Assembly: GCA_047972065.1 (NCBI GenBank)
Contig: JBKEAH010000033.1
Location: 403 to 64,402 of the forward strand
DNA from: Desertimonas sp.
Lineage (GTDB): Bacteria; Actinomycetota; Acidimicrobiia; Acidimicrobiales; Ilumatobacteraceae
Direction of reading: 5' to 3'
Length of the DNA stretch: 64,000 nt
Program-made: the position numbers and the translations under genes
Part shown: positions 1 to 64,000 of the stretch, piece after piece
How positions within the stretch are numbered: the stretch's first letter is position 1
Layout: each line of letters opens with the position of its first letter
Notes under the pieces: generated by a model
The model's input: only the letters and a program-made list of their open reading frames with translations
Database searches by the model: none
What the model was told of the DNA's origin: nothing

Positions 1-24
1 GGGGTGTGATCGCCCCGGCCGGCG

Positions 25-1575
25 TCAGCGCAGCATCGCCTGGACGATGGTGATGTGGTCGGCGTCGGCCGCCGCCTTGTCGTCGCGGTAGCGCCGCACG
101 CGGGCGAATCGGAGCGCCACCCCGCCGGGATAGCGCGTCGACGCCTGCACCCCGTCGACGGCGACCTCGGCCACCAGCTCGGGCCGCACGTGTACCAGCC
201 AGCCGTCCTCGCCGCCGATGGCGAGGCGTTGCAGCCGCTCGGTCTGCCACGCCAGCAGCTCGTCGGTGAGCCCCTTGAACGTCTTTCCGACCATCACGTA
301 CTCGCCATCGTCGCCGCGCGCCCCGAGATGGAGGTTGGAGAGCCACCCGGTCCGGCGGCCGTGACCCCATTCGGCGGCCAGGATGACGAGATCGAGCGTG
401 TGGACCGGCTTGACCTTGCGCCACGCCTTGCCGCGCCGCCCGGCGTCGTAGGCCGCGGCGAGGTTCTTGACCATCACCCCTTCGTGGCCAGCGGCCACGG
501 CGACGTCGAGAAAGGCGGCCGCCTCGACGGCATCGGCGGTGATGATCGAGGGCAGCCGCGCCGTGACGGGCACGAGCGACGCCAACAGCTCGCGCCGCGT
601 CGACAAAGGCTCGTCGACCACCGACGCGCCATCGGCGTGGAGCACGTCGAAGAAGAACGCACCCAGCCCGACGGGACCGCCAGAACGGCCGGGGCCGGTG
701 CCCGGCTCGGCGGGCCGCCCGATCGAGCGTGTCCCGAGCTCGGCCATCGTGTCCTGGAAGCGCCGGGGTGAACCGTCGTCGCTGACCCCGAGCACCTCGC
801 CGTCGAGCACGAGGTCCCCGCCGGGCAGGGATGCCGTCAAAGCCACCACCCCACCGAGCCGAGCGGTGACGTCGTTGAGGTTGCGGGTGAACAGCCGCAC
901 CTCGCCGTCGCGGCGGTGGGCCTGGACGCGGGCACCGTCGAGCTTCCACTCGACCGAGGACCGCCCGGTCGCATCGATCGCCTCGGCGACGTTGGTCGCC
1001 GACGACGCCAGCATCGGCCGGACGGCCCGACCCGGCTCGAGACCGATGTCGTCGAGCGCCGCTCGGCCACCCCCCAGCGCGGCGGACGCCGTCGCCCCGA
1101 GATCGCCGGCAAACATGTGGGCCCGACGGACGACGGCCACCGGCACCGCGGCGGCCCGGGCGATGGCGTCGCCCATGACACCGTCGAGCGCTCCCTGGCG
1201 CAGCTCCCCGCTCAACACGCGCCACAACATCCGCTGCTCGGACGCCGTCGCCCGTTCGAACAACCCGCCGAGCACGCGGCGCCGTGCGGCCTGGACACCG
1301 CCGCCCGACATGGCCGCCAGCTCGTCGATCGCCCGGTCGATGTCGAGGACCGACAACGACGGCGCGGCGGCGGGCGCTTCCCCCGCCGCCTGCAACGTGC
1401 GCCAGCCGACGCCGATGCGGCCCTGGCGCGGCGCCCCGGTGAGGAACCCGACGACGATGGGGACCTCACCCGGCGCCAGCTCGCGCAACAGTTCGACCAG
1501 CGCCGCCGTCTTCTCGGTGCGCTTCGAGGTGGCCGCCAACCGCTCGGAGGTCGCAGCCACCGAGGCGAACAACAT
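25..1575 (-). CDS. ATP-dependent DNA ligase (LigB-type)
   Basis: 516-aa ORF with the adenylation motif EWKLDGARVQ (KxDG). Further ligase motifs are LDGEVLGV, GHEGVMVKN and WRKVKP. Confidence 0.85.
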   Translation of the reverse strand: MLFASVAATSERLAATSKRTEKTAALVELLRELAPGEVPIVVGFLTGAPRQGRIGVGWRTLQAAGEAPAAAPSLSVLDIDRAIDELAAMSGGGVQAARRRVLGGLFERATASEQRMLWRVLSGELRQGALDGVMGDAIARAAAVPVAVVRRAHMFAGDLGATASAALGGGRAALDDIGLEPGRAVRPMLASSATNVAEAIDATGRSSVEWKLDGARVQAHRRDGEVRLFTRNLNDVTARLGGVVALTASLPGGDLVLDGEVLGVSDDGSPRRFQDTMAELGTRSIGRPAEPGTGPGRSGGPVGLGAFFFDVLHADGASVVDEPLSTRRELLASLVPVTARLPSIITADAVEAAAFLDVAVAAGHEGVMVKNLAAAYDAGRRGKAWRKVKPVHTLDLVILAAEWGHGRRTGWLSNLHLGARGDDGEYVMVGKTFKGLTDELLAWQTERLQRLAIGGEDGWLVHVRPELVAEVAVDGVQASTRYPGGVALRFARVRRYRDDKAAADADHITIVQAMLR

Positions 1576-1673
1576 GACGCCAGTGTGGCCGAGCCCGGAC
1601 CGCGGCGCGCCACGGTCGCAGCGTTAGGGTGATCGACGGAGGAGGCGGTCGGCAACGACGCCGGCCGAACAAC

Positions 1674-3629
1674 ATGACTGACACAGCCCAACGGGGTTCG
1701 GGCGAGGCGGAGTCGGCAGCGGTGTCCGTCGGCGGCGGCGCGGCGAGCGGCGACGCCACGATCCTTGATCGGGTCGTCGTACGCTTCGCTGGAGACTCCG
1801 GCGACGGCATGCAGCTGACCGGTGATCGCTTCACCTCGGTGAGCGCGTCGTACGGCAACGACCTGTCGACGCTTCCCGAGTACCCCGCCGAGATCCGCGC
1901 CCCCGCCGGCACCGTCCACGGCGTGTCGAGCTTTCAGGTCCACATCTCGGACCACCCGATCACGACACCCGGCGACGAACCCAACGTGCTGGTGGCGATG
2001 AACCCCGCCGCGCTGCGTGCCGATCTCAGCCGGCTCGAGCCGGGCGGCACGCTGATCGTCAACGAAGACGCCTTCGACGAGCGCAACCTCGACAAGGCCG
2101 GGTACCGCACCGCCGGCGGCGAGACCCGCAACCCGCTCGATGACGGCAGCCTCGACGGCTATCGCGTCATCAAGGTGCCGATGACCTCGCTGACCAAGGA
2201 GGCGACGGCGCCGCTCGGGGTCAAGCCGCGTGATGCCGAGCGGTCGAAGAACTTCTTCGCCCTCGGTCTCGTGTCATGGATGTACACCCGGCCGACCGAG
2301 CCGACGTTGCAGTGGGTCGACGAGCGGTTCGCCAAGACCGAGATGGTCGCCGCCGCCAACAAGGCCGCGTTCCTGGCCGGCTATCACTTCGGTGAGACCA
2401 CCGAGGCGGTCGGCCACCGCTTCGAGATCAAGCCCGCGGCCACCCTGCCGGCCGGCGAGTACACCTCGGTGACGGGCAACACCGCGCTGGCGTGGGGGAT
2501 CGTGGCCGCCGGCCAACTGGCCCAGCTGCCCGTCACGCTCGGCTCCTACCCGATCACGCCGGCGTCGGACATCCTGCACGAGCTGTCCAAGCACAAGCAC
2601 TTCGGTGTGCGCACCGTCCAGGCCGAAGACGAGATCGCGGCGATCGGCATGGCGCTGGGCGCCGCCTTTGCCGGACATCTCGGCGTCACCACGACGAGTG
2701 GACCGGGCGTCGCCCTCAAGAGCGAGACGATCAGCCTGGCCGTCTCGGTCGAGCTTCCCCTGCTCGTCGTCGACATCCAGCGCGGCGGGCCGTCGACGGG
2801 TCTGCCGACCAAGACCGAGGCGGCCGACCTGAACATCGCGCTGTTCGGACGCCACGGCGAGGCGCCATTGCCGGTGGTGGCGGCGCGTAGCCCGGTGCAC
2901 TGCTTCGAGGCGGCGATCGAGGCGGCGCGCATCGCGGTGAAGTACCGCACCCCGGTGATCCTGCTGTCGGACGGCTTCCTCGCCAACGGATCCGAGCCGT
3001 GGCAGCTCCCCGATGTCTCGACGCTGCCGGACATCTCGGTCCCCTTCGCCACCGAACCCAACCACACCGACCCCGACGGCAACCCCGAGTTCTGGCCCTA
3101 TCTGCGCGAGCCCGACACCCTCGCCCGACCGTGGGCGATCCCGGGAACGCCCGGCCTGATGCACCGCGTCGGTGGCATCGAGAAGGAGGGCGACGGCACC
3201 GGCAACATCAACTACACGCCCGAGAACCACCAGAAGATGGTCGATCTGCGCGCCGCCAAGGTCGCGGCCGTCGCCCGCGACATCCCACCGATCCATGTCG
3301 AGGGCGACGCCGACGCCGACCTGCTGGTGCTCGGCTGGGGGTCGACATGGGCGGCCATCGACGCCGCCGTCCAACGACGACGACGAGCCGGGGTGAAGGT
3401 GGCGTGGGCCCACCTCATGCATCTCAACCCGCTGCCGTCGGACCTCGGCGATGTGCTGGGCCGCTACCGCAAGGTGCTGGTCCCCGAGCTCAACAAGGGC
3501 CAGCTGTCGCGGGTCGTGCGGGCCGAGTACCTGGTCGACGCCCGTTCGCTGAGCAAGGTGCAAGGGCTGCCGTTCATCGCCCGTGAGATCGAAGACGCCA
3601 TCGACGGCCTGTTGGCCGAGGAGAACTGA
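1674..3629 (+). CDS. korA: 2-oxoglutarate:ferredoxin oxidoreductase subunit alpha
   Basis: N-terminal VVVRFAGDSGDGMQLTG and GSYPITPASDILHEL are typical of KorA. korB follows directly. ATG 1674 is preferred over GTG 1629, whose extension is Gly/Arg-rich. Confidence 0.85.
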   Translation: MTDTAQRGSGEAESAAVSVGGGAASGDATILDRVVVRFAGDSGDGMQLTGDRFTSVSASYGNDLSTLPEYPAEIRAPAGTVHGVSSFQVHISDHPITTPGDEPNVLVAMNPAALRADLSRLEPGGTLIVNEDAFDERNLDKAGYRTAGGETRNPLDDGSLDGYRVIKVPMTSLTKEATAPLGVKPRDAERSKNFFALGLVSWMYTRPTEPTLQWVDERFAKTEMVAAANKAAFLAGYHFGETTEAVGHRFEIKPAATLPAGEYTSVTGNTALAWGIVAAGQLAQLPVTLGSYPITPASDILHELSKHKHFGVRTVQAEDEIAAIGMALGAAFAGHLGVTTTSGPGVALKSETISLAVSVELPLLVVDIQRGGPSTGLPTKTEAADLNIALFGRHGEAPLPVVAARSPVHCFEAAIEAARIAVKYRTPVILLSDGFLANGSEPWQLPDVSTLPDISVPFATEPNHTDPDGNPEFWPYLREPDTLARPWAIPGTPGLMHRVGGIEKEGDGTGNINYTPENHQKMVDLRAAKVAAVARDIPPIHVEGDADADLLVLGWGSTWAAIDAAVQRRRRAGVKVAWAHLMHLNPLPSDLGDVLGRYRKVLVPELNKGQLSRVVRAEYLVDARSLSKVQGLPFIAREIEDAIDGLLAEEN

Positions 3630-3630
3630 G

Positions 3631-4656
<1,026 letters not shown>

Positions 4657-4797
4657 TCGGAACGGCCCGGCACGACCATCATCCGTGCGCTGGCCCTTGC
4701 GGCCACTAGGATTCGGGGGTCGGTGGCCGTCGGGATGCTCCGCGACGAGGGTGACGGTGGCCTGACGCGATCCGCCCTCTCTCCAGAACGGTCCGGC

Positions 4798-5826
4798 ATG
4801 CACCAAGCCCAGCTCCGAGCGCGACGTCCTCAGGCGGCGCCGGTTCGCCACCACGAGGCACGCAAGGCCGTCGGCGTCAGCGCGTTGGCACTGGTGGTGA
4901 TCGTCGGGCTCCTCGTCGTCGGCGCCCGCCGCGATGCGACGACTACCCAGGCCGCCCTGGCCGTGCTCCCGCAGGCGCCGGCGGCGGCCGCCGCCACCGC
5001 CGAGGGTGATCTGGTCGGCTCTCCCGAGCTCGCCCCCGCCGAGCAGGCCGCGGCGCTGGCGGCGGCGACCGAGGGCACGCCGGCCCTGGCTCCGGACTGT
5101 CGCATCGAGGCCGACCGCCTGGCCTGGGGCGACGAGGGTCTCGATGTGAGCTGCCTCCAACAGGCCTTGATCCGCGAGGGCTATCTGGCCGGCACGGTCT
5201 CAGGTGATTTCGACACCTCGACGACCGGGGCCGTCGAGGACCTCCAGACGACCGAGAACCTCTTCGTCGACGGTGTGGTCGGACGCGAGACGGCACTGTT
5301 CCTCAACATCTGGCGGGACGAGTACGCCAACGTGGTGCGCACCCCGGCGCCGGCGCCGGGCACCTACGACTCGATGGGCTACGAGCTGTCGCCGGTCGCC
5401 AGCACCGGGGCCGACGCGCCACCGCTGCCCGAGAACTCCGGGAGCGGCCGCCGGGTCGTGTACTCACGGGAGGAACAGCGGGTCTGGGCCGTCAGCTCCG
5501 AGGGCGAGATCATCCGCTCGTGGCTCGTGTCGGGCAGCAAGTACAGCAACGAGCAACCCGGCACCCATCGGGTGTACAGCCGCTCGGAGCAGTCGACGGC
5601 GTGGAACGGTGCCGCCATCCTGCCGCTGATGATCCGCTGGCTGAAGACCGACATCGGCGCCATCGGTTTCCATGGCATCCCGACCCACGTGGAAGACGGC
5701 TCGCCCTACCAGACCGACGCCGAGCTGGGCACCCGGCTGTCGGGTGGCTGCCAGCGGCAGAACAACATGGACGCCCGGTTCCTGTGGGCGTTCGCCGACG
5801 TCGGCACCGTCGTCGTCGTGGTCTGA
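4798..5826 (+). CDS. L,D-transpeptidase with peptidoglycan-binding domain
   Basis: N-terminal TM segment, then a PG_binding_1-like segment (LQQALIREGYLAGTVSGDFD...VDGVVGRET). YkuD catalytic signature GFHGIP...SGGCQRQ. Confidence 0.75.
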   Translation: MHQAQLRARRPQAAPVRHHEARKAVGVSALALVVIVGLLVVGARRDATTTQAALAVLPQAPAAAAATAEGDLVGSPELAPAEQAAALAAATEGTPALAPDCRIEADRLAWGDEGLDVSCLQQALIREGYLAGTVSGDFDTSTTGAVEDLQTTENLFVDGVVGRETALFLNIWRDEYANVVRTPAPAPGTYDSMGYELSPVASTGADAPPLPENSGSGRRVVYSREEQRVWAVSSEGEIIRSWLVSGSKYSNEQPGTHRVYSRSEQSTAWNGAAILPLMIRWLKTDIGAIGFHGIPTHVEDGSPYQTDAELGTRLSGGCQRQNNMDARFLWAFADVGTVVVVV

Positions 5827-5852
5827 CGCTCACTCCACCGGACCCAGAACGC

Positions 5853-5891
5853 GACGAAGCCCGCCCCGACGAGGTCGGAGCGGGCTTCGTC
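5853..5891. terminator. bidirectional hairpin between convergent genes
   Basis: Perfect 12-bp stem GACGAAGCCCGC / GCGGGCTTCGTC with a 15-nt loop. It sits between the stop of the transpeptidase gene (5826) and the stop of the small lipoprotein gene (5902). Confidence 0.55.
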
Positions 5892-5901
5892 CAGTCGGGG
5901 T

Positions 5902-6078
5902 TCAGCTCCCGGACGTGGTCTCCTCGACCATCGTCTCGTCGGCCGCGCCGCTGTCGTCGGTGACCTCCTCGGTGGTGTCGGTACCGCCGTCGTCATCGTC
6001 GTCGTCGTCGCTGCACGCGGCAAACGTCGTCACGGCGAGCGCCACGGCCGCCATCGAAGCAAGCTTGTTCCGTCGCAT
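5902..6078 (-). CDS. small (58 aa) highly acidic putative lipoprotein
   Basis: Hand-translated as MRRNKLASMAAVALAVTTFAAC|SDDDDDDDGGTDTTEEVTDDSGAADETMVEETTSGS*. It has a basic n-region, a hydrophobic core and a lipobox-like FAAC. AAGGA lies about 12 nt upstream. It is below the 60-aa cutoff of the ORF track. Confidence 0.5.
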   Translation of the reverse strand: MRRNKLASMAAVALAVTTFAACSDDDDDDDGGTDTTEEVTDDSGAADETMVEETTSGS

Positions 6079-6350
6079 GGTTCTGCTGGTCCTTTCAAGG
6101 GTTCACGCTGCTGGTATCCGCCCACCGCGACGGTAACCGATCCAGCCGTCACCAAACCGTCATCCTGATGTCGGTGACCAAGATCACAGGCCCGGCACGT
6201 GTCTCCGGCTGGCGGTTGATCGGGCGGGCGCGGCAACGACCAGACTTGGCGCTGCACAGTACGGCGTCGGACCCTTCCAGCGCCGCGGACCTGGCAACCG
6301 ATCTGCGAATCCCGACCGAACGCACCCACCATCCATCGAGGAGCTGCAAC

Positions 6351-6371
6351 ATGAAACGGCCAGTCACGTGA
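6351..6371 (+). other. 6-codon upstream ORF (MKRPVT*) overlapping the FAH-family start (GTGA)
   Basis: The only good SD in the region (GAGGAG 6338-6343) is 7 nt upstream of ATG 6351. The uORF stop TGA (6369-6371) overlaps GTG 6368 of the downstream gene. Confidence 0.3.
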
Positions 6372-7195
6372 GACTCGCCAACCACGCCGGGCGCGCCACC
6401 CTCGTCGTGCCCGACGGTGTCGCCGATCTCGCCACCGTGTCGAACGGTCGGTTCGGACCGGACCTGGCATCGGTGTACGAACACTGGGCCGACGTGGTCG
6501 AGCTCGCCGCCGATGTCACCGCACCGACGGCGGTGCTGGACGAGGCGTCGCTCGGCAACCCGGCGCCACACCCCCGACAGGTGTTCGCCATCGGGTTGAA
6601 CTACCGCCGCCACGCCGAGGAGTCCGGGATGCAGGTGCCGCCGGTCCCGGCGACGTTCACCAAGTTCCCGGCGTCGTTGTCGGGGCCCTTCGACGACATC
6701 GAGATCGTCGGTGATGCCGTCGACTGGGAGGTCGAACTGGTCGCCGTCGTCGGTCGTCACGCCGACCGCGTCGCCGAGGCCGACGGCTGGTCGCACATCG
6801 CCGGGCTCACCATCGGTCAGGACATCAGCGACAGGACGCTGCAGTTCGCCGCCGGCGCCCAGTTCTCGTTGGGCAAGTCCCGCCGCGGGTACGGGCCAAT
6901 GGGCCCATGGCTGGTGACGCCCGACGAGCTCCCCGACCCCGACGATCTCGCGCTCGGGTGCTCGGTCGATGGCGAGACCGTGCAGGATGCTCGAACCAAC
7001 GACCTGATCTTCTCGGTCCCCCAGCTGGTGGCCGAGCTGTCGTCGGTGCTGCCGCTGCTGCCCGGCGACGTGATCTTCACCGGGACCCCGGCTGGCGTCG
7101 GCTTTGCCCGCCAAACCCCACGGTTCTTGCGGCCAGGCCACGTGCTGGAGACCTGGATCGAGGGCATCGGCACGATCCGCAACGTCTGCCGCTGA
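6368..7195 (+). CDS. fumarylacetoacetate hydrolase (FAH) family protein
   Basis: 275 aa with GLNYRRHAEE, FTKFPASLSGPFDDIEI, VDWEVELVAVVGR and PGDVIFTGTPAGVG, typical of FAH/HpcE-type hydratase-decarboxylases. Confidence 0.85.
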   Translation: MRLANHAGRATLVVPDGVADLATVSNGRFGPDLASVYEHWADVVELAADVTAPTAVLDEASLGNPAPHPRQVFAIGLNYRRHAEESGMQVPPVPATFTKFPASLSGPFDDIEIVGDAVDWEVELVAVVGRHADRVAEADGWSHIAGLTIGQDISDRTLQFAAGAQFSLGKSRRGYGPMGPWLVTPDELPDPDDLALGCSVDGETVQDARTNDLIFSVPQLVAELSSVLPLLPGDVIFTGTPAGVGFARQTPRFLRPGHVLETWIEGIGTIRNVCR

Positions 7196-7281
7196 CCGCC
7201 GTCGCCCCCACCCGGCCCCGGCTGCGCCGACGCGGTGGGCGAGGATCGTCGTGACGGCCGCGGTTGCGATACACCTGGGTG

Positions 7282-8298
7282 ATGACCGCGGCCACTGCTG
7301 ACCCGTCCGACGAGTTCTTCCACACCGTCGGCGATCACCCCTCGTGGAGCGAGAGCTACTACTTCAACGTGATCGACGCCAACAGCGGGATCGGGGCGTT
7401 CACCCGCATGGGCTTCCGACCCAACGACGGATGGGCCGACGCCCTCCACGCCGTGTACCTCCCGGGGGGACGGGTGGCGTTCACCTACGGACGCCGCACT
7501 GACCTGTCGCCGGCGATCGTCGACGCCTTCGGCGACGCCGACCCGAGCGTCGGCAACCTGACGCTTCGACGCGGTGAACCGTTCACCGACTGGGGCATCG
7601 TCTACTCGGGCGACGCCCAAGACCTCGCCGATCCGACCGTCATGCTCGCCGCCACCCGGGATCGCCCGGCGGGCTGGAATCGCCCGGCGCGCCTCGAGAT
7701 GGACGTGACGTTCGAGGCGATCACCGCGCCGCACTACGCGGTCGGCGGGTCGCAGGGCCACTTCGAACAGACCGGCTCGGCCCGGGGCACCATCCGCCTC
7801 GGCAACGAGCGTTGGGAGATCGACGGGTTCGGCGTGCGGGACAAGTCGTGGGGCCCGCGCACCTGGCAGGCTCCGAGCGGCAGCGCGGCGAAGGCCGACG
7901 GTCCGGCGGAGGTCGAGTCGGGTTGCTTCCTCAACTGGTTCTCGATGAACTTCGGACCCGACCTCGCGCTCGGTGGAGCCTGCGGCCGCACCGCTGATGG
8001 CACCTTCGTGGGCAAGGGGTGGATCCAGCGCGGCGAGCGCACCATCGATCTGAACGACGTGACGATCGTGACCGACTTCGACCCGAGCAACCCGCTGCTG
8101 CACCGGGCCGTCCATCTGCGCGGCGTCGATGCCGAAGGAACACCGGTCGCCGTCGAGGGGACGGTCGTCACGATCTGTCCGACGAAGATCCCGCGCCGCG
8201 ACGGCGTCACGTTCGTCAACGAGGGGCTCGCCCGGTTCGAGACCGAGGGACGCACCGGCTGGGGCATCGCCGAGCACTGGCACGCCGTCCCCCGCTGA
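7282..8298 (+). CDS. hypothetical protein (conserved-looking, function unknown)
   Basis: Long ORF with GC3-rich codons. It contains SWSESYYFNV and RDKSWGPRTW motifs that I cannot assign confidently to a named family. ATG 7282 is preferred. Confidence 0.6.
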   Translation: MTAATADPSDEFFHTVGDHPSWSESYYFNVIDANSGIGAFTRMGFRPNDGWADALHAVYLPGGRVAFTYGRRTDLSPAIVDAFGDADPSVGNLTLRRGEPFTDWGIVYSGDAQDLADPTVMLAATRDRPAGWNRPARLEMDVTFEAITAPHYAVGGSQGHFEQTGSARGTIRLGNERWEIDGFGVRDKSWGPRTWQAPSGSAAKADGPAEVESGCFLNWFSMNFGPDLALGGACGRTADGTFVGKGWIQRGERTIDLNDVTIVTDFDPSNPLLHRAVHLRGVDAEGTPVAVEGTVVTICPTKIPRRDGVTFVNEGLARFETEGRTGWGIAEHWHAVPR

Positions 8299-8328
8299 CT
8301 GTCACGACCACGCACCGGCCGGCGCGGC

Positions 8329-8763
8329 TCAGAGGTCGGCCACGTCGGGGCCGTCGCCGCGCATCGCAGGGTCGGTCGGGCTCATGATGCCCACGACGAT
8401 GGGCCCGGGGCCGCGCACGATGGCGTAACGGGCACCCCAGAACGAGTCGTAGGGATCGCGCACCGGCTCGGCGCCGAGCTCCAGTGCGTCGGTGAACGTC
8501 GCATCGACCGCTGCGCGATCGTCGGCGCGGAGGTTGACGACGACGCCCTCGAACCCGGACGGCAGGCTGCCCCATCGGGCGGCGAACACCGAGCTGTCGA
8601 GATCGGCTGCGAACCCGTCGGCCGTCGGCAGCGCCAGGTGGTGCTCCTCCCACGCGGACCACGCGGCATCCAGCGTCGGCACGTCCACGCCGAGCGACCG
8701 GAGGAAGTGGCTCGCCGCCGCGAGGTCGGGCACGACGATGTTGACCTGGTGGAACCGCAACAC
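8329..8763 (-). CDS. VOC/glyoxalase-bleomycin resistance family protein
   Basis: 144 aa. The N-terminus MLRFHQVNIVVPDLAAASHFLRSLG is typical of glyoxalase-fold proteins. Confidence 0.7.
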   Translation of the reverse strand: MLRFHQVNIVVPDLAAASHFLRSLGVDVPTLDAAWSAWEEHHLALPTADGFAADLDSSVFAARWGSLPSGFEGVVVNLRADDRAAVDATFTDALELGAEPVRDPYDSFWGARYAIVRGPGPIVVGIMSPTDPAMRGDGPDVADL

Positions 8764-8829
8764 CGCCAGAGTCTCACACGACCTGGCGACCTGGCGCCCC
8801 GGGGCGCCGGTCTCGATGTCGGCGTCGCG

Positions 8830-9141
8830 CTACTCGCAACCGAAGGCGATGGCGAGCCGCCGGCACAGTTCGGCGTGGGCGTCGGGGCCGAGGGTGCCGA
8901 GACGGCGGTGGAGGCTCGACTTCAGCGTCGGCATGATCGAATCGAGCTGGGCGACCGACTCGTGGACGAGGCCGACCTCGGCGCCGAGGGGCAACTCGGT
9001 CGGGATCCCGCGGATTCGTGTCGAGCAGGGCGCGACCGTGATCCGGTCGAGGACCGGGATCGCCGCCGAACGGGTAAGGACGACGTAGGGGCGCTCTCCG
9101 GCCGCGGTGGTGACGCCCCAGTACACGTCGCCCGACCTCAC
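8830..9141 (-). CDS. mazF: type II toxin, PemK/MazF-family endoribonuclease
   Basis: GDVYW...ERPYVVLTRSAAIPVLDRITVAPCSTRIRGIPTELPLG matches MazF/PemK. GTG 9141 overlaps the antitoxin stop (GTGA). Confidence 0.8.
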   Translation of the reverse strand: MRSGDVYWGVTTAAGERPYVVLTRSAAIPVLDRITVAPCSTRIRGIPTELPLGAEVGLVHESVAQLDSIMPTLKSSLHRRLGTLGPDAHAELCRRLAIAFGCE

Positions 9142-9377
9142 CTCGGGTACTCGCCGAGATCGTCGGTCATCGTCACCAGGCACTCCACGTCGATGTCCGG
9201 GCCCTGGGGCTGGCGTCGGTAGCCGTCGACGATCGCATCGTCGAGCGCGGTACGACTGGTGGTGAGCTGACGCAGGGCTTCGGCGTACAGCGCGGAGCGG
9301 TTCATGCCGCGTCGACGCGCCTCGGTTTCCGCCTCCGCGAACACGTCATCGGGAATGCTCACGGCGATCTTGACCAC
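9138..9377 (-). CDS. ribbon-helix-helix (CopG/MazE-like) antitoxin
   Basis: 79 aa. MVKIAVSIPDDVFAEAETEARRRGMNRSALYAEALRQL is an RHH fold signature. It lies directly upstream of, and overlaps, the toxin gene. A TATACT hexamer is 7 nt upstream of GTG 9377. Confidence 0.75.
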   Translation of the reverse strand: MVKIAVSIPDDVFAEAETEARRRGMNRSALYAEALRQLTTSRTALDDAIVDGYRRQPQGPDIDVECLVTMTDDLGEYPR

Positions 9378-9414
9378 CCGCCCGAGTATAACCCGACGAC
9401 ATACCGCCGGGTTG

Positions 9415-12246
9415 TCAGCTACAGCCGCTGGTGCTCCCGCAGCTGGGGCAGGCGTGACAGGAGCCGGCGCGGATCATGTGGACGCCGCACTGCATGCACA
9501 TCGGCGAGTCGTGACGTACGACGCCACGGGCCGGCGTGTTGTCCTCGGGCGTCTCGGCGATGGCGCCGGCCTCCATCTGGCTGGCCAACTCCTCGGCGGT
9601 CGGGATGGTCTTGGGATCGGCGACAACCTCGGAACCCGTCGAGGTCTCGATGATCGACTCCTCGACACCTGGCAGCGTCGGCTGCAGCCGCTCGCCGACG
9701 GTGAAGATGCCCAGCTCGGAGCGCTCCTCGACCGACATGTACTCGACGGCCAACCGCCGGAACAGGTAGTCCATGATCGAGCTGGCGAAGCGCAGATCGG
9801 GGTCGTCGGTCATGCCGGCGGGCTCGAAGCGCATGTTGACGAACGCCTCGACGAACGCCCGCAGCGGCACGCCGTACTGCAGGCCGTAGCTGATCGACTT
9901 GGCGAAGGCGTCCATCATCCCCGACAGCGTCGAGCCCTGCTTGGAGACGGTGAGGAAGATCTCGCCGGGGCGGCCGTCCTCGTACTCGCCGACGTTGGCG
10001 AAGCCCTTGCAGTCGGCCACCCGGAACTCGAAGGTGCGGGCCCGGCGGCTGCGCGGCAGCTTCTGGCGCAAGGGCCGGTGCACGATCTTCTCGACGATCT
10101 TCTCCACCGCATTCTCGACATCGCGGGTGCGGTCCTCGGCGCCGGTCGAGGCGTCGTCCTTCTTCGCCGTCGAAAGCGGCTGGCCGACCTTGCAGTTGTC
10201 GCGGTAGATGGCGACGGCCTTCAGTCCGAGCTCCCAGGACAGCTGGTGCAACGCCTCGACGTCTTCGACCGACGCCTCCTCGGGCATGTTGACCGTCTTG
10301 GAGATCGCGCCCGACAAGAACGGCTGGACGGCGCCCATCATCCGCACGTGACCCTCGTAGTGGATGGTGTTGTCGCCCATCGAGCAGGCGAACACGGCGA
10401 GGTGGGCGGGCTCCAGGTGCGGGGCCCCGATGATCGACTTCTCGCGGTCGATGTAGGCGATGATCTCGGCGGTCTGCTCGTCGGTGTAGCCGAGACGGGT
10501 GAGCGCCCGCGGGATCGTCTGGTTGACGATCGACATCGTGCCCCCGCCGACCAGCTTCTTCATCTTGACGAGGCCGAGATCAGGCTCGATGCCGGTGGTG
10601 TCGCAGTCCATCATCAGCCCGATCGTGCCGGTCGGCGCCAGCACCGAGGCCTGGCTGTTGCGCACGCCGTGCTCCTCGCCGTCGCGCTCGGCGTCCTCCC
10701 AGGCCTCCTGACCAGCAGCCAGGAGTTCGGCGGGCACCACATCGGACCCGGCGATCTCGTAGCTGGCGTCACGGTGCATCCGCAGCACCTTGAGCATGTG
10801 GTCCTCGTTGTCGGCGAATCCGGCGAACGGCCCCATCCGGCTGGCGGTGCGGGCGCTGGTGGCGTAGCTGTGACCGGTCATCAGCGAGGTGATCGCGGCG
10901 GCCCAGGCGCGACCGTCGGCCGAGTCATAGGGCATCCCCAGCGCCATCAGCAGGGCACCAAGGTTGGCGTATCCGATGCCGAGCTGGCGGAACTCACGGC
11001 TCGTCTCGGCGATCGACGGCGTCGGGTAGTCGGCCCGACCGACGAGGATCTCCTGGGCCGTGAACACCATCTCGACGGTGTGACGAAACGCGTCGACATC
11101 GAAGTTGCCGTCGGTGTCGAGATAGCGCAGCAGGTTGATCGAGGCCAGGTTGCACGCCGAGTTGTCGAGGTGCATGTACTCCGAGCACGGGTTGGAGCCG
11201 TTGATCCGCCCGGTGTTGTGGGCGGTGTGCCAGCGGTTGATCGTCGTGTCGAACTGCAGACCGGGATCGGCGCACTCCCATGCGGCCTGGGCGATCTGGC
11301 GCCACAGGTCGCGGGCCTTGACCGTTCGCAACACCTCGCCGGAGGTGACCCCGACGAGCCCCCAATTTGCGTCCTCGGCGACGGCGGCCATGAACTCGTC
11401 GGTGACACGGACCGAGTTGTTGGCGTTCTGGTACTGAACGGAGAACGAGTCGGCACCGTCAAGGTCCATGTCGAAGCCGTTGTCGCGCAGGACCCGCGCC
11501 TTCTGCTCCTCTTTGACCTTGCACCAGATGAACTCCTCGACATCGGGGTGATCGACGTCGAGGATGACCATCTTGGCGGCGCGGCGGGTCTTACCCCCCG
11601 ACTTGATGGTGCCGGCCGAGGCGTCGGCGCCGCGCATGAAGCTGACCGGACCGGAGGCGGTGCCACCACCCTGGAGCAGCTCGGCGCTCGAGCGGATCCG
11701 CGACAGGTTGATGCCCGAACCCGAGCCCCCCTTGAAGATCACGCCTTCCTCTCGGTACCAGTTGAGGATCGAGTCCATCGTGTCATCGACCGACAGGATG
11801 AAGCAGGCGCTGGCCTGTTGGGGGACACCCTTGACCCCGATGTTGAACCAGACCGGGCTGTTGAAGGCGGCGCGCTGGGTGACGAGGATGTACTTCAGCT
11901 CGTCCGAGAACGCGGCGGCCTCGTCCTCGTCGGTGAAGTAGCCGCCCTCTCGCCCCCAGCTGGCGATGGTGTCGACCACCCGGTCGATCACCTGCCGGAG
12001 CGAGGACTCACGCTCGGGCGTGCCGAGTGTGCCCCGGAAGTACTTCTGGGCGACGATGTTGGCGGCGTTGACCGACCAGCTCGTCGGGAACTCGACCCCG
12101 ATCTGCTCGAAGGCGACCGAGCCGTCCTTCCAGTTGGTGATCCGCGCATCGCGGCGGCTCCACTCGACCTCGTCGTAGGGGTCGACGCCCTGGGAGGTGA
12201 AGAGGCGGCCGAGGCCGATCGCCAGTCGTTCGGGTGCCAGGGACAT
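9415..12246 (-). CDS. nrdJ: adenosylcobalamin-dependent ribonucleoside-diphosphate reductase (class II)
   Basis: Motifs GSNPCSEYMHLDNSACNLASINL and TGIEPDLGLVKMKKLVGGG, plus a Cys-rich C-terminal tail CMQCG...CHACPSCG. AAGGAG SD lies 6 nt before ATG 12246. Confidence 0.92.
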   Translation of the reverse strand: MSLAPERLAIGLGRLFTSQGVDPYDEVEWSRRDARITNWKDGSVAFEQIGVEFPTSWSVNAANIVAQKYFRGTLGTPERESSLRQVIDRVVDTIASWGREGGYFTDEDEAAAFSDELKYILVTQRAAFNSPVWFNIGVKGVPQQASACFILSVDDTMDSILNWYREEGVIFKGGSGSGINLSRIRSSAELLQGGGTASGPVSFMRGADASAGTIKSGGKTRRAAKMVILDVDHPDVEEFIWCKVKEEQKARVLRDNGFDMDLDGADSFSVQYQNANNSVRVTDEFMAAVAEDANWGLVGVTSGEVLRTVKARDLWRQIAQAAWECADPGLQFDTTINRWHTAHNTGRINGSNPCSEYMHLDNSACNLASINLLRYLDTDGNFDVDAFRHTVEMVFTAQEILVGRADYPTPSIAETSREFRQLGIGYANLGALLMALGMPYDSADGRAWAAAITSLMTGHSYATSARTASRMGPFAGFADNEDHMLKVLRMHRDASYEIAGSDVVPAELLAAGQEAWEDAERDGEEHGVRNSQASVLAPTGTIGLMMDCDTTGIEPDLGLVKMKKLVGGGTMSIVNQTIPRALTRLGYTDEQTAEIIAYIDREKSIIGAPHLEPAHLAVFACSMGDNTIHYEGHVRMMGAVQPFLSGAISKTVNMPEEASVEDVEALHQLSWELGLKAVAIYRDNCKVGQPLSTAKKDDASTGAEDRTRDVENAVEKIVEKIVHRPLRQKLPRSRRARTFEFRVADCKGFANVGEYEDGRPGEIFLTVSKQGSTLSGMMDAFAKSISYGLQYGVPLRAFVEAFVNMRFEPAGMTDDPDLRFASSIMDYLFRRLAVEYMSVEERSELGIFTVGERLQPTLPGVEESIIETSTGSEVVADPKTIPTAEELASQMEAGAIAETPEDNTPARGVVRHDSPMCMQCGVHMIRAGSCHACPSCGSTSGCS

Positions 12247-12320
12247 TCGTTCTCCTTCGTCGCCGGGTCTCGCGCCGGCCGTCGTTCGCTCCGTACCGCC
12301 GGGACGCCCGTCCCTTTGCG

Positions 12321-12367
12321 ACACAACATCTGGGGCGCTTCACCACCCCGACCACAAGACCTTGTGG
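12321..12367 (-). promoter_or_regulatory. tandem NrdR boxes upstream of nrdJ
   Basis: The two 16-mers are ACACAACATCTGGGGC (12321-12336) and the near-palindrome CCACAAGACCTTGTGG (12352-12367). Both fit the acaCwAtATaTwGtgt NrdR consensus. Their centres are 31 bp apart, as is typical. Confidence 0.7.
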
Positions 12368-12377
12368 GGGAATCGAG

Positions 12378-12407
12378 ATTACACCATCGTAGTTACGGCC
12401 GTGTCAA
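12378..12407 (-). promoter_or_regulatory. putative sigma-70-type promoter of nrdJ
   Basis: On the minus strand: TTGACA (12407-12402), an 18-nt spacer, then TGTAAT (12383-12378) preceded by TG. This is immediately upstream of the NrdR boxes. Confidence 0.5.
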
Positions 12408-12453
12408 CACCCATCTCGACAGAATCCCGCCGCCACCGCCGCCGTTGGCTGGA

Positions 12454-12548
12454 GCGTGCGATGCGGATCGCCGCAGGTCAGGGACGACGCTTCCCACGCC
12501 TCCGCTGGTGGAGCGGTGCACCATCCGCGTGCCATCCGCATCGCACGC
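12454..12548. other. 95-nt structured inverted-repeat element (unclassified)
   Basis: A perfect 15-bp closing stem pairs GCGTGCGATGCGGAT (12454-12468) with ATCCGCATCGCACGC (12534-12548). It encloses two local hairpins, GGGA-N7-TCCC and CCGCT-GGTGG-AGCGG. The region is intergenic. Confidence 0.5.
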
Positions 12549-12672
12549 CAGCACGAGAGTGCACCCTAGAGACGACGCCCTGTGGACCGCTACGGGCACA
12601 ACCCTGTGAATTTCCCGTGGAGCAAGGTGTGGGCAACCTCCCGTTCACCGACCGGCTGCGGCGCCAGCCACA

Positions 12673-13389
12673 ATGCGCTCGGTGTTCGACCTCCTGATCC
12701 CGCCGTCGACCGGTCCGATCGAGCTGAGCGCCGACGAGGTCGCAGCCGCGCCACGGCGGCGCCACGACGGTCGACCGTGGGTCGGGTTGTGCATGGTCGC
12801 CGGTCTCGACGGCGGCGTCGCCGTGGACGAGCGGTCCGCGGCGTTGTCGAGCGAGGCCGACACGGCCTTGTACGGTGCGCTCCGACGGGCCGCCGACATG
12901 GTGATCGTGGGGGCCGGGACCGCCCGCGACGAGGGATACGGCGCCCCGCGCCGGCCCGGTCAGCGCCTCGGTGTCGTCACCTCGACCGGCGATGTGGACA
13001 CCGCCGGCACGCTGTTCACCAGCGGCGCGGGGTTCCTCCTCATGCCCGAGGACGGACCCCGAGCACCGAGCACCGGCGGCCGGCCGATCGACGTGATCCG
13101 GGCCGGCCGCGGACGGGTCGATCTCGCCCTCGCCCTCACCCGCCTGGGCACCGTCGCGCCGGAGCCGACGTTCGTCCAGGTCGAGGGCGGACCGCGCCTC
13201 AACGGGGCGCTGGTCGAGGCCCGGTGTCTCGACGAGCTCAACCTCACGATCTCGCCCCGCATGACCGGCGGAGAGGGGTCGCGCATCATCGTCGGCGCCT
13301 CCGAGGGGGTCCGCGACATGCGTCTGACCCAGCTCGCCCGGGCGGGATCGTTCCTCTTTGGGCGGTGGGTCCGCACCGAACTGGCCTGA
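12673..13389 (+). CDS. RibD C-terminal domain / dihydrofolate-reductase-like family reductase
   Basis: 238 aa. VGLCMVAGLDGGVAVDERSAALSS..D..LYGALRRAADMVIVGAGTARDEGY, and later VEGGPRLNGALV, is typical of the RibD_C family. Confidence 0.7.
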   Translation: MRSVFDLLIPPSTGPIELSADEVAAAPRRRHDGRPWVGLCMVAGLDGGVAVDERSAALSSEADTALYGALRRAADMVIVGAGTARDEGYGAPRRPGQRLGVVTSTGDVDTAGTLFTSGAGFLLMPEDGPRAPSTGGRPIDVIRAGRGRVDLALALTRLGTVAPEPTFVQVEGGPRLNGALVEARCLDELNLTISPRMTGGEGSRIIVGASEGVRDMRLTQLARAGSFLFGRWVRTELA

Positions 13390-13397
13390 CGCCAGCT

Positions 13398-13859
13398 TCA
13401 GGCGGTGCTGCGGTCCTTGGTCAACAGCTCGATCTCCCGGTGGAAGTCCGACGCACCGTCGAAGTGCTTGTACACGCTGGCGAAGCGCAGATAGGCGACC
13501 TCGTCGATCGGGCGCAGCTGATCGAGCACGGCGAGTCCGATCTGCGAGCTCGTCGCCGACGAGCCAGCCGCACGGATGCACTCCTCCACCCGCTCGGCCA
13601 GCACGTCGATCGACACACCGGCAAGCTCCCGACCTTTGGTCGCGGCGGCGATCCCTGCGGCCACCTTCGCCCGCTCGAACGGCTGGCGACGGCCGTCGCT
13701 CTTGACGACCACCAACGGCACGTCCTCCACCCGCTCGAAGGTGGTGAACCGGGCGTGACACGACAAGCACTCGCGCCGGCGACGCACCGCCGTGCCCTCG
13801 TCGGCCAGCCGCGAGTCGACCACCTTGGAGTCGTCGGCCTGGCAGAACGGACAATGCAC
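13398..13859 (-). CDS. nrdR: transcriptional repressor NrdR
   Basis: MHCPFCQADDSKVVDSRLADEGTAVRRRRECLSCHARFTTFE is the zinc ribbon, followed by an ATP-cone domain. 153 aa. Confidence 0.93.
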   Translation of the reverse strand: MHCPFCQADDSKVVDSRLADEGTAVRRRRECLSCHARFTTFERVEDVPLVVVKSDGRRQPFERAKVAAGIAAATKGRELAGVSIDVLAERVEECIRAAGSSATSSQIGLAVLDQLRPIDEVAYLRFASVYKHFDGASDFHREIELLTKDRSTA

Positions 13860-13942
13860 TCAGCCAGGGTAACGGCCCGTTCCACACCGACCCCTGGGCG
13901 GAGGCAGGACGCCCAGGGGTCATGTGCGAGCGAAGCCCCCGC

Positions 13943-14245
13943 TCAGGCCGCCTCGGCGACTCGAGCCAGAACAGGGCGGGGCACCGTCGCCACGCGGTGC
14001 CGATGCGTCACGGCGGCGCGACCTGGCAGCTTCGAGGCCGGCCGCTGCAGCTCGCGGGCCAGCGCCCACGCCGCGACCAGCGCGGCGCCCGCGACCACGA
14101 GATCGAACGTACGAGCCACGACGGGACCATCGCCCGCGGCGCCCACCAGCGCCATCACGATGGCTGCCGCCACGACGGCGACGCGGCGACGACGCACCCG
14201 CCGGGACACAACCGGGCGACGGCGGGTGGTGGTGGCGATGGTCAT
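13943..14245 (-). CDS. small Arg-rich membrane protein, divergent from lexA (candidate SOS-regulated gene)
   Basis: 100 aa from ATG 14245, with SD GAGGAG 5 nt upstream. A basic N-terminus (TTTRRRPVVSRRVRRRR) is followed by two hydrophobic segments. SOS boxes lie in its upstream region, and nrdR is immediately downstream. Confidence 0.55.
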   Translation of the reverse strand: MTIATTTRRRPVVSRRVRRRRVAVVAAAIVMALVGAAGDGPVVARTFDLVVAGAALVAAWALARELQRPASKLPGRAAVTHRHRVATVPRPVLARVAEAA

Positions 14246-14275
14246 CACGGCTCCTCAAGACTCCCGACGGGACAG

Positions 14276-14397
14276 CGAACGCCCGTACGGCGATCAGGTG
14301 TTCGACCGTACTCCGAACGACTGTTCGAGTCAACCTCGATCGGAACGTTCGTTCGCGGAACAGATGTTTGACCCGATCGGGCGAACGTGCGTACGAT
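14276..14397. promoter_or_regulatory. SOS-box (LexA operator) array plus lexA -10 element
   Basis: There is one core-perfect box, CGAACgactGTTCG (14314-14327). Four near-matches are CGAACgcccGTACG (14276), GGAACgttcGTTCG (14342), GGAACagatGTTTG (14357) and CGAACgtgcGTACG (14382). TACGAT (14392-14397) lies 6 nt before the lexA ATG. Confidence 0.7.
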
Positions 14398-14403
14398 GGA
14401 GAG

Positions 14404-15036
14404 ATGGCTGACAGCAAGATCACCGCCCGACAGCGGCAGGTGCTCGAGTTCATCGAGCAGCAGATGCGCGATCGCGGTTTTCCACCGTCGGTGCGCGAGA
14501 TCGGCGAAGCCGTCGGGTTGACCTCCCCATCGACCGTGCACAGCCATCTCAACACGCTCCAGCGGCTCGGCTATCTACGTCGCGACCCGACCAAGCCGCG
14601 CGCCATCGAGGTCCGCTGGGATCCGAACTCCGGTGCGGTGATGGAACGGCGGCCGGTGCGCCATGTCCCGCTGGTCGGCGATGTCGCGGCAGGCACCGAC
14701 GTGCTGGCGGAGGAGAACGTCGAGGAGATCCTGCCGGTTCCCGCCGACTTCACCGGCGACGGCGAGTTGTTCATGCTGCGCGTCCGCGGCGATTCGATGA
14801 TCGACGCCGGCATCCTCGACGGAGACTTCGTGATCGCCGTGCAGCAATCGACGGCCAACGACGGTGACGTGATCGTCGCCGGCATCCCGGGCGGCGAGGC
14901 CACGGTCAAGACCTATCGGCGTCAGGGCGCGACGATCGTGCTGGTGCCGTCGAACGCCACGATGGCACCGATGGAGTTCACCGCCGACGATGTCGACGTC
15001 TATGGCCGAGTCGTCACCGTGATGCGACGGCTCTGA
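14404..15036 (+). CDS. lexA: LexA repressor
   Basis: MADSKITARQRQVLEFIEQQMRDRGFPPSVREIGEAVGL is the wHTH. The cleavage site is VAAG, with catalytic GDSM and VKT. The 370-aa track ORF is an upstream over-extension. Confidence 0.93.
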   Translation: MADSKITARQRQVLEFIEQQMRDRGFPPSVREIGEAVGLTSPSTVHSHLNTLQRLGYLRRDPTKPRAIEVRWDPNSGAVMERRPVRHVPLVGDVAAGTDVLAEENVEEILPVPADFTGDGELFMLRVRGDSMIDAGILDGDFVIAVQQSTANDGDVIVAGIPGGEATVKTYRRQGATIVLVPSNATMAPMEFTADDVDVYGRVVTVMRRL

Positions 15037-15085
15037 CCATCCATCGGGCCGACCATCGGGGAACGGCCACCTCGGCTCGAACCGG

Positions 15086-15877
15086 TCAGGTTCGCGGTGG
15101 GGGCGGCGTCGGCCAGCTTCCACCACCCGGGCCGGGCTGGTTGGGCGGCGTGAAGGGGCCTGAGGGCGGGCCGCCATAGGGCGGATGGGGAGGCTGACCC
15201 GACGTCGGCGGTGCCACCGGCGGTGGTCCTTGTCCGGGTTGCCACATCGTGGCCGGGCCGGACGCAGTCGCCATCACCGACGCCGGCTTGCGCCGGAGCA
15301 GCAACGACGCCGCGAGACCGGCGATCCCGACCACCCCGAGTGCGAGGCCGAAGCTCCGCATCGCCCCGACCCCCCGGTTGGGGTCCTTGCCGACCCGCAC
15401 CACCACGTCGGCCTCGCTGGTCTCGACGGTGAGGACGTACTGCCCGTCGTCGTCGATCTCGGCCGTCCGGATGGCCTGGCCGCGCCGACCGGCACCGTCG
15501 TAGGACGGGGTGTCGACCCGGTCCAGGTCGACCTCGTCGCCCCCGACGTCGACCAGGGTCAAGCTCACCCGCGGCAACGTCTCCTCGAACCGGTAGTCGC
15601 CCTCGGCCACATCGCAGGTGCCCTCGATCTCGTCGAGCGAGCCACGGGTCTCGATGAAGAAGATGTAGGTCCCACCACCGTCGAACTCGAGCACCGTCTC
15701 GCACCCGGCCGGGGCCGCCGCCAGCGACGTCACACCGTCGGACAGGCGCATGCCGGCGGCGACGAAGAGCCCGACTCCGACCACGGCCAGCGCGAGCGCG
15801 GCGGCGAACAACGGCCAGCGAATCCCTCGTTTCGGCACCGGCGCCGCGGCGGGCGCTCCGGGCATCGCGTATCCCAT
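15086..15877 (-). CDS. hypothetical membrane protein with Pro-rich C-terminal tail
   Basis: An N-terminal TM (WPLFAAALALAVVGVGLFVAAG) is followed by a roughly 150-aa acidic domain with two Cys. A second TM and a tail PPVAPPTSGQPPHPPYGGPPSGPFTPPNQPGPGGG follow. Confidence 0.55.
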   Translation of the reverse strand: MGYAMPGAPAAAPVPKRGIRWPLFAAALALAVVGVGLFVAAGMRLSDGVTSLAAAPAGCETVLEFDGGGTYIFFIETRGSLDEIEGTCDVAEGDYRFEETLPRVSLTLVDVGGDEVDLDRVDTPSYDGAGRRGQAIRTAEIDDDGQYVLTVETSEADVVVRVGKDPNRGVGAMRSFGLALGVVGIAGLAASLLLRRKPASVMATASGPATMWQPGQGPPPVAPPTSGQPPHPPYGGPPSGPFTPPNQPGPGGGSWPTPPPPRT

Positions 15878-15881
15878 CAGT

Positions 15882-16991
15882 TCACACTCCCAGGCGCTGT
15901 GCGACCAGCTCGATCCGTTCGTCAGGTTGTACCACGGCCACCCGGACGTACCCGGTCGCATCAGGTCCGTAGAACCCCCCGGGGCTGACCAGCGCGCCGC
16001 CCTCGGCGGCGAGGCGCTCGGTGAACGCCCACCCGTCCTCCACCGGGACCCACAGATAGAACCCGCCGGCGGGCAGGGCGATCTCGCGCCCGATCCAGGT
16101 TCCGAGGACCTCGGCCATGCGTGTGAGCCGATGGAGGTACCGCTGTCTCTGCCGGGCCACGTGCTCGTCGTCGTCGAGGGCCACGACGGCGGCGAACTGG
16201 GTGGGGCCCGGCACCATCATCCCGACGTGCTTGCGCACCTCCTGGAGATAGCGCACGAGATCGGCGTCCCCGGCGTAGAACCCGACCCGTGCACCGGCCA
16301 GGTTGGAACGCTTCGACAACGAGTGCACCGCGACGACCCCGTCGGTACCGGACTGCAGGATCGATCGCCCCGGGCCGTGCCAGGTGAACTCGACGTAGCA
16401 CTCGTCGGAGAAGACGGGCACGTCGTGGTCCCGCCCCCAGTCGGCGACCGGACCGAGTTCGTCGATCGCACCGGTCGGGTTGCCCGGGCTGTTGACCCAC
16501 AGCGCCAGCGCCCGTGATGCGTCATCGGCGGTGATGGTGTCGAGCCGCAGCCGGCCGTCCTCGTCGAGTGCGACCGGCACCGCCCGGCAGCCGGCCAGCG
16601 TCGCACCCATCGCGTAGGTGGGGTACGAGATCGCGGGGTACAAGATGGTGTCGCGGGCCGGTGATCGCAGCCGCAACCATTGTGGAAGCGTGCCGACGAA
16701 CTCCTTCGTACCGATGCAGGCGCCGACGGCGTCGGGGGCGATGTCGACGTCGAACCGTCGTGCCAGCCAACGCGTCGCCGCCTCACGCAACGGCGGCGAC
16801 CCGATGCTATTGGGGTAGCCGCGCTCGGCATCGGAGCGAGCGAACGCCTCGACCACCGCGCCGGGGGGCGGGTCCATCGGCGTGCCGATCGACAGGTCGA
16901 CGACACCGCCCGGGTGGGCGGCGGCGAGGGGCGACAACCGATCGAGCCGGTCGTAGGGGTAGGGCGGCGGCGTGAAGCCCTCGGCGATCAC
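15882..16991 (-). CDS. dapC: succinyldiaminopimelate aminotransferase (Corynebacterium DapC-type), PLP-dependent
   Basis: The N-terminus PPPYPYDRLDRL...HPGGVVDLSIGTPMDPPP and YPNSIGSPPLREA resemble actinobacterial DapC. It overlaps the hflX stop by 4 nt. Confidence 0.75.
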   Translation of the reverse strand: MIAEGFTPPPYPYDRLDRLSPLAAAHPGGVVDLSIGTPMDPPPGAVVEAFARSDAERGYPNSIGSPPLREAATRWLARRFDVDIAPDAVGACIGTKEFVGTLPQWLRLRSPARDTILYPAISYPTYAMGATLAGCRAVPVALDEDGRLRLDTITADDASRALALWVNSPGNPTGAIDELGPVADWGRDHDVPVFSDECYVEFTWHGPGRSILQSGTDGVVAVHSLSKRSNLAGARVGFYAGDADLVRYLQEVRKHVGMMVPGPTQFAAVVALDDDEHVARQRQRYLHRLTRMAEVLGTWIGREIALPAGGFYLWVPVEDGWAFTERLAAEGGALVSPGGFYGPDATGYVRVAVVQPDERIELVAQRLGV

Positions 16992-18307
16992 GATGCGTGG
17001 TCCCCCGTACCGCTGACCACGAACTCGCTCAACCGCCCGGCCGAGGCGTCGGCGAGACGGGCCCGGATCCGCAGACCGTCGACAAGCTCGGTGGTCGACA
17101 CCACCTCGCCCTCGCGGTGGATCGCCGCCAACACGTCCCCACGGTCGTAGGGCACCTCAAGCTCGACGATGGTGGTGATGGCGCGCAACCGATCGGCCAG
17201 CGTCCGGAGGAAATCGTCGATGCCCTCTCCGGTCACGGCGCTGACCGCCACCGATCCGGGGTGGTCGGCGACCAACCGCGTGGCGCCCTCGGGCGCGAGG
17301 TCAGCCTTGTTGAACACCACCAGCTCGGGCACACGATCGGCGTCGATCTCGCTCAGCACGGCGTGCACGGCGGCGATCTGACCGTCGGGATCGGCGGCGC
17401 TGGCGTCGACGACGTGGATCAGGTGGTCGGCTCGGCTGGCGACCTCGAGCGTCGATTTGAACGACTCGACCAGCCCGTGGGGCAGCCGTTTGACGAAGCC
17501 GACGGTGTCGGTCAGCAACACGGGCTCGCCGCCGGGCAGCGCCAGCCGGCGGGTCGTCGGATCGAGCGTCGCGAACAGCCGATCCTCCGACAGCACCCCG
17601 GCATCGGTCAGCGTGTTGAGCAGCGTCGACTTGCCGGCGTTGGTGTAACCGACGATGGTCACCGCCGCGAGCCCGCTGCGGTCGCGCTGTGAGCGCTGCA
17701 ACCCACGGGTCCGGCCGATCTCGGCCAGCTCGCGCTCGAGACGGGAGATCCGGGTGCGGATCTGTCGCCGCTCGACCTCGAGCTTGGTTTCGCCACCCCC
17801 GAAGCGGGTCCCGACACCGCCGCGCTGCTGTGACAGACGGGCATCGGCGCCGCGGCGCAGGCGCGGCAAGCGATAGCGCAGCAAGGCCAGCTCGACCTGC
17901 GCCTTGCCCTCCGGGGTCCGGGCGTTCTGCGCAAAGATGTCAAGGATGACCGCGGTGCGGTCGATGGCGGTGCGCCCGAGCAGCTTCTCGAGGTTGTACT
18001 GCTGGGCCGGTGTCAGCTCGTTGTCGAACACGACGGTGTCGGCGTCGACGGCCAGACACAGCTCGCGCAGCTCCTCGGCCTTGCCCTTGCCGATGAAGAA
18101 CGTGTGATCCGGGTGATCGCGCGGCTGCACCAGTCGACCGACCTCGTCGGCCCCGGCGGTGTCGATCAACGCCGCCAACTCGTCGAGGCTGGCATCGGTG
18201 TCATCCTCGGTCGATCCGGGGAGGGTGACAGCGACCAGCACGATGCGCTCGCGGACGCTTCGTTCGATGAGGGTGGCGCCAAGCGCCTCGTTGTACGGAT
18301 TGCTCAT
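16988..18307 (-). CDS. hflX: GTPase HflX
   Basis: HflX N-domain, then G-domain motifs GYTNAGKSTLLN, DTVGF and NKAD. ATG 18307 overlaps the dapF stop (ATGA). The longer track ORF runs into dapF. Confidence 0.9.
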   Translation of the reverse strand: MSNPYNEALGATLIERSVRERIVLVAVTLPGSTEDDTDASLDELAALIDTAGADEVGRLVQPRDHPDHTFFIGKGKAEELRELCLAVDADTVVFDNELTPAQQYNLEKLLGRTAIDRTAVILDIFAQNARTPEGKAQVELALLRYRLPRLRRGADARLSQQRGGVGTRFGGGETKLEVERRQIRTRISRLERELAEIGRTRGLQRSQRDRSGLAAVTIVGYTNAGKSTLLNTLTDAGVLSEDRLFATLDPTTRRLALPGGEPVLLTDTVGFVKRLPHGLVESFKSTLEVASRADHLIHVVDASAADPDGQIAAVHAVLSEIDADRVPELVVFNKADLAPEGATRLVADHPGSVAVSAVTGEGIDDFLRTLADRLRAITTIVELEVPYDRGDVLAAIHREGEVVSTTELVDGLRIRARLADASAGRLSEFVVSGTGDHAS

Positions 18308-19110
18308 GAGGTGATGACATCGACGGTGGCGATGAAGGTGGCCGGGCCACGCAATGTGACGTGTCCCGGCGCCGGCCGGTTCAGTGTCACGCTGGCAGAC
18401 CCGCCATCCATGTGCACCACCAGTTCCTCGGTGCCAGCGCCGACCAGCCCCCACTTCGCCGCCGCCCATGCCACGGCGCAGGCGCCGGTGCCGCACGCCG
18501 CGGTGATCCCGGCGCCACGCTCGTGTACCCGCATCGTGACGGCGCCGGGCTCGGGGCCCGGTTCGACGATCTCCAGGTTGACCTGGGGCACCTTCGTGCC
18601 GAGCGCCACCAGATCGACGGCGGCGACCTCGTCCACCCCGACGACGGCGTGCGGGTTACCGACGCTGAGATGGGCGACCGGACGGTCGGGGTGGGTGCCC
18701 AGGGCAGCCCAGCCGGCGGGTGGGTCGATCGGCTCGACCGCCCCCATGTCGACCGACGCCTCGATCGTGTCGGGCGCCTGGGTCGGGTGCATCGTCACCA
18801 GCCGCTCCCCCGCGTCGGTCAGGATCCGCAGCTCGTCGAGGGCAACCGGTCGTCGGGCGGCGACGGCTTGGGCGAAGCAGCGGATCCCGTTGCCGCTCAT
18901 CTCGGCGCGGCTGCCATCGGCGTTGAAGAGCACCATCACGGCGTCGACGCCGTCGGCCTCGCGGGCGATCAGCAGTCCGTCGGCGCCGACACCGCGACGC
19001 CGATCGCACCAGCGCCGGGCGAGGGCGGGCGCGTCGGGATCGTCGATGTCGGCGAACGTCACGAGGAAGTCGTTGCCAAAGGCGTGGTGCTTGGTCAGTC
19101 TGATCGTCAT
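18304..19110 (-). CDS. dapF: diaminopimelate epimerase
   Basis: MTIRLTKHHAFGNDFLV, with catalytic Cys contexts SGNGIRCF and ACGTGACA. Confidence 0.9.
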   Translation of the reverse strand: MTIRLTKHHAFGNDFLVTFADIDDPDAPALARRWCDRRRGVGADGLLIAREADGVDAVMVLFNADGSRAEMSGNGIRCFAQAVAARRPVALDELRILTDAGERLVTMHPTQAPDTIEASVDMGAVEPIDPPAGWAALGTHPDRPVAHLSVGNPHAVVGVDEVAAVDLVALGTKVPQVNLEIVEPGPEPGAVTMRVHERGAGITAACGTGACAVAWAAAKWGLVGAGTEELVVHMDGGSASVTLNRPAPGHVTLRGPATFIATVDVITS

Positions 19111-19210
19111 GGCGAGGTCACCAGCGTACGCAGCCCGACCGACACACCAGCCGACCTGCGGGCGTGGGCCGAAGTCTCCTCTGCCTGGGCCGCCCGCCGG
19201 CGCGGATGAA

Positions 19211-19240
19211 GGCGACGTATGGCGACGTATGGCGACGTTC
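19211..19240. repeat. 10-bp tandem repeat, 3 copies
   Basis: GGCGACGTAT GGCGACGTAT GGCGACGTTC, immediately downstream of the miaA stop codon (19244-19246). Confidence 0.8.
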
Positions 19241-19243
19241 GGC

Positions 19244-20161
19244 CTAGTGATGCGTCAGCGTGGCGCTGACGACGCCGCTGACCTCGGACGCCGGATCGTC
19301 GCGTATGTCGATCCAGCGGATCCGGGGGTCGCGGCGGAACCAGCGTTCCTGGCGGACGGCGTACTGACGCGTCCGTTGGACGATCAGCGCCACGGCGGCG
19401 TCAAGGTCGACCACGCCATCGAGGTGGAGCAGTAGCTCCTTGTAGCCGAGGGCCTGGGCGGCGGTGCGCGACATCCCGCCGATACGCACGCGCCGGACCT
19501 CGTCGAGCAGACCCGCCGTCATCATCTGATCGACGCGCCGCTCGATCCGCTCGGCCAAGCGGTGCCGGGGCCAACGCAGCCCGATCAGCGTGGCCTCGGT
19601 CGGTGGGTAGGCGTCGAGCCCCGGGCCGAACGAGCTGAACGGTCGCCCGCTTCCGATCGACACCTCGAGGGCGCGGATGACTCGACGACGATTGCCGGGC
19701 TCGATGCGGCCAGCGGCCACCGGGTCGAGCGCCGCCAGTCGGGCGTGCAGCCGCGGCGTGTCGGGATCACCGTCCAACGCGGCGCGTGCATCCGGATACC
19801 GATCGGGGATCTCCAGCCGGTCGATCACCGCCGTGAGGTACAACCCGGTGCCGGCGACCAAGAGGGCTCGTCCGTCTCGCTCACCAATCGCGCCGGTCGC
19901 GGCGTCGTAGGCAGCGACGTAGTCGGTCACCCCAAACGGCTCGTCGGGATCGACCAGGTCGATCCCGTGGTGTCGCACGATGGCCCGGTCCTCGGGCGTG
20001 GGCTTGGCCGTCCCGATGTCCATGCCGCGGTACACCTGCATGGCATCGACGGCGACGATCTCGGTGCCGGGTACCGCCTGGGCCGCGGCCATCGCCACGT
20101 CTGACTTTCCGGACCCGGTCGACCCCAGCACGACGACCGGTGGCCGTGCCGCCCGTGCCAT
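19244..20161 (-). CDS. miaA: tRNA dimethylallyltransferase
   Basis: P-loop VVLGSTGSGKSDVAM, then AVDAMQVYRGMDIGTAKP. Confidence 0.9.
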   Translation of the reverse strand: MARAARPPVVVLGSTGSGKSDVAMAAAQAVPGTEIVAVDAMQVYRGMDIGTAKPTPEDRAIVRHHGIDLVDPDEPFGVTDYVAAYDAATGAIGERDGRALLVAGTGLYLTAVIDRLEIPDRYPDARAALDGDPDTPRLHARLAALDPVAAGRIEPGNRRRVIRALEVSIGSGRPFSSFGPGLDAYPPTEATLIGLRWPRHRLAERIERRVDQMMTAGLLDEVRRVRIGGMSRTAAQALGYKELLLHLDGVVDLDAAVALIVQRTRQYAVRQERWFRRDPRIRWIDIRDDPASEVSGVVSATLTHH

Positions 20162-20165
20162 CGGC

Positions 20166-21590
20166 TCACCCCGCGGCGACGGGGATGCGGGTGCGGTGCG
20201 CCGGTTCGGCCGTCTGCTCGACGAATCGCGCCCTCAGGTGGTGGGGGGCAGCGCCGGTGATCTCGACGGTGGCGTAGGAACCGGTCCGCAGCGGGCGATC
20301 GGCGCCAAAGTGGACCAGGCGATGCTGGCGTGTGCGCGCCGCCAGCACGGTCGGGTCCTTCTTGCTCGGCCCCTCGACGAGAACCTCTTCGACCCGCCCG
20401 ATGCGGGCCTCGTTGGCGGCCAGCGCGGACCGTTCGATGACGACGCGCAGCCGGTCGAACCGTTCACCGGCGACCGCCGGGTCGACGAATCGATCGGTCA
20501 GCTCGGCGGCCTCGGTGCCCGGACGGGGCGAGAAGATGAACGTGAACGCGTCGTCGAATGCCGCCTCGGCGGCGACGGCGAGCGTGTCGGCGAAGTCCTC
20601 GTCGGTTTCGCCGGGGAAGCCGACGATGATGTCGGTGGAGACGGCCAGATCGGGCACGATGCGCCGAGCCTCGGCCAAGCGGTCGAGATAGCGAGCGGCC
20701 GTGTAGCCGCGGTGCATCGCCGCCAGCACCCGGTCGCTGCCGGACTGCAAGGGGTAGTGCAGCTGCTCGCAGACGGCGGCCGTGTCCGCCATCGCCGTGA
20801 ACGTCTCGGCGCGCATGTCCTTGGGGTGCGGCGAGGTGAACCGGACGCGGCGGATGCCGGGGACGGCGCCGACCGATCGCAGCAGATCGGCGAACAGCGG
20901 CCGGACACGGGCAGCGAGATCGCCGTCTCGACGCGCCGCCAGTTGGATGTCGCGGCCGTAGCTGTTGACGTTCTGACCGAGCAGGGTCACCTCGGTGACG
21001 CCGGTGGCGGCCAGCCCGCGCACCTCGTCGACCACCTGATCGAACGGACGCGAGATCTCCTCGCCGCGCACCGCCGGGACGATGCAGAAGGCACAGTTGT
21101 TGTCGCAGCCGATCTGGATCGTCACCCACGCGTTGTAGGAGGTGTCACGCACGGCGGGCAGCGCCGAGGGGAACCGAACGTGATCGTCGAACACCGCCGC
21201 TTCGAGGATCTCGGTGATCGGGCCGCGCTCGACCGACTCGCGCAGCAGTTCGGCGGTGCGGTGCACGTTGTGGGTGCCCATCACGACGTCGACGTGACCG
21301 GCCTTGGCCTGCACCAGGTCGCGGTCCTTCTGGGCGAGACAACCGGACACGACGATCTGGCGTCCCTCCTTGGCCGCCTTCCACGTCTTGAGGTGACCGA
21401 GGTTGCCATACAGCTTGTTGTCGGCGTTCTCGCGGATGCAGCACGTGTTGAGCACCACGACATCGGCATCGGTGACATCGTCGGCGGCGACCAGGCCGTC
21501 GGCCTCGAGCAGCCCGGCGATGCGCTCGGAGTCGTGCTCGTTCATCTGGCACCCGTAGGTGCGCACGACGTATCGGCGGGCCGGATCCAC
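20166..21590 (-). CDS. miaB: tRNA-i6A37 methylthiotransferase (radical SAM)
   Basis: VRTYGCQMNEHDSE, the radical-SAM motif GCDNNCAFCIVP and a TRAM domain at the C-terminus. The start is uncertain (GTG 21590 or 21566). The track start at 21680 would collide with the divergent gene and uses atypical codons. Confidence 0.88.
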   Translation of the reverse strand: MDPARRYVVRTYGCQMNEHDSERIAGLLEADGLVAADDVTDADVVVLNTCCIRENADNKLYGNLGHLKTWKAAKEGRQIVVSGCLAQKDRDLVQAKAGHVDVVMGTHNVHRTAELLRESVERGPITEILEAAVFDDHVRFPSALPAVRDTSYNAWVTIQIGCDNNCAFCIVPAVRGEEISRPFDQVVDEVRGLAATGVTEVTLLGQNVNSYGRDIQLAARRDGDLAARVRPLFADLLRSVGAVPGIRRVRFTSPHPKDMRAETFTAMADTAAVCEQLHYPLQSGSDRVLAAMHRGYTAARYLDRLAEARRIVPDLAVSTDIIVGFPGETDEDFADTLAVAAEAAFDDAFTFIFSPRPGTEAAELTDRFVDPAVAGERFDRLRVVIERSALAANEARIGRVEEVLVEGPSKKDPTVLAARTRQHRLVHFGADRPLRTGSYATVEITGAAPHHLRARFVEQTAEPAHRTRIPVAAG

Positions 21591-21663
21591 GGTGGCCGAG
21601 GCTATCGAGCGAGCTGCCAGGCATTCTGCGCCCGCTCGCCCGGGGCCGGTTAGGTTGCGGAAC

Positions 21664-22098
21664 GTGCTGGCCATCTTCAACTACTCCACCGCCTACGAGG
21701 TGCTCGGCGTCCTCCACGTGCTCGCCGCCATCGTCGCGTTCGGACCGCTCTTCCTGTATCCCGCGCTCCAGCGCAACGGTGAGACCCGCACCATCGCCAA
21801 GATGCACATGATGCTGGCGTTGCCGGCGATGGTGCTGGTCTGGGTGTTCGGCATGGGGCTCGTCGGCATGGCCGACGACACGAAGGGCCCGGCCATCGAG
21901 ATGTCCGAGCCGTGGATCGTCGTGTCACTCGCCGGTTGGGTCGTGGCGATGGTGGTCAGCTGGTTCATGATCCGTCCCGCGCTGGCCGACACCGGCGAGG
22001 CGGCACGCAGCCGCATGGCCGCCGGGATCGGGATCAGCCACCTGATCCTCGTGGTCGCCCTGATCATGATGATCTTCAAGCCCGGCGGGAACTTCTAG
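21664..22098 (+). CDS. hypothetical integral membrane protein (about 4 TM)
   Basis: 144 aa from GTG 21664, with four hydrophobic segments and GC3-rich codons. No family assigned. Confidence 0.55.
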   Translation: MLAIFNYSTAYEVLGVLHVLAAIVAFGPLFLYPALQRNGETRTIAKMHMMLALPAMVLVWVFGMGLVGMADDTKGPAIEMSEPWIVVSLAGWVVAMVVSWFMIRPALADTGEAARSRMAAGIGISHLILVVALIMMIFKPGGNF

Positions 22099-22213
22099 AC
22101 GCCCTCATCCCGGTCGAGCCGGCCGACCGCACCGTCGGTTCCACGACGCCCAGCTTGATCGGCGCCGCCGGGTGCGTCGCGACGCGAGTCGCGTCCTGCG
22201 GCACTCGGGTGGT

Positions 22214-23458
22214 TCAGAGACCCGGGTGACCGACCGCGGCGTAGATCGCGTCGACGATCGACTGGCCGCGCTCGTTGAGCAGGATGCCGGGGCCCATCCG
22301 GTTCATCGAATAGCCGACGGCGAGGCCATGAGCGGGATCGGCGAACCCGATGCTGCCGCCGGCGCCGACGTGGCCGAAGGCGTGCTCGCCGAGCACGACC
22401 GAGTCGGCGCCGGGCACCCGCCGGTTGTCCATGCTGACCATGAACCCGAGGGCGAAACGGGTGGGGATGCACAGCGTGGCGTCGCGATTGGTCGCCGTCG
22501 ACACCCGGCGCATCCGGTCGACGGCGCCGCTCGACACCAGGCCGTCGCCACCCAGCGACAGCGGCCGGTACATCCCGGCCAGGCCACGCCCGTTGCTGAT
22601 CCCGCCGCCACCGCCGATCTCGGCGGCGTGGGCGGCGCGGCTGTTGGGGTCGAAGTTGGCGAGGTTGGACAGCGACAGCGACGAGATCGACCGGCGGTCG
22701 CCGACGACGGCGAGCTCGAAGTCGCTGAGCGGCTCGCCCTTGGAGCGGGCGTAGGGGATCATCGGCGCCACCCGCGGCTCGACGGCTTCGGGGAGCCCGA
22801 TCCAGAAGTCGATACCCAACGGGTCGGCGATGGCCTCGGCGAAGAAGGCACCGAGCGACGAGCCGGACGCCCGGCGGACCAGCTCACCTACCGTCCAGCC
22901 GAAGTTGATCATGTGGTAGCCGTTGCGGATGCCGGGATCCCAGAATGGTGGCTCGGCCTCCAACCGGGCGACCATGCGGTCCCAGTCGTAGACCTCGCCC
23001 GGCCCGAGCGGCTCCCGGAACACCGGAACCCCGACCGAGTGGTCGAGCATCATCCGCACGGTCGCGTCGGCCTTGGCGCCCTCGGCGCCGGCCGCGAACT
23101 CGGGCCACACCTCGGCGACGGGCCCGTCGAGGTCGAGCCGACCGCGGTCGGCGAGCACGTGAGCGCACAAGGCGGTGGCCCCCTTGGTGCAGCTGTAGAC
23201 CACCGACACGGTGTCTGACTCCCAGGGCGTGGCGGTCTGCGGGTCGGCGCTGCCGCCCCAGACGTCGACGACGGTGCGCCCCTCGTGGATGACCGTCAGC
23301 GAGGCACCGACCTCGCCGTGACGCTCGAAGTTGGTGGTGAAGGCCTCGACGGCACCGGCGAACGCGGCGTCGTAGCTCCCGGCCAGGGCGCCGGTGGGCG
23401 CGTCGTGGGACAGCGTCTGGTCGATGGCTGCGACGGTAGGTGACCGTCGACGATCGAT
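22214..23458 (-). CDS. beta-lactamase-family serine hydrolase (esterase/PBP-like); 5' end unresolved
   Basis: SxxK active site SCTKG lies 5 residues after the first canonical start (GTG 23209). The conserved N-terminal region (AFAGAVEAFTTNFERHGEVGASLTVIHEGRTVVDVWGGSAD) continues in frame upstream, with no ATG/GTG/TTG. Confidence 0.7.
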   Translation of the reverse strand: MDRRRSPTVAAIDQTLSHDAPTGALAGSYDAAFAGAVEAFTTNFERHGEVGASLTVIHEGRTVVDVWGGSADPQTATPWESDTVSVVYSCTKGATALCAHVLADRGRLDLDGPVAEVWPEFAAGAEGAKADATVRMMLDHSVGVPVFREPLGPGEVYDWDRMVARLEAEPPFWDPGIRNGYHMINFGWTVGELVRRASGSSLGAFFAEAIADPLGIDFWIGLPEAVEPRVAPMIPYARSKGEPLSDFELAVVGDRRSISSLSLSNLANFDPNSRAAHAAEIGGGGGISNGRGLAGMYRPLSLGGDGLVSSGAVDRMRRVSTATNRDATLCIPTRFALGFMVSMDNRRVPGADSVVLGEHAFGHVGAGGSIGFADPAHGLAVGYSMNRMGPGILLNERGQSIVDAIYAAVGHPGL

Positions 23459-23474
23459 GTGAGTCGTGAGGACG

Positions 23475-23858
23475 TCAGTCGTGGGTGTGAACGCTGGGGA
23501 GCCCCAGACGGGCGATGGTCGTCGATTCGAAGTCGACCTCGACCAGCACCGCCGGCTCGTCGCCGACGACCCAGGCGTCGTGACCGGGTGCCACCTCGAC
23601 CACCGCCGGCGCCTCGAACTCGACGATGCACCCGTCGTCGAACTCGAAGTGGAGGCTGCCCTCGGTGAGGAACCCGGCGTGGGCGTGCTCGCAGCGTTCC
23701 GTGCCGACCAACGGTTTGAGATCCACCGACCAGCGCATGCCAGGCGGGTACACCATCCGTTTCATCCGTGCATCACCGACCGGGCCGACATCGATCTCGA
23801 CCGGCCCGAACGTCACGTGCGTGGCCCCGCTGACGGGGCCCGCGATCCCCTCGCTCAT
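23475..23858 (-). CDS. cupin domain protein
   Basis: 127 aa from ATG 23858. HAHAGFLTEGSLHFEFDDG...VVEVAPGHDAWVVGDEP is a cupin-like beta-barrel signature. Confidence 0.65.
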   Translation of the reverse strand: MSEGIAGPVSGATHVTFGPVEIDVGPVGDARMKRMVYPPGMRWSVDLKPLVGTERCEHAHAGFLTEGSLHFEFDDGCIVEFEAPAVVEVAPGHDAWVVGDEPAVLVEVDFESTTIARLGLPSVHTHD

Positions 23859-23965
23859 CCACGGTACGGTACCCGTCCCTCGGGCGCGGGCTGGCACGGC
23901 ACGCACGCGGGTGGGTACCGTGTACCCACCCGTCGACCGGGACGGGGCCGAGGAGGGGGACGTCG

Positions 23966-25495
23966 ATGACCGACGAGTATGTGGACGTAGCCGTGATCGG
24001 TGCCGGGATCTCCGGTATCGGTGCGGCGTATCACCTGCGCACGATGTCTCCCGATCGGAGCTTCACGCTGATCGAAGCACGCCACGACATCGGGGGAACG
24101 TGGGACCTGTTCCGCTACCCCGGGGTGCGCAGCGACAGCGACATGCACACGCTCGGCTACCGCTTCAAGCCGTGGACCTCGGCCAAGGCGATCGCCGACG
24201 GCCCCTCGATCATGCGCTATCTGCGTGAGACCGTCGCCGAACACGACATCGAGCGGCACATCCGCTTTGGTCACCGGCTCCGCCACGCCGCCTGGGACAC
24301 CGACACGTCGACGTGGACGTTGACCATCGAGCGAACCGACCCCGACACCGGGGCGACCGGGACGACGTCGCTGCGCTGCAACTACCTGTTCATGTGCGCC
24401 GGCTACTACAGCTACGCACGACCCCACGACGCTCAGATCCCCGGCCTCGCCGAGTTCGGCGGCACCGTCGTGCACCCGCAGTTCTGGCCGGAAGATCTCG
24501 ACTACACCGGCAAGCGGGTCGTCGTGATCGGCTCCGGAGCGACCGCCATGACCATCGTCCCGGCGATGGCCGCCGACGCGGCGCGGGTGACGATGCTGCA
24601 GCGCTCGCCGACCTACGTGGTCGCCCGCCCCGGCGAGGACGCGATCGCCAACACCTTGCGCAAGTACCTCCCCGACCGTCTGGCCTATCGCATCACCCGG
24701 AAGAAGAACACGACGCTCCAACAGCTGTTCTACGGCCGGGCGCGCAAGAAGCCCGACGAGGTGAAGGCAAAGCTGTTGGCGATGACCGCCAAGGCACTGC
24801 CCGACGTGGATGTCGACACCCACTTCACGCCGACCTACAACCCCTGGGACCAGCGGCTGTGCCTGATCCCCGACGGCGACCTCTATGACGCGATCAACGC
24901 CGGCAAGGCCGACGTCGTCACCGACACCATCGACACCGTGACCGCCGACGGGATCCGGTTGAGCTCGGGGCGAACCCTCGACGCCGACATCATCGTCACC
25001 GCGACCGGGCTCCGGATGGTGACCCTCGGCGAGGCCGACGTCACCGTCGACGGCGAACCCATCGACTTCGGTCAGACCTGGACGTACAAGGGCCTCGCCT
25101 ACTCCGGGGTCCCCAACCTGGCCACCTGCTTCGGCTACATCAACGCCTCCTGGACGCTGCGCGCCGATCTGACCTCGGAGTACGTGTGCCGGCTGCTCAA
25201 CCACATGGCCGAGACCGGCACGACCCAGTGCACCCCGCAGCTACGACCCGGCGACCACGACATGCCGGCTCGACCGTTCATCGAGAACTTCAGCTCGGGC
25301 TACATGCAGCGAACGATGCACGAGATGCCCAAGCAGGGCGACCGCGAGCCGTGGCTGAACCCCCAGAGCTACGCCCGCGACCGCAAGATGTTCCGCAAGG
25401 GGCCGATCGACGACGGGGTGATGCGCTTCACCCGACCCGTTCCCGACGATGCCCGACCGCCCGGTGACCGGGTGGTCCCCGTCGCCGGCGAGTAG
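23966..25495 (+). CDS. flavin-dependent (Baeyer-Villiger / EthA-like) monooxygenase
   Basis: FAD site VAVIGAGISGIGAAYHL, BVMO fingerprint FGGTVVHPQFWP, and a second dinucleotide site VVVIGSGATAMT. Confidence 0.85.
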   Translation: MTDEYVDVAVIGAGISGIGAAYHLRTMSPDRSFTLIEARHDIGGTWDLFRYPGVRSDSDMHTLGYRFKPWTSAKAIADGPSIMRYLRETVAEHDIERHIRFGHRLRHAAWDTDTSTWTLTIERTDPDTGATGTTSLRCNYLFMCAGYYSYARPHDAQIPGLAEFGGTVVHPQFWPEDLDYTGKRVVVIGSGATAMTIVPAMAADAARVTMLQRSPTYVVARPGEDAIANTLRKYLPDRLAYRITRKKNTTLQQLFYGRARKKPDEVKAKLLAMTAKALPDVDVDTHFTPTYNPWDQRLCLIPDGDLYDAINAGKADVVTDTIDTVTADGIRLSSGRTLDADIIVTATGLRMVTLGEADVTVDGEPIDFGQTWTYKGLAYSGVPNLATCFGYINASWTLRADLTSEYVCRLLNHMAETGTTQCTPQLRPGDHDMPARPFIENFSSGYMQRTMHEMPKQGDREPWLNPQSYARDRKMFRKGPIDDGVMRFTRPVPDDARPPGDRVVPVAGE

Positions 25496-25520
25496 CCGGG
25501 CTGGCGCGTCTCAGCCCGGC
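25495..25520. terminator. hairpin between convergent monooxygenase and sulfatase genes
   Basis: GCCGGGCTG-N8-CAGCCCGGC is a perfect 9-bp stem spanning both stop codons. Confidence 0.5.
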
Positions 25521-27139
25521 GCGACCGGGGCGCCGCGAGCGGCGTCGGAGGACTCGACCAGGGCACCAGCGAGCCGATCCACGGCGTCGGCCCGGCGGCC
25601 CGGGGAGTCGGTGCTCAGATCGTGGGCTTCGAGCGGGTCGGCGACCAGGTCGAACAGCAGATCCTCGCCGGAGGACCAGCGGGTGTACTTCAACCCGTCG
25701 GCGCCGACCAGCGTGCGCGAGCGCGCCGGGATGTGACCGGCCGCCGCGATCGCGTCGGCGACATCGTCTTCGATCAGCAACCACTCGTGTCCGGATGTCT
25801 CGGATCCCTCCAACAGCGGCATCAGCGATCGGCCCTGCATCCCGACGTGCTCGGGGAGGCCGGCGGCGTCGAGCAAGGTCTGCGCGAGGTCGATCGTGCC
25901 GACCAACGCCGAGGACCGGCCGGTGAGGACACCGGGCCCGGCCATCACCAGCGGCACCGCCTGGGTGCCGCGGTAGGGCATGAACCCCTTCAGCAACAGG
26001 CCGTGCTCGCCCATCATGTCGCCGTGGTCGCTGGTGAACACCACGATCGTGTCGTCGGTCTGGCCGAGCTCGTCGACCGCGGCGAGGATCGAACCGACCG
26101 CGTCGTCGATCATCTCGATGGTGCCGTAGTTGGCGGCCAGGCACTCCTGGACCAGCACGGGGTCGTCTCCGGCACCGGTCACACCGACCCAGCCGCGCTG
26201 TTGCGCCGGCGAGGTGGCACGGACCCGACGAAGGTACGCCGGGGCGCTCGCCAACGGGTCGCCGAGCGTGACCGGGAGCGGCATGTCCTCGGGTCGGTGA
26301 CGGTGATACCACTCCCCCGGCGGGGTGAAGGGATGGTGGGGGTCGGGGAACGATGCCATCGCCAGCCACGGCGACGATTCGCCGGCGGCCTGGCGCACGA
26401 ACCGGATCGTCTCGTCACGCACGAACGACGTCGAGTGCAGCTCGGGGTCGTAGGGCGGCTGATACACCTGCCACCAGCGCCCGGAACGCTCCAGCGCCGG
26501 CGCCTCGATCGAGTAGGGCACCAGGACGTCCTCGAGGCGCGCCCCGCGATCGAGGGCCCAGCGGAGATGGTGGCCCGACATCCGAGCACCGTGATCGATG
26601 GCCAGACGGATCGTGTCGAAGCCGTAGAAGTCCTCGGGGTCTTCGGGCCACCGATCGACGTAGCGCTCAAAGTCCTCGACCTCGTCCCAGCCCGTCGGCC
26701 ACGGGTCGGCGACCACCGGCTCGGCGTGCTCGGGGAACACGGCGTTGCGGCTCATCCCGTGTTGCAGGTGCGACTTGCCCAGCAGCCCGGTCCGCCAACC
26801 GGCTGAACGGAACGCCCGCACGAAGGTGGCCGCACCCCACTCCAACGAGCGGTCGTTGAAGATCACCCCGTGCGCCGAGGGCATCCGGCCGGTCATGATC
26901 GTCGAGCGGTTGGGCATGCACACCGGGTTGGCGACCCAGGCGTTGTCGAACACCGTGCCGCGCGCGGCCAGCGCATCGAGGTGCGGCGTGCGCACCACAG
27001 CGTTGCCGGCGAACCCGGCGTGATCGGCCCGCTGCTGATCGGTGACGATCAACAAGATGTTCGGACGAGCCCCGACGGCGCGTCCCATGACGTCGTTCAC
27101 GGCGCGGACCGTACTCGGGCCGGCCGACCGATCGATCAC
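25511..27139 (-). CDS. Cys-type sulfatase (arylsulfatase family)
   Basis: PNILLIVTDQQRADH, then the formylglycine motif CMPNRSTIMTGR (CxPxR). No obvious signal peptide. Confidence 0.85.
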   Translation of the reverse strand: MIDRSAGPSTVRAVNDVMGRAVGARPNILLIVTDQQRADHAGFAGNAVVRTPHLDALAARGTVFDNAWVANPVCMPNRSTIMTGRMPSAHGVIFNDRSLEWGAATFVRAFRSAGWRTGLLGKSHLQHGMSRNAVFPEHAEPVVADPWPTGWDEVEDFERYVDRWPEDPEDFYGFDTIRLAIDHGARMSGHHLRWALDRGARLEDVLVPYSIEAPALERSGRWWQVYQPPYDPELHSTSFVRDETIRFVRQAAGESSPWLAMASFPDPHHPFTPPGEWYHRHRPEDMPLPVTLGDPLASAPAYLRRVRATSPAQQRGWVGVTGAGDDPVLVQECLAANYGTIEMIDDAVGSILAAVDELGQTDDTIVVFTSDHGDMMGEHGLLLKGFMPYRGTQAVPLVMAGPGVLTGRSSALVGTIDLAQTLLDAAGLPEHVGMQGRSLMPLLEGSETSGHEWLLIEDDVADAIAAAGHIPARSRTLVGADGLKYTRWSSGEDLLFDLVADPLEAHDLSTDSPGRRADAVDRLAGALVESSDAARGAPVAPG

Positions 27140-27201
27140 CCCGCAGCCGCCCAGGAGCAGCCCGGCGCCGGGTCGGCACCGGACCCGACATCACGTCACG
27201 C

Positions 27202-27729
27202 TCAGCCGCTGGCGCGCTCGATGGCCGCCGCGATCGACGGACCGTCGGCACGGCCGGTGAGCCGTTCGGTGCTGCCATCGGCGGCGACGATCACGGCCGC
27301 CGGTTGGGCCAGCACGTCGAATCGGGCGAACACCTCGCCGGCTTCGTCGTCGATCTGCGGGAAGGTCAGCTGGTGGCGTTCGATGAAGTCGAGGAACTCA
27401 TCGGTGTTGCCGGACCAGGCGACGCCGACGACGTTGACCTCGTCACCCAAGCGTTCGGCGACCGCCTCGACCGAGGCGGCTTCGGCGTTGCAGGTGGCTC
27501 AATACGGCGCCCAGAACCAGAAGACGACGGGCTCACCGGCGTAGGCCCGGAGATCGAAGTCGGTGCCGTCGACCAATGGCGCGCTGAAGTCCAACACCGG
27601 AGGCACCGTCACTGCGCCGGACGCTGCACCGGGTGCACTTGCGACACCGGACGTCGTCTCCTGGCCGTCGCTCCCGCCGCAGGCCATGAGCGTGACGACC
27701 AGCCCCACGATCATCGACACACGCGGCAC
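27202..27729 (-). CDS. thioredoxin-fold TlpA/ResA-like lipoprotein with in-frame TGA (candidate selenoprotein, UxxC)
   Basis: Track ORFs 27499..27729 and 27202..27450 share one frame and are joined by TGA 27499-27501 plus 16 sense codons. The lipobox is LMAC. Read through, the product is VVFWFWAPY-U-ATCNAEA... with the redoxin fold continuing downstream. Confidence 0.6.
27460..27480 (-). promoter_or_regulatory. SECIS-like hairpin downstream of the in-frame UGA
   Basis: The mRNA can form GCCGCCUC-GGUC-GAGGCGGU, an 8-bp stem including one G-U pair, with a loop starting GG. The stem begins 18 nt after the UGA, so the apical loop starts 26 nt after it. Confidence 0.45.
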
Positions 27730-27791
27730 GGGCAGAGCGTAGTCCTGGCCCGGCTACCTTCAATGAGGCCACCGAGCCGAGGAGGACCGCG

Positions 27792-28025
27792 ATGGCCATC
27801 AAGGACGATGACGGGGTCAGCAGCACCATCACCCCGCGCCGCGACGGTCCACTGGTGGTCGAGGGACGAGTGTCGTTGGTTGGTGCCGACGGCACCGAGG
27901 AGACCCACGAGCGCCTCTTCCTCTGCCGCTGCGGCGCATCGGGAAACAAGCCGATGTGCGACGGCACCCACAAGCGGATCGGGTTCGAGGCCTCCGGCGT
28001 CGCTCCACCACCGCGTTCGACCTGA
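27792..28025 (+). CDS. CDGSH iron-sulfur domain protein
   Basis: A perfect CDGSH signature CRCGASGNKPMCDGTH (C-x-C-x2-S-x3-P-x-C-D-G-T-H). Strong SD GAGGAGGA lies 5 nt upstream. Confidence 0.85.
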   Translation: MAIKDDDGVSSTITPRRDGPLVVEGRVSLVGADGTEETHERLFLCRCGASGNKPMCDGTHKRIGFEASGVAPPPRST

Positions 28026-28061
28026 TCGAGGGGGTGACACCCCCGTGCGCATGATGGCGCG

Positions 28062-28508
28062 ATGACCGCCACCGTGATCCGCTTTCCCGTCGAGCGACGC
28101 ACGCCGTCCCCGGCGGCGGCGCCGACCGACGGGGTCGAGCAGGCCCACGCCGTGCTCGACGCCGCAGCGCGGTGGATCGAGCACGAGCCCGCCGAGGTAA
28201 TCGTGCTCTGCCAGCGTGGCTTCGAGATGTTGACCGCGGCCGGGCCCGACATCGACGACGACGCATCCCTCCACCTGGTCGCCGCCCGTCTGGGTGAGCT
28301 GCACCGACAGGCGGCCACGGCCATCGGCGCCGACACCGGCGAGGTGACCACCCGGCTGGGCAACGGCTGGCGGCGCTGCCCAACCCTCACCCGCCACTTC
28401 GTCCAGGGTGCCGAGCACCCGGCCGGGCCCGGTCGTTCGATCAGCGCCGCGGTGGCGGCCGCCCGGCGACGACATCCGACTGCCGGCTTCCCACGCCAGA
28501 TCGGCTGA
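28062..28508 (+). CDS. hypothetical protein
   Basis: 148-aa ORF with GC3-rich codons, convergent with recA. No recognisable domain. Confidence 0.5.
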   Translation: MTATVIRFPVERRTPSPAAAPTDGVEQAHAVLDAAARWIEHEPAEVIVLCQRGFEMLTAAGPDIDDDASLHLVAARLGELHRQAATAIGADTGEVTTRLGNGWRRCPTLTRHFVQGAEHPAGPGRSISAAVAAARRRHPTAGFPRQIG

Positions 28509-28534
28509 GCCGCGCCGGGCCCGGCGGCCGTCGG

Positions 28535-29614
28535 TCAGTCGAGCTCGATCGGCTGATCGTCAGCCGTGCTGTACTCGTCGGGCGCACCGTTGGCCTCGGG
28601 ATCGTCGTCGCCCGGCTTGAGCCCGGCGGCGGCGAGCACTCGATCGCTGATCTCGACCATGATCTCGGGGTTGGCAGTGAGGAAGTTCTTGGCGTTCTCC
28701 CGGCCCTGACCCAGCTGCTCGCCCTCGTAGGTGAACCAGGCGCCCGACTTCTTGACGATGCCGAGATCGACCGCCATGTCGATCAGCGAGCCTTCGCGGC
28801 TGATGCCCTTGCCGTACATGATGTCGAACTCGGCCTGTCGGAACGGTGGCGACACCTTGTTCTTGACGACCTTCACCCGGGTGCGGTTGCCGACCACCTC
28901 GGCGCCGTCCTTCAGCGACTCGATGCGCCGGATGTCGAGACGGACCGAGGAGTAGAACTTCAAGGCCCGCCCGCCCGGCGTCGTCTCGGGCGACCCGAAC
29001 ATGACGCCGATCTTCTCCCGCAGTTGGTTGATGAAGATGGCGATGGTCTTGGTCTTGTTGAGGTTGCCGGTGAGCTTGCGCAGGGCCTGGCTCATCAAGC
29101 GGGCCTGGAGACCGACATGGCTGTCGCCCATCTCGCCTTCGATCTCGGCCCTCGGCGTCAGCGCGGCGACCGAGTCGATGACGACGACGTCGAGCGCACC
29201 GGAGCGGACGAGCATGTCGCAGATCTCCAGCGCCTGCTCGCCGGTGTCGGGCTGGGAGATCAGGAGCTGGTCGATGTCGACCCCGATCGCCTTGGCGTAG
29301 ATCGGGTCCATCGCGTGCTCGGCGTCGATGTACGCACACACGCCACCGTTGCGCTGCGCCTCGGCGACGACGTGCATGGCGAGCGTCGACTTGCCCGAGG
29401 ACTCGGGACCGTAGATCTCGGTGACGCGACCACGGGGCAGACCCCCGATGCCGAGGGCGAGATCGAGCGAGAGGGCACCGGTGGGCACCGACTCGATGGC
29501 CATCGTGCCCTTCTCGCCCATCCGCATGATGGATCCCTTGCCGTACTGCTTGTCGATCTGGGCCAAGGCCAAGTCGAGTGCCTTGTCGCGGTTCGGATCG
29601 CGTTCGTTGGTCAT
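28535..29614 (-). CDS. recA: recombinase RecA
   Basis: [19 protein letters not shown], with Walker [15 protein letters not shown] 29614 is preferred over the upstream GTG 29641. Confidence 0.95.
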
Positions 29615-29724
29615 GGTCTGCCTGCTTTCACGCTTGCTCACGGTCGGAGTGGGTCGGAACGACCGAGGACGGTTGCAACGGACCCTAGGAAGGGGGTGTC
29701 ACAGCGATCCGTGCGAATGACAGC

Positions 29725-29754
29725 AGTGTAAGAGCGAACGGGCGTTCGAGTCAA
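29725..29754 (-). promoter_or_regulatory. recA promoter with embedded SOS box
   Basis: On the minus strand: TTGACT (29754-29749), an 18-nt spacer, then TACACT (29730-29725). The spacer contains CGAACgcccGTTCG (29735-29748), a core-perfect actinobacterial SOS box. Confidence 0.65.
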
Positions 29755-30185
29755 GGATCGGGCGTGTCGGCGACCCGCCGGGACCGCCAGTGCACCGGTG
29801 GCGGCGTCCCATCCCCCTCGACCGGGGGGTGCATCGCCAGATCGACCCCCTGCCAGAGGGTGTAGCTGACCGGGTAGACGACCACGGGCAGGACCAACGC
29901 CCCGAGCCCCAGGATCACCAACAGCGGGAGCACCGGAAGGTTCGGCCACGTGACGACGATGGCGAACGCAAAGGCGACGACCAGGCTGCCCAGGCAGACG
30001 ATCGCGCTGATCGCCATCGCCCCCACCTCGAAGCCCTCGTAGCCGCGGTGCCAGGTGATGCCGCAGGTGCGACAGCGGTCCTCTTTGGTGAACCAGCCGT
30101 TGAAGAAGGCCCCCCGGCCGCCGCACCACGCGCAGCGGCGACGCAGCCCCCGCCACAGCATCGTCGGCAGCGTCGGTCGGGTCAC
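29751..30185 (-). CDS. DUF983-like zinc-ribbon membrane protein
   Basis: CAWCGG...CRTCG forms a CxxC...CxxC zinc ribbon, followed by two TM segments. 144 aa. Confidence 0.6.
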   Translation of the reverse strand: MTRPTLPTMLWRGLRRRCAWCGGRGAFFNGWFTKEDRCRTCGITWHRGYEGFEVGAMAISAIVCLGSLVVAFAFAIVVTWPNLPVLPLLVILGLGALVLPVVVYPVSYTLWQGVDLAMHPPVEGDGTPPPVHWRSRRVADTPDP

Positions 30186-30259
30186 CCCCTGGATGGTACG
30201 GCGGGCGCGCCCGTGTCCGCCCGTGGCGTCGGGGGACCGATCGGCGAGACTGCACGCCG

Positions 30260-31075
30260 ATGCGTCGCGGACTGGCCAGCCTCCTGTTCACCATCGCCGG
30301 TGCCTGCCTGGCGCTCGCCGGTGGCGGCTGGTGGCTGCAGCGGGTCGCCTTCGACACGTCGACCAGTGCCGAGATCGCCGACGTCGTCGTGCGCGATCCG
30401 GGCATCCGCAACCAGTTGGCCACCGTGATCTCGGCATCGGCCGCCGACCAACTGGGCGTGTCCACCAGCGATCTCAGCACCGTCGTGCGCCAGTACATCG
30501 ACAACCAGGACACGACGCTCAACGCGGTGCTCCGCCAGATCGTCACCGACTCCCACGCCCGCCTCATCGGCGAGCGCGACGAACCCGTGCAACTCACCGG
30601 CGCCCAACTCGTCCCCGTCGTGCGCGACGAGCGAGCACTGGCCCTGCCCCCGATCACATTGCCCGTCCAGCCGGTCACCGCGCTCAACGTCGTGCGGATC
30701 ACGCTGCAGTGGTTCGTCCCCGCAGCGGCGATCGCCGGTGCGGTGGCGATGCTGCTGGGCTTCATCGCCCATCCACGCAAGGCCGACGCGGTGTTCGGGG
30801 TCGGGGTCTTCCTCATCTTCGGCGCGATCGCCGTCGTCGTCCTCGGCTGGCTGGTACCGGTGTACGCGCTCCCCGAAGCGACGACCGCCGAGTGGATGGC
30901 GGTCATCCCGGTGGTCGCCGAGCACTATCTGCCCTTCGTCATCACCGCAGCGGTCGCGTTCGTGGTCGGTGGCGTCGGGCTGATGATCGCCAGCACGACC
31001 CTCGGCCGACGCCGCCACTGGCGGACCCCGGTCGACACCAGCCGGTACAACGAGCAGCGCCGCTGGTCACGCTGA
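30260..31075 (+). CDS. hypothetical membrane protein
   Basis: 271 aa with an N-terminal TM, a soluble domain and 3-4 C-terminal TM segments. No family recognised. Confidence 0.5.
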   Translation: MRRGLASLLFTIAGACLALAGGGWWLQRVAFDTSTSAEIADVVVRDPGIRNQLATVISASAADQLGVSTSDLSTVVRQYIDNQDTTLNAVLRQIVTDSHARLIGERDEPVQLTGAQLVPVVRDERALALPPITLPVQPVTALNVVRITLQWFVPAAAIAGAVAMLLGFIAHPRKADAVFGVGVFLIFGAIAVVVLGWLVPVYALPEATTAEWMAVIPVVAEHYLPFVITAAVAFVVGGVGLMIASTTLGRRRHWRTPVDTSRYNEQRRWSR

Positions 31076-31810
31076 TTCGGCGGCCCGGGGCTCGGGCCAT
31101 CCCGGGGCGAGGCCGACGCCGTCGTCATCTCCCTCGGGGATCGGCTCGGTGAAGGTGTAGAGCAGCGCCTCCAGCCCAAGCCCGAGCAGCGTCCATTCCG
31201 TCCCCACGCCTTCGCCCAGGTTCGGACGGTGGATCCGTGGCAGGCGACACCGTCCGGCGTCCTGGATGGCGAGCCCCTCGTCGAGGGCCGCGATCAGCCG
31301 GGCGATGTGATGGATCGTCATCGGCGGGCGCAGCCGACGCCGCCACATCGTGAGCAACGCCTCGTACAGCTCGACGTGGGCCGCGAGCCCCTCCTCGACG
31401 CGGGCGTCGCTGGCCGCCAGCAGATCGGAGTCGTGCACCGCGGCGGCGCGGAGCGCGAAGAAGGTGTAGAAGCGCATCGCGTTGGACGCGTAGAGGTCGG
31501 CACTGAGCTGCGAGCCGAGCCGCAGCACCTCGCGCTCGGGAGCCCCGGCGTCGACGGCATGCCGGATGGCGTGCACGAGGTCGGCCACCGATGACCGGTC
31601 CCGCCACGCCAGCGCGGCCCGCGCCAGGTCGCGGTGGAAGTCCTCCTGGCGCGCCCAGCACTTGTACACCGCTCCCGTGGTGTACCCGGCGCGCTGGGCC
31701 GCAGCCGCCAGCTTCACCCTCGTCACCCCGACGTCCGGCCCGGCCTCGAGAAAGAGCTCGATGCCTGCCGCCAACACTGCTTCTCTGGTCGCCGCCCGCC
31801 CCACGGCCAT
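31067..31810 (-). CDS. TetR-family transcriptional regulator
   Basis: From ATG 31810: AATREAVLAAGIELFLEAGPDVGVTRVKLAAAAQRAGYTTGAVYKCW is a TetR-type HTH. The upstream part of the track ORF is AT-richer and carries palindromes. Confidence 0.65.
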   Translation of the reverse strand: MAVGRAATREAVLAAGIELFLEAGPDVGVTRVKLAAAAQRAGYTTGAVYKCWARQEDFHRDLARAALAWRDRSSVADLVHAIRHAVDAGAPEREVLRLGSQLSADLYASNAMRFYTFFALRAAAVHDSDLLAASDARVEEGLAAHVELYEALLTMWRRRLRPPMTIHHIARLIAALDEGLAIQDAGRCRLPRIHRPNLGEGVGTEWTLLGLGLEALLYTFTEPIPEGDDDGVGLAPGWPEPRAAESA

Positions 31811-32143
31811 GAGGCTGGCCGATCGCGGACACCGGTTCAAGCATCGTGCGACAAGAAGTCTCACGATGGCGATGTCAAGGTGTGATGAGAAAATTCTCTC
31901 TTCGGGCTCCGGGTGGGACATCGCGGCTCTCCGCTGCCATCCTCTGCCCAGCGGAGCGAACCCGAAACATCGGGTTGACGGCGCGGCAGCACCGGCCCGA
32001 GCGATCTTGGCGGAACGTGTCGGGCAGGCGCTTTCGAATCCCCGGACGACGAAGGCGGAGACCCGGGGGTTCGGGCCGCGCGCCCCCGATCAGGTCGGTG
32101 GCCTGGGCAGGAGCACCGTCACGCCCGCCGACCGGATCGGCGT

Positions 32144-33532
32144 CTACGAGGTCAGCTCGGCCGCGAACTCGGCAAACACGTCGGCATAGCGCATCGTGTC
32201 GGCTTCGTCGTGCATCACCGAGACCAGCCACTGCTCGTCGAGACCCGGCGGCAGCAGCACCCCACGGTTGATGCCGTGGATCCACTGTGCGAACGCCAGC
32301 GTGAAGTCGGTGCCGCCCTTGTAGTCGCGATAGTTGCGGACCCGGTCGAGCGACCAGGTGATGCAACCCTTGGCGCCGAAGCGGACCGTGTGAGCCGGCA
32401 GGTCGTGGCGCTCGACCACCGCCTGGCAGGCATCGGTGAGCCGGTCGTTGCGGGCGATCGCGGCGTCGGTGGCAGCGCGGTCGCACGCCTCGGTCAAGGT
32501 CGCCTTGCACGCCGCCATCACCAACGGGTTGCCGTTGTAGGTGCCGAGATGGAGAACCTTCATCTGCGTGATCAGGTCCATGTACTCCTGCGTGCCGCCG
32601 AACGCACCCACCGGGAAGCCACCACCGATCGACTTGGCCAGCGTGACGAGGTCCGGGTCGGCCCCGAAGTGGCCGGTCGCGCCGCCGTAGCCGGCCGTGA
32701 TGCCGGTCTTGACCTCGTCGAGGATGAGCAGCGTGCCATGCCGACGGGTGATGTCGCGGATCGCCTGGTGGTAGCCGGGGTCGGGCAGGCAGATCCCGAT
32801 GTTCTCCATCACCGGTTCGACGATGAAGCAGGCGACATCGTGGGTTGCCAGGGACCGCTCGAGGGCCGCGGGATCGTTGTAGGGGACGACGATCGTGTCC
32901 TCGACGATGTGGCGGGTCAGCCCGGCCGTGCCCGGCACCGAGTGGGGTGCGTCGGCCGGTCCGGCCGACTCGAGCGGCGGCTTCATCGAGATCATCACCT
33001 CGTCGTGATGACCGTGGTAGCCGCCCTCGACCTTGACGATCTTGTCCCGCCCCGTCGCCCCCTTGGCGAGACGGATGGCGTCCATCGTCGCCTCGGTGCC
33101 CGAGTTGGTGAAACGCCACATCGGCAGGCCGTAGCGATCGCGCAACAGCTCGGCGACCTCGGCGTTGAGCTCACACGGGGTGACGTACAGCGAGCCCTCG
33201 TCGAGCTGGGCGGCCACGGCACGACGCACCGCCGGGTTCATGTGGCCGGCGAACAGCGCCCCGAAGCCCATGTCGTAGTCGACGTACTCGTTGCCGTCGA
33301 CGTCGATCATCCGGGCGCCGGCGGCGTGACGGACCACGATCGGGTGCGGGTCGTATGCCTGGAAGCTCGACGGGACCCCGGCGGGCAGCACCGCACGGGC
33401 ACGATCGGTGGCCTGCTGCGAGCCGGTGGTGCGGGCCGCATAGACGGCGAGCTCACGCTTGGTGATCGCCTCGGCTCGGCGGACGAGCTCGGGGGCCACG
33501 GCCCCTCCGGCGGACGGTTGGGTCGCGGTCAT
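32144..33532 (-). CDS. class III (omega/GSA-like) PLP aminotransferase
   Basis: 462 aa with DYDMGFGALFAGHMNP, ILDEVKTG and the AKSIGGG lysine region, typical of the aspartate aminotransferase family class III. Confidence 0.85.
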   Translation of the reverse strand: MTATQPSAGGAVAPELVRRAEAITKRELAVYAARTTGSQQATDRARAVLPAGVPSSFQAYDPHPIVVRHAAGARMIDVDGNEYVDYDMGFGALFAGHMNPAVRRAVAAQLDEGSLYVTPCELNAEVAELLRDRYGLPMWRFTNSGTEATMDAIRLAKGATGRDKIVKVEGGYHGHHDEVMISMKPPLESAGPADAPHSVPGTAGLTRHIVEDTIVVPYNDPAALERSLATHDVACFIVEPVMENIGICLPDPGYHQAIRDITRRHGTLLILDEVKTGITAGYGGATGHFGADPDLVTLAKSIGGGFPVGAFGGTQEYMDLITQMKVLHLGTYNGNPLVMAACKATLTEACDRAATDAAIARNDRLTDACQAVVERHDLPAHTVRFGAKGCITWSLDRVRNYRDYKGGTDFTLAFAQWIHGINRGVLLPPGLDEQWLVSVMHDEADTMRYADVFAEFAAELTS

Positions 33533-33660
33533 TCGGTATCACATCCCCTGAACAGGACTTGCCGGACCGTGCGGCGTTGGTGGATTCGCCACGCTACCAG
33601 GCGATGCGGATCACCCTGTGGAGTCGGTCGAGCCTCGTGGCAGACTGTCGCCCTCCACAT

Positions 33661-33739
33661 GGTGGGCGTAGCTCAGCTCGGTTAGAGCGCCAGGTTGTGG
33701 CCCTGGAGGTCGGGGGTTCAAGTCCCCTCGCTCACCCCA
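33661..33739 (+). tRNA. tRNA-His (GTG)
   Basis: Hand-folded cloverleaf with anticodon loop TTGTGGC and T-loop TTCAAGT. An encoded G-1 pairs with C73 (a His identity element). The 3' CCA is encoded. Confidence 0.93.
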
Positions 33740-33795
33740 ATCGGATGGACGGTGTACGGGGCGCCCCGGCGCTCCGTACACTGCCCGCCCGCACC

Positions 33796-33867
33796 GCGCC
33801 TCTAGCTCAACGGCAGAGCAGTGGACTCTTAATCCATTGGTTCTGGGTTCGAATCCCAGGGGGCGCA
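33796..33867 (+). tRNA. tRNA-Lys (CTT)
   Basis: Acceptor GCGCCTC/GGGGCGC, anticodon loop CTCTTAA, T-arm CTGGG-TTCGAAT-CCCAG and discriminator A. CCA is not fully encoded. Confidence 0.93.
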
Positions 33868-34013
33868 CCGTCAGCTCGTCGGAGTGTTGGACGTTGACCG
33901 AGTGTCAGCGGACACGACGTGTCGACCCCCAACACTCGGATGTGCTCCGACATTCGGCCCGTTGACCAGCCGCCTGCCTGGTGCCGGAACACGCCGATGG
34001 CGGCGCCCGACCC

Positions 34014-35195
34014 TCAGGCCGGTGGGGTGGCCATCGCCTCGACGATCGCGGTGAGCACCGTCGGGCTGGTGGCGAAGTTGAGACGGGCGAAGCCGTCCCC
34101 GCCGGGGCCGAACTGGGACCCTGGGCTCAGCTCGACGCCGCGCGCCCGGAGCTGTTCGTGCCGATCTCCCTCCCATCCGAGCGGGCGGAGGTCGAGCCAC
34201 CCGAGATAGGTGGCATCGGGGATGACGAAGTCGACCCCCGGCAGATGCTCGTCCAGCAGCCGGGCCAGCAGCCGACGGTTCTCGTCGAGCTGGGCGCCGA
34301 CGGCCTCCTGCCACCCCGCACCGGCGGTCCAGGCGGCACCGGTGGCCTCGACGGCCAGCAGGTTGGGGGCACCGAAGTAGTGGTTGGGCAGCGCCGCCAA
34401 CGCGTCGCGCAGCGCCGGCGCGCCGACGTGCATGATCGCCCACCGCAGCCCGGCCATGTTGAACGCCTTCGACGACGACGTGACCGTGACGGTCCGGGCC
34501 GCCACCTCGGGCCCCAGCGAGGCGAACGGCACGTGCTGATGCCCGGGGTGAACCAGATCGCCGTGGATCTCGTCGCTGATCACCCACAGGTCGTGGCGGA
34601 TGGCGAGGTCGGCGATCCGCTCCAACTCGGCCCGATCGAAGACGTGACCGACGGGGTTGTGCGGGTGACACAGCAGCAGCATCCGCGCCGGCTCGCGGGC
34701 CAGGCGCCGATCCAGCTCGTCGTGGTCGAAGACCCAGCCGGCTGCGCTGCGCACGGCGGGCACGTCGACGCGCCGTCGGCCCGTCGACGCGATGCTGTTG
34801 AGGAACGGGTGATAGGCCGGCACGTGGAGCACGACGCCGTCGCCGGGATCGGTGAGGTGGTGGAGCGCCATCTGCACGCCTTGCATCACGTCGGCGAGCT
34901 CCACCAGCTGGTCGACCGGCGGGGCCCAGCGATAGCGCGCCGTCATCCGTTCGACGAACAGGTCGGGGAGGAACGACCGGCCGGGGTGGGGCCAGTGGGC
35001 GTAGCCGACATCGTTGCCCGCAACGTCGATGATCCGGTCGCGGATCGCCGGGGCGATCGGGAAGTCCATGTCGGCAACCCACGCCGCCAACCGTCCCTGC
35101 GCCTTGCCCCACTTGACGCCCCGGCGGGCGCGCGCCGACTCGATCGTCACCGCACGGAGCCCGAAGCGGTCGTCGCTCACGACGTGCGCCGCCAC
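34014..35195 (-). CDS. MalY/PatB-type PLP-dependent C-S lyase (aminotransferase class I/II)
   Basis: VKWGK...AAWVADMDFPIAPAI and SSSKAFNMAGLR (PLP lysine) are typical of PatB/MalY cystathionine beta-lyases. Confidence 0.8.
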   Translation of the reverse strand: MAAHVVSDDRFGLRAVTIESARARRGVKWGKAQGRLAAWVADMDFPIAPAIRDRIIDVAGNDVGYAHWPHPGRSFLPDLFVERMTARYRWAPPVDQLVELADVMQGVQMALHHLTDPGDGVVLHVPAYHPFLNSIASTGRRRVDVPAVRSAAGWVFDHDELDRRLAREPARMLLLCHPHNPVGHVFDRAELERIADLAIRHDLWVISDEIHGDLVHPGHQHVPFASLGPEVAARTVTVTSSSKAFNMAGLRWAIMHVGAPALRDALAALPNHYFGAPNLLAVEATGAAWTAGAGWQEAVGAQLDENRRLLARLLDEHLPGVDFVIPDATYLGWLDLRPLGWEGDRHEQLRARGVELSPGSQFGPGGDGFARLNFATSPTVLTAIVEAMATPPA

Positions 35196-35842
35196 TCGTC
35201 GGGGTCGCGGCCCAGCTCGCTCATCCGGCGCTGGATCTGCAGCGGCACCTCGATCTCACCACCGCCCTCGACGAGCGCGACCAGCTCGCCGTCGGGGTCC
35301 CACACGTGGCAGCTCCCGACGTTGTAGCGCCACGCCACCTGTGCCGACTCGTCCTCGACCCCGGCGAACGGGGCATCGACGCCGCTGCGCCGGGCCTTCG
35401 ACGCCCGCATCGACCAGAAGCACTGCACCGCCACCGGCGCCATCGCCTGGATGAGTGCCGTGGTGTGGGTGCAGCCGCGCGGCCCACCGAACAGCTCGCG
35501 CACCTTGTGAGTGAAGCCCCGGGCGATCGAGAGCCCGACGAGATGCTGGTAGTGGTCCTCGATCCGTGAGCACTCGGTGTGAGGGTGGACATCGAGCACG
35601 GCGCGCGCCGCGGCGATCAGCAGCGAGGGGAACTCGATCTCGATCTCCACGACCATGTGGTGCATGGTCAACGGCTGGTCGTCATCGGGGACGTACATGC
35701 CCGGCGGCTTCTGGTCGCGCACCGCCCCGCGGATCAGCAACCGGTCGTCGCTCATCCGGAACGCACGCACGCGGTACTCGCGATCGTGCAGGACCTCGAG
35801 GCCGTCAGGGTCCTCGGGCAGGATCGGGTCGTTCAGGAACAT
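35177..35842 (-). CDS. DUF2889 domain protein
   Basis: REYRVRAFRMSDDRLLIRGAVRD...MHHMVVEIEI...GGPRGCTHTTALIQAM resembles DUF2889. The start is uncertain (ATG 35842 or upstream 35890). Confidence 0.65.
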   Translation of the reverse strand: MFLNDPILPEDPDGLEVLHDREYRVRAFRMSDDRLLIRGAVRDQKPPGMYVPDDDQPLTMHHMVVEIEIEFPSLLIAAARAVLDVHPHTECSRIEDHYQHLVGLSIARGFTHKVRELFGGPRGCTHTTALIQAMAPVAVQCFWSMRASKARRSGVDAPFAGVEDESAQVAWRYNVGSCHVWDPDGELVALVEGGGEIEVPLQIQRRMSELGRDPDEWRRTS

Positions 35843-35960
35843 TCCCCCTGTCGTACCCGCTCCGAACGGGATCTGTCGACCCGGTGCCACCGGCGCCGCC
35901 GATGGGCCGCGACCACCGATTTCGTGCCGTCACCGACCGCTGGCTCTACGGTGGGACTCC

Positions 35961-36590
35961 GTGAGGGTGTTGATGGTCGCTGCGCACCCGCGCCAGGACA
36001 GCTTCACCCACGCCCTGCTGACCGCCGCCCGGCGAGGTGCGGTGACCGCCGGACACGACGTGACCGTCCTCGACCTGTACGAGTTGGGCTTCGACCCGGT
36101 GATGTCGCCTGCCGAACGGGCCGCCTACGACACCGATGAGCCGTTGCTCGACCCGCTGGCGCGTCAGCACGCCGAGTTGGTCCGTGACCACGATGTGTTG
36201 GTCTTCGTCTACCCCACCTGGTGGAGCTCGCTGCCGGCGATGCTCAAGGGCTGGTTGGAGAAGGTGATGGTCAACGGCGTCGCCTTCGAGCTGGTCGACG
36301 GCCGGGTTCGTCCGGCGCTCGGACATGTCCACCGGGTGGTCGGGATCAGCACCTACGGATCGGCGTGGTGGGTGGTCAAGTCGCTCAACGACGGTGGGCG
36401 TCGGACGATCTGCCGGGCGCTACGGATGAGCTGCGGGCCGACAACGAGCTCGACGTGGATCGGGTGCTACTCGATCGACACCGCCGGCGCCGCCGAGCGC
36501 GAGGCCTTCCTCGACCGGGTCGAGCACTCGATGTCCCACCTGCACCTCGAACGCACCCGCTGGTGGCGTCGTCGCCGGAGCACGGCATGA
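35961..36590 (+). CDS. NAD(P)H dehydrogenase (quinone)/flavodoxin-like fold protein, paralogue 1
   Basis: VLMVAAHPRQDSFTHAL...VFVYPTWWSSLPAMLKGWLEKV (Flavodoxin_2 family). GTG 35961. Confidence 0.75.
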   Translation: MRVLMVAAHPRQDSFTHALLTAARRGAVTAGHDVTVLDLYELGFDPVMSPAERAAYDTDEPLLDPLARQHAELVRDHDVLVFVYPTWWSSLPAMLKGWLEKVMVNGVAFELVDGRVRPALGHVHRVVGISTYGSAWWVVKSLNDGGRRTICRALRMSCGPTTSSTWIGCYSIDTAGAAEREAFLDRVEHSMSHLHLERTRWWRRRRSTA

Positions 36591-37171
36591 ACACGCTCGT
36601 CGTCTACTGCCATCCCAACCCCGAGTCGTTCATCGCGGCGGCTCGCGACGTGGTGGTCGACGCGCTGCGCGCCGACGGGGACGACGTCCGGCTGACCGAT
36701 CTGTACGCCGAGGGGTTTGAACCGGTCTTCAGCGCCGATGAGCACGAGCACCACCTCGACATCGGGGGCCACCCCGATGTCGAACGCCATGTCGCCGATC
36801 TGCAGTGGTGCGAGCGACTGGTGCTCGTGTATCCGACGTGGTGGAGCGGACAGCCGGCGATGCTCAAGGGCTGGATCGACCGGGTGTGGGTGCGCGGCGC
36901 CGTCTGGGAGCTTCCCACCGAGGGCAAGCGGATCGAGGGGCGGCTGCGCGATCTGCGACGGCTCGTCGTCGTGACGACCCACGGCTCGCCGAAGTGGGTC
37001 AACGCGCTTCAGGGGGAGCCCGGCAAGCGGGTGGTGTCACGCACGCTTCGGGCGGTGTGCCATCCGCTGGCCCGTACCCGCTGGATCGCCCTCTACGGTC
37101 TGGACCGCGCCAGCGACGCCGATCGCGCCGCGTTCTTGCGTTCGCTCCCCCGCCGCGTCACCCGACGCTGA
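36587..37171 (+). CDS. NAD(P)H dehydrogenase (quinone)/flavodoxin-like fold protein, paralogue 2
   Basis: MNTLVVYCHPNPESFIAAA...LVYPTWWSGQPAMLKGWIDRVW. ATG 36587 overlaps the stop of paralogue 1 (ATGA). Confidence 0.75.
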   Translation: MNTLVVYCHPNPESFIAAARDVVVDALRADGDDVRLTDLYAEGFEPVFSADEHEHHLDIGGHPDVERHVADLQWCERLVLVYPTWWSGQPAMLKGWIDRVWVRGAVWELPTEGKRIEGRLRDLRRLVVVTTHGSPKWVNALQGEPGKRVVSRTLRAVCHPLARTRWIALYGLDRASDADRAAFLRSLPRRVTRR

Positions 37172-37272
37172 CCGCCGAGCTGTTCCCACACCGCGCCGCC
37201 TCGGTCACGCCTCGGTCACACCCACCGCGATACGGGCGCGACCGGCGCCACCGTGGGCGCCAGACACTCGGC

Positions 37273-38193
37273 TCAGGGGGTGCGGGCGGCGACGGCGACC
37301 GCGATCTCGGCGGCGACGGCAGCGTTGTGCTCGGCGAGCGCCAGGTTGGCCGGGATGCTCCGACCGGCGGTGGCATCGGCGATCCGGCCGAGCACGAACG
37401 GGGTGATCGCGGCGCCGGTGATACCGGCCCGGTCGGCGTCGGCCAACGCGCCCGACACGACGCCGTCAAGCTCGGCGGCGTCCAACTCATCGGCCTCGGG
37501 GATCGGCACCGCGACCAGCACACCCGTCGCCGGTCGGGTTCGGTGGGCGAGCACCGTCGCCACCTCGGCGGCCGACTCCACCCGCTGCGGCACCGCGAAG
37601 CCCGACGAACGGGTGTAGAAGGCTGGGAGATCGTCGTGGCGCCAGCCGAGCACCGGCACGCCGGCCGTCTCGAGATACTCCAACGTGCGGCCGAGGTCGA
37701 GGAAGGCCTTGGCCCCGGCACAGACGGTGACCACCGGGTGCTGGGCGATGGCGTCGAGGTCGGCCGAGATGTCCCCGGTGAGCTCGGCGCCGCGGTGCAC
37801 GCCGCCGATCCCACCGGTGGCGAACACCATGACGCCGGCGGCGTGGGCCAGCGCGACCGACGCCGAGACCGTCGTCGCCCCCACCGGCCAGCGCTGGGCG
37901 ATGGCGACCGCAACGTCACGCTCGGCCGCCTTGCGAGCCGGTCCGAGGATCCGCTCATGCTCGCCCCCGTCGATCCCGACACGAGCGACGCCGTCGATCA
38001 CGGCGGTGACCGCCGGCACGGCGCCGCCGCCGCGCACGGCGGCGAGACAACGCTCGAGTGCCTCGGCGTTGGCCGGCGACGGCAAACCGAGATGGCTGAA
38101 GATCGTCGACTCCAGCGCCACCACCGGCTCGCCGGCGGCGACGGCGGCCGCGACCTCGGGCGACGGCACCGGCTCGATCACGACGGCAGTCAA
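37273..38193 (-). CDS. psuG: pseudouridine-5'-phosphate glycosidase
   Basis: VVALESTIFSHLGLPSPANAE and FATGGIGGVHRGA are typical of PsuG (IndA family). The TTG start overlaps the upstream stop. Confidence 0.85.
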   Translation of the reverse strand: MTAVVIEPVPSPEVAAAVAAGEPVVALESTIFSHLGLPSPANAEALERCLAAVRGGGAVPAVTAVIDGVARVGIDGGEHERILGPARKAAERDVAVAIAQRWPVGATTVSASVALAHAAGVMVFATGGIGGVHRGAELTGDISADLDAIAQHPVVTVCAGAKAFLDLGRTLEYLETAGVPVLGWRHDDLPAFYTRSSGFAVPQRVESAAEVATVLAHRTRPATGVLVAVPIPEADELDAAELDGVVSGALADADRAGITGAAITPFVLGRIADATAGRSIPANLALAEHNAAVAAEIAVAVAARTP

Positions 38194-39374
38194 GCGCGCA
38201 CGAAGCGGGTGACCACCTCGACGTGGGTGGTGTGGGGAAACGTGTCGATCACCTCGGAACCGTCATGCCGGTAGCCCGCACCCGCCAGCAGCTTGGCGTC
38301 ACGACCGAGCGACGCCGGGTCGCACGACACCAGCACGATCACCGCGCTGGCGGTCCGGGCCAGCGCGTTGACGCCCGGCCTGCCCAACCCGCTGCGCGCC
38401 GGATCGGCGATCACGACATCGACGGGGGCATCGCCGACCCCCTGCCGCCACCCGCCGACCTCACCCCGTACGATCGTGGCGACCCGCCCGGTCAGGTTGT
38501 GCGTCGCATCGGCGACCGCGGCGCGCGACGTCTCGATGGCGATCACATGGCTGGACGGGTCGGTCGCGCACACGCTGAACATGCCGACCCCGGCGTAGGC
38601 GTCGACCACGACCCCGGCAGTGGTGAGCTCCGGGGCCGCTCGCCGCACCGAATCGACCAGCAGATCGGCAGCCTGCGGACCGGATTGGAAGAACGCCCCC
38701 ATCGACACCCGCAGCCGATGACCGGTCACCTCCTCGACCAGGGTGGCGTCGCTACCCCGGCCGGCGTGATCGGGCAACCCCCGCACGCCACCGGCCTTGC
38801 GATCCCAACGGGCCGCGACGTCGCCGGTGGCGACGGAGACCCGGATCGTCGGCTCGACCCCCGGATCGACGCGCAGCAGCGGCAGCAGCTCACGCAGGGC
38901 CGGGTGGGCGACCCGGCAATCGGCGGCGACCACGACATCGTGTGACGCCTCGGCGTGGTAGCCCACACACCCCTCGCCGTCGGCGGCGACACGAACGGTG
39001 GTGCGGTACCCCTCGGGTTCCACACCACCGCCGAGCACCACCACCGGATCCTGGACGCCGCCGGTCCGACGCAGGGCGTCGGCGACGATCGCCTGGCGGG
39101 CTCGTCGTTGTGCGTCGAGCGCCAGGTGCATCCATCCGCAACCGCCACAGCCGGCCAGGCGGGCCCCACACGGTGGGGTCACCCGTTCGGCGACGGGGTC
39201 GACCACGTCGACGGCGATGCCGCGGGCCCAGTCCTTCTTCTCGGTGACCAGTTCGACGGCGACGGTCTCGCCGGGCAGCGCCCCACGGACGAACACGACG
39301 CGACCACCATCGTCGCGGGCGATCGCTTCCCCGCCGGCGGCCCAACGATCGGGTCGCAGCTGCAGCCGACTCAC
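38190..39374 (-). CDS. TRAM-domain class I SAM-dependent RNA (uracil-5-)-methyltransferase (TrmA/RlmD family)
   Basis: An N-terminal TRAM-like region, a Cys cluster CGARLAGCGGCGW, a SAM site VVDAYAGVGMF and the C-terminal motif VLVSCDPASL. Confidence 0.8.
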   Translation of the reverse strand: MSRLQLRPDRWAAGGEAIARDDGGRVVFVRGALPGETVAVELVTEKKDWARGIAVDVVDPVAERVTPPCGARLAGCGGCGWMHLALDAQRRARQAIVADALRRTGGVQDPVVVLGGGVEPEGYRTTVRVAADGEGCVGYHAEASHDVVVAADCRVAHPALRELLPLLRVDPGVEPTIRVSVATGDVAARWDRKAGGVRGLPDHAGRGSDATLVEEVTGHRLRVSMGAFFQSGPQAADLLVDSVRRAAPELTTAGVVVDAYAGVGMFSVCATDPSSHVIAIETSRAAVADATHNLTGRVATIVRGEVGGWRQGVGDAPVDVVIADPARSGLGRPGVNALARTASAVIVLVSCDPASLGRDAKLLAGAGYRHDGSEVIDTFPHTTHVEVVTRFVRA

Positions 39375-39463
39375 CGGGTCACGATCCCATCCACTTCGAC
39401 CTCCATCGGCGGGAGGCTACGCCGGGAGCCGTCGACGACGGGCCGTGGGTACAGTCCCGACCG

Positions 39464-40156
39464 ATGGCGCCGCCGATCCTGATCGCCCCCTCCGTGCTCC
39501 CCGCCGACTTCAGCCGCCTCGGTGACGAGGTCGAGGCGCTGGCGACGGCCGGCGTCGACCTCATCCAATGGGACGTGATGGACGGCCAGTTCGTGCCCAA
39601 CCTGACGTTCGGTCCGGAGGTGATCGGCGCCTGCCGGGACCGTACCGACGTCCCGTTCGAGGCCCATCTGATGGTCCGCACACCCGACGTGATGGCGGCC
39701 CGCTACGTCGAGGCCGGCTGTCAGCGTCTGATCGTCCACGCCGAGGCGTGCCCGCATCTGCACCGGACGCTGGGGGCGATCAACGATCTCGGTGCCTCGG
39801 CGGCGGTCGCGCTCAACCCCGCCACACCCGCCGTCGCCGTCGCCCACATCCTCGACCTCGTCGACATGGTGCTGGTGATGACCGTCAACCCCGGCTTCGG
39901 CGCCCAGGCCTACCTGGCGACGATGGAGCCGAAGATCGCCGAGGTCCGCGGGATGATCGATGACGCTGGGCTGACCGACCGGGTGCACGTCGAAGTCGAC
40001 GGCGGCATCGGACCCGCGAGCATCGCCGGCGCGGCAGCGGCGGGCGCCAACGTGCTGATCGCCGGGAGCGCGCTGTTCAAGGACCCCGAAGGGTTGGCCC
40101 ACGCCGTCGGCGACCTGCGCGACCGGGCGACGGCGGCGTGGGCGGCGCACCGGTGA
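39464..40156 (+). CDS. rpe: ribulose-phosphate 3-epimerase
   Basis: IAPSVLPADFSRLGDEV...WDVMDGQFVPNLTFG...HLMV...VMTVNPGFGAQ. Confidence 0.92.
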   Translation: MAPPILIAPSVLPADFSRLGDEVEALATAGVDLIQWDVMDGQFVPNLTFGPEVIGACRDRTDVPFEAHLMVRTPDVMAARYVEAGCQRLIVHAEACPHLHRTLGAINDLGASAAVALNPATPAVAVAHILDLVDMVLVMTVNPGFGAQAYLATMEPKIAEVRGMIDDAGLTDRVHVEVDGGIGPASIAGAAAAGANVLIAGSALFKDPEGLAHAVGDLRDRATAAWAAHR

Positions 40157-41259
40157 GACTCCAGGCGCTGGAGCTGATCCGCATCGCCATGCCGTTGGTG
40201 CGCCCGTTCCGGACGAGCTTCGGCACCGAGACGACCCGCGACATCCTGGTGGTGCGGGCCATCACCGACGCCGGGGACGGCTGGGGCGAGTGCGTGGCGA
40301 TGTCCACGCCGCGCTATTCACCCGAGTACGTCGACGGCGCCGAGCACGTCATCGAGCACTTCTTCGCGCCGGTGTTGTTCGCGCTCGACGGTCTCGACGC
40401 CGCCGGCGTGGCCGGCCACCTCGCCGGGTTCGAGGGACATCCGATGGCCAAGGCCGTGCTCGAGATGGCGGTGCTCGATGCCGAGCTCCGATCGATGGGC
40501 GAGTCGTTGGCGCACCGACTCGGTGCCGTGCACGACCGGGTGCCGGCGGGGGTGTCGATCGGCATCACCGACGACATCGGCACGCTGCTGTCCCAGGTGG
40601 ACGGGTATCTGGCCGACGGCTATCGGCGCCTCAAGCTGAAGATCGAGCCCGGGCTCGATGTCGAGCGGGTGGCCGCGGTGCGCGCCCACGTCGGTCCCGA
40701 CGTGAAGATCCAGGTCGACGCCAACGCCGCCTACACCGTGGCCGACGCTGACCATCTCGCCCGTCTCGACGAGTTCGACCTCTTGCTGATCGAGCAGCCG
40801 CTGCCCACCGAGGACATCGCCGGTCACGCCGAGATCGCCCGTCGCTGCCGCACCCCGATCTGTCTCGACGAATCGATCACCTCCGCCGCGGTCGCCGCCG
40901 ACGCCATCGACCGCGGCGCCACCTCGGTGATCAACATCAAGGCGGGCCGCGTCGGCGGCTACCTCGAATCGGTGCGTGTCCACGACGTGTGCGCCGAGCG
41001 TGGGGTCCCGGTGTGGTGCGGCGGGATGCTCGAGACCGGGCTGGGCCGGGCCGCCAACCTGGCCCTCGCCGCGCTGCCCAACTTCCGACTCCCCGGTGAC
41101 ACGTCGGCCTCGAGCCGCTACTGGGCGACCGACCTCACCGAGCCGTTCGAGCTCGATGACGACGGTTGCATCGCGGTGCCGACGGGGGCGGGTCTGGGGG
41201 TCGAACCACTCCCCGAGGTGCTCGGCGCCGTCACCACGGCCCGCCGCCGCATCGGCTGA
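40153..41259 (+). CDS. o-succinylbenzoate synthase / N-acylamino-acid racemase family (enolase superfamily)
   Basis: PLVRPFRTSFGTETTRD, with KLKI, QVDANAAY, IEQPL and LDES metal/acid-base motifs. GTG 40153 overlaps the rpe stop. Confidence 0.8.
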   Translation: MRLQALELIRIAMPLVRPFRTSFGTETTRDILVVRAITDAGDGWGECVAMSTPRYSPEYVDGAEHVIEHFFAPVLFALDGLDAAGVAGHLAGFEGHPMAKAVLEMAVLDAELRSMGESLAHRLGAVHDRVPAGVSIGITDDIGTLLSQVDGYLADGYRRLKLKIEPGLDVERVAAVRAHVGPDVKIQVDANAAYTVADADHLARLDEFDLLLIEQPLPTEDIAGHAEIARRCRTPICLDESITSAAVAADAIDRGATSVINIKAGRVGGYLESVRVHDVCAERGVPVWCGGMLETGLGRAANLALAALPNFRLPGDTSASSRYWATDLTEPFELDDDGCIAVPTGAGLGVEPLPEVLGAVTTARRRIG

Positions 41260-41319
41260 CGCCATCGGCGATCGTCGGGGCCGGCCACCACCCGGGGGCT
41301 TCCGTGGTAGGACGGACCG

Positions 41320-42702
41320 ATGGCGTCGCCCGGTCCCCCGAACCCACCTGCCCGTCCGACCGGGCCGCCGTGGGCTCCGCCGACGCCCGGCGGGGCCGGG
41401 GATCCGGGGACGTGGACGCGACCGACGGGGCCGCCAACGGGGCCCCCGACGGGGCCGATCGCACCGCTCCCACCGGCGACCGGCCGCCGCCGGATGCCGC
41501 GTTGGGTGCCTGTCGCCGGCCTGATCGCGGTGGTCGCGATCGTCGGCGTGGCGTTCGTCTGGCTCGGCGACTCCGACGACGATCCCCAAGAAGCCGCCGG
41601 TGACTGGCCGCCGACCGATCCGACCCATCAGCGCTCGATCCGCATCGACCAGCCTGTGGAGCGACCCATCGACGTTCGGACGACGGGTGGCGCCGACGAG
41701 CTGTACGTCGCGACACCGAACGGCGACGAGACCGTCGTCCGACGGTTCGACGACGGCGAGGAGTCCTGGGAGGCCGCCGTCGACGGCGAGGTCTGGACGA
41801 TCACGACCGAAGGCGACCTGCTGCTGGTCACCGCCGACATCGGTGTCACCGACGGCACGGAGATCACCATGCTCGACACCGATGGCGAACTCCTGTGGTC
41901 ACACCGTGATGAGAACGTCGCGTATGGGGACCTGCACGAGGGTCGCACCTTCGCGATCAGCAGCGGCGCGGTGGTGATCGAGCTCGACAGCCGCGCCGGC
42001 GACGAGCTCGATCGCCTGGCGGTGTCGGCGGCCCGGTTCGACCCGCTCGAGGGCATCGTCGCCGACGTCTCCGACGGCGAGGTCCAGCGCTACGACCTCG
42101 ACTTCGAACCGGTCGGCCGGCCGATCCCGATCGAGGAGTCCGGCGTCGAGTTCACCCCCTACGTCTACCGAGTCGCCGACGGGGTCGTCCAGTACGTCAC
42201 GGGCGATCGCCTCGTCGAGGTCGGTCTGGACGGCCGCGAGCACTTCCGATGCTCGATCTCGGTGGCCGACGCCTCGTCGATCGGTCAGGATTCCGAGGGG
42301 CTGATCGCGGTGCGGTCCTACGAGGCGATGTCGATCGTCGAGCCCGATGGGGACGGGTGCCACGAGCTGTGGTCGGCCGAGGGGTCGTTCAGCTACATGG
42401 TCGCCGGGGACCACGTGGTCAACCAGCAACTGGACCCGGACACCTACGAGGTGATCGCCTCGGAGTTGGTGGAGGTTCGCAGCGGCGACACGGTGCTCGA
42501 GCGTGACGGCGAGATCGGCCTCGTCGGTGACGCGATGCTGGTGGCCGATGATGGCGAGCTGCGGCGCGAGACCGTGCCCAACGGCCGCGTCGAGTGGTCG
42601 ATCGACACCGCCGAGGATGCTCGGTGGGTGCGCCTCGACGACGCCATCGGCATCATCGCGCTGGACGGCGAGATGATCACGATCGATCTGTACGCCGACT
42701 GA
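41320..42702 (+). CDS. hypothetical membrane-anchored acidic protein, possibly beta-propeller-like
   Basis: A Pro-rich N-terminus with PTGPP repeats and one TM (WVPVAGLIAVVAIVGVAFVWL). This is followed by about 370 aa of repetitive, acidic, beta-strand-like sequence. No family assigned. Confidence 0.5.
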   Translation: MASPGPPNPPARPTGPPWAPPTPGGAGDPGTWTRPTGPPTGPPTGPIAPLPPATGRRRMPRWVPVAGLIAVVAIVGVAFVWLGDSDDDPQEAAGDWPPTDPTHQRSIRIDQPVERPIDVRTTGGADELYVATPNGDETVVRRFDDGEESWEAAVDGEVWTITTEGDLLLVTADIGVTDGTEITMLDTDGELLWSHRDENVAYGDLHEGRTFAISSGAVVIELDSRAGDELDRLAVSAARFDPLEGIVADVSDGEVQRYDLDFEPVGRPIPIEESGVEFTPYVYRVADGVVQYVTGDRLVEVGLDGREHFRCSISVADASSIGQDSEGLIAVRSYEAMSIVEPDGDGCHELWSAEGSFSYMVAGDHVVNQQLDPDTYEVIASELVEVRSGDTVLERDGEIGLVGDAMLVADDGELRRETVPNGRVEWSIDTAEDARWVRLDDAIGIIALDGEMITIDLYAD

Positions 42703-42832
42703 CGAGCCCGTTTGGTCGGTGGGGCGACCGATCATGACGGTCGTTTCGTGGTCGCCCACGACGACTGGGTCGGCCATATCTGTCATCATCACGAACCGTG
42801 GGGACAGGGACGTCCGCGACGATCGGACCCGG

Positions 42833-43942
42833 GTGAGGGCTGACGCCCTGGTGCTGAGCGCGCCGCGCACCTTCGAGCGACGCGTCTTCGACCTACCCGT
42901 CGTCGGACCCGACGACGGGGTGCTGCGAATCGAGGCATGCGGATTGTGCGGCACCGATCACGAGCAGTACACCGGCGACGTCGTCAGCCGGTCGGCGATC
43001 ATCCCCGGCCACGAGGTGATCGGCATCGTCGAGCACCTTGGCGCGGCGGCGGCGCAGCGATGGGGCGTCGAGGCCGGGCAGCGGGTGGCGGTCGAGGTGT
43101 TCCAGTCGTGTCGTGAGTGTGCGGCCTGCCGCTCGGGCGAGTACCGGCGCTGCGAACGCAACGGGATGGCGACGATGATCGGCTTCACCGACGCCGACAC
43201 ACCCCCCGGTCTCGGTGGCGGGTATGCCACCCATCTCCGTCTCGGGCCCGACGTGATGCTGCTGGCGGTTCCCGAGGTGCTCGACCCGGTCACGGCGACG
43301 CTGTTCAACCCGCTGGGCGCCGGGATCCGTTGGGGCGTCGAGCTGCCCGGCACCGCGCCGGGCGACGTGGTGGCGGTGCTCGGCCCCGGGGTGCGCGGGC
43401 TGTGCGCGGCCGCCGCCGCCAAGGATGCCGGGGCCGAGTTCGTGATGATCACCGGGTTCGGGCCCCGCGACGCCGAACGCCTCGCACTGGCCACCGAGTT
43501 CGGCGCCGACCTGTGCGTCGACGTGGCCGAGCAGGACCCCAACTCGGCGCTGCGTCAGGCGACGGGCCGCAAGGCCGATGTGGTCGTCGACGTCACCGCC
43601 AAGGCCCCGGCCGCTCTCGGCCAGGCGGTCACCCTGGCCCGCCCCGGCGGGACCGTCGTGCTGGCCGGGGTGCGGGGCTCGACCGACACGCCGGGCTTCG
43701 ACCCCGACCATCTCGTGTACAAGGAGCTGCGGCTGCTCGGGGCGCTCGGCGTCGACGTCGGCGCCTACCGCCGGGCGCTCGACCTGTTGGCGTCGGGACG
43801 CTTCCCGTTCGACGACCTGCCCCGCGCGGTGGCCGGGTTCGACGACCTCGAGCCGCTGATCCAGCTGATGGCTGGCGACCGCCCGGGTGTCCCACCGGTC
43901 CACGCCGTGTTCGACCCCACCCATCGAGGAGACCACCGATGA
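42833..43942 (+). CDS. zinc-dependent alcohol dehydrogenase family protein
   Basis: CGLCGTDHEQY (catalytic Zn), CRECAACRSGEYRRC (structural Zn) and the Rossmann motif VLGPGVRGL. GTG 42833 is preferred. Confidence 0.8.
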   Translation: MRADALVLSAPRTFERRVFDLPVVGPDDGVLRIEACGLCGTDHEQYTGDVVSRSAIIPGHEVIGIVEHLGAAAAQRWGVEAGQRVAVEVFQSCRECAACRSGEYRRCERNGMATMIGFTDADTPPGLGGGYATHLRLGPDVMLLAVPEVLDPVTATLFNPLGAGIRWGVELPGTAPGDVVAVLGPGVRGLCAAAAAKDAGAEFVMITGFGPRDAERLALATEFGADLCVDVAEQDPNSALRQATGRKADVVVDVTAKAPAALGQAVTLARPGGTVVLAGVRGSTDTPGFDPDHLVYKELRLLGALGVDVGAYRRALDLLASGRFPFDDLPRAVAGFDDLEPLIQLMAGDRPGVPPVHAVFDPTHRGDHR

Positions 43943-44382
43943 CCGCACCCGCACCGACGTTCGAGACCTTCAACCAGCGCTGGGCCGACCGTTCGATCGG
44001 ACGGGTGTCCGCGACCGGCATCGACGCCTACCTCGGGCTGGTGATCACGGCGATCGAACCGGGACGCCTGACCTGCGAGATGCCCGTCACCGACGAGCTG
44101 ATCACCCGGATGGGCAACATGCACGGCGGGTGTCTGTCGGCGCTGTGCGACCACACGCTCGGGGTCGTGATGTACCCGGTGATGCCCGAGGGCTACTGGG
44201 CGGCCACCACCGAGTTCAAGATCAACCTGCTGGCCCCGGTGACCGGGGGGACCTGCGTGGCCGAGGCGACGATCGTGTCGATGTCGCGTCGGTTGGCGGT
44301 GGTGCGGATCGACGTGACCAACGACGACCGGCTGGTGGCGGTCGCCCAGGGCACCTGCACGATCGTCGCCCCCAAGGGGTGA
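43939..44382 (+). CDS. PaaI-family hotdog-fold thioesterase
   Basis: MGNMHGGCLSALCDHTLG...EFKINLLAP. ATG 43939 overlaps the ADH stop (ATGA). Confidence 0.8.
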   Translation: MTAPAPTFETFNQRWADRSIGRVSATGIDAYLGLVITAIEPGRLTCEMPVTDELITRMGNMHGGCLSALCDHTLGVVMYPVMPEGYWAATTEFKINLLAPVTGGTCVAEATIVSMSRRLAVVRIDVTNDDRLVAVAQGTCTIVAPKG

Positions 44383-44383
44383 T

Positions 44384-44422
44384 CGAGGGTTGGCCGCACG
44401 ACCGTGGTGCGGTCGACCCTCG
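44384..44422. terminator. composite hairpin between convergent genes
   Basis: CGAGGGT..GCCGCAC-N7-GTGCGG(T)C..ACCCTCG. It lies between the thioesterase stop and the ABC permease stop. Confidence 0.5.
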
Positions 44423-44497
44423 TCCGCGCTTCAACCCTCGATTGGGTTTCGGGGGTGCGCGCCGGCGGCTCTGCTGACCGGCCGAGCCCCAGCGTGA

Positions 44498-47137
44498 TCA
44501 GTCGAGGGCGAGACGGGCGATGGGGGTTGGCTGCGGTCGTAGGGTGCCGAGGGCGCTGGCCAACCAGGCCCCAGCCGCGGCCGCCGGCGGCAACACCGCG
44601 ATGACGGCGACCACGGTGAGCCACGGCATCCCGACCAAATGGTCGCCTGCGGCCCAGTCGCTGGTGCGGGATCGGGCGACGTCGAGCACCGCCAGCGGAA
44701 CCAGCGCCGTCGGGATCGCCAGCACGGCGGCGATCAGGGTCAGCAGCGCCGCCTGCGCCGCCGACGTCCGTCGGCGGGTCGAGGGTGCGGCGCCGAGCGC
44801 GGCCAGCACGGCGCGCTCGGGCCGACCCTCCGCCGAAGTCAACGAGAGCCCGATCGCCACCACGATTCCGGCGACGAGGAACCCGACGAACGCCGTGACG
44901 AGCTGCGCCCGCGACGGTGTCCAGATCGCCGGCTCGGGCACCGACGCCCAACGCCGGCCCCCGGCGCTCGGCGGCCCGGCGTCGAGGTAGTAGTCGCCGG
45001 CGCGGACGTCGTCGTCGAGGGCCCAGATCGCCTGGCGCTCGGCCTCGGTAAAGGGTCCGTCGCCATCGATGAGCAACCCCTGGGTCACGATCGCCAGCCC
45101 GAGGTCCGCGGCCCGTGCCGGCGAGACCAGCACCGAAGCGTCGAACTCGAAAGGCGTGCGACCGGCCACCGGGGTGAGCGTGACCGCGATCGCGCCGGAC
45201 TCGTCCTCGAGCGTCACGGTGGTCGGGCCGCCGGCATCGTCGGAGATGCCGCCGGCCCCGTTCAGGTCGATGGCGCCGAACTCGTCGAGCGTCGCTCGGG
45301 CCTCGTCGGACAGGCCGAGCCGCGCGACGAGGGCGGGATCGGCGATCAGCAGACGCTGCGAGAAACTCTCGTCGTGTCGTGGGGGCGGGTCGGTGACGAC
45401 GTAGCGCAGGTCGATCACCGCGGCGTCGGGAGCCTCGGCCTCGAGCGCGGCGCGGGCCGAAGCGAGCCAGCCCGGGGTGGACGGGGCGGGGAGGTCGACC
45501 AGCCCGTCGTTCTCGTCGGGCATGCTCCACGCCGGCGTGTCGACCACGACGGCGAGGTCCATCGGGCCCGGCGGGTCGATGGACCCGACCGCCAGCGCGC
45601 TGACCCCGACGGTCACGGTGAGGGCGACGCCGATCACCGCGACGACCGCCGTCGAGCGGAACCGGTTGCGGCCGATGCTGCGCGCCGCCAGCCTCCACGA
45701 CGGGCCCAGCCGGGCGGCCAGGTCGGCGGCCCGACCGATGACGACCGGGCTCACGCCGATCATGCCGATCACCACCAGCAGACCACCGACACCGCCGGTC
45801 AGCCCGGGGAGCCAACCATCAGACGTCGAGCGGCTTGCCAGCATCGAGGTGACGAGCAAGGCGGTGCCCGACGCCGATGCACCGATCCCGATCGGGACCA
45901 GCCGTCGTGGCGCCGGCCGCACCGGTCGTCGTCCCGCCAGCGCCGACAGGACCGGGATCCCTGCCAGCAGCCGGGCCGGGACCAGCGCCGCGATCGTCGC
46001 CGCCGCCACGCCGGTCAGTCCGATCACCACCAGGTCGAGCGGTCGGATCACCCAGACGTAGAGTTCGGTGAAGTTCCGTTCGGCCCAGTCCGAGCGGGCC
46101 AGGAACAGCCACACGAATGCCACGCCGCCGCCAATCCCGAGCACGGCGCCGACCAGCCCGGCCCAGGTCCCCTGCAGGGCGAGTACCCGCCGAACGAGCC
46201 CGGGCGACGCACCGTTGGCGAGCAGCTGACCCGAGGTGACGACCTGGCGTGCCGTCCCGGCGGCGAAGGCGGCGGCGATGATGATCCCGACGACCCCCAG
46301 ACCCACCACCCCAAGCATCCAGTTGACCGCCAACGGTCCGGCGTCGCCGTTCTCGGGCGCCCAGGCGTCGGGATCGCCACCGAACGAGTAGTCGAGCACC
46401 TCGAAGCGTGGCACCCACGGCGCCACCGACAACGAGACGTCACCGGGATCGAAGGTCGTCAGACCGGCCTCGATGGCCTGCTCGCTCAGGAACGGGCCGA
46501 TCCCGTCCCCGTCGCCACCGACATCGATCGAGACACGGTTCCACGGGTCGCGGACGGCCTCGAGCGGAAGGTCGACGCCGACGAGCCGGGTTCCCGCGTC
46601 GCGCCGACCGTTCACGATCCCGACGATCTCCAGCGGACCCAGGTACCGGGCATCGAGGACGTCACCGACGGCCAGGTCGAAACGGCGGGCGAAACCGGCA
46701 TCGACGGTCACCTCACCACGCCGGGCGGGCACGGCCCCGTCGATGAGGCGCCCAAACCGGTCCGGCTGCACGGTCTCGACCAGCTCGACCCAGGGCGGGT
46801 CGTGGACGTCGAACGCGCCACCGTCCACCAGCAGCGGCACGCTCGCCAGCTGGGAGCGCCACGCCTGCCACCCAGCGGGCAGCTCGGCGTCGGCCAGCGC
46901 ATCGCCACCCGACAGCCCGACGTCGGCGCCGATGCCGTACTGGTCCTCGAACCAGTGCACCGCATCGGGCGCGCCAGAGGCCGTGTTGCTGCGGATGAAC
47001 GCGGCCCCGAGCGTCATCGCCGCCACCGGGAGCGCCACCAGCAACACCACCAGGACCATCCGTGCCCGGCGTCGCCCCAGCTCCCGCCGGGCCAGCCGGG
47101 CGGCGAGCCGCCACGGCGAGCGCGCCAGGACGCTCAT
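44498..47137 (-). CDS. ABC transporter permease, double FtsX/MacB-type
   Basis: 879 aa with two sets of four TM segments, each preceded by a large extracytoplasmic domain. It is translationally coupled to the upstream ATPase. Confidence 0.8.
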   Translation of the reverse strand: MSVLARSPWRLAARLARRELGRRRARMVLVVLLVALPVAAMTLGAAFIRSNTASGAPDAVHWFEDQYGIGADVGLSGGDALADAELPAGWQAWRSQLASVPLLVDGGAFDVHDPPWVELVETVQPDRFGRLIDGAVPARRGEVTVDAGFARRFDLAVGDVLDARYLGPLEIVGIVNGRRDAGTRLVGVDLPLEAVRDPWNRVSIDVGGDGDGIGPFLSEQAIEAGLTTFDPGDVSLSVAPWVPRFEVLDYSFGGDPDAWAPENGDAGPLAVNWMLGVVGLGVVGIIIAAAFAAGTARQVVTSGQLLANGASPGLVRRVLALQGTWAGLVGAVLGIGGGVAFVWLFLARSDWAERNFTELYVWVIRPLDLVVIGLTGVAAATIAALVPARLLAGIPVLSALAGRRPVRPAPRRLVPIGIGASASGTALLVTSMLASRSTSDGWLPGLTGGVGGLLVVIGMIGVSPVVIGRAADLAARLGPSWRLAARSIGRNRFRSTAVVAVIGVALTVTVGVSALAVGSIDPPGPMDLAVVVDTPAWSMPDENDGLVDLPAPSTPGWLASARAALEAEAPDAAVIDLRYVVTDPPPRHDESFSQRLLIADPALVARLGLSDEARATLDEFGAIDLNGAGGISDDAGGPTTVTLEDESGAIAVTLTPVAGRTPFEFDASVLVSPARAADLGLAIVTQGLLIDGDGPFTEAERQAIWALDDDVRAGDYYLDAGPPSAGGRRWASVPEPAIWTPSRAQLVTAFVGFLVAGIVVAIGLSLTSAEGRPERAVLAALGAAPSTRRRTSAAQAALLTLIAAVLAIPTALVPLAVLDVARSRTSDWAAGDHLVGMPWLTVVAVIAVLPPAAAAGAWLASALGTLRPQPTPIARLALD

Positions 47138-47871
47138 CGCGCCAACCCCACGAGGTCGCCGGGATCGGCGGACAGGGCGACCACCGACTCATCGACGATG
47201 CGGCCGTCGCGCAGGAACAGCACCCGGTCGGCCCACGAGGCGAAGCGCGGCTCGTGGGTGACCAGCACCACGGCGGCACCGGTGGTGGCCGGCAGCGAAC
47301 ACAACAGCTCGATCACGCGGTCACCGGTCAACGTGTCGAGGGCACCGGTCGGCTCATCGGCGAGGATGACGGTGCGTTCGGCGACGATGGCCCGGGCGAT
47401 GGCGATGCGCTGCTGCTGCCCACCGGAGAAGTCGTCGGGGTAGCGGTCGAGGTGGTGGGTCAGCCCGACGCCCTCGAGCGCCTCGACGGCCCGATCACGC
47501 GCCGGGCGGGTCGCCACGCCGTCGAGCTCGAGGGGCAACATGACGTTCTCGATCGCCGTCAGCGAGGCGACCAGGTTGAGCCGTTGGAACACGTAGCCGA
47601 CCGAGCGGCGCCGCAGCGCCGATGTGTCGGCCGCGCTCAGGTCGGCGAGATCGACGCCGTCGACCAGCACCCGTCCGGCGCTCGGCGGCTCCAGCCCGCC
47701 GGCGAGATGCAACAGGGTCGACTTGCCGCAACCGGACGGACCCATCACGGCGACGATCTCACCGGGCGCGATCGTCAGGTTGATGTCCTTGAGGGCGTAG
47801 ACCTCGGTGGCGCCGGCCCCGTAGGACTTGACGACGTCGTGGAAGGCAAGCGCCGGGGTGATGTCGGTCAT
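47134..47871 (-). CDS. ABC transporter ATP-binding protein (MacB/LolD-like)
   Basis: Walker A GPSGCGKST, signature SGGQQQR and Walker B ILADEPTGALD. Confidence 0.92.
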   Translation of the reverse strand: MTDITPALAFHDVVKSYGAGATEVYALKDINLTIAPGEIVAVMGPSGCGKSTLLHLAGGLEPPSAGRVLVDGVDLADLSAADTSALRRRSVGYVFQRLNLVASLTAIENVMLPLELDGVATRPARDRAVEALEGVGLTHHLDRYPDDFSGGQQQRIAIARAIVAERTVILADEPTGALDTLTGDRVIELLCSLPATTGAAVVLVTHEPRFASWADRVLFLRDGRIVDESVVALSADPGDLVGLAR

Positions 47872-48437
47872 CGGGAGTCGTCCTTTCCGGAACGGTCATC
47901 GGCGGTCGGGTGAGATGTCGGAACGGGTTGGGTGAGCCGGGACTCGCACAGGTCAAGCCAACGAAGATCGGCCTCGGCCCGCACCACCAGGGCATCGAGC
48001 ACCAGCCGGTTGGCGAGCGAGGTGGGGGCGCCGTCGGGTACGGCGTCGCGGGCCTGGCGACGTTTGAGCTGGAGCAGACCGAGCAGCGCGGCGCGCTGAC
48101 GGGTGATCACCACGATGGCGTGGTCGCTGCCGTGCTCGATCGCCAGCAGGACCTTGAGCATCAGCTCGTCGCGCGGCGGCGGATCGTCGGCGGGGACGGC
48201 TTGCCACCAGGCGCCCAACTCCTCGCGCCCCGCCGCGGTGATGGCATACAGCTTCTGGCCGTCGTGCTCGTTGATCGTCACGAAGCCGTCGCGATCGAGC
48301 CGGTCGAGGGTGGTGTAGATCTGGCCGACGTTCATCGGCCAGACCCCCCCGGTGGCGTGCTCGAACTCGGTCTTGAGCTGGTACCCGTACCGCTGCCCCT
48401 CGTCGAGCAACGCCAGCAGTCCCTCGCGTACGGCCAT
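47868..48437 (-). CDS. PadR-family transcriptional regulator
   Basis: MAVREGLLALLDEGQRYGYQLKTEFEHATGGVWPMNVGQIYTTLDRLDRDGFV is a PadR wHTH. It is the first gene of a three-gene operon with the ABC genes. Confidence 0.85.
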   Translation of the reverse strand: MAVREGLLALLDEGQRYGYQLKTEFEHATGGVWPMNVGQIYTTLDRLDRDGFVTINEHDGQKLYAITAAGREELGAWWQAVPADDPPPRDELMLKVLLAIEHGSDHAIVVITRQRAALLGLLQLKRRQARDAVPDGAPTSLANRLVLDALVVRAEADLRWLDLCESRLTQPVPTSHPTADDRSGKDDSR

Positions 48438-48444
48438 GGCGACC

Positions 48445-48487
48445 ATCTTGCATACTGGATATGGCATTGTCAATACCCGGTATGCAA
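48445..48487 (-). promoter_or_regulatory. putative padR promoter and palindromic operator
   Basis: An AT-richer island carries the outer inverted repeat TTGCATAC...GTATGCAA (48448-48455 / 48480-48487). Inner palindromes are CATACTGGATATG and ATACCCGGTAT. On the minus strand, TTGACA-17 nt-CAAGAT ends 7 nt before ATG 48437. Confidence 0.4.
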
Positions 48488-48546
48488 CCGAACAGGTCTT
48501 CGCGCTTCCCCGGTCGTCGCGACACCCCCTGGCTACCGTCGGACCC

Positions 48547-51500
48547 GTGCCGATCGCCGCCACCACCACCCGTCACGGCGCCGCCAGCTTCGACGCACTG
48601 GCCGCTGCGGTGCGCGACGTGCAGGGCCACGACCCCCTGGCCCCGGTGACCATCATCGTGCCCACCAACACCGCCGGGGTGATGGCCCGCCGGGCGCTCG
48701 GGCGGCGCGGCGGCGCCGCCAACGTCGACGTGCTGACGCTGTACCGGCTCGCCGAGTTGCTGGCGGCACGGTCGCTCGTCGCCGAGGCGAGGACCCCGGT
48801 GTCCACCCCGGTCGTCGACATCGCCGTGCGCGAGGCCCTGGCCCGCACCGGCCCCGGGCTCTACGGCGACGTCGCCCACCACCCCTCCACCGTGGTGGCG
48901 TTGCGCGACCTGTATCGCGAGGTCCGACTGGCCGGACGTGGCGCGATGACCGCGCTCGGCCGCACCCGGCGCGGGCGCGAGCCGAGCCGCATCCTCGTCG
49001 AGGTCGCCCGGGCCCTGGCGGGCCACTGGTACGACGAGGGCGACCTGCTCGAGCGGGCCGCGGCCCTCGCCCGCGACGCGCTGGCGCCGCGTTTCGGGCA
49101 CATCATCGTCCACGACCTCCAGCGGCTCCGACCACTCGAGCTCGAACTGCTGCGGACGCTCGGCGAGATCGGCGACGTCGGCCTGCTGGTCGCCCGCAGC
49201 GGTGACGACGAGGCCGATCGTCCGGTGCTCGACATGGTCGCCGAGCTGGTCGGCGGCCCGCTACCCGACCCCCCCGACACGCCACCGCCGCCGGGCCGCA
49301 CGGTGCGGATCCACTCCACCACCGACGCCGACGAGGAGGTCCGCCTCGGCGTGCGGGCGGTGCTCGACGGCGCCCGGGGCGGCACACGCTTCGACCGGAT
49401 GGCGATCCTGTGGCCGAGCGACCGCCCGTACGCCCGCCTCGTCGAACACCATCTCGACACCGCCGACCTCGCCTGGAACGGCCGTCCCGGCACGACGGTG
49501 CTCGAGCGAATGGTCCCGCGGGTGCTCGCCGAGCTGCTCGACCTCGACCGCCGCGGGGTGCGGCGGGTTGCCTTGATGACCCTGCTCGGCGATGTCGCCG
49601 CCCGCCGCCCCGACGGCCGCCCGGTCCCGGTGGCCGCCTGGGAGCGGATCGCCCGCGAGGCGGGCATCGTGCGCGAGACCGATTGGGACACCCATCTCCC
49701 CCGCTGGCTCGAGGAGACGGCCGCCGCCGAGCCTTCGCACACCGACATCCGGCAACGGGTCGCCGATGGCGAGTCGCTGCAACGGTTCGTGGTCGAGTTG
49801 CGCACGGCGCTCGGCGACCCCGCCCTCACCCGGACGTGGTCGTCGTGGGTCGCGTGGTGCGAGACCCGCGTGGCGGTGTGGTTCGGGCCGGCGCTCGAAC
49901 GACTCCCCGACGTGGAGCGCATCGCGCTTCAGCAGACCCAGCGCGTGCTCGATCGTCTCCGCAACTTGGACCGTCTGGGTAGCGACGGTGCCGGCCGGCC
50001 GGTCACCCGTGCCGAGGTCCGCGCCACGTTCCTCGCCGAGATGGACGCGGTGCCGGCGCGCCGCGGCACGCTCGGTGACGGGGTCCACGTCGGCTCGCTC
50101 AGCGGGGCGCGCGGACTCGATCTGGACCTCGTGGTCGTCCTCGGCGCCGCCGACGGCCTCCTCCCGCCACCGCCGTCGGTCGACCCACTGCTGAGCGACG
50201 ACGATCGGGCCGCCGCCGGTCTGGTCACCTCCGACGAGCGGGCCCGCCATGCCCACCGCCAGTTTCTCGCCGCCACCCAGACGACACCCGAGGTGACGAT
50301 CACGGTGCCCCGCGGCGATCTGCGTGCCACCACCGCCCACCAACCCTCGCGCTGGCTGACCCCGCTGGTGGCCCACGGCGCCATCGAGGAGATGCTCGAC
50401 TCGCACGCCCACGGGCTCAGCGCCGCCGAGTTCCCGCTCTCGGAGGGCGAGCATCGCCGACGCGCCCTGTGGGTGCATCGGCGTGCCGGAGGCGACATCC
50501 GTCAGCACCCCCGGGTGCTCGACGATGCCGCCGCCCGGCGTGGTCTGCGGCTGATCGATGCGCGAGCCAGCGACGACTTCACCCCCTACGACGGCGATCT
50601 GTCGTCGCGTTCCATCGACGTGTTCTCCACGCCGATGTCACCCACTCGGCTGGAGGCCTGGGCCACCTGCCCCCACGCCTTCTTCGTGCAGTACGTGCTC
50701 GGCGTGCGCCCGATCGACGAGCCGGGCGAACTGGTCACCATCGACCCGCGCGACCGGGGCACGGTCATCCACCAGGCGCTACACCGACTTCATCAACTCG
50801 TCCTCGACGGCACCGTCGAGCCGCCGGGCCCCGACGGTTGGCACGACGGCCATCTCGCCCTGCTGACCGAGCTGACGCAACGTGAAGCAGACCGGCTCGA
50901 GCGGTCGGGGCGCAGCGGCCGGGCCGCCTACTGGGCCACGGCGCGTGCGGTGCTGATCGAGGAGGTGCGCCACTGGGTCCGCCAGGAGCGGGCGGGGTGG
51001 GTCGGTCAGCGCATCGCGTTGTCCGAGGCCAGCTTTGGCGAGCGGGGGGACGTCACCCTGGCGTTGACCGATGGCCGTCGGCTCGCCTTTCGCGGCTCGA
51101 TCGACCGGGTCGACCAACACCCCGACGGCACCCTGGTGGTCACCGACCACAAGACCGGCAAGGCAGACCGCTTCAAGGACCTCGACACCGACCCCACCAT
51201 CGGCGGGACCCACTTCCAGCTGCCGATCTACGCCGCCGCGGCCCGCGCACTCACCGGCCGCCCCGACGCGCCGGTGCGCGCCGAGTACTCGTTCTTCGCC
51301 CGCGGTGGCTTCGCCCGCCACGGCGCCGACCTCGACGACGAGGCGTGGCGGCGGGCGTCCGAGCAGCTGAGCGAGGTGGTCGCCGGCATCGAGCACGGCG
51401 TGTTCATCGCCCGCCCCGACAAGCCGGGCTGGCAGCTGTTCGTACCGTGCGTGTTCTGCGATCCAGACGGTCTCGGCACCGCCGAACGCTGGCCCGAGTG

Positions 51501-51651
51501 GGAGCGCAAGCACCTCGACCGCCGTCTCGCCCGCTGGTACGCCGAACCCGACGACGCCGCGGTCGGAGCCGACGTCGGCTCCGATGCCGCCAATGCCGCC
51601 GATGCCGCCGATGCCGCCGACGGCACGGTCCCAAAGGCGTCGACATCGTGA
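48547..51651 (+). CDS. AddB/AdnA-like helicase-nuclease subunit (degenerate motor, PD-(D/E)XK nuclease)
   Basis: About 1030 aa with the C-terminal RecB-type nuclease motif GSIDRVDQHPDGTLVVTDHKTGK and Cys residues ATCPH...PCVFCD. No Walker A was found by eye. The stop overlaps the start of the helicase gene. Confidence 0.75.
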   Translation: MPIAATTTRHGAASFDALAAAVRDVQGHDPLAPVTIIVPTNTAGVMARRALGRRGGAANVDVLTLYRLAELLAARSLVAEARTPVSTPVVDIAVREALARTGPGLYGDVAHHPSTVVALRDLYREVRLAGRGAMTALGRTRRGREPSRILVEVARALAGHWYDEGDLLERAAALARDALAPRFGHIIVHDLQRLRPLELELLRTLGEIGDVGLLVARSGDDEADRPVLDMVAELVGGPLPDPPDTPPPPGRTVRIHSTTDADEEVRLGVRAVLDGARGGTRFDRMAILWPSDRPYARLVEHHLDTADLAWNGRPGTTVLERMVPRVLAELLDLDRRGVRRVALMTLLGDVAARRPDGRPVPVAAWERIAREAGIVRETDWDTHLPRWLEETAAAEPSHTDIRQRVADGESLQRFVVELRTALGDPALTRTWSSWVAWCETRVAVWFGPALERLPDVERIALQQTQRVLDRLRNLDRLGSDGAGRPVTRAEVRATFLAEMDAVPARRGTLGDGVHVGSLSGARGLDLDLVVVLGAADGLLPPPPSVDPLLSDDDRAAAGLVTSDERARHAHRQFLAATQTTPEVTITVPRGDLRATTAHQPSRWLTPLVAHGAIEEMLDSHAHGLSAAEFPLSEGEHRRRALWVHRRAGGDIRQHPRVLDDAAARRGLRLIDARASDDFTPYDGDLSSRSIDVFSTPMSPTRLEAWATCPHAFFVQYVLGVRPIDEPGELVTIDPRDRGTVIHQALHRLHQLVLDGTVEPPGPDGWHDGHLALLTELTQREADRLERSGRSGRAAYWATARAVLIEEVRHWVRQERAGWVGQRIALSEASFGERGDVTLALTDGRRLAFRGSIDRVDQHPDGTLVVTDHKTGKADRFKDLDTDPTIGGTHFQLPIYAAAARALTGRPDAPVRAEYSFFARGGFARHGADLDDEAWRRASEQLSEVVAGIEHGVFIARPDKPGWQLFVPCVFCDPDGLGTAERWPEWERKHLDRRLARWYAEPDDAAVGADVGSDAANAADAADAADGTVPKASTS
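51583..51618 (+). repeat. 9-bp tandem repeat, 4 copies, inside the CDS
   Basis: GATGCCGCC AATGCCGCC GATGCCGCC GATGCCGCC, encoding DAANAADAADAAD near the C-terminus of the AddB-like protein. Confidence 0.8.
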
Positions 51652-54600
51652 GCCGGCACGACGATCACCAGCTCTCGCTCGGCCTCGACGACGGCGGCCC
51701 GACCGGCCCGACGACCCGACCGGCCGGCGCACCACCGGCACCCGATCAGGACGCCCGCGACCGCATCGTCGACGACACCTCGGCGACGCTGTTCGTGGAG
51801 GCCGGCGCCGGTGCGGGAAAGACCACGGCGCTCGTCGGGCGCATCCTCACGTTGGTCGACCAAGACGTCCCGATCGAGGCCATCGCGGCGATCACCTTCA
51901 CCGAGAAGGCCGCCGCCGAGCTCCGCCACCGCGTCCGGCGCGAGCTCACCGCCGGCCCCGACACGCCCGCCCGGCGCGCCGCCCTCGAACACCTCGACCA
52001 CGCTCCGGTGGGCACCCTCCATGCCTTCGCCCGCCGCCTCCTGCTCGAGTTCCCGGTCGAGGCCGGGCTCCCACCCGGGTTCGACGTACTCGACGAGCTG
52101 GAAAGCCAGCTGGCCTTCGACGACCGGTGGCAGGACCTGCTCGACGAGCTGCTCGACGACGCCGATCTCGAGGTGGCACCGGGGCTGTCCGCACGCGACC
52201 TCGCCGTGCTGTTCGGGTGGGCGAAGTTCGGCGGCATGACGGGTCTTCGTTCGATCGCCGAGGACTTCCAGGCCAACTGGGACCTGGTCGCCGAGCGGGT
52301 CGCCCTCGCGCCACCCGCCCGGCCAGCGCTCGACCTCGACGCCGTGGTCGCCGACGCCCGTTCGATCGGCGCCACGCTGGTTCCCGATGGCGACGGGCAG
52401 CAGACCTACGTCGCCAACATCGCCGAGGCCGGCGCCGCCCTCGCCGCCGTCGCCGGCACGATCCACGAGATCGAGGCGCTCGAACAGCTGCGCGCACGCA
52501 CCGCCAAGCCGAAGCGGGTGGGCGCCAAGAAGAACTGGTCGACGGGCGGCGACCTCGACGAGCTGCGCCAGCGCGAGCTGGCGTTGTCGGCGCTCGCTGC
52601 CGAGCACCTCGGAGCCTGGCGCGAGTACCGCCGCCTCGTGGTCGGCGCGATCGTGGGTCGCTTCGTACTCGAAGGGGCGCGCGCCCGCGCCGCATCCGGT
52701 GCGTTGGAGTTCCACGATCTGCTGGTCCTCGCCCGGCGGGTGCTCAGCGCCAGCGCGACGGCCCGTCGGCTGCTCCACCAGCGATACCGACGCGTCCTGC
52801 TCGACGAGTTCCAGGACACCGACCCGATCCAGCTCGAGATCGCCGTCCGCCTGACCGCCGACCCGGAGTCGGATGCGGCCTTCGGCCACGGCCTCGTACC
52901 CACGCCGGGTCGGCTCTTCGTCGTCGGCGACCCGAAGCAGTCGATCTACCGCTTCCGGCGCGCCGACGTCGCCGCCTACCTCACCGCCGCGTCGCGGATC
53001 GATGCCACCGAGGTGCGACTCAGCGCCAACTTCCGCTCGACCGGCGCGGTGATCGACTGGGTCAACGGCGTGTTCGCCACCGTCATCGAGGCCGAGCCGG
53101 AGGTCCAGCCGGCCTATCAGCCGCTCGACGTAGCCCGACCGGGTTCGACCGACCACGGCACGGTGCTGGTGGTCGGCGCCGCCGAGCACGTCGACGAGCC
53201 CAACGCCGACGAGGTGCGCTGGCGCGAGGCTCGCGACGTCGCCGCGGCGGCGGCGACAGCCATCCACGAGCGCTGGGCGGTCGGCGACCACGACGATGCC
53301 GGCCGCCCGATGCTGCGCCCCTGCCGACTCGGTGACATCGCCATCCTGCTGCCCGCTCGGACATCGCTGCCGATGCTCGAACGAGCGCTCGCCGATCTCG
53401 GCGTCGCCTACCGCGCCGAGAACGCGGCGGTCGTCTACACCGCACCCGAGATCCGTCACGTGATGCTCGCCCTCCGGGCGGCGGCCGATCCCACCGATCA
53501 GCTGGCGTTGGTCGCCGCGTTGCGGTCACCGCTCTACGGGTGCAGCGACGTCGAGCTGTTCGACTGGCGCCGGGCCGGCGGGCGATGGAACATCTTCGGC
53601 ACGGCCCCCGACGAGCTGTCCGAACACCCCGTCGCCGGCGCGCTCGGCCACCTTCGCTCGATCGCCGAGCGCGCCGGCCGCGTCGGTCCGGCCGAGCTGG
53701 TCGGCGCGATGGTCGACGAGCGACGGGTGCTCGAGGTGGCGTTGGCCGGTGCCGACGCCCGCGACGTCTGGCGTCGGGTCCGGTTCGTCACCGATCAGGC
53801 CCGCGCCTGGACCGACGCCGGTGGCCGTGGGCTCCGCCGCTATCTCCAGTGGACGAAGTTCCAGGCCGATGAGGGTCGCGCCAGCGACACGATCCTGCCC
53901 GAGCGTGACCACGACGCCGTGCGGATCATGACGGTGCACGCCGCCAAGGGGCTCGAGTTCCCGATCACGATCGTCGCCGGGCTGACCACCCTCAACCGTG
54001 GCCGGCGACGTCTCAGCGCCGTCTGGCCCGATGACACCTGGGCGCTGGCCGAACGCGACGACCCGATCTTCGAGGCGTTCAGACCGCTCGACGAGCAGAT
54101 GAGCGATGCCGAGCGGCGCCGCCTCCTGTACGTCGCGTGCACCCGCGCCGTCGACCACCTCGTGGTGTCGCTGCATCGGCCGGCGCTCCCGGCGAGCTCC
54201 AAGTCGGCGCCCGGCAACTGGTCGAGCGCCCGCGTGCTCGCCAGCCACGGTGCCGACGGCCACGGTGCCGCGAGCTTCGCCGGCACCCCCGATGCGCTCG
54301 ACCCTCCGACCGCGGCGCCGATCGAGCTGCCGTGGGCCGACCACCAGGAGTGGGCCACCGAGCGCCGGCGTGCCGTTCGAGCCGCCGCGGTGCGGACCAC
54401 CACGAGCGCCACCCGGCTGGCCGCCGGCATGCCGACCGCCGCGCCCGGGACCGACGTCGACGGCGATGACCTCGCCCACCCGGCCGACGCGTCCGGTGGC
54501 GCCGACGAGGACGGGGACCTGCTCGGCCTCACCGTCGACGTCGGCCTCGCCAAGGAACCCGTCGACCTCGACCTGCCGCCGTGGCAACGCGGTCGCTACG

Positions 54601-55118
54601 GCACCGCGGTCGGCCGGGCCGTCCACGCCGTCTTGCAAGACGCCGACCTCACCACCGGCGACGACATCGACACGCTGGCCACGGCGGCGGCCGCCGCCGA
54701 GGGCATCTTCGGGCTCGAACCCCAGGTGGCGGCGCTGGCCCGCTCGGCGCTCGGAACACCCATCGTCGGCGCGATCGCCGAGGGGGCCGAGCACTGGCGC
54801 GAGCTCTTCGTCGTCGCCGATCTCGGCGGCACGGTGCTCGAGGGCTACATCGACCTGCTGGTGCGAACGCCCGATGGGCTGTTGATCGTCGACTACAAAA
54901 CCGATCGTTTCGCCCCCGACGACGACGACGCCCGCGCCGTGCGGCTCGGCAAGTACCGCCTCCAGCTTGCCGCCTATGCCGTCGCCCTCGGACGGCTGGT
55001 CGACGAGCCGATCGTCGGTGGAATCCTGGTGCACTGCCGCGTGGACGGCCCGGCCGAGCAGCTGGCCGTGACCGACTGGGCCGACGCCCTGGCGACGGTC
55101 GACCGCTCGACCCGCTGA
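51648..55118 (+). CDS. UvrD/AddA/AdnB-like ATP-dependent helicase-nuclease subunit
   Basis: Walker A EAGAGAGKTTALVGR, motif II LLDEFQDTDP, MTVHAAKGLEF and the C-terminal nuclease motif GYIDLLVRTPDGLLIVDYKTDR. GTG 51648. Confidence 0.85.
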   Translation: MSRHDDHQLSLGLDDGGPTGPTTRPAGAPPAPDQDARDRIVDDTSATLFVEAGAGAGKTTALVGRILTLVDQDVPIEAIAAITFTEKAAAELRHRVRRELTAGPDTPARRAALEHLDHAPVGTLHAFARRLLLEFPVEAGLPPGFDVLDELESQLAFDDRWQDLLDELLDDADLEVAPGLSARDLAVLFGWAKFGGMTGLRSIAEDFQANWDLVAERVALAPPARPALDLDAVVADARSIGATLVPDGDGQQTYVANIAEAGAALAAVAGTIHEIEALEQLRARTAKPKRVGAKKNWSTGGDLDELRQRELALSALAAEHLGAWREYRRLVVGAIVGRFVLEGARARAASGALEFHDLLVLARRVLSASATARRLLHQRYRRVLLDEFQDTDPIQLEIAVRLTADPESDAAFGHGLVPTPGRLFVVGDPKQSIYRFRRADVAAYLTAASRIDATEVRLSANFRSTGAVIDWVNGVFATVIEAEPEVQPAYQPLDVARPGSTDHGTVLVVGAAEHVDEPNADEVRWREARDVAAAAATAIHERWAVGDHDDAGRPMLRPCRLGDIAILLPARTSLPMLERALADLGVAYRAENAAVVYTAPEIRHVMLALRAAADPTDQLALVAALRSPLYGCSDVELFDWRRAGGRWNIFGTAPDELSEHPVAGALGHLRSIAERAGRVGPAELVGAMVDERRVLEVALAGADARDVWRRVRFVTDQARAWTDAGGRGLRRYLQWTKFQADEGRASDTILPERDHDAVRIMTVHAAKGLEFPITIVAGLTTLNRGRRRLSAVWPDDTWALAERDDPIFEAFRPLDEQMSDAERRRLLYVACTRAVDHLVVSLHRPALPASSKSAPGNWSSARVLASHGADGHGAASFAGTPDALDPPTAAPIELPWADHQEWATERRRAVRAAAVRTTTSATRLAAGMPTAAPGTDVDGDDLAHPADASGGADEDGDLLGLTVDVGLAKEPVDLDLPPWQRGRYGTAVGRAVHAVLQDADLTTGDDIDTLATAAAAAEGIFGLEPQVAALARSALGTPIVGAIAEGAEHWRELFVVADLGGTVLEGYIDLLVRTPDGLLIVDYKTDRFAPDDDDARAVRLGKYRLQLAAYAVALGRLVDEPIVGGILVHCRVDGPAEQLAVTDWADALATVDRSTR

Positions 55119-55215
55119 CCGGCTCGTCGAGCGAGACGCCGAGCGCCTGGTCGAGCGGATCGGAGTACGCCCCGGCGTGGGGCCGGCTCGGCACCTTCGA
55201 TTGGTGGGGTCGCAC

Positions 55216-55933
55216 TCAGGGCGTGAGCACGCGCATCGAGGTGCCGACCAGCTCGCAGCGGCGCTCCGGTGTGCCGGGGGCGGCGGCGAGGTCGATGCCG
55301 CGCACCCCCTCGCCACGGCCGTCGTCGGCTCGCACGAAACGGATCGCGCCCTCGTCCAGCTCGATCGTCGGGTCGCCGTCGACGTTGGCGGCGGGGACGC
55401 CGAGCACGGCGGCCCAGCGTTCGGCCATCGTGGCCGGCTGCTCGGCCTGGATCTCCACGGCCAGCAGGTCGGTCACGACGTCGGTCCTGACGTGATCGCG
55501 CCATTCGGGGCCGGCCCAGGGCCACTCACCCCACTGGTCGGTGCCGTCGATCGACAGGATCGCCCCGCCGAGGTCCCGCGGATGCAGGTGCAGTCCCGTG
55601 ATGCCGGGCGCCTTGGCGGTGAACACGACGCGGACGTCGTGTTCAGTCGACTCGGCGCCGGGCCTCGTCCAGATCGTCGACCTCGAGGATCACCATGTAG
55701 CCGCCGTCGCCGCCGCGCTTGTCGAGCAGCCGGCCCGCGGTCGTGCCGTCCTGGATCGGCGACACCACTTCGAGCAGCTTGTCGCCGACCGGGAACAGCG
55801 CGTTGTGCAGCCCGAACTCCGCCACTCCCGGGTCGCGGAAACACAACTCGATACCGAGCTCCTCGATGATCGCCGCCTCAGCGGCGGCGAGATCGTCGGC
55901 CACCAGGGCCACCTGACGCAATCGGATCGCCAT
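55216..55933 (-). pseudogene. VOC/glyoxalase-like domain gene split by an apparent 1-nt frameshift
   Basis: The N-terminal half (55643..55933, MAIRLRQVALVADDL...GGDGGYMVILEVDDLDEARRRVD*) and the C-terminal half (55216..55626, ...GITGLHLHPRDLGGAILSIDG) are adjacent but in different frames. The downstream frame stays open back to 55689 and reads ...TEHDVRVVF. Confidence 0.5.
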
Positions 55934-55958
55934 GCGACGACGGTAGACGCCGGTGTCG

Positions 55959-56771
55959 TCAGCGACCGGACCCGGGTCGGGAGCGGCGCCGCTGGAACCC
56001 TTGGCTGATGCTCCAGCCCAGCCCGGTGATGAACCAGCGCAGGCTGACGGCACCGAGGATCAGCGCCGCCGCGAGGATCGCCGGGATGAGCAGCGAGCGG
56101 GCCACGTCGTCGCGAGCGCCGTCGAGCGGTTCCAACACCCCCGAGTCGATCGGCCGCCCGTTGGTGAGCAGCGTGCGGATGGGGTCGGGCAGCTCCGGAC
56201 AGTCGTGTTCGCTCTCGCTGCGGCCGATCACCTGGTCGCCACCGAACAACGGTGCGCTGGCCGCGACCTTGGACACGAGCACGCCGACACCGGGGTCGAC
56301 GCTGGCCCCGACCAGATATTGGCGCCCCTCGTCGAGGAACTTGGCGTCGATGTCGTAGCGGATGTCGATCAGCCCGTTCGACGCGATGCCCTCGACGCTG
56401 CCGGCCCGCAGCTGGTCGATCCGATAGCGGGCGGTTCGGAAGTCCTTCTGCTGCACCGTTCCCACGAAGACGATGTCGGGCAGGCCCGGCTCGGCGCATC
56501 CTTCGGGGATGGCCACCGGCCATTGACGCCCGGTTGGCGCCGCGACGACCGTCGTCGCCGGTGCCGCCGTCGGTGGGGGTGAGGTCACCAGGACGTTGGT
56601 CGAGGTCGGCGGGTATGCCGGCTCGCCGGTCGGCACCGTGGTCGATGGTGGCGAGGCGTCGGAAGGCCCGCCGGCACCCCACACCGAGGCGATGACGGCG
56701 ACCACCAGCGCCAGCCCGGTCAATGTCATGAGACGGGCGCGGGACGGGGCGCGCGTCACGTCGGCGGTCAC
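55959..56771 (-). CDS. hypothetical bitopic membrane protein
   Basis: An N-terminal TM (LTGLALVVAVIASVW), a Pro/Thr-rich linker, a roughly 170-aa domain with two Cys and a C-terminal TM. The start is GTG 56771 or ATG 56729. The longer track ORF runs into echA. Confidence 0.5.
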   Translation of the reverse strand: MTADVTRAPSRARLMTLTGLALVVAVIASVWGAGGPSDASPPSTTVPTGEPAYPPTSTNVLVTSPPPTAAPATTVVAAPTGRQWPVAIPEGCAEPGLPDIVFVGTVQQKDFRTARYRIDQLRAGSVEGIASNGLIDIRYDIDAKFLDEGRQYLVGASVDPGVGVLVSKVAASAPLFGGDQVIGRSESEHDCPELPDPIRTLLTNGRPIDSGVLEPLDGARDDVARSLLIPAILAAALILGAVSLRWFITGLGWSISQGFQRRRSRPGSGR

Positions 56772-56826
56772 GGGTCCAGGGTACGCGGCGGCGACGCATC
56801 CGGCGGCGCGTCCTACGCCCGGGCGC

Positions 56827-57627
56827 TCAGTAGCCGCGGAAGGTCGGTTGGCGCTTCTCGAGGAACGCGTTGACCGCCTCGGCGGTGTCGCGGGTGGTGA
56901 AGTTGATCGACTGCGCCGCCCCTTCGGCGTCGAGGGCCTCGGCCAGCGACGACGTCGATGCCGCGTTGAGCAGACGCTTCGACTGGGCGATCGCGATCGG
57001 CGCCTGGCCGGCCAGACGTGCGGCCCAGTCGTCGACGAAGGCGTCGAGCTCGCCGTCGGAGACGACACGGTTGACGAGGCCGATCCGATCGGCTTCGTCG
57101 GCGTCGATGATGTCGGCGAACAACGCCAGTTCCTTGGCCCGGTGCAAACCGACTCGCCGGGGCAGGATCCACGATCCGCCGAAGTCGAGGGTGAGGCCGC
57201 GCCGAGCGAAGATCTCGGAGAATCGGGCGTTGTCCGAGGCGACGACCAGGTCACACAGCAAGGCGATGTTCATGCCCGCCCCGGCGGCGATGCCGCGCAC
57301 CTTGGCGATGGTCGGCTGGGGGACCTGGTGCAAGGCGGTGGCCACCTCGGCGATGAAGCGCATCCGATCGAGGCTGTGGGCGCGCGGGCCGTCGTCGTCA
57401 CCGCCCTCGCCACGATTCTGCATCCCGCCGACATCGGCGCCCGAGCAGAACGCACCTCCGGCACCGGTGATGACCAGCACCCGGTCGGCGGGGTTGGCGG
57501 CGACCTCGCGGAACGTGTCCAGGAGTTCGTTCCACATCACATCATTGGCGGCGTTCTTGCGCTCGGGGCGGTTCATCGTGACGGTGACGATGCCCTCGGC
57601 GCGCTCGACGATCAGGGTTTCAGGCAC
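56827..57627 (-). CDS. enoyl-CoA hydratase/isomerase (crotonase) family protein
   Basis: VTVTMNRPERKNAAN...VLVITGAGGAFCSGADVGG...IAKVRGIAAGAGMNIAL. GTG 57627. Confidence 0.85.
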   Translation of the reverse strand: MPETLIVERAEGIVTVTMNRPERKNAANDVMWNELLDTFREVAANPADRVLVITGAGGAFCSGADVGGMQNRGEGGDDDGPRAHSLDRMRFIAEVATALHQVPQPTIAKVRGIAAGAGMNIALLCDLVVASDNARFSEIFARRGLTLDFGGSWILPRRVGLHRAKELALFADIIDADEADRIGLVNRVVSDGELDAFVDDWAARLAGQAPIAIAQSKRLLNAASTSSLAEALDAEGAAQSINFTTRDTAEAVNAFLEKRQPTFRGY

Positions 57628-57648
57628 CTGTCGAACATACTGAGTCGC

Positions 57649-57759
57649 ATGGGTTTCAACCCGTATCGAAAGTTCCGCGCCACGCCCAGCGACTACGTGA
57701 TGGTCGTCGCCGCCATCGTGGTCGCCCTGTCCCTCGTCGCCTGGGCCGTCCTCGGCTGA
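57649..57759 (+). CDS. 36-aa single-TM small protein
   Basis: MGFNPYRKFRATPSDYVMVVAAIVVALSLVAWAVLG*. CATACT (57636-57641) lies 7 nt upstream of the ATG, which is leaderless geometry. It is below the track cutoff as a stand-alone ORF. Confidence 0.4.
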   Translation: MGFNPYRKFRATPSDYVMVVAAIVVALSLVAWAVLG

Positions 57760-57790
57760 GGGCGGATTCGATATCCGACCCCCAATCCGC

Positions 57791-58135
57791 TCAGAAGGCG
57801 GCGTGGTAGACGCGTAGGTCGCCGCCGGTGATCGCGACGACGTCGAAGCGCAGGTCCACCCGGCGCTGGCCATGGGCGCGGAGCCACTCGATGGCCAGCC
57901 CACGCAGCCGGCGCTGCTTGCCCGGGTGGACGGCCGCGGCCGCCGTGCCATAGCGATCGCTGCTCCGGGCCTTGACCTCGACGATCACGAGCAGGTCGCC
58001 CTGGCGAGCGACGAGGTCGATCTCGCCCCTGGCACACCGCCAGTTCCGATCGACGATCTGGTAGCCGTGCTGGCGGTACCAGGCCTCGGCCCGGTCCTCA
58101 CCCCATCGTCCGCGCGCCAATCGTGCCGCGGTCAT
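57791..58135 (-). CDS. YraN-family (UPF0102) putative endonuclease
   Basis: GRWGEDRAEAWYRQHGYQIVDRNWRCARGEIDLVA...LVIVEVKARS. Confidence 0.85.
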   Translation of the reverse strand: MTAARLARGRWGEDRAEAWYRQHGYQIVDRNWRCARGEIDLVARQGDLLVIVEVKARSSDRYGTAAAAVHPGKQRRLRGLAIEWLRAHGQRRVDLRFDVVAITGGDLRVYHAAF

Positions 58136-58215
58136 CTCCGACCTCCACGGGTGGATCGATGTCGGGACCCGCAGGTCCGAGCGCCCCGGGCGAGGTGGGG
58201 CGAGGCGTCGGCGGT

Positions 58216-58563
58216 CTAGAACTCGCGCTTCTCGCGGATCTTCGCCGCCTTGCCGGTGCGACCGCGCAAGTAGTACAGCTTGGCCCGGCGCACGTCGCCG
58301 CGCTTCACGACCTCGATCTTGGTCACCGTCGGCGTGTGCAACGGAAAGGTGCGCTCGACGCCGACGCCGTAGCTGATCTTGCGGACCTTGTAGGTCTCCT
58401 GCAGCCCGCTGCCCTGGCGTCCGATCACGTTGCCCTGGAAGACCTGGACGCGCTCCTTGTTGCCCTCGACCACGCGGACGTGGACCTTGACCTCGTCGCC
58501 GGGCGCGAACTCGGGGATGTCGCTGCGGAGCGAGTCGTTGTCGATGACGTCAGTGGCTTTCAT
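58216..58563 (-). CDS. rplS: 50S ribosomal protein L19
   Basis: [29 protein letters not shown]...[19 protein letters not shown]. Confidence 0.95.
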
Positions 58564-58650
58564 GGCGGCTCTCGTGTCAGGCAGATGCGCGTCGGGGGCG
58601 TCGAGCGACGCCGTGGTCCGATCGAGCTCGATGGTGGCGATCGGGGCCGC

Positions 58651-59385
58651 TCAAGGATACGGGAGGGTCGGGAACTCTTCCAACAGTCGCTCGTCCTGCG
58701 CGCTGAGCCCGCCGCGGGCTTCGATGAGGTCGGGACGCACGGCGAGCGTGCGATGCAACGCCTGGGCCTGGCGCCACCGTTCGATGCGGGCGTGATCACC
58801 GCTGCGCAACACCTCGGGCACCCGCCAGCCGCGAAAGTCCGCCGGCCGGGTGAACTGGGGCTCTTCGAGCAACCCGCGGCGGCCAAAGCTCTCGGTGATC
58901 GGGCTGTCGGCATTGCCCATCGCGCCGGGCAGCAGGCGGGTCACGGCCTCGATCACCAGACACGCGGCGACCTCGCCTCCCGACAGCACCACGTCTCCGA
59001 CGCTCAGCTCGCCATCGACGAGGTGCTCTCGGACCCGGTGGTCGACGCCCTCGTAGCGGCCGCAGAGCAGGCTGAACCCGGCCCCGTCGGCAAGCTGCTG
59101 CGCCACCGTCTGGTCAAAACGTCTCCCCCCGGGACCGAGCAGGTACAGCGGTCGCGGCGGGTTGGCGGCGTCGACGGCGGCGAACAACGGCTCGGGTCGC
59201 ATCAGCATCCCGGCGCCACCGCCGAAGGGTGCGTCGTCGACGGTCCGGTGAACATCGGTGGTGTGCTCACGAGGGTCGTGGGTGCGCAGATCGACCAGCC
59301 CCGCGGTCCGGGCCTTGCCCAGCAGGCTCGCCGAGCAGAAGTCCTCGACCAGGGCCGGGAACACGGTGAACACGTCGATCCGCAC
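58651..59385 (-). CDS. trmD: tRNA (guanine37-N1)-methyltransferase
   Basis: MRIDVFTVFPALV...DDAPFGGGAGMLM...LLCGRYEGVDHRV. Confidence 0.93.
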   Translation of the reverse strand: MRIDVFTVFPALVEDFCSASLLGKARTAGLVDLRTHDPREHTTDVHRTVDDAPFGGGAGMLMRPEPLFAAVDAANPPRPLYLLGPGGRRFDQTVAQQLADGAGFSLLCGRYEGVDHRVREHLVDGELSVGDVVLSGGEVAACLVIEAVTRLLPGAMGNADSPITESFGRRGLLEEPQFTRPADFRGWRVPEVLRSGDHARIERWRQAQALHRTLAVRPDLIEARGGLSAQDERLLEEFPTLPYP

Positions 59386-59388
59386 CGC

Positions 59389-59874
59389 TCAGTCCTCACC
59401 GAGGTCGAACAGCCCGTCGGGGGGATCGATCACGATGCGTCCGTCACCGTGGTCGGTGACGAATACGACCGGTACCAACGCGCCACCGTCGAGCTCGAGC
59501 AGATCGGCGGCCGGGTTGTCGATCACGGCGACACAGCGACCACGCGCGGTTCCGTCACGCTCGACCACCTGCGCACCGATCAGCTGGTGGACCCACAACG
59601 CGTCGGGATCCTCCAACGGCTCGGCGCATGCCGCTTGGTTGGTGAAGGCCTGCGCCTGCTCGCGACCGGCGATCTCATCGAACGTGACCAGCCAGCGATC
59701 CTGGTGTCGCTGGGCAGCGGCGACGGTCAGCCATTGCCCGCCGGCCCACCACCGAGCACCGGGTTCGACCCGCTCGGGCCGATCGGTCGACAACTCAACG
59801 CTGATCTGCCCGCGCACCCCATGGGCGCGCCGGAGCACGCCGATCTCGAGCACTCCGTCCGGCCGTTCGTCCAT
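59389..59874 (-). CDS. rimM: 16S rRNA processing protein RimM
   Basis: LEIGVLRRAHGVRGQISVEL, then the PRC-barrel region LIGAQVVERDG. ATG 59874 is preferred. Confidence 0.85.
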   Translation of the reverse strand: MDERPDGVLEIGVLRRAHGVRGQISVELSTDRPERVEPGARWWAGGQWLTVAAAQRHQDRWLVTFDEIAGREQAQAFTNQAACAEPLEDPDALWVHQLIGAQVVERDGTARGRCVAVIDNPAADLLELDGGALVPVVFVTDHGDGRIVIDPPDGLFDLGED

Positions 59875-59962
59875 TCCTCCCGCAGCCTCGCCGGTCACGG
59901 CCCACCACCCAACACGGCCGGCGCAGCCGACGGGCTTGGCCAAGGGGCGAAGCCCACGACGT

Positions 59963-60247
59963 TCAGTCGTCGAGGAACTCGATGTCGACGTCGGTCTCGT
60001 CACGCACGGCGGCGGCCCGCACGACGGTGCGGATGCTCTGGGCCGTGCGACCACGTCGACCGATCACACGCCCGAGGTCGCCGGGACCGACACGGACGTC
60101 GAGGCGCACCCGCCCCCGGTCCGGTGTCGCGGTGACATCGACGGCGCTGGGATCGTCGACGATCGACGACACGATGTGCGCCAGCACCTTGGCCGCCGTC
60201 GGGGCGTCCGACGACGCCTCGTCGGTCTGGGTCTCGGTGTCGCTCAC
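59963..60247 (-). CDS. KH-domain RNA-binding protein (KhpA/YlqC-like)
   Basis: [28 protein letters not shown] contains the GxxG KH motif. GTG 60247 overlaps the rpsP stop. Confidence 0.8.
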
Positions 60248-60513
60248 GATGACTTCGCGGCGCCGAACTGCTCGAGCGCTCCGGAGATCTCGAGCAGCTT
60301 GCGCACCCGGTCGGTGGGCTGAGCACCCTGCGACAGCCACTTGACGGCCTTGTCGTTGTCGACGGTCAGCGTCGAGGGGTCGGTGCGCGGGTTGTAGTGA
60401 CCGAGAATCTCGATGAACCGCCCGTCGCGCGGCGAACGCGCGTCGGCGGCCACGATGCGGTACTGCGGCTGCTTGGTCTTGCCGACTCGGGTGAGACGCA
60501 GCTTCACTGCCAT
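60244..60513 (-). CDS. rpsP: 30S ribosomal protein S16
   Basis: [42 protein letters not shown]. Confidence 0.95.
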
Positions 60514-60585
60514 GAACGGATCCTTCGTGGGTGCGAGAACGAACCCCGAGAGGTTAGCGGCGCGCCCGCCGTTCTCCCCGAGCCT

Positions 60586-60897
60586 TCACCGCGCACCCGC
60601 CGCCGGCGAGCCGTCGTCACTCACCTCGACGCCCCGCCAGAACGCGATGCGGTCCGCGATCTGGTGGGCCGCCTCCTTCGGCTCGGGGTAGAACCAGGCG
60701 GCGTCGGTGTTGACCTCCCCACCTACCGTCACCGAGTGGTAGGACGCTGTCCCCTTCCAGGGACACACCGTGGTGGTTGCGCTGGCGGACAGGACATCGG
60801 GCCGCACCGCCCGGCGCGGGAAGTAGTGGTTGCCCTCGACCACGACGGTGTCGTCGGATCGAGCGATCTCCTCGCCGTTCCATCGTGCGGTGACCAT
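60586..60897 (-). CDS. DUF427 domain protein
   Basis: VVVEGNHYFPRRAV...TVCPWKGTASYHSV...AAWFYPEP is the DUF427 signature. Confidence 0.75.
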   Translation of the reverse strand: MVTARWNGEEIARSDDTVVVEGNHYFPRRAVRPDVLSASATTTVCPWKGTASYHSVTVGGEVNTDAAWFYPEPKEAAHQIADRIAFWRGVEVSDDGSPAAGAR

Positions 60898-61005
60898 CGG
60901 GACCTCCCTTGCCAGCGATCGCCCACGTCAACGTGTCGGTGGGCACGTTTGTTCCCGACCGCGCCGTGGTTGCCCCGGTTTGCCATCACGTGCCAGCGTG
61001 GGGCC

Positions 61006-61728
61006 ATGCCCCGGGCCGTCAGCCGCCGCGCTGGCCATCACGCCGCCGAACGTCACTACTCCGGGCGCAGCGGATGGTTGCGAGCCGGGGTGCTGGGGGC
61101 CAACGACGGACTGATCTCGACCGCCAGCCTGCTGGTCGGGGTGGCGGCCGCCGATGCCGACCACAACATGCTGGTGATCACCGGCATCGCCGGTCTGACC
61201 TCGGGGGCGCTGTCGATGGCGGCCGGTGAGTACGTCTCGGTGAGCTCGCAGCGCGACGCCGAGTTGGCCGATCTGGCCCGCGAGGGTCGCGAGCTGGCGG
61301 ACTACCCGGCGGCCGAGCGCGATGAGCTCGAGGAGATCTATCGCCAACGCGGGCTGAGCAGCGAGCTCGCCGGACGGGTCGCCGACGAGTTGTCGGCCCG
61401 TCAGGATCGCTTGGCGATCCACGCTCGCGACGAGCTCGGCATCGACGTCGGGGCGCTCGCCCGGCCGTGGCAAGCGGCGTTCGCGTCGGCCGCCAGCTTT
61501 GTCGTCGGTGCGTTGATCCCGGTCATCGTGATCGCGGTCGCCTCGAACGGGGCGCGAATCCCGGCAACGATCGGCGCCACGATGCTCGGTCTCGCCACGC
61601 TCGGCGTCGTGGGTGCGCGACTCGGTGGCGCCGCTGCCGGCCGTGGCGCGGCGCGGGTGGTGATCCTGGGCGTCCTCGCCCTGCTGATCGCGCTGGCGAT
61701 CGGCCGTGTCACCGGTGCCGCGGTGTGA
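61006..61728 (+). CDS. VIT1/CCC1-family (iron/manganese) transporter
   Basis: WLRAGVLGANDGLISTASLLVGVAAA...SMAAGEYVSVSSQRD, plus C-terminal TM segments. ATG 61006. Confidence 0.8.
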   Translation: MPRAVSRRAGHHAAERHYSGRSGWLRAGVLGANDGLISTASLLVGVAAADADHNMLVITGIAGLTSGALSMAAGEYVSVSSQRDAELADLAREGRELADYPAAERDELEEIYRQRGLSSELAGRVADELSARQDRLAIHARDELGIDVGALARPWQAAFASAASFVVGALIPVIVIAVASNGARIPATIGATMLGLATLGVVGARLGGAAAGRGAARVVILGVLALLIALAIGRVTGAAV

Positions 61729-61744
61729 CCGCGGCACCGGTGAC
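61708..61744 (+). terminator. 16-bp perfect hairpin enclosing the VIT1 stop codon
   Basis: GTCACCGGTGCCGCGG-TGTGA-CCGCGGCACCGGTGAC. The stop TGA (61726-61728) sits in the 5-nt loop. No U-tract follows. Confidence 0.55.
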
Positions 61745-61843
61745 CGCTCCGACACGTGCCGGGACCGTCGCGGATGCCAGCATCAGCACCCCGCCGCTCG
61801 GCCGCGCCGCTGATCGGCCGCGCCCCTCGGAGAGGAGATCCTC

Positions 61844-62152
61844 ATGAACCTGAAACCCGGTACCAGACTCCGCAGCACCGTCGACTCGACCGAGGTCATC
61901 GTGGTCCGCGGCAGCGATGACGACCTCGATCTGCGATGCGGCGGGAGCCCGATGGCTGACCTCGCCGGGGCGGGCGACGCCAGCGGCTCACCCGACGCCG
62001 CCTTCAGCGAGGGCACCCTGGTCGGCAAGCGATACGCCGACGAGGCCAGCGGCATCGAGCTGCTGTGCACCAAGGCGGGGGACGGATCGTTGTCCATCGG
62101 CGATCAACCCATCGGTCTCAAAGACGCCAAGCCCCTGCCCAGCTCCGACTGA
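61844..62152 (+). CDS. hypothetical protein (102 aa)
   Basis: Strong SD (GAGAGGAG) upstream of ATG 61844 and GC3-rich codons. It ends 8 nt before the acyl-CoA synthetase start. No domain recognised. Confidence 0.55.
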   Translation: MNLKPGTRLRSTVDSTEVIVVRGSDDDLDLRCGGSPMADLAGAGDASGSPDAAFSEGTLVGKRYADEASGIELLCTKAGDGSLSIGDQPIGLKDAKPLPSSD

Positions 62153-62160
62153 CCGGCGCC

Positions 62161-63654
62161 ATGCACCTCCCGCTGCTCCTCGAGATGGTGGCCGATGTCG
62201 ACGGCGAACGGGTCGGCGTGGGTCGTTCGGCCGAGGGCTGGAGCTACGCCCGCCTCCTGTCGGCCGCCCGGCAAGCGGCGCGACGCATCCGGCGCGCCGA
62301 TGCCCAGGCGGTGGCGTTCGTCGGTCTCAACTCCGACACCCTCCCGTTGCTGCTGTTCGGTGGCGGGCTTGCCGGCGTGCCGTTCGCACCGGTCAACTAC
62401 CGCTTGCCCGACGAGCAACTACGCGGCGTCCTCGCCCGGCTGGCACCGGCCCTGGCCGTCATCGACGACGACATGGTCGAGCGCGCTTCGGGGATCGACG
62501 GGGTCGAGGTGGTCGCCCGTTCGACGTTTCTCGACCAGCTCGACGAGGAGTCCGACGGGCCCCTCGACGACGTCGCCGTCGACGAGGACGAGATCGCGGT
62601 GCTGCTGTTCACCAGCGGCACCACCGGTGAGCCAAAGGCGGCCGTGCTCCGTCACCGGCACCTCGCCTCGTACATCCTGACGACCGTCGACATGCTGGCC
62701 GCCGACCCCGACGAGGCCCAGCTGGTGTGCGTACCGCCGTATCACATCGCCGGGATCTCCTCGATCCTCAGCTCGGTGTTCGCCGGCCGACGCATCGTCT
62801 ACCTCCCGGCCTTCGACGCCGCCGACTGGGTGAGCTGGGCACGCGACGAGTCGATCACCCAGGCGATGGTCGTGCCGACGATGCTCGACCGGATCCTTGG
62901 CGAGATCGAGACGACCGGCACCTCGCTGCCGGCGTTGCGCAGCGTGTCCTACGGCGGCGGCCGGATGCCGCTGGCCACGATCGAACGGGCGATGGGGACG
63001 TTGAGCTCGGTGCGCTGGACGAACGCCTACGGGTTGACCGAGACGAGCTCGACGATCGCCGTGCTGACCCCGGAGGACCATGCCGACGCCTTCGCCAGTG
63101 ACGAGCCGGCGGTCCGCGCCCGCCTCGGATCGGTGGGCCGCCCGGTGCCGACCGTCGAGTTGGAGATCCGCGGCGACGACGGGGCCGCCGCCGGTGTCGG
63201 TGAGCGTGGCGAGATCTACGTCCGCGGCGACCAGATCGCCGGTGAGTACCTCGGACGATCGCTGCTCACCGACGACGGGTGGTTTCCGACCAACGACGCC
63301 GGCTACGTGGACGCGGAGGGGTACCTCTATCTCGATGGCCGGCTCGACGACGTGATCGTGCGGGGCGCCGAGAACCTGTCGCCGGGCGAGATCGAAGACG
63401 TCCTCATCGCTCACCCCGCCGTCGCCGAGGCGGCGGTGGTGGGCGTCCCCGACGCCACGTGGGGCGAAAAGGTCGTCGCCGCCGTGGTGCTCGCCGACGG
63501 GGCCGGCGCCGACGAAGCCGAGTTGCAGGACTGGGTTCGTACCCGCCTGCGCTCGACCAAGACACCCGAACGCATCGACATGCGCGCCGAGCTCCCCCAC
63601 AACGAGACCGGAAAACTGTTGCGGCGGGTGCTCAAACAGGAGCTCGCCGACTAG
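62161..63654 (+). CDS. AMP-dependent acyl-CoA synthetase/ligase
   Basis: AMP-binding motif LLFTSGTTGEPKAAV, with YGLTETSS, and GWFPTNDAGYVDAEGYLYLDGR...TGKLLRR. Confidence 0.85.
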   Translation: MHLPLLLEMVADVDGERVGVGRSAEGWSYARLLSAARQAARRIRRADAQAVAFVGLNSDTLPLLLFGGGLAGVPFAPVNYRLPDEQLRGVLARLAPALAVIDDDMVERASGIDGVEVVARSTFLDQLDEESDGPLDDVAVDEDEIAVLLFTSGTTGEPKAAVLRHRHLASYILTTVDMLAADPDEAQLVCVPPYHIAGISSILSSVFAGRRIVYLPAFDAADWVSWARDESITQAMVVPTMLDRILGEIETTGTSLPALRSVSYGGGRMPLATIERAMGTLSSVRWTNAYGLTETSSTIAVLTPEDHADAFASDEPAVRARLGSVGRPVPTVELEIRGDDGAAAGVGERGEIYVRGDQIAGEYLGRSLLTDDGWFPTNDAGYVDAEGYLYLDGRLDDVIVRGAENLSPGEIEDVLIAHPAVAEAAVVGVPDATWGEKVVAAVVLADGAGADEAELQDWVRTRLRSTKTPERIDMRAELPHNETGKLLRRVLKQELAD

Positions 63655-64000
63655 TCCCCCGGCCGCCAGCCGGCGGCGCCGAAGGTGCCGACGACACCGC
63701 CGGCACCGACCGCGCCGAGATCGGACACCGCGTCACGCAGCGGCCGATCGAGCAGACACAGCCGAGCCGTGGTGCCCACGGCAACCCGGCGGGGAACCAC
63801 CGGGTCGTCGGCGGCACCGAGATAGAGGTCGAGGGCCACACCGGGAGCGATCCGCTCGGCGGGCCCGAGCACCTCACCGTCGGCCGTGCGACGGTCGACG
63901 GCGGCGGCCATCGCCAGCCACGGATCGGCCGGGCCGTGCGGCGCGTCGCTGCTGGCGGCGAGGCCGATGCCGCCCGCCAGCAGGGTGGCGCTGCGCCACA
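63651..64000 (-). CDS. amidohydrolase-family protein (C-terminal part, gene continues beyond window)
   Basis: The frame is open to the window edge. ...GIGLAASSDAPHGPADPWLAMAAAVDRRTADGEVLGPAERI resembles YtcJ-like metal-dependent hydrolases. Confidence 0.6.
   Translation of the reverse strand, partial: WRSATLLAGGIGLAASSDAPHGPADPWLAMAAAVDRRTADGEVLGPAERIAPGVALDLYLGAADDPVVPRRVAVGTTARLCLLDRPLRDAVSDLGAVGAGGVVGTFGAAGWRPGD

What the first reader, a model, noticed from the sequence alone, without database searches (positions are those of the whole stretch)
27202..27729. In-frame TGA at the first-Cys position of a thioredoxin-fold CXXC motif, with a SECIS-like hairpin: candidate UxxC selenoprotein lipoprotein
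Two minus-strand track ORFs (27499..27729 and 27202..27450) are in the same frame. Only one TGA (27499-27501) and 16 sense codons separate them.

Read through, the product is a 175-residue TlpA/ResA-like redoxin. It has a lipoprotein signal (...VVTLMAC|GGS), then VVFWFWAPY-[TGA]-ATCNAEAASVEAVAERLGDEVNVVGVAW...QPAAVIVAADG. The TGA aligns exactly with the nucleophilic Cys of the canonical W-C-x-x-C motif, giving U-A-T-C. The helix that normally follows CXXC is intact after the TGA, so this does not look like a genuine terminator.

Eighteen nt after the UGA the mRNA can fold into GCCGCCUC-GGUC-GAGGCGGU. The loop begins GG and starts 26 nt after the UGA. This is the geometry used by bacterial SECIS elements.

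Sec-containing thioredoxin-fold proteins are known in other phyla. A lipoprotein version in this kind of genome would still need the full Sec-decoding machinery, none of which is in this window.
Basis: partly seen in the sequence, partly recalled or inferred. Interest (0 to 1): 0.8.

Follow-up and report, generated by a model that had tools for sequence, protein, structure and literature searches.

The report
Selenocysteine redoxin lipoprotein gene, mis-split
[quoted passage not shown] The selenocysteine is encoded by a TGA that an RNA hairpin just downstream recodes. This is a real but unsurprising member of a known class, and public annotation routinely cuts genes of this family in two.

Summary
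It is one minus-strand gene, 27729..27202, of 175 codons. It has a lipoprotein signal, an in-frame TGA at 27501..27499 in the first-Cys position of WFWAP-x-[C]-x-x-C-N, and an 8-bp hairpin with a GGUC loop at 27480..27461.

- The same TGA occurs in about 200 fetched loci (159 unique sequences, 31-60% protein identity to the window). These are Acidimicrobiia and Nitriliruptoria genomes and metagenomes.
- The ORF after the TGA is intact, and codon-position diversity is the same before and after the TGA.
- TGA is also the usual terminator of these genes, so the recoding is local, not a changed genetic code.
- The hairpin meets all four published bacterial SECIS criteria.
- It covaries at synonymous sites (61 double changes against 14 in shuffles).
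- It is missing from Cys-form homologues.

Not shown: selA, selB, selC and selD in this genome. None is in the window. The evidence here is published only: Ilumatobacter isolates have SelA, SelB and SelD and 10-15 selenoprotein genes.

UxxC thioredoxin-fold selenoproteins have been catalogued since 2005, so this is a new member of a known kind.

The parts
27202..27729 (-). Complete selenoprotein gene of 175 codons: GTG start at 27729..27727, Sec-TGA at 27501..27499, terminator TGA at 27204..27202.
   Evidence: sequence and translation. (Pfam AhpC-TSA 2.5e-16, Redoxin 1.3e-11). (the ORF after the TGA is conserved in about 200 loci, with a coding-type substitution pattern).
27679..27729 (-). Signal peptide with lipobox: MPRVSMIVGLVVTLMA|C, lipidated Cys17 codon at 27681..27679.
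   Evidence: A lipobox-like [LVI..][AST..][GAS]C is present in the N-terminal part of 139 of 165 unique homologues. No dedicated signal-peptide predictor was available.
27241..27612 (-). Thioredoxin-fold (DsbE/DsbF/TlpA-like) domain, residues 40-163.
   Evidence: aligned over residues 40-163 to M. tuberculosis DsbF (3IOS, E = 5.9e-22) and over 46-155 to DsbE/MPT53 (1LU4, E = 3.2e-20)..
27499..27501 (-). In-frame TGA read as selenocysteine (residue 77), the nucleophilic position of the U-A-T-C redox motif.
   Evidence: It aligns with Cys in A1 and in DsbF and DsbE. TGA is at this codon in 202 of 205 motif hits.
27490..27492 (-). TGC codon of the resolving Cys (residue 80) of UxxC.
   Evidence: It is invariant in A1. 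It is the only Cys of the mature domain in 186 of 191 homologues.
27461..27480 (-). Bacterial SECIS hairpin: 5' arm 27480..27473 (GCCGCCUC), loop 27472..27469 (GGUC), 3' arm 27468..27461 (GAGGCGGU).
   Evidence: -15.5 kcal/mol, z = -3.88. (conserved and covarying). (loop codons TCG and GTC in 96 of 96). (absent from Cys forms). (consensus criteria).

Best explanation
Window 27729..27202 (minus strand) is a single gene for a 175-residue, lipid-anchored, extracytoplasmic thiol:disulfide oxidoreductase of the actinobacterial DsbE/DsbF (TlpA/ResA-like) type. In it the N-terminal nucleophilic Cys of CxxC is selenocysteine (U-A-T-C).

Proposed mechanism:
1. During translation the ribosome reaches UGA (27501..27499).
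2. The hairpin 18 nt downstream has an 8-bp stem and a GGUC tetraloop. It acts as a bacterial SECIS and recruits SelB-GTP-Sec-tRNA(Sec), so Sec is inserted instead of termination.
3. Translation continues for 98 codons to an ordinary TGA stop that has no such hairpin.
4. The product is exported, lipidated at Cys17, and works through a selenenylsulfide/selenol-thiol couple with Cys80 on exported protein thiols or disulfides.

What is shown here by comparative data:
- the single reading frame
- the Cys/TGA correspondence
- purifying selection on both sides of the TGA
- the conserved, covarying hairpin

What is inferred:
- that the inserted residue is Sec
- that SelB binds the hairpin
- export and lipidation
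- the redox role
For: (1) Cys/TGA pairing. The TGA aligns with the first Cys of WFWAPWCxxCN in full-length homologues and in DsbF and DsbE structures.

(2) The TGA is ancient, not a lesion.
- 67 of the first 85 sequences held (84 loci plus the window) matched a strict motif, all with TGA.
Nearly all are Acidimicrobiia or Nitriliruptoria.
- With a looser motif, 202 of 205 hits are TGA.
- There are 167 unique mature domains, 31-60% identical to the window protein, median 50%.

(3) Translation continues past the TGA.
- The ORF after the TGA is 90-109 aa in 187 of 202 hits.
- Codon-position diversity is 0.24/0.22/0.42 after the TGA and 0.27/0.24/0.44 before it.

(4) The genetic code is not reassigned. 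The same genes terminate with TGA in 149 of 190 cases, including the window gene.

(5) SECIS.
- The hairpin meets all four published bSECIS criteria: loop 3-9 nt, stem 4-16 bp, a G in the first two loop positions, 16-37 nt spacing, and MFE <= -7.5 (criteria from PMC13188914; values).
- 129 of 159 unique sequences keep at least 6 of 8 pairs with a GGUC loop.
- On 110 distinct sequences, 5 of 8 pairs change on both sides. There are 61 double-change cells against 14.2 +/- 2.7 in shuffles (0 of 500 shuffles reach that). Slid registers give 5-24.
- The most variable pair joins two synonymous third positions: C-G 76, U-A 16, U-G 5, A-U 4, G-C 4.
- The loop codons are always TCG and GTC (96 of 96). 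Elsewhere in these genes those codons make up 29% of Ser codons and 54% of Val codons.
- The E. coli fdhF SECIS has the same GGUC apical loop.

(6) Control. Five Cys-form genes show 2-6 of 8 pairs in this register and none forms the hairpin in its predicted fold.

(7) Lineage.
- The window's RecA is closest to Ilumatobacteraceae.
- Ilumatobacter isolates are published as SelD+, SelA+, SelB+ with 10-15 selenoprotein genes.
- Another Acidimicrobiia order carries selA, selC and selD and a divergent selB.
Against: - No Sec-decoding component was seen in this genome. The window has only tRNA-His and tRNA-Lys, no Rfam hit beyond those, and no SelA, SelB or SelD by tblastn.
- None was found in 1.38 Mb of related loci either. 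That was expected, since each locus is only a short stretch around the redoxin gene.
- The window's own genome is not in the collections searched. Its Sec trait therefore rests on family-level inference and on a 2016 supplementary table.
- The sequences used for the covariation count were pre-selected for at least 6 pairs and a GGUC loop. This inflates the percentage paired, though not the double-change counts.
- In most relatives the middle pair of the stem is a mismatch.
- There is no experimental evidence of Se incorporation, export or lipidation.
- The physiological substrate is unknown. The neighbours (sulfatase, CDGSH protein, recA) are uninformative, and there are no cytochrome c maturation genes nearby.
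Confidence: 0.88

Rival explanations
1. Recent nonsense mutation or pseudogene. A TGC-to-TGA change killed a Cys-type redoxin, and only the 76-aa stub, or nothing, is made.
For: Gene callers and NCBI annotation treat the locus and its homologues as two short ORFs. No Sec machinery is in the window.
Against: - TGA sits at the identical codon in about 200 loci that are only 31-60% identical at protein level.
- The ORFs after the TGA are intact, with third-position-dominated divergence equal to that before the TGA.
- A conserved, covarying hairpin lies just downstream.
Confidence: 0.02
2. Hairpin-stimulated read-through or recoding of UGA with an amino acid other than Sec, for example Cys, Trp or Gly from a near-cognate or suppressor tRNA, without SelB.
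For: The identity of the inserted residue is not shown by sequence alone. The Sec machinery was not observed in this genome.
Against: - The recoded site is exactly the redox-active Cys position, the hallmark of Sec/Cys pairs.
- The hairpin matches the SelB-type bSECIS model and shares the GGUC loop with E. coli fdhF.
- The lineage is published as having SelA, SelB and SelD.
- TGA is the normal terminator of these genes.
Confidence: 0.06
3. Two separate polypeptides: an N-terminal 76-aa lipoprotein and an independently initiated C-terminal fragment that associate after translation.
For: In some homologues a GTG or ATG directly follows the TGA, and gene callers start a 96-99 aa ORF there.
Against: - The codon after the TGA is not a start codon in most sequences. 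It is usually AGC, ACG, GGC or CCG, and GCC in the window.
- In the window the first start codon is a TTG 16 codons downstream, which would delete the CxxC Cys and the first helix.
- A C-terminal fragment would have no signal peptide.
- The thioredoxin fold spans the TGA.
Confidence: 0.02
4. Sequencing or assembly error in this window at the TGA.
For: None specific. Some related long-read contigs do carry homopolymer frameshifts (the second gene of L207).
Against: The same codon is found in independent assemblies from many projects and sequencing technologies.
Confidence: 0.01

Closest known systems
[quoted passage not shown]
   Same: The best Pfam domain is PF00578. There is a UxxC motif with Sec at the first Cys position, a SECIS directly downstream, and Cys-form homologues are widespread. 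By the field's naming scheme, which goes by domain plus motif, this gene falls under the first name.
   Different: - Homology to the catalogue's reference sequences (for example WP_010940744.1 and MGB1650493.1) could not be tested.
- This clade is specifically DsbE/DsbF-like, lipoprotein-anchored, and confined to Acidimicrobiia and Nitriliruptoria.
- NCBI and JGI still annotate its members as truncated fragments.
Mycobacterium tuberculosis DsbF (Rv1677, PDB 3IOS) and DsbE/MPT53 (Rv2878c, PDB 1LU4)
   Same: These are the closest solved structures (E = 5.9e-22 and 3.2e-20). The WFWAPWCxxC active-site context is the same, and all are extracytoplasmic actinobacterial redoxins. That DsbF is a lipoprotein is from my own knowledge.
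   Different: They have Cys, not Sec, at the nucleophilic position, and identity is only about 35-40%. Whether the window protein oxidises, reduces or isomerises is unknown.
E. coli fdhF SECIS (SelB-binding hairpin)
   Same: It lies in the coding sequence directly after the UGA. Its apical tetraloop, GGUC, is identical, and its spacing falls within the bSECIS window.
   Different: The window hairpin is a simple, perfect 8-bp stem starting 18 nt after the UGA. In relatives the middle pair is often a mismatch. It lacks the long lower helix and the bulged-U architecture of fdhF. Binding by an actinobacterial SelB is untested.
NCBIfam NF041054 'ResA-like WAxxUGC motif-containing protein'
   Same: It is a ResA-like selenoprotein with a WA..U motif, and it gives a weak hit (E = 2.2e-9).
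   Different: The score is 37 bits against a cut-off of 300. The motif is UGC rather than UxxC, and the model is 354 residues long. The window protein is not a member.

Membership tests
Bacterial selenoprotein gene (Sec-UGA plus bSECIS) | The in-frame UGA aligns with Cys in homologues (a Cys/Sec pair). | tested here: met
Bacterial selenoprotein gene (Sec-UGA plus bSECIS) | Sequence is conserved, and under purifying selection, on both sides of the UGA in the same frame. | tested here: met
   (intact ORFs after the TGA). (diversity at codon positions 1/2/3 is 0.27/0.24/0.44 before the TGA and 0.24/0.22/0.42 after it).
Bacterial selenoprotein gene (Sec-UGA plus bSECIS) | bSECIS consensus: 3-9 nt apical loop, 4-16 bp upper stem, a G in the first two loop positions, 16-37 nt between the UGA and the loop, MFE <= -7.5 kcal/mol. 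| tested here: met
   The loop is GGUC (4 nt), the stem is 8 bp, the spacing is 26 nt and the MFE is -15.5 kcal/mol. The criteria are from PMC13188914. The hairpin covaries.
Bacterial selenoprotein gene (Sec-UGA plus bSECIS) | selA, selB, selD and tRNA-Sec are present in the same genome. | not testable with these tools
   Only 64 kb of this genome is available, and none of these genes is in it. The genome is not in the searchable collections. Indirect support: Ilumatobacter isolates are scored SelD+/SelA+/SelB+.
Bacterial selenoprotein gene (Sec-UGA plus bSECIS) | Selenium is incorporated at the UGA position. | not testable with these tools
   This needs 75Se labelling or mass spectrometry.
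Thioredoxin-fold redoxin (Pfam AhpC-TSA / Redoxin; TlpA-DsbE-ResA-like) | The domain match is above Pfam's gathering score. | tested here: met
   AhpC-TSA 60.2 bits (cut-off 26), Redoxin 44.9 bits (26.6), Thioredoxin_8 28.8 bits (27).
Thioredoxin-fold redoxin (Pfam AhpC-TSA / Redoxin; TlpA-DsbE-ResA-like) | A CxxC-type active site at the conserved W-C-x-x-C position. | tested here: met
   WFWAPY[U]ATCN aligns column for column with WFWAPWCPTCQ (DsbF) and WFWTPWCPFCN (DsbE).
Named equivalogs ResA, DsbE (CcmG), TlpA, StoA (NCBIfam) | The score is above the curated whole-protein cut-off. | tested here: not met
   ResA 48.8 bits against 170, dsbE 32.8 against 123, TlpA 27.4 against 230, StoA 40.7 against 210. 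It resembles these families but is not a member of any named equivalog.
'Prx-like thiol:disulfide oxidoreductase' selenoprotein family | A pfam00578 domain with a UxxC or UxxU motif. | tested here: met
   The definition is from PMC9312934 and PMC13188914.
'Prx-like thiol:disulfide oxidoreductase' selenoprotein family | Direct homology to the family's reference sequence (WP_010940744.1). | not tested
   The reference sequence could not be retrieved with the tools.
Bacterial lipoprotein | An N-terminal signal peptide ending in a lipobox, [LVI][ASTVI][GAS]C. | tested here: inconclusive
   The window has R3, a hydrophobic core and LMAC. Met at position -2 is atypical. A loosened lipobox pattern matches 139 of 165 homologues. 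No SignalP- or LipoP-type predictor was available, and lipidation itself cannot be tested here.

The most novel reading that the evidence does not exclude
This could be a lineage-wide selenoprotein family that the catalogues do not yet list as such. It would be a Sec-containing, lipid-anchored DsbE/DsbF-type oxidoreductase acting outside the cytoplasm of aerobic aquatic Acidimicrobiia and Nitriliruptoria. It is present in more than 119 species-level genomes. It has two alternative SECIS designs within one family and frequent Cys/Sec tandem paralogues. Public annotation systematically splits it.
Probability: 0.3. Interest if true: 0.45.

Novelty: new member of a known kind. Interest (0 to 1): 0.3.

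Why it matters
- It corrects the annotation. Two 'ORFs' in the window, and hundreds of 96-99 aa 'redoxin domain-containing protein' fragments in public databases, are halves of one selenoprotein gene.
- It gives a clean, covariation-supported SECIS model for Acidimicrobiia that could be used to find the rest of their selenoproteomes.
- It points to an exported, selenium-dependent thiol-disulfide enzyme in abundant aerobic aquatic actinobacteria. This bears on selenium demand in those habitats and on why Sec is kept in extracytoplasmic, oxidising compartments.
- It does not change any concept. UxxC thioredoxin-fold selenoproteins and Sec use in Ilumatobacter are already published.

Tried and rejected
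1. Looking for Sec machinery.
- tblastn with E. coli and Arthrobacter SelA, SelB and SelD against the window and all related loci fetched by then (203 loci, 1.38 Mb) found nothing.
- ARAGORN on the window and on the window plus 101 related loci found no tRNA-Sec. The positive control worked: tRNA-SeC was found in the Arthrobacter plasmid locus L087.
- Rfam found only two ordinary tRNAs.

2. Fishing for an Ilumatobacteraceae SelA.
- E. coli SelA against plasmids gave an Arthrobacter selD/tRNA-Sec/selA/selB cluster.
- Using that SelA in the search for homologous proteins returned only Micrococcaceae.
- A representative-library search returned 150 unnamed SelA clusters.
- Looking up ten of them gave no lineage names beyond 'Actinomycetota bacterium'. 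This line was abandoned.

3. Identifying the source genome.
- An exact look-up of the window's RecA found nothing.
- megablast of the window against the loci gave no hit.
- RecA homologues gave only family-level placement.

4. Synteny with close relatives. L212 and L213 (RecA 97% identical) lack the whole 22086-28515 segment, so they offer no orthologue there.

5. A scan of the window for other in-frame TGA genes found only gene junctions (a gene ahead of rpsP, and trmD ahead of rplS) and one antisense frame.

6. A strict scan of all loci for other TGA-plus-GGUC-hairpin genes found only this family.

7. My first hairpin register was off by 3 nt and was corrected.

8. Structure prediction was not run, because sequence homology to solved DsbF and DsbE structures already fixes the fold.

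Full report
**Observation.**
A GTG-initiated ORF (27729..27499) encodes MPRVSMIVGLVVTLMACGGS...GEPVVFWFWAPY and stops at TGA 27501..27499. The same frame continues ATCNAEAASVEAVAERLGDEVNVVGVAW... to TGA 27204..27202. The second track ORF (27450..27202) begins at a TTG 16 codons after the TGA. Read through, the product has 175 residues. The hairpin GCCGCCUC-GGUC-GAGGCGGU lies at 27480..27461. It starts 18 nt after the UGA, and its loop starts 26 nt after it. On its own it folds at -15.5 kcal/mol (z = -3.88; 0 of 200 shuffles fold as well). The surrounding 91 nt are not unusually stable. The degenerate family pattern occurs once in the window, with none expected by chance.

**What the protein is.**
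With Cys substituted for the TGA, the protein matches Pfam AhpC-TSA (2.5e-16), Redoxin, Thioredoxin_8 and Thioredoxin, all above their gathering scores. The closest solved structures are M. tuberculosis DsbF (3IOS, E = 5.9e-22, residues 40-163) and DsbE/MPT53 (1LU4, E = 3.2e-20). WFWAPY[TGA]ATCN aligns column for column with WFWAPWCPTCQ and WFWTPWCPFCN. No NCBIfam equivalog (ResA, DsbE, TlpA, StoA, WAxxUGC) reaches its cut-off. The N-terminus has a signal peptide ending in LMAC. A lipobox-like motif is present in 139 of 165 unique homologues. The mature domain contains a single Cys, the resolving Cys of UxxC, in 186 of 191.

**The TGA is conserved, not a lesion.**
- A protein search returned about 25 proteins of 96-99 aa that begin right after the stop position (M/V-T-C-N..., M-C-N...). 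It also returned six N-terminal fragments ending ...WFWAP[YWFT]. Full-length Cys forms have WAPWCxxCN.
- DNA of two such loci shows TGA.
- A metagenome scan gave 80 loci.
- Record titles are almost all Acidimicrobiia: Ilumatobacteraceae, Ilumatobacter, Acidimicrobiales, Ca. Microthrix, Ca. Poriferisodalis. Some are Nitriliruptoria: Egibacteraceae, Euzebya, Nitriliruptorales.
- Over all loci, 202 of 205 motif hits carry TGA. Two of the other three are real Cys forms and one is spurious.
- The ORF after the TGA is 90-109 aa in 187 hits.
- The genes end with TGA in 149 cases, TAG in 22 and TAA in 19. TGA is therefore the ordinary terminator in these organisms, and it ends the window gene too. Recoding is site-specific.
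- The 167 unique mature domains are 31-60% identical to the window protein, median 50%.
- The closest relative, L211, is 68% identical in protein. It lies at the same recA-linked locus next to the same CDGSH gene, and it also has TGA and a full 8-pair hairpin.
- Codon-position diversity is the same before the TGA (0.27/0.24/0.44) and after it (0.24/0.22/0.42). Both halves are translated in this frame.

**The hairpin behaves as a SECIS.**
- The published bacterial SECIS model asks for a 3-9 nt apical loop, a 4-16 bp upper stem, a G in the first two loop positions, 16-37 nt between the UGA and the loop, and MFE <= -7.5 kcal/mol (PMC13188914). The window element has a 4-nt GGUC loop, 8 bp, 26 nt spacing and -15.5 kcal/mol.
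- Of 159 unique 54-mers, 129 keep the GGUC loop with at least 6 of 8 pairs. Over all 159, 20 have 8 pairs, 101 have 7 and 8 have 6.
- On 110 distinct sequences, five of eight pairs change on both sides. There are 61 double-change cells against 14.2 +/- 2.7 in column shuffles (0 of 500 reach that) and 5-24 in slid registers.
- The most variable pair links two synonymous third-codon positions: C-G 76, U-A 16, U-G 5, A-U 4, G-C 4. Protein selection cannot explain this.
- Some lineages change the encoded peptide from S-V-E to A-V-A while keeping the pairing (U-A to G-C).
- The loop codons are TCG and GTC in 96 of 96 sequences, against 29% and 54% usage of those codons elsewhere in the same genes.
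- Caveat: the 110 sequences were chosen for at least 6 pairs and a GGUC loop. The percentage paired is therefore biased upward. The double-change counts are not.
- Five Cys-form genes give 3, 6, 2, 3 and 4 of 8 pairs and none forms the hairpin in its predicted fold. One of them (L207) sits in the same gene order as the Sec forms L001 and L002.
- The E. coli fdhF SECIS folds with the same GGUC apical loop.

**Sec machinery.**
This is the weak point. The window has only tRNA-His and tRNA-Lys, no further Rfam hit, and no SelA, SelB or SelD. None was found in the related loci either. The window's genome is not in the collections. Its RecA is 86-89% identical to named Ilumatobacteraceae, Ilumatobacter and Desertimonas proteins, and up to 97% identical to unnamed metagenomic ones. 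Published data fill the gap at genus level. Peng et al. 2016 (PMC5029168) list Ilumatobacter coccineus and I. nonamiensis as SelD+, SelA+, SelB+ with 15 and 10 selenoprotein genes, whereas most Actinobacteria have one. A 2026 preprint reports selA, selC and selD and a divergent selB in all Actinomarina genomes, which belong to another Acidimicrobiia order. Attempts to obtain an Ilumatobacteraceae SelA with the tools failed.

**Mechanism proposed.**
SelB-GTP-Sec-tRNA(Sec) binds the GGUC hairpin as the ribosome approaches the UGA. Sec is inserted at residue 77 and translation continues to the hairpin-less TGA at 27204..27202. The protein is then exported and lipidated at Cys17. It acts through a U77/C80 selenenylsulfide couple on extracytoplasmic protein thiols or disulfides, like DsbE/DsbF. 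Shown here are the single frame, the Cys/TGA pair, selection on both halves, and the conserved, covarying hairpin. Inferred are the Sec identity, SelB binding, export and lipidation, and the direction of the redox reaction. The neighbours give no clue to the substrate. They are an arylsulfatase, a divergently transcribed CDGSH iron-sulfur protein, recA, an FMO-like monooxygenase and a beta-lactamase-family protein. There are no cytochrome c maturation genes.

**Comparison with what is known.**
UxxC thioredoxin-fold selenoproteins were described in the Sargasso Sea analysis of 2005 ('Prx-like protein', 'Thiol-disulfide isomerase-like protein'). [quoted passage not shown] By the field's domain-plus-motif naming, this gene belongs to the first. 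I could not test direct homology to the reference sequences. Public annotation still splits the clade: NCBI names the C-terminal halves 'redoxin domain-containing protein', and one JGI call put Trp at the TGA.

**Verdict.**
- The novelty rating is 'new member of a known kind'.
- Interest is modest (0.3). It is a real, mis-annotated selenoprotein with an unusually well-supported SECIS, but nothing in it would surprise a specialist.

Noticed in passing
L126, L129, L138, L170, L188, L193 (Nitriliruptoria) and about 20 Acidimicrobiia loci such as L095, L102, L174 and L179; positions +31..+49 after the TGA: 30 of 159 unique U-form sequences lack the +22..+41 GGUC hairpin. They have instead a 7-bp hairpin 8 nt further downstream with loop A-G-[G/U]-U-N. 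It covaries at 35-45 (C-G 16, A-U 12, U-A 2), at 33-47 and at 36-44. Often there is also a small hairpin at +15..+29. This looks like a second SECIS design within one protein family.
   Followed up: partly
L207 3001-4057 and L208 309-1430 and beyond: A Cys-form redoxin gene is followed directly by a TGA-form paralogue in tandem. The L207 copy carries a 1-nt homopolymer frameshift, probably a long-read sequencing error.
   Followed up: partly
window 22086-28515: This segment holds a beta-lactamase-family gene, a 143-aa ORF, an FMO-like monooxygenase, a sulfatase, the Sec redoxin, a CDGSH protein and a 148-aa ORF. It lies between miaB and recA, and it is absent from the same position in two close relatives (L212 and L213, RecA 97% identical). 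L211 keeps recA, CDGSH and the redoxin but lacks the sulfatase and has an acyl-CoA dehydrogenase and an HxlR gene instead. The locus appears to be a flexible island.
   Followed up: partly
window 27792-28025 (+): A 77-aa CDGSH-type iron-sulfur protein (Pfam zf-CDGSH, 9.9e-18) is transcribed divergently from the Sec redoxin. The pairing is kept in L211, where the CDGSH gene also carries a Fer4_19 domain.
   Followed up: no
P0003 (JGI), P0019, P0022 and P0028 (NCBI): Public gene calls for this family are wrong in two ways. NCBI names the 96-99 aa C-terminal halves 'redoxin domain-containing protein'. One JGI call reads the TGA as Trp (…FWFWAPTWSSCN…).
   Followed up: no
L120, L153, L156, L177: Four contigs that carry this Acidimicrobiia-type gene are titled 'uncultured Bifidobacterium sp.' in their records. 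This is probably a taxonomic mislabel of the MAGs.
   Followed up: no
window 60586-60588 and 58651-58653 (-): Two in-frame TGA junctions with coding signal on both sides turned out to be ordinary gene boundaries. One is a small conserved protein followed by rpsP, and the other is trmD followed by rplS. They are not selenoprotein candidates.
   Followed up: yes
L087 7723-12054 (Arthrobacter sp. YA7-1 plasmid pYA7-1a): A conjugative plasmid carries a complete fdh, selD, tRNA-Sec, selA, selB cluster next to a Tn3 transposase. It is a mobile Sec-decoding trait in an actinobacterium.
   Followed up: no
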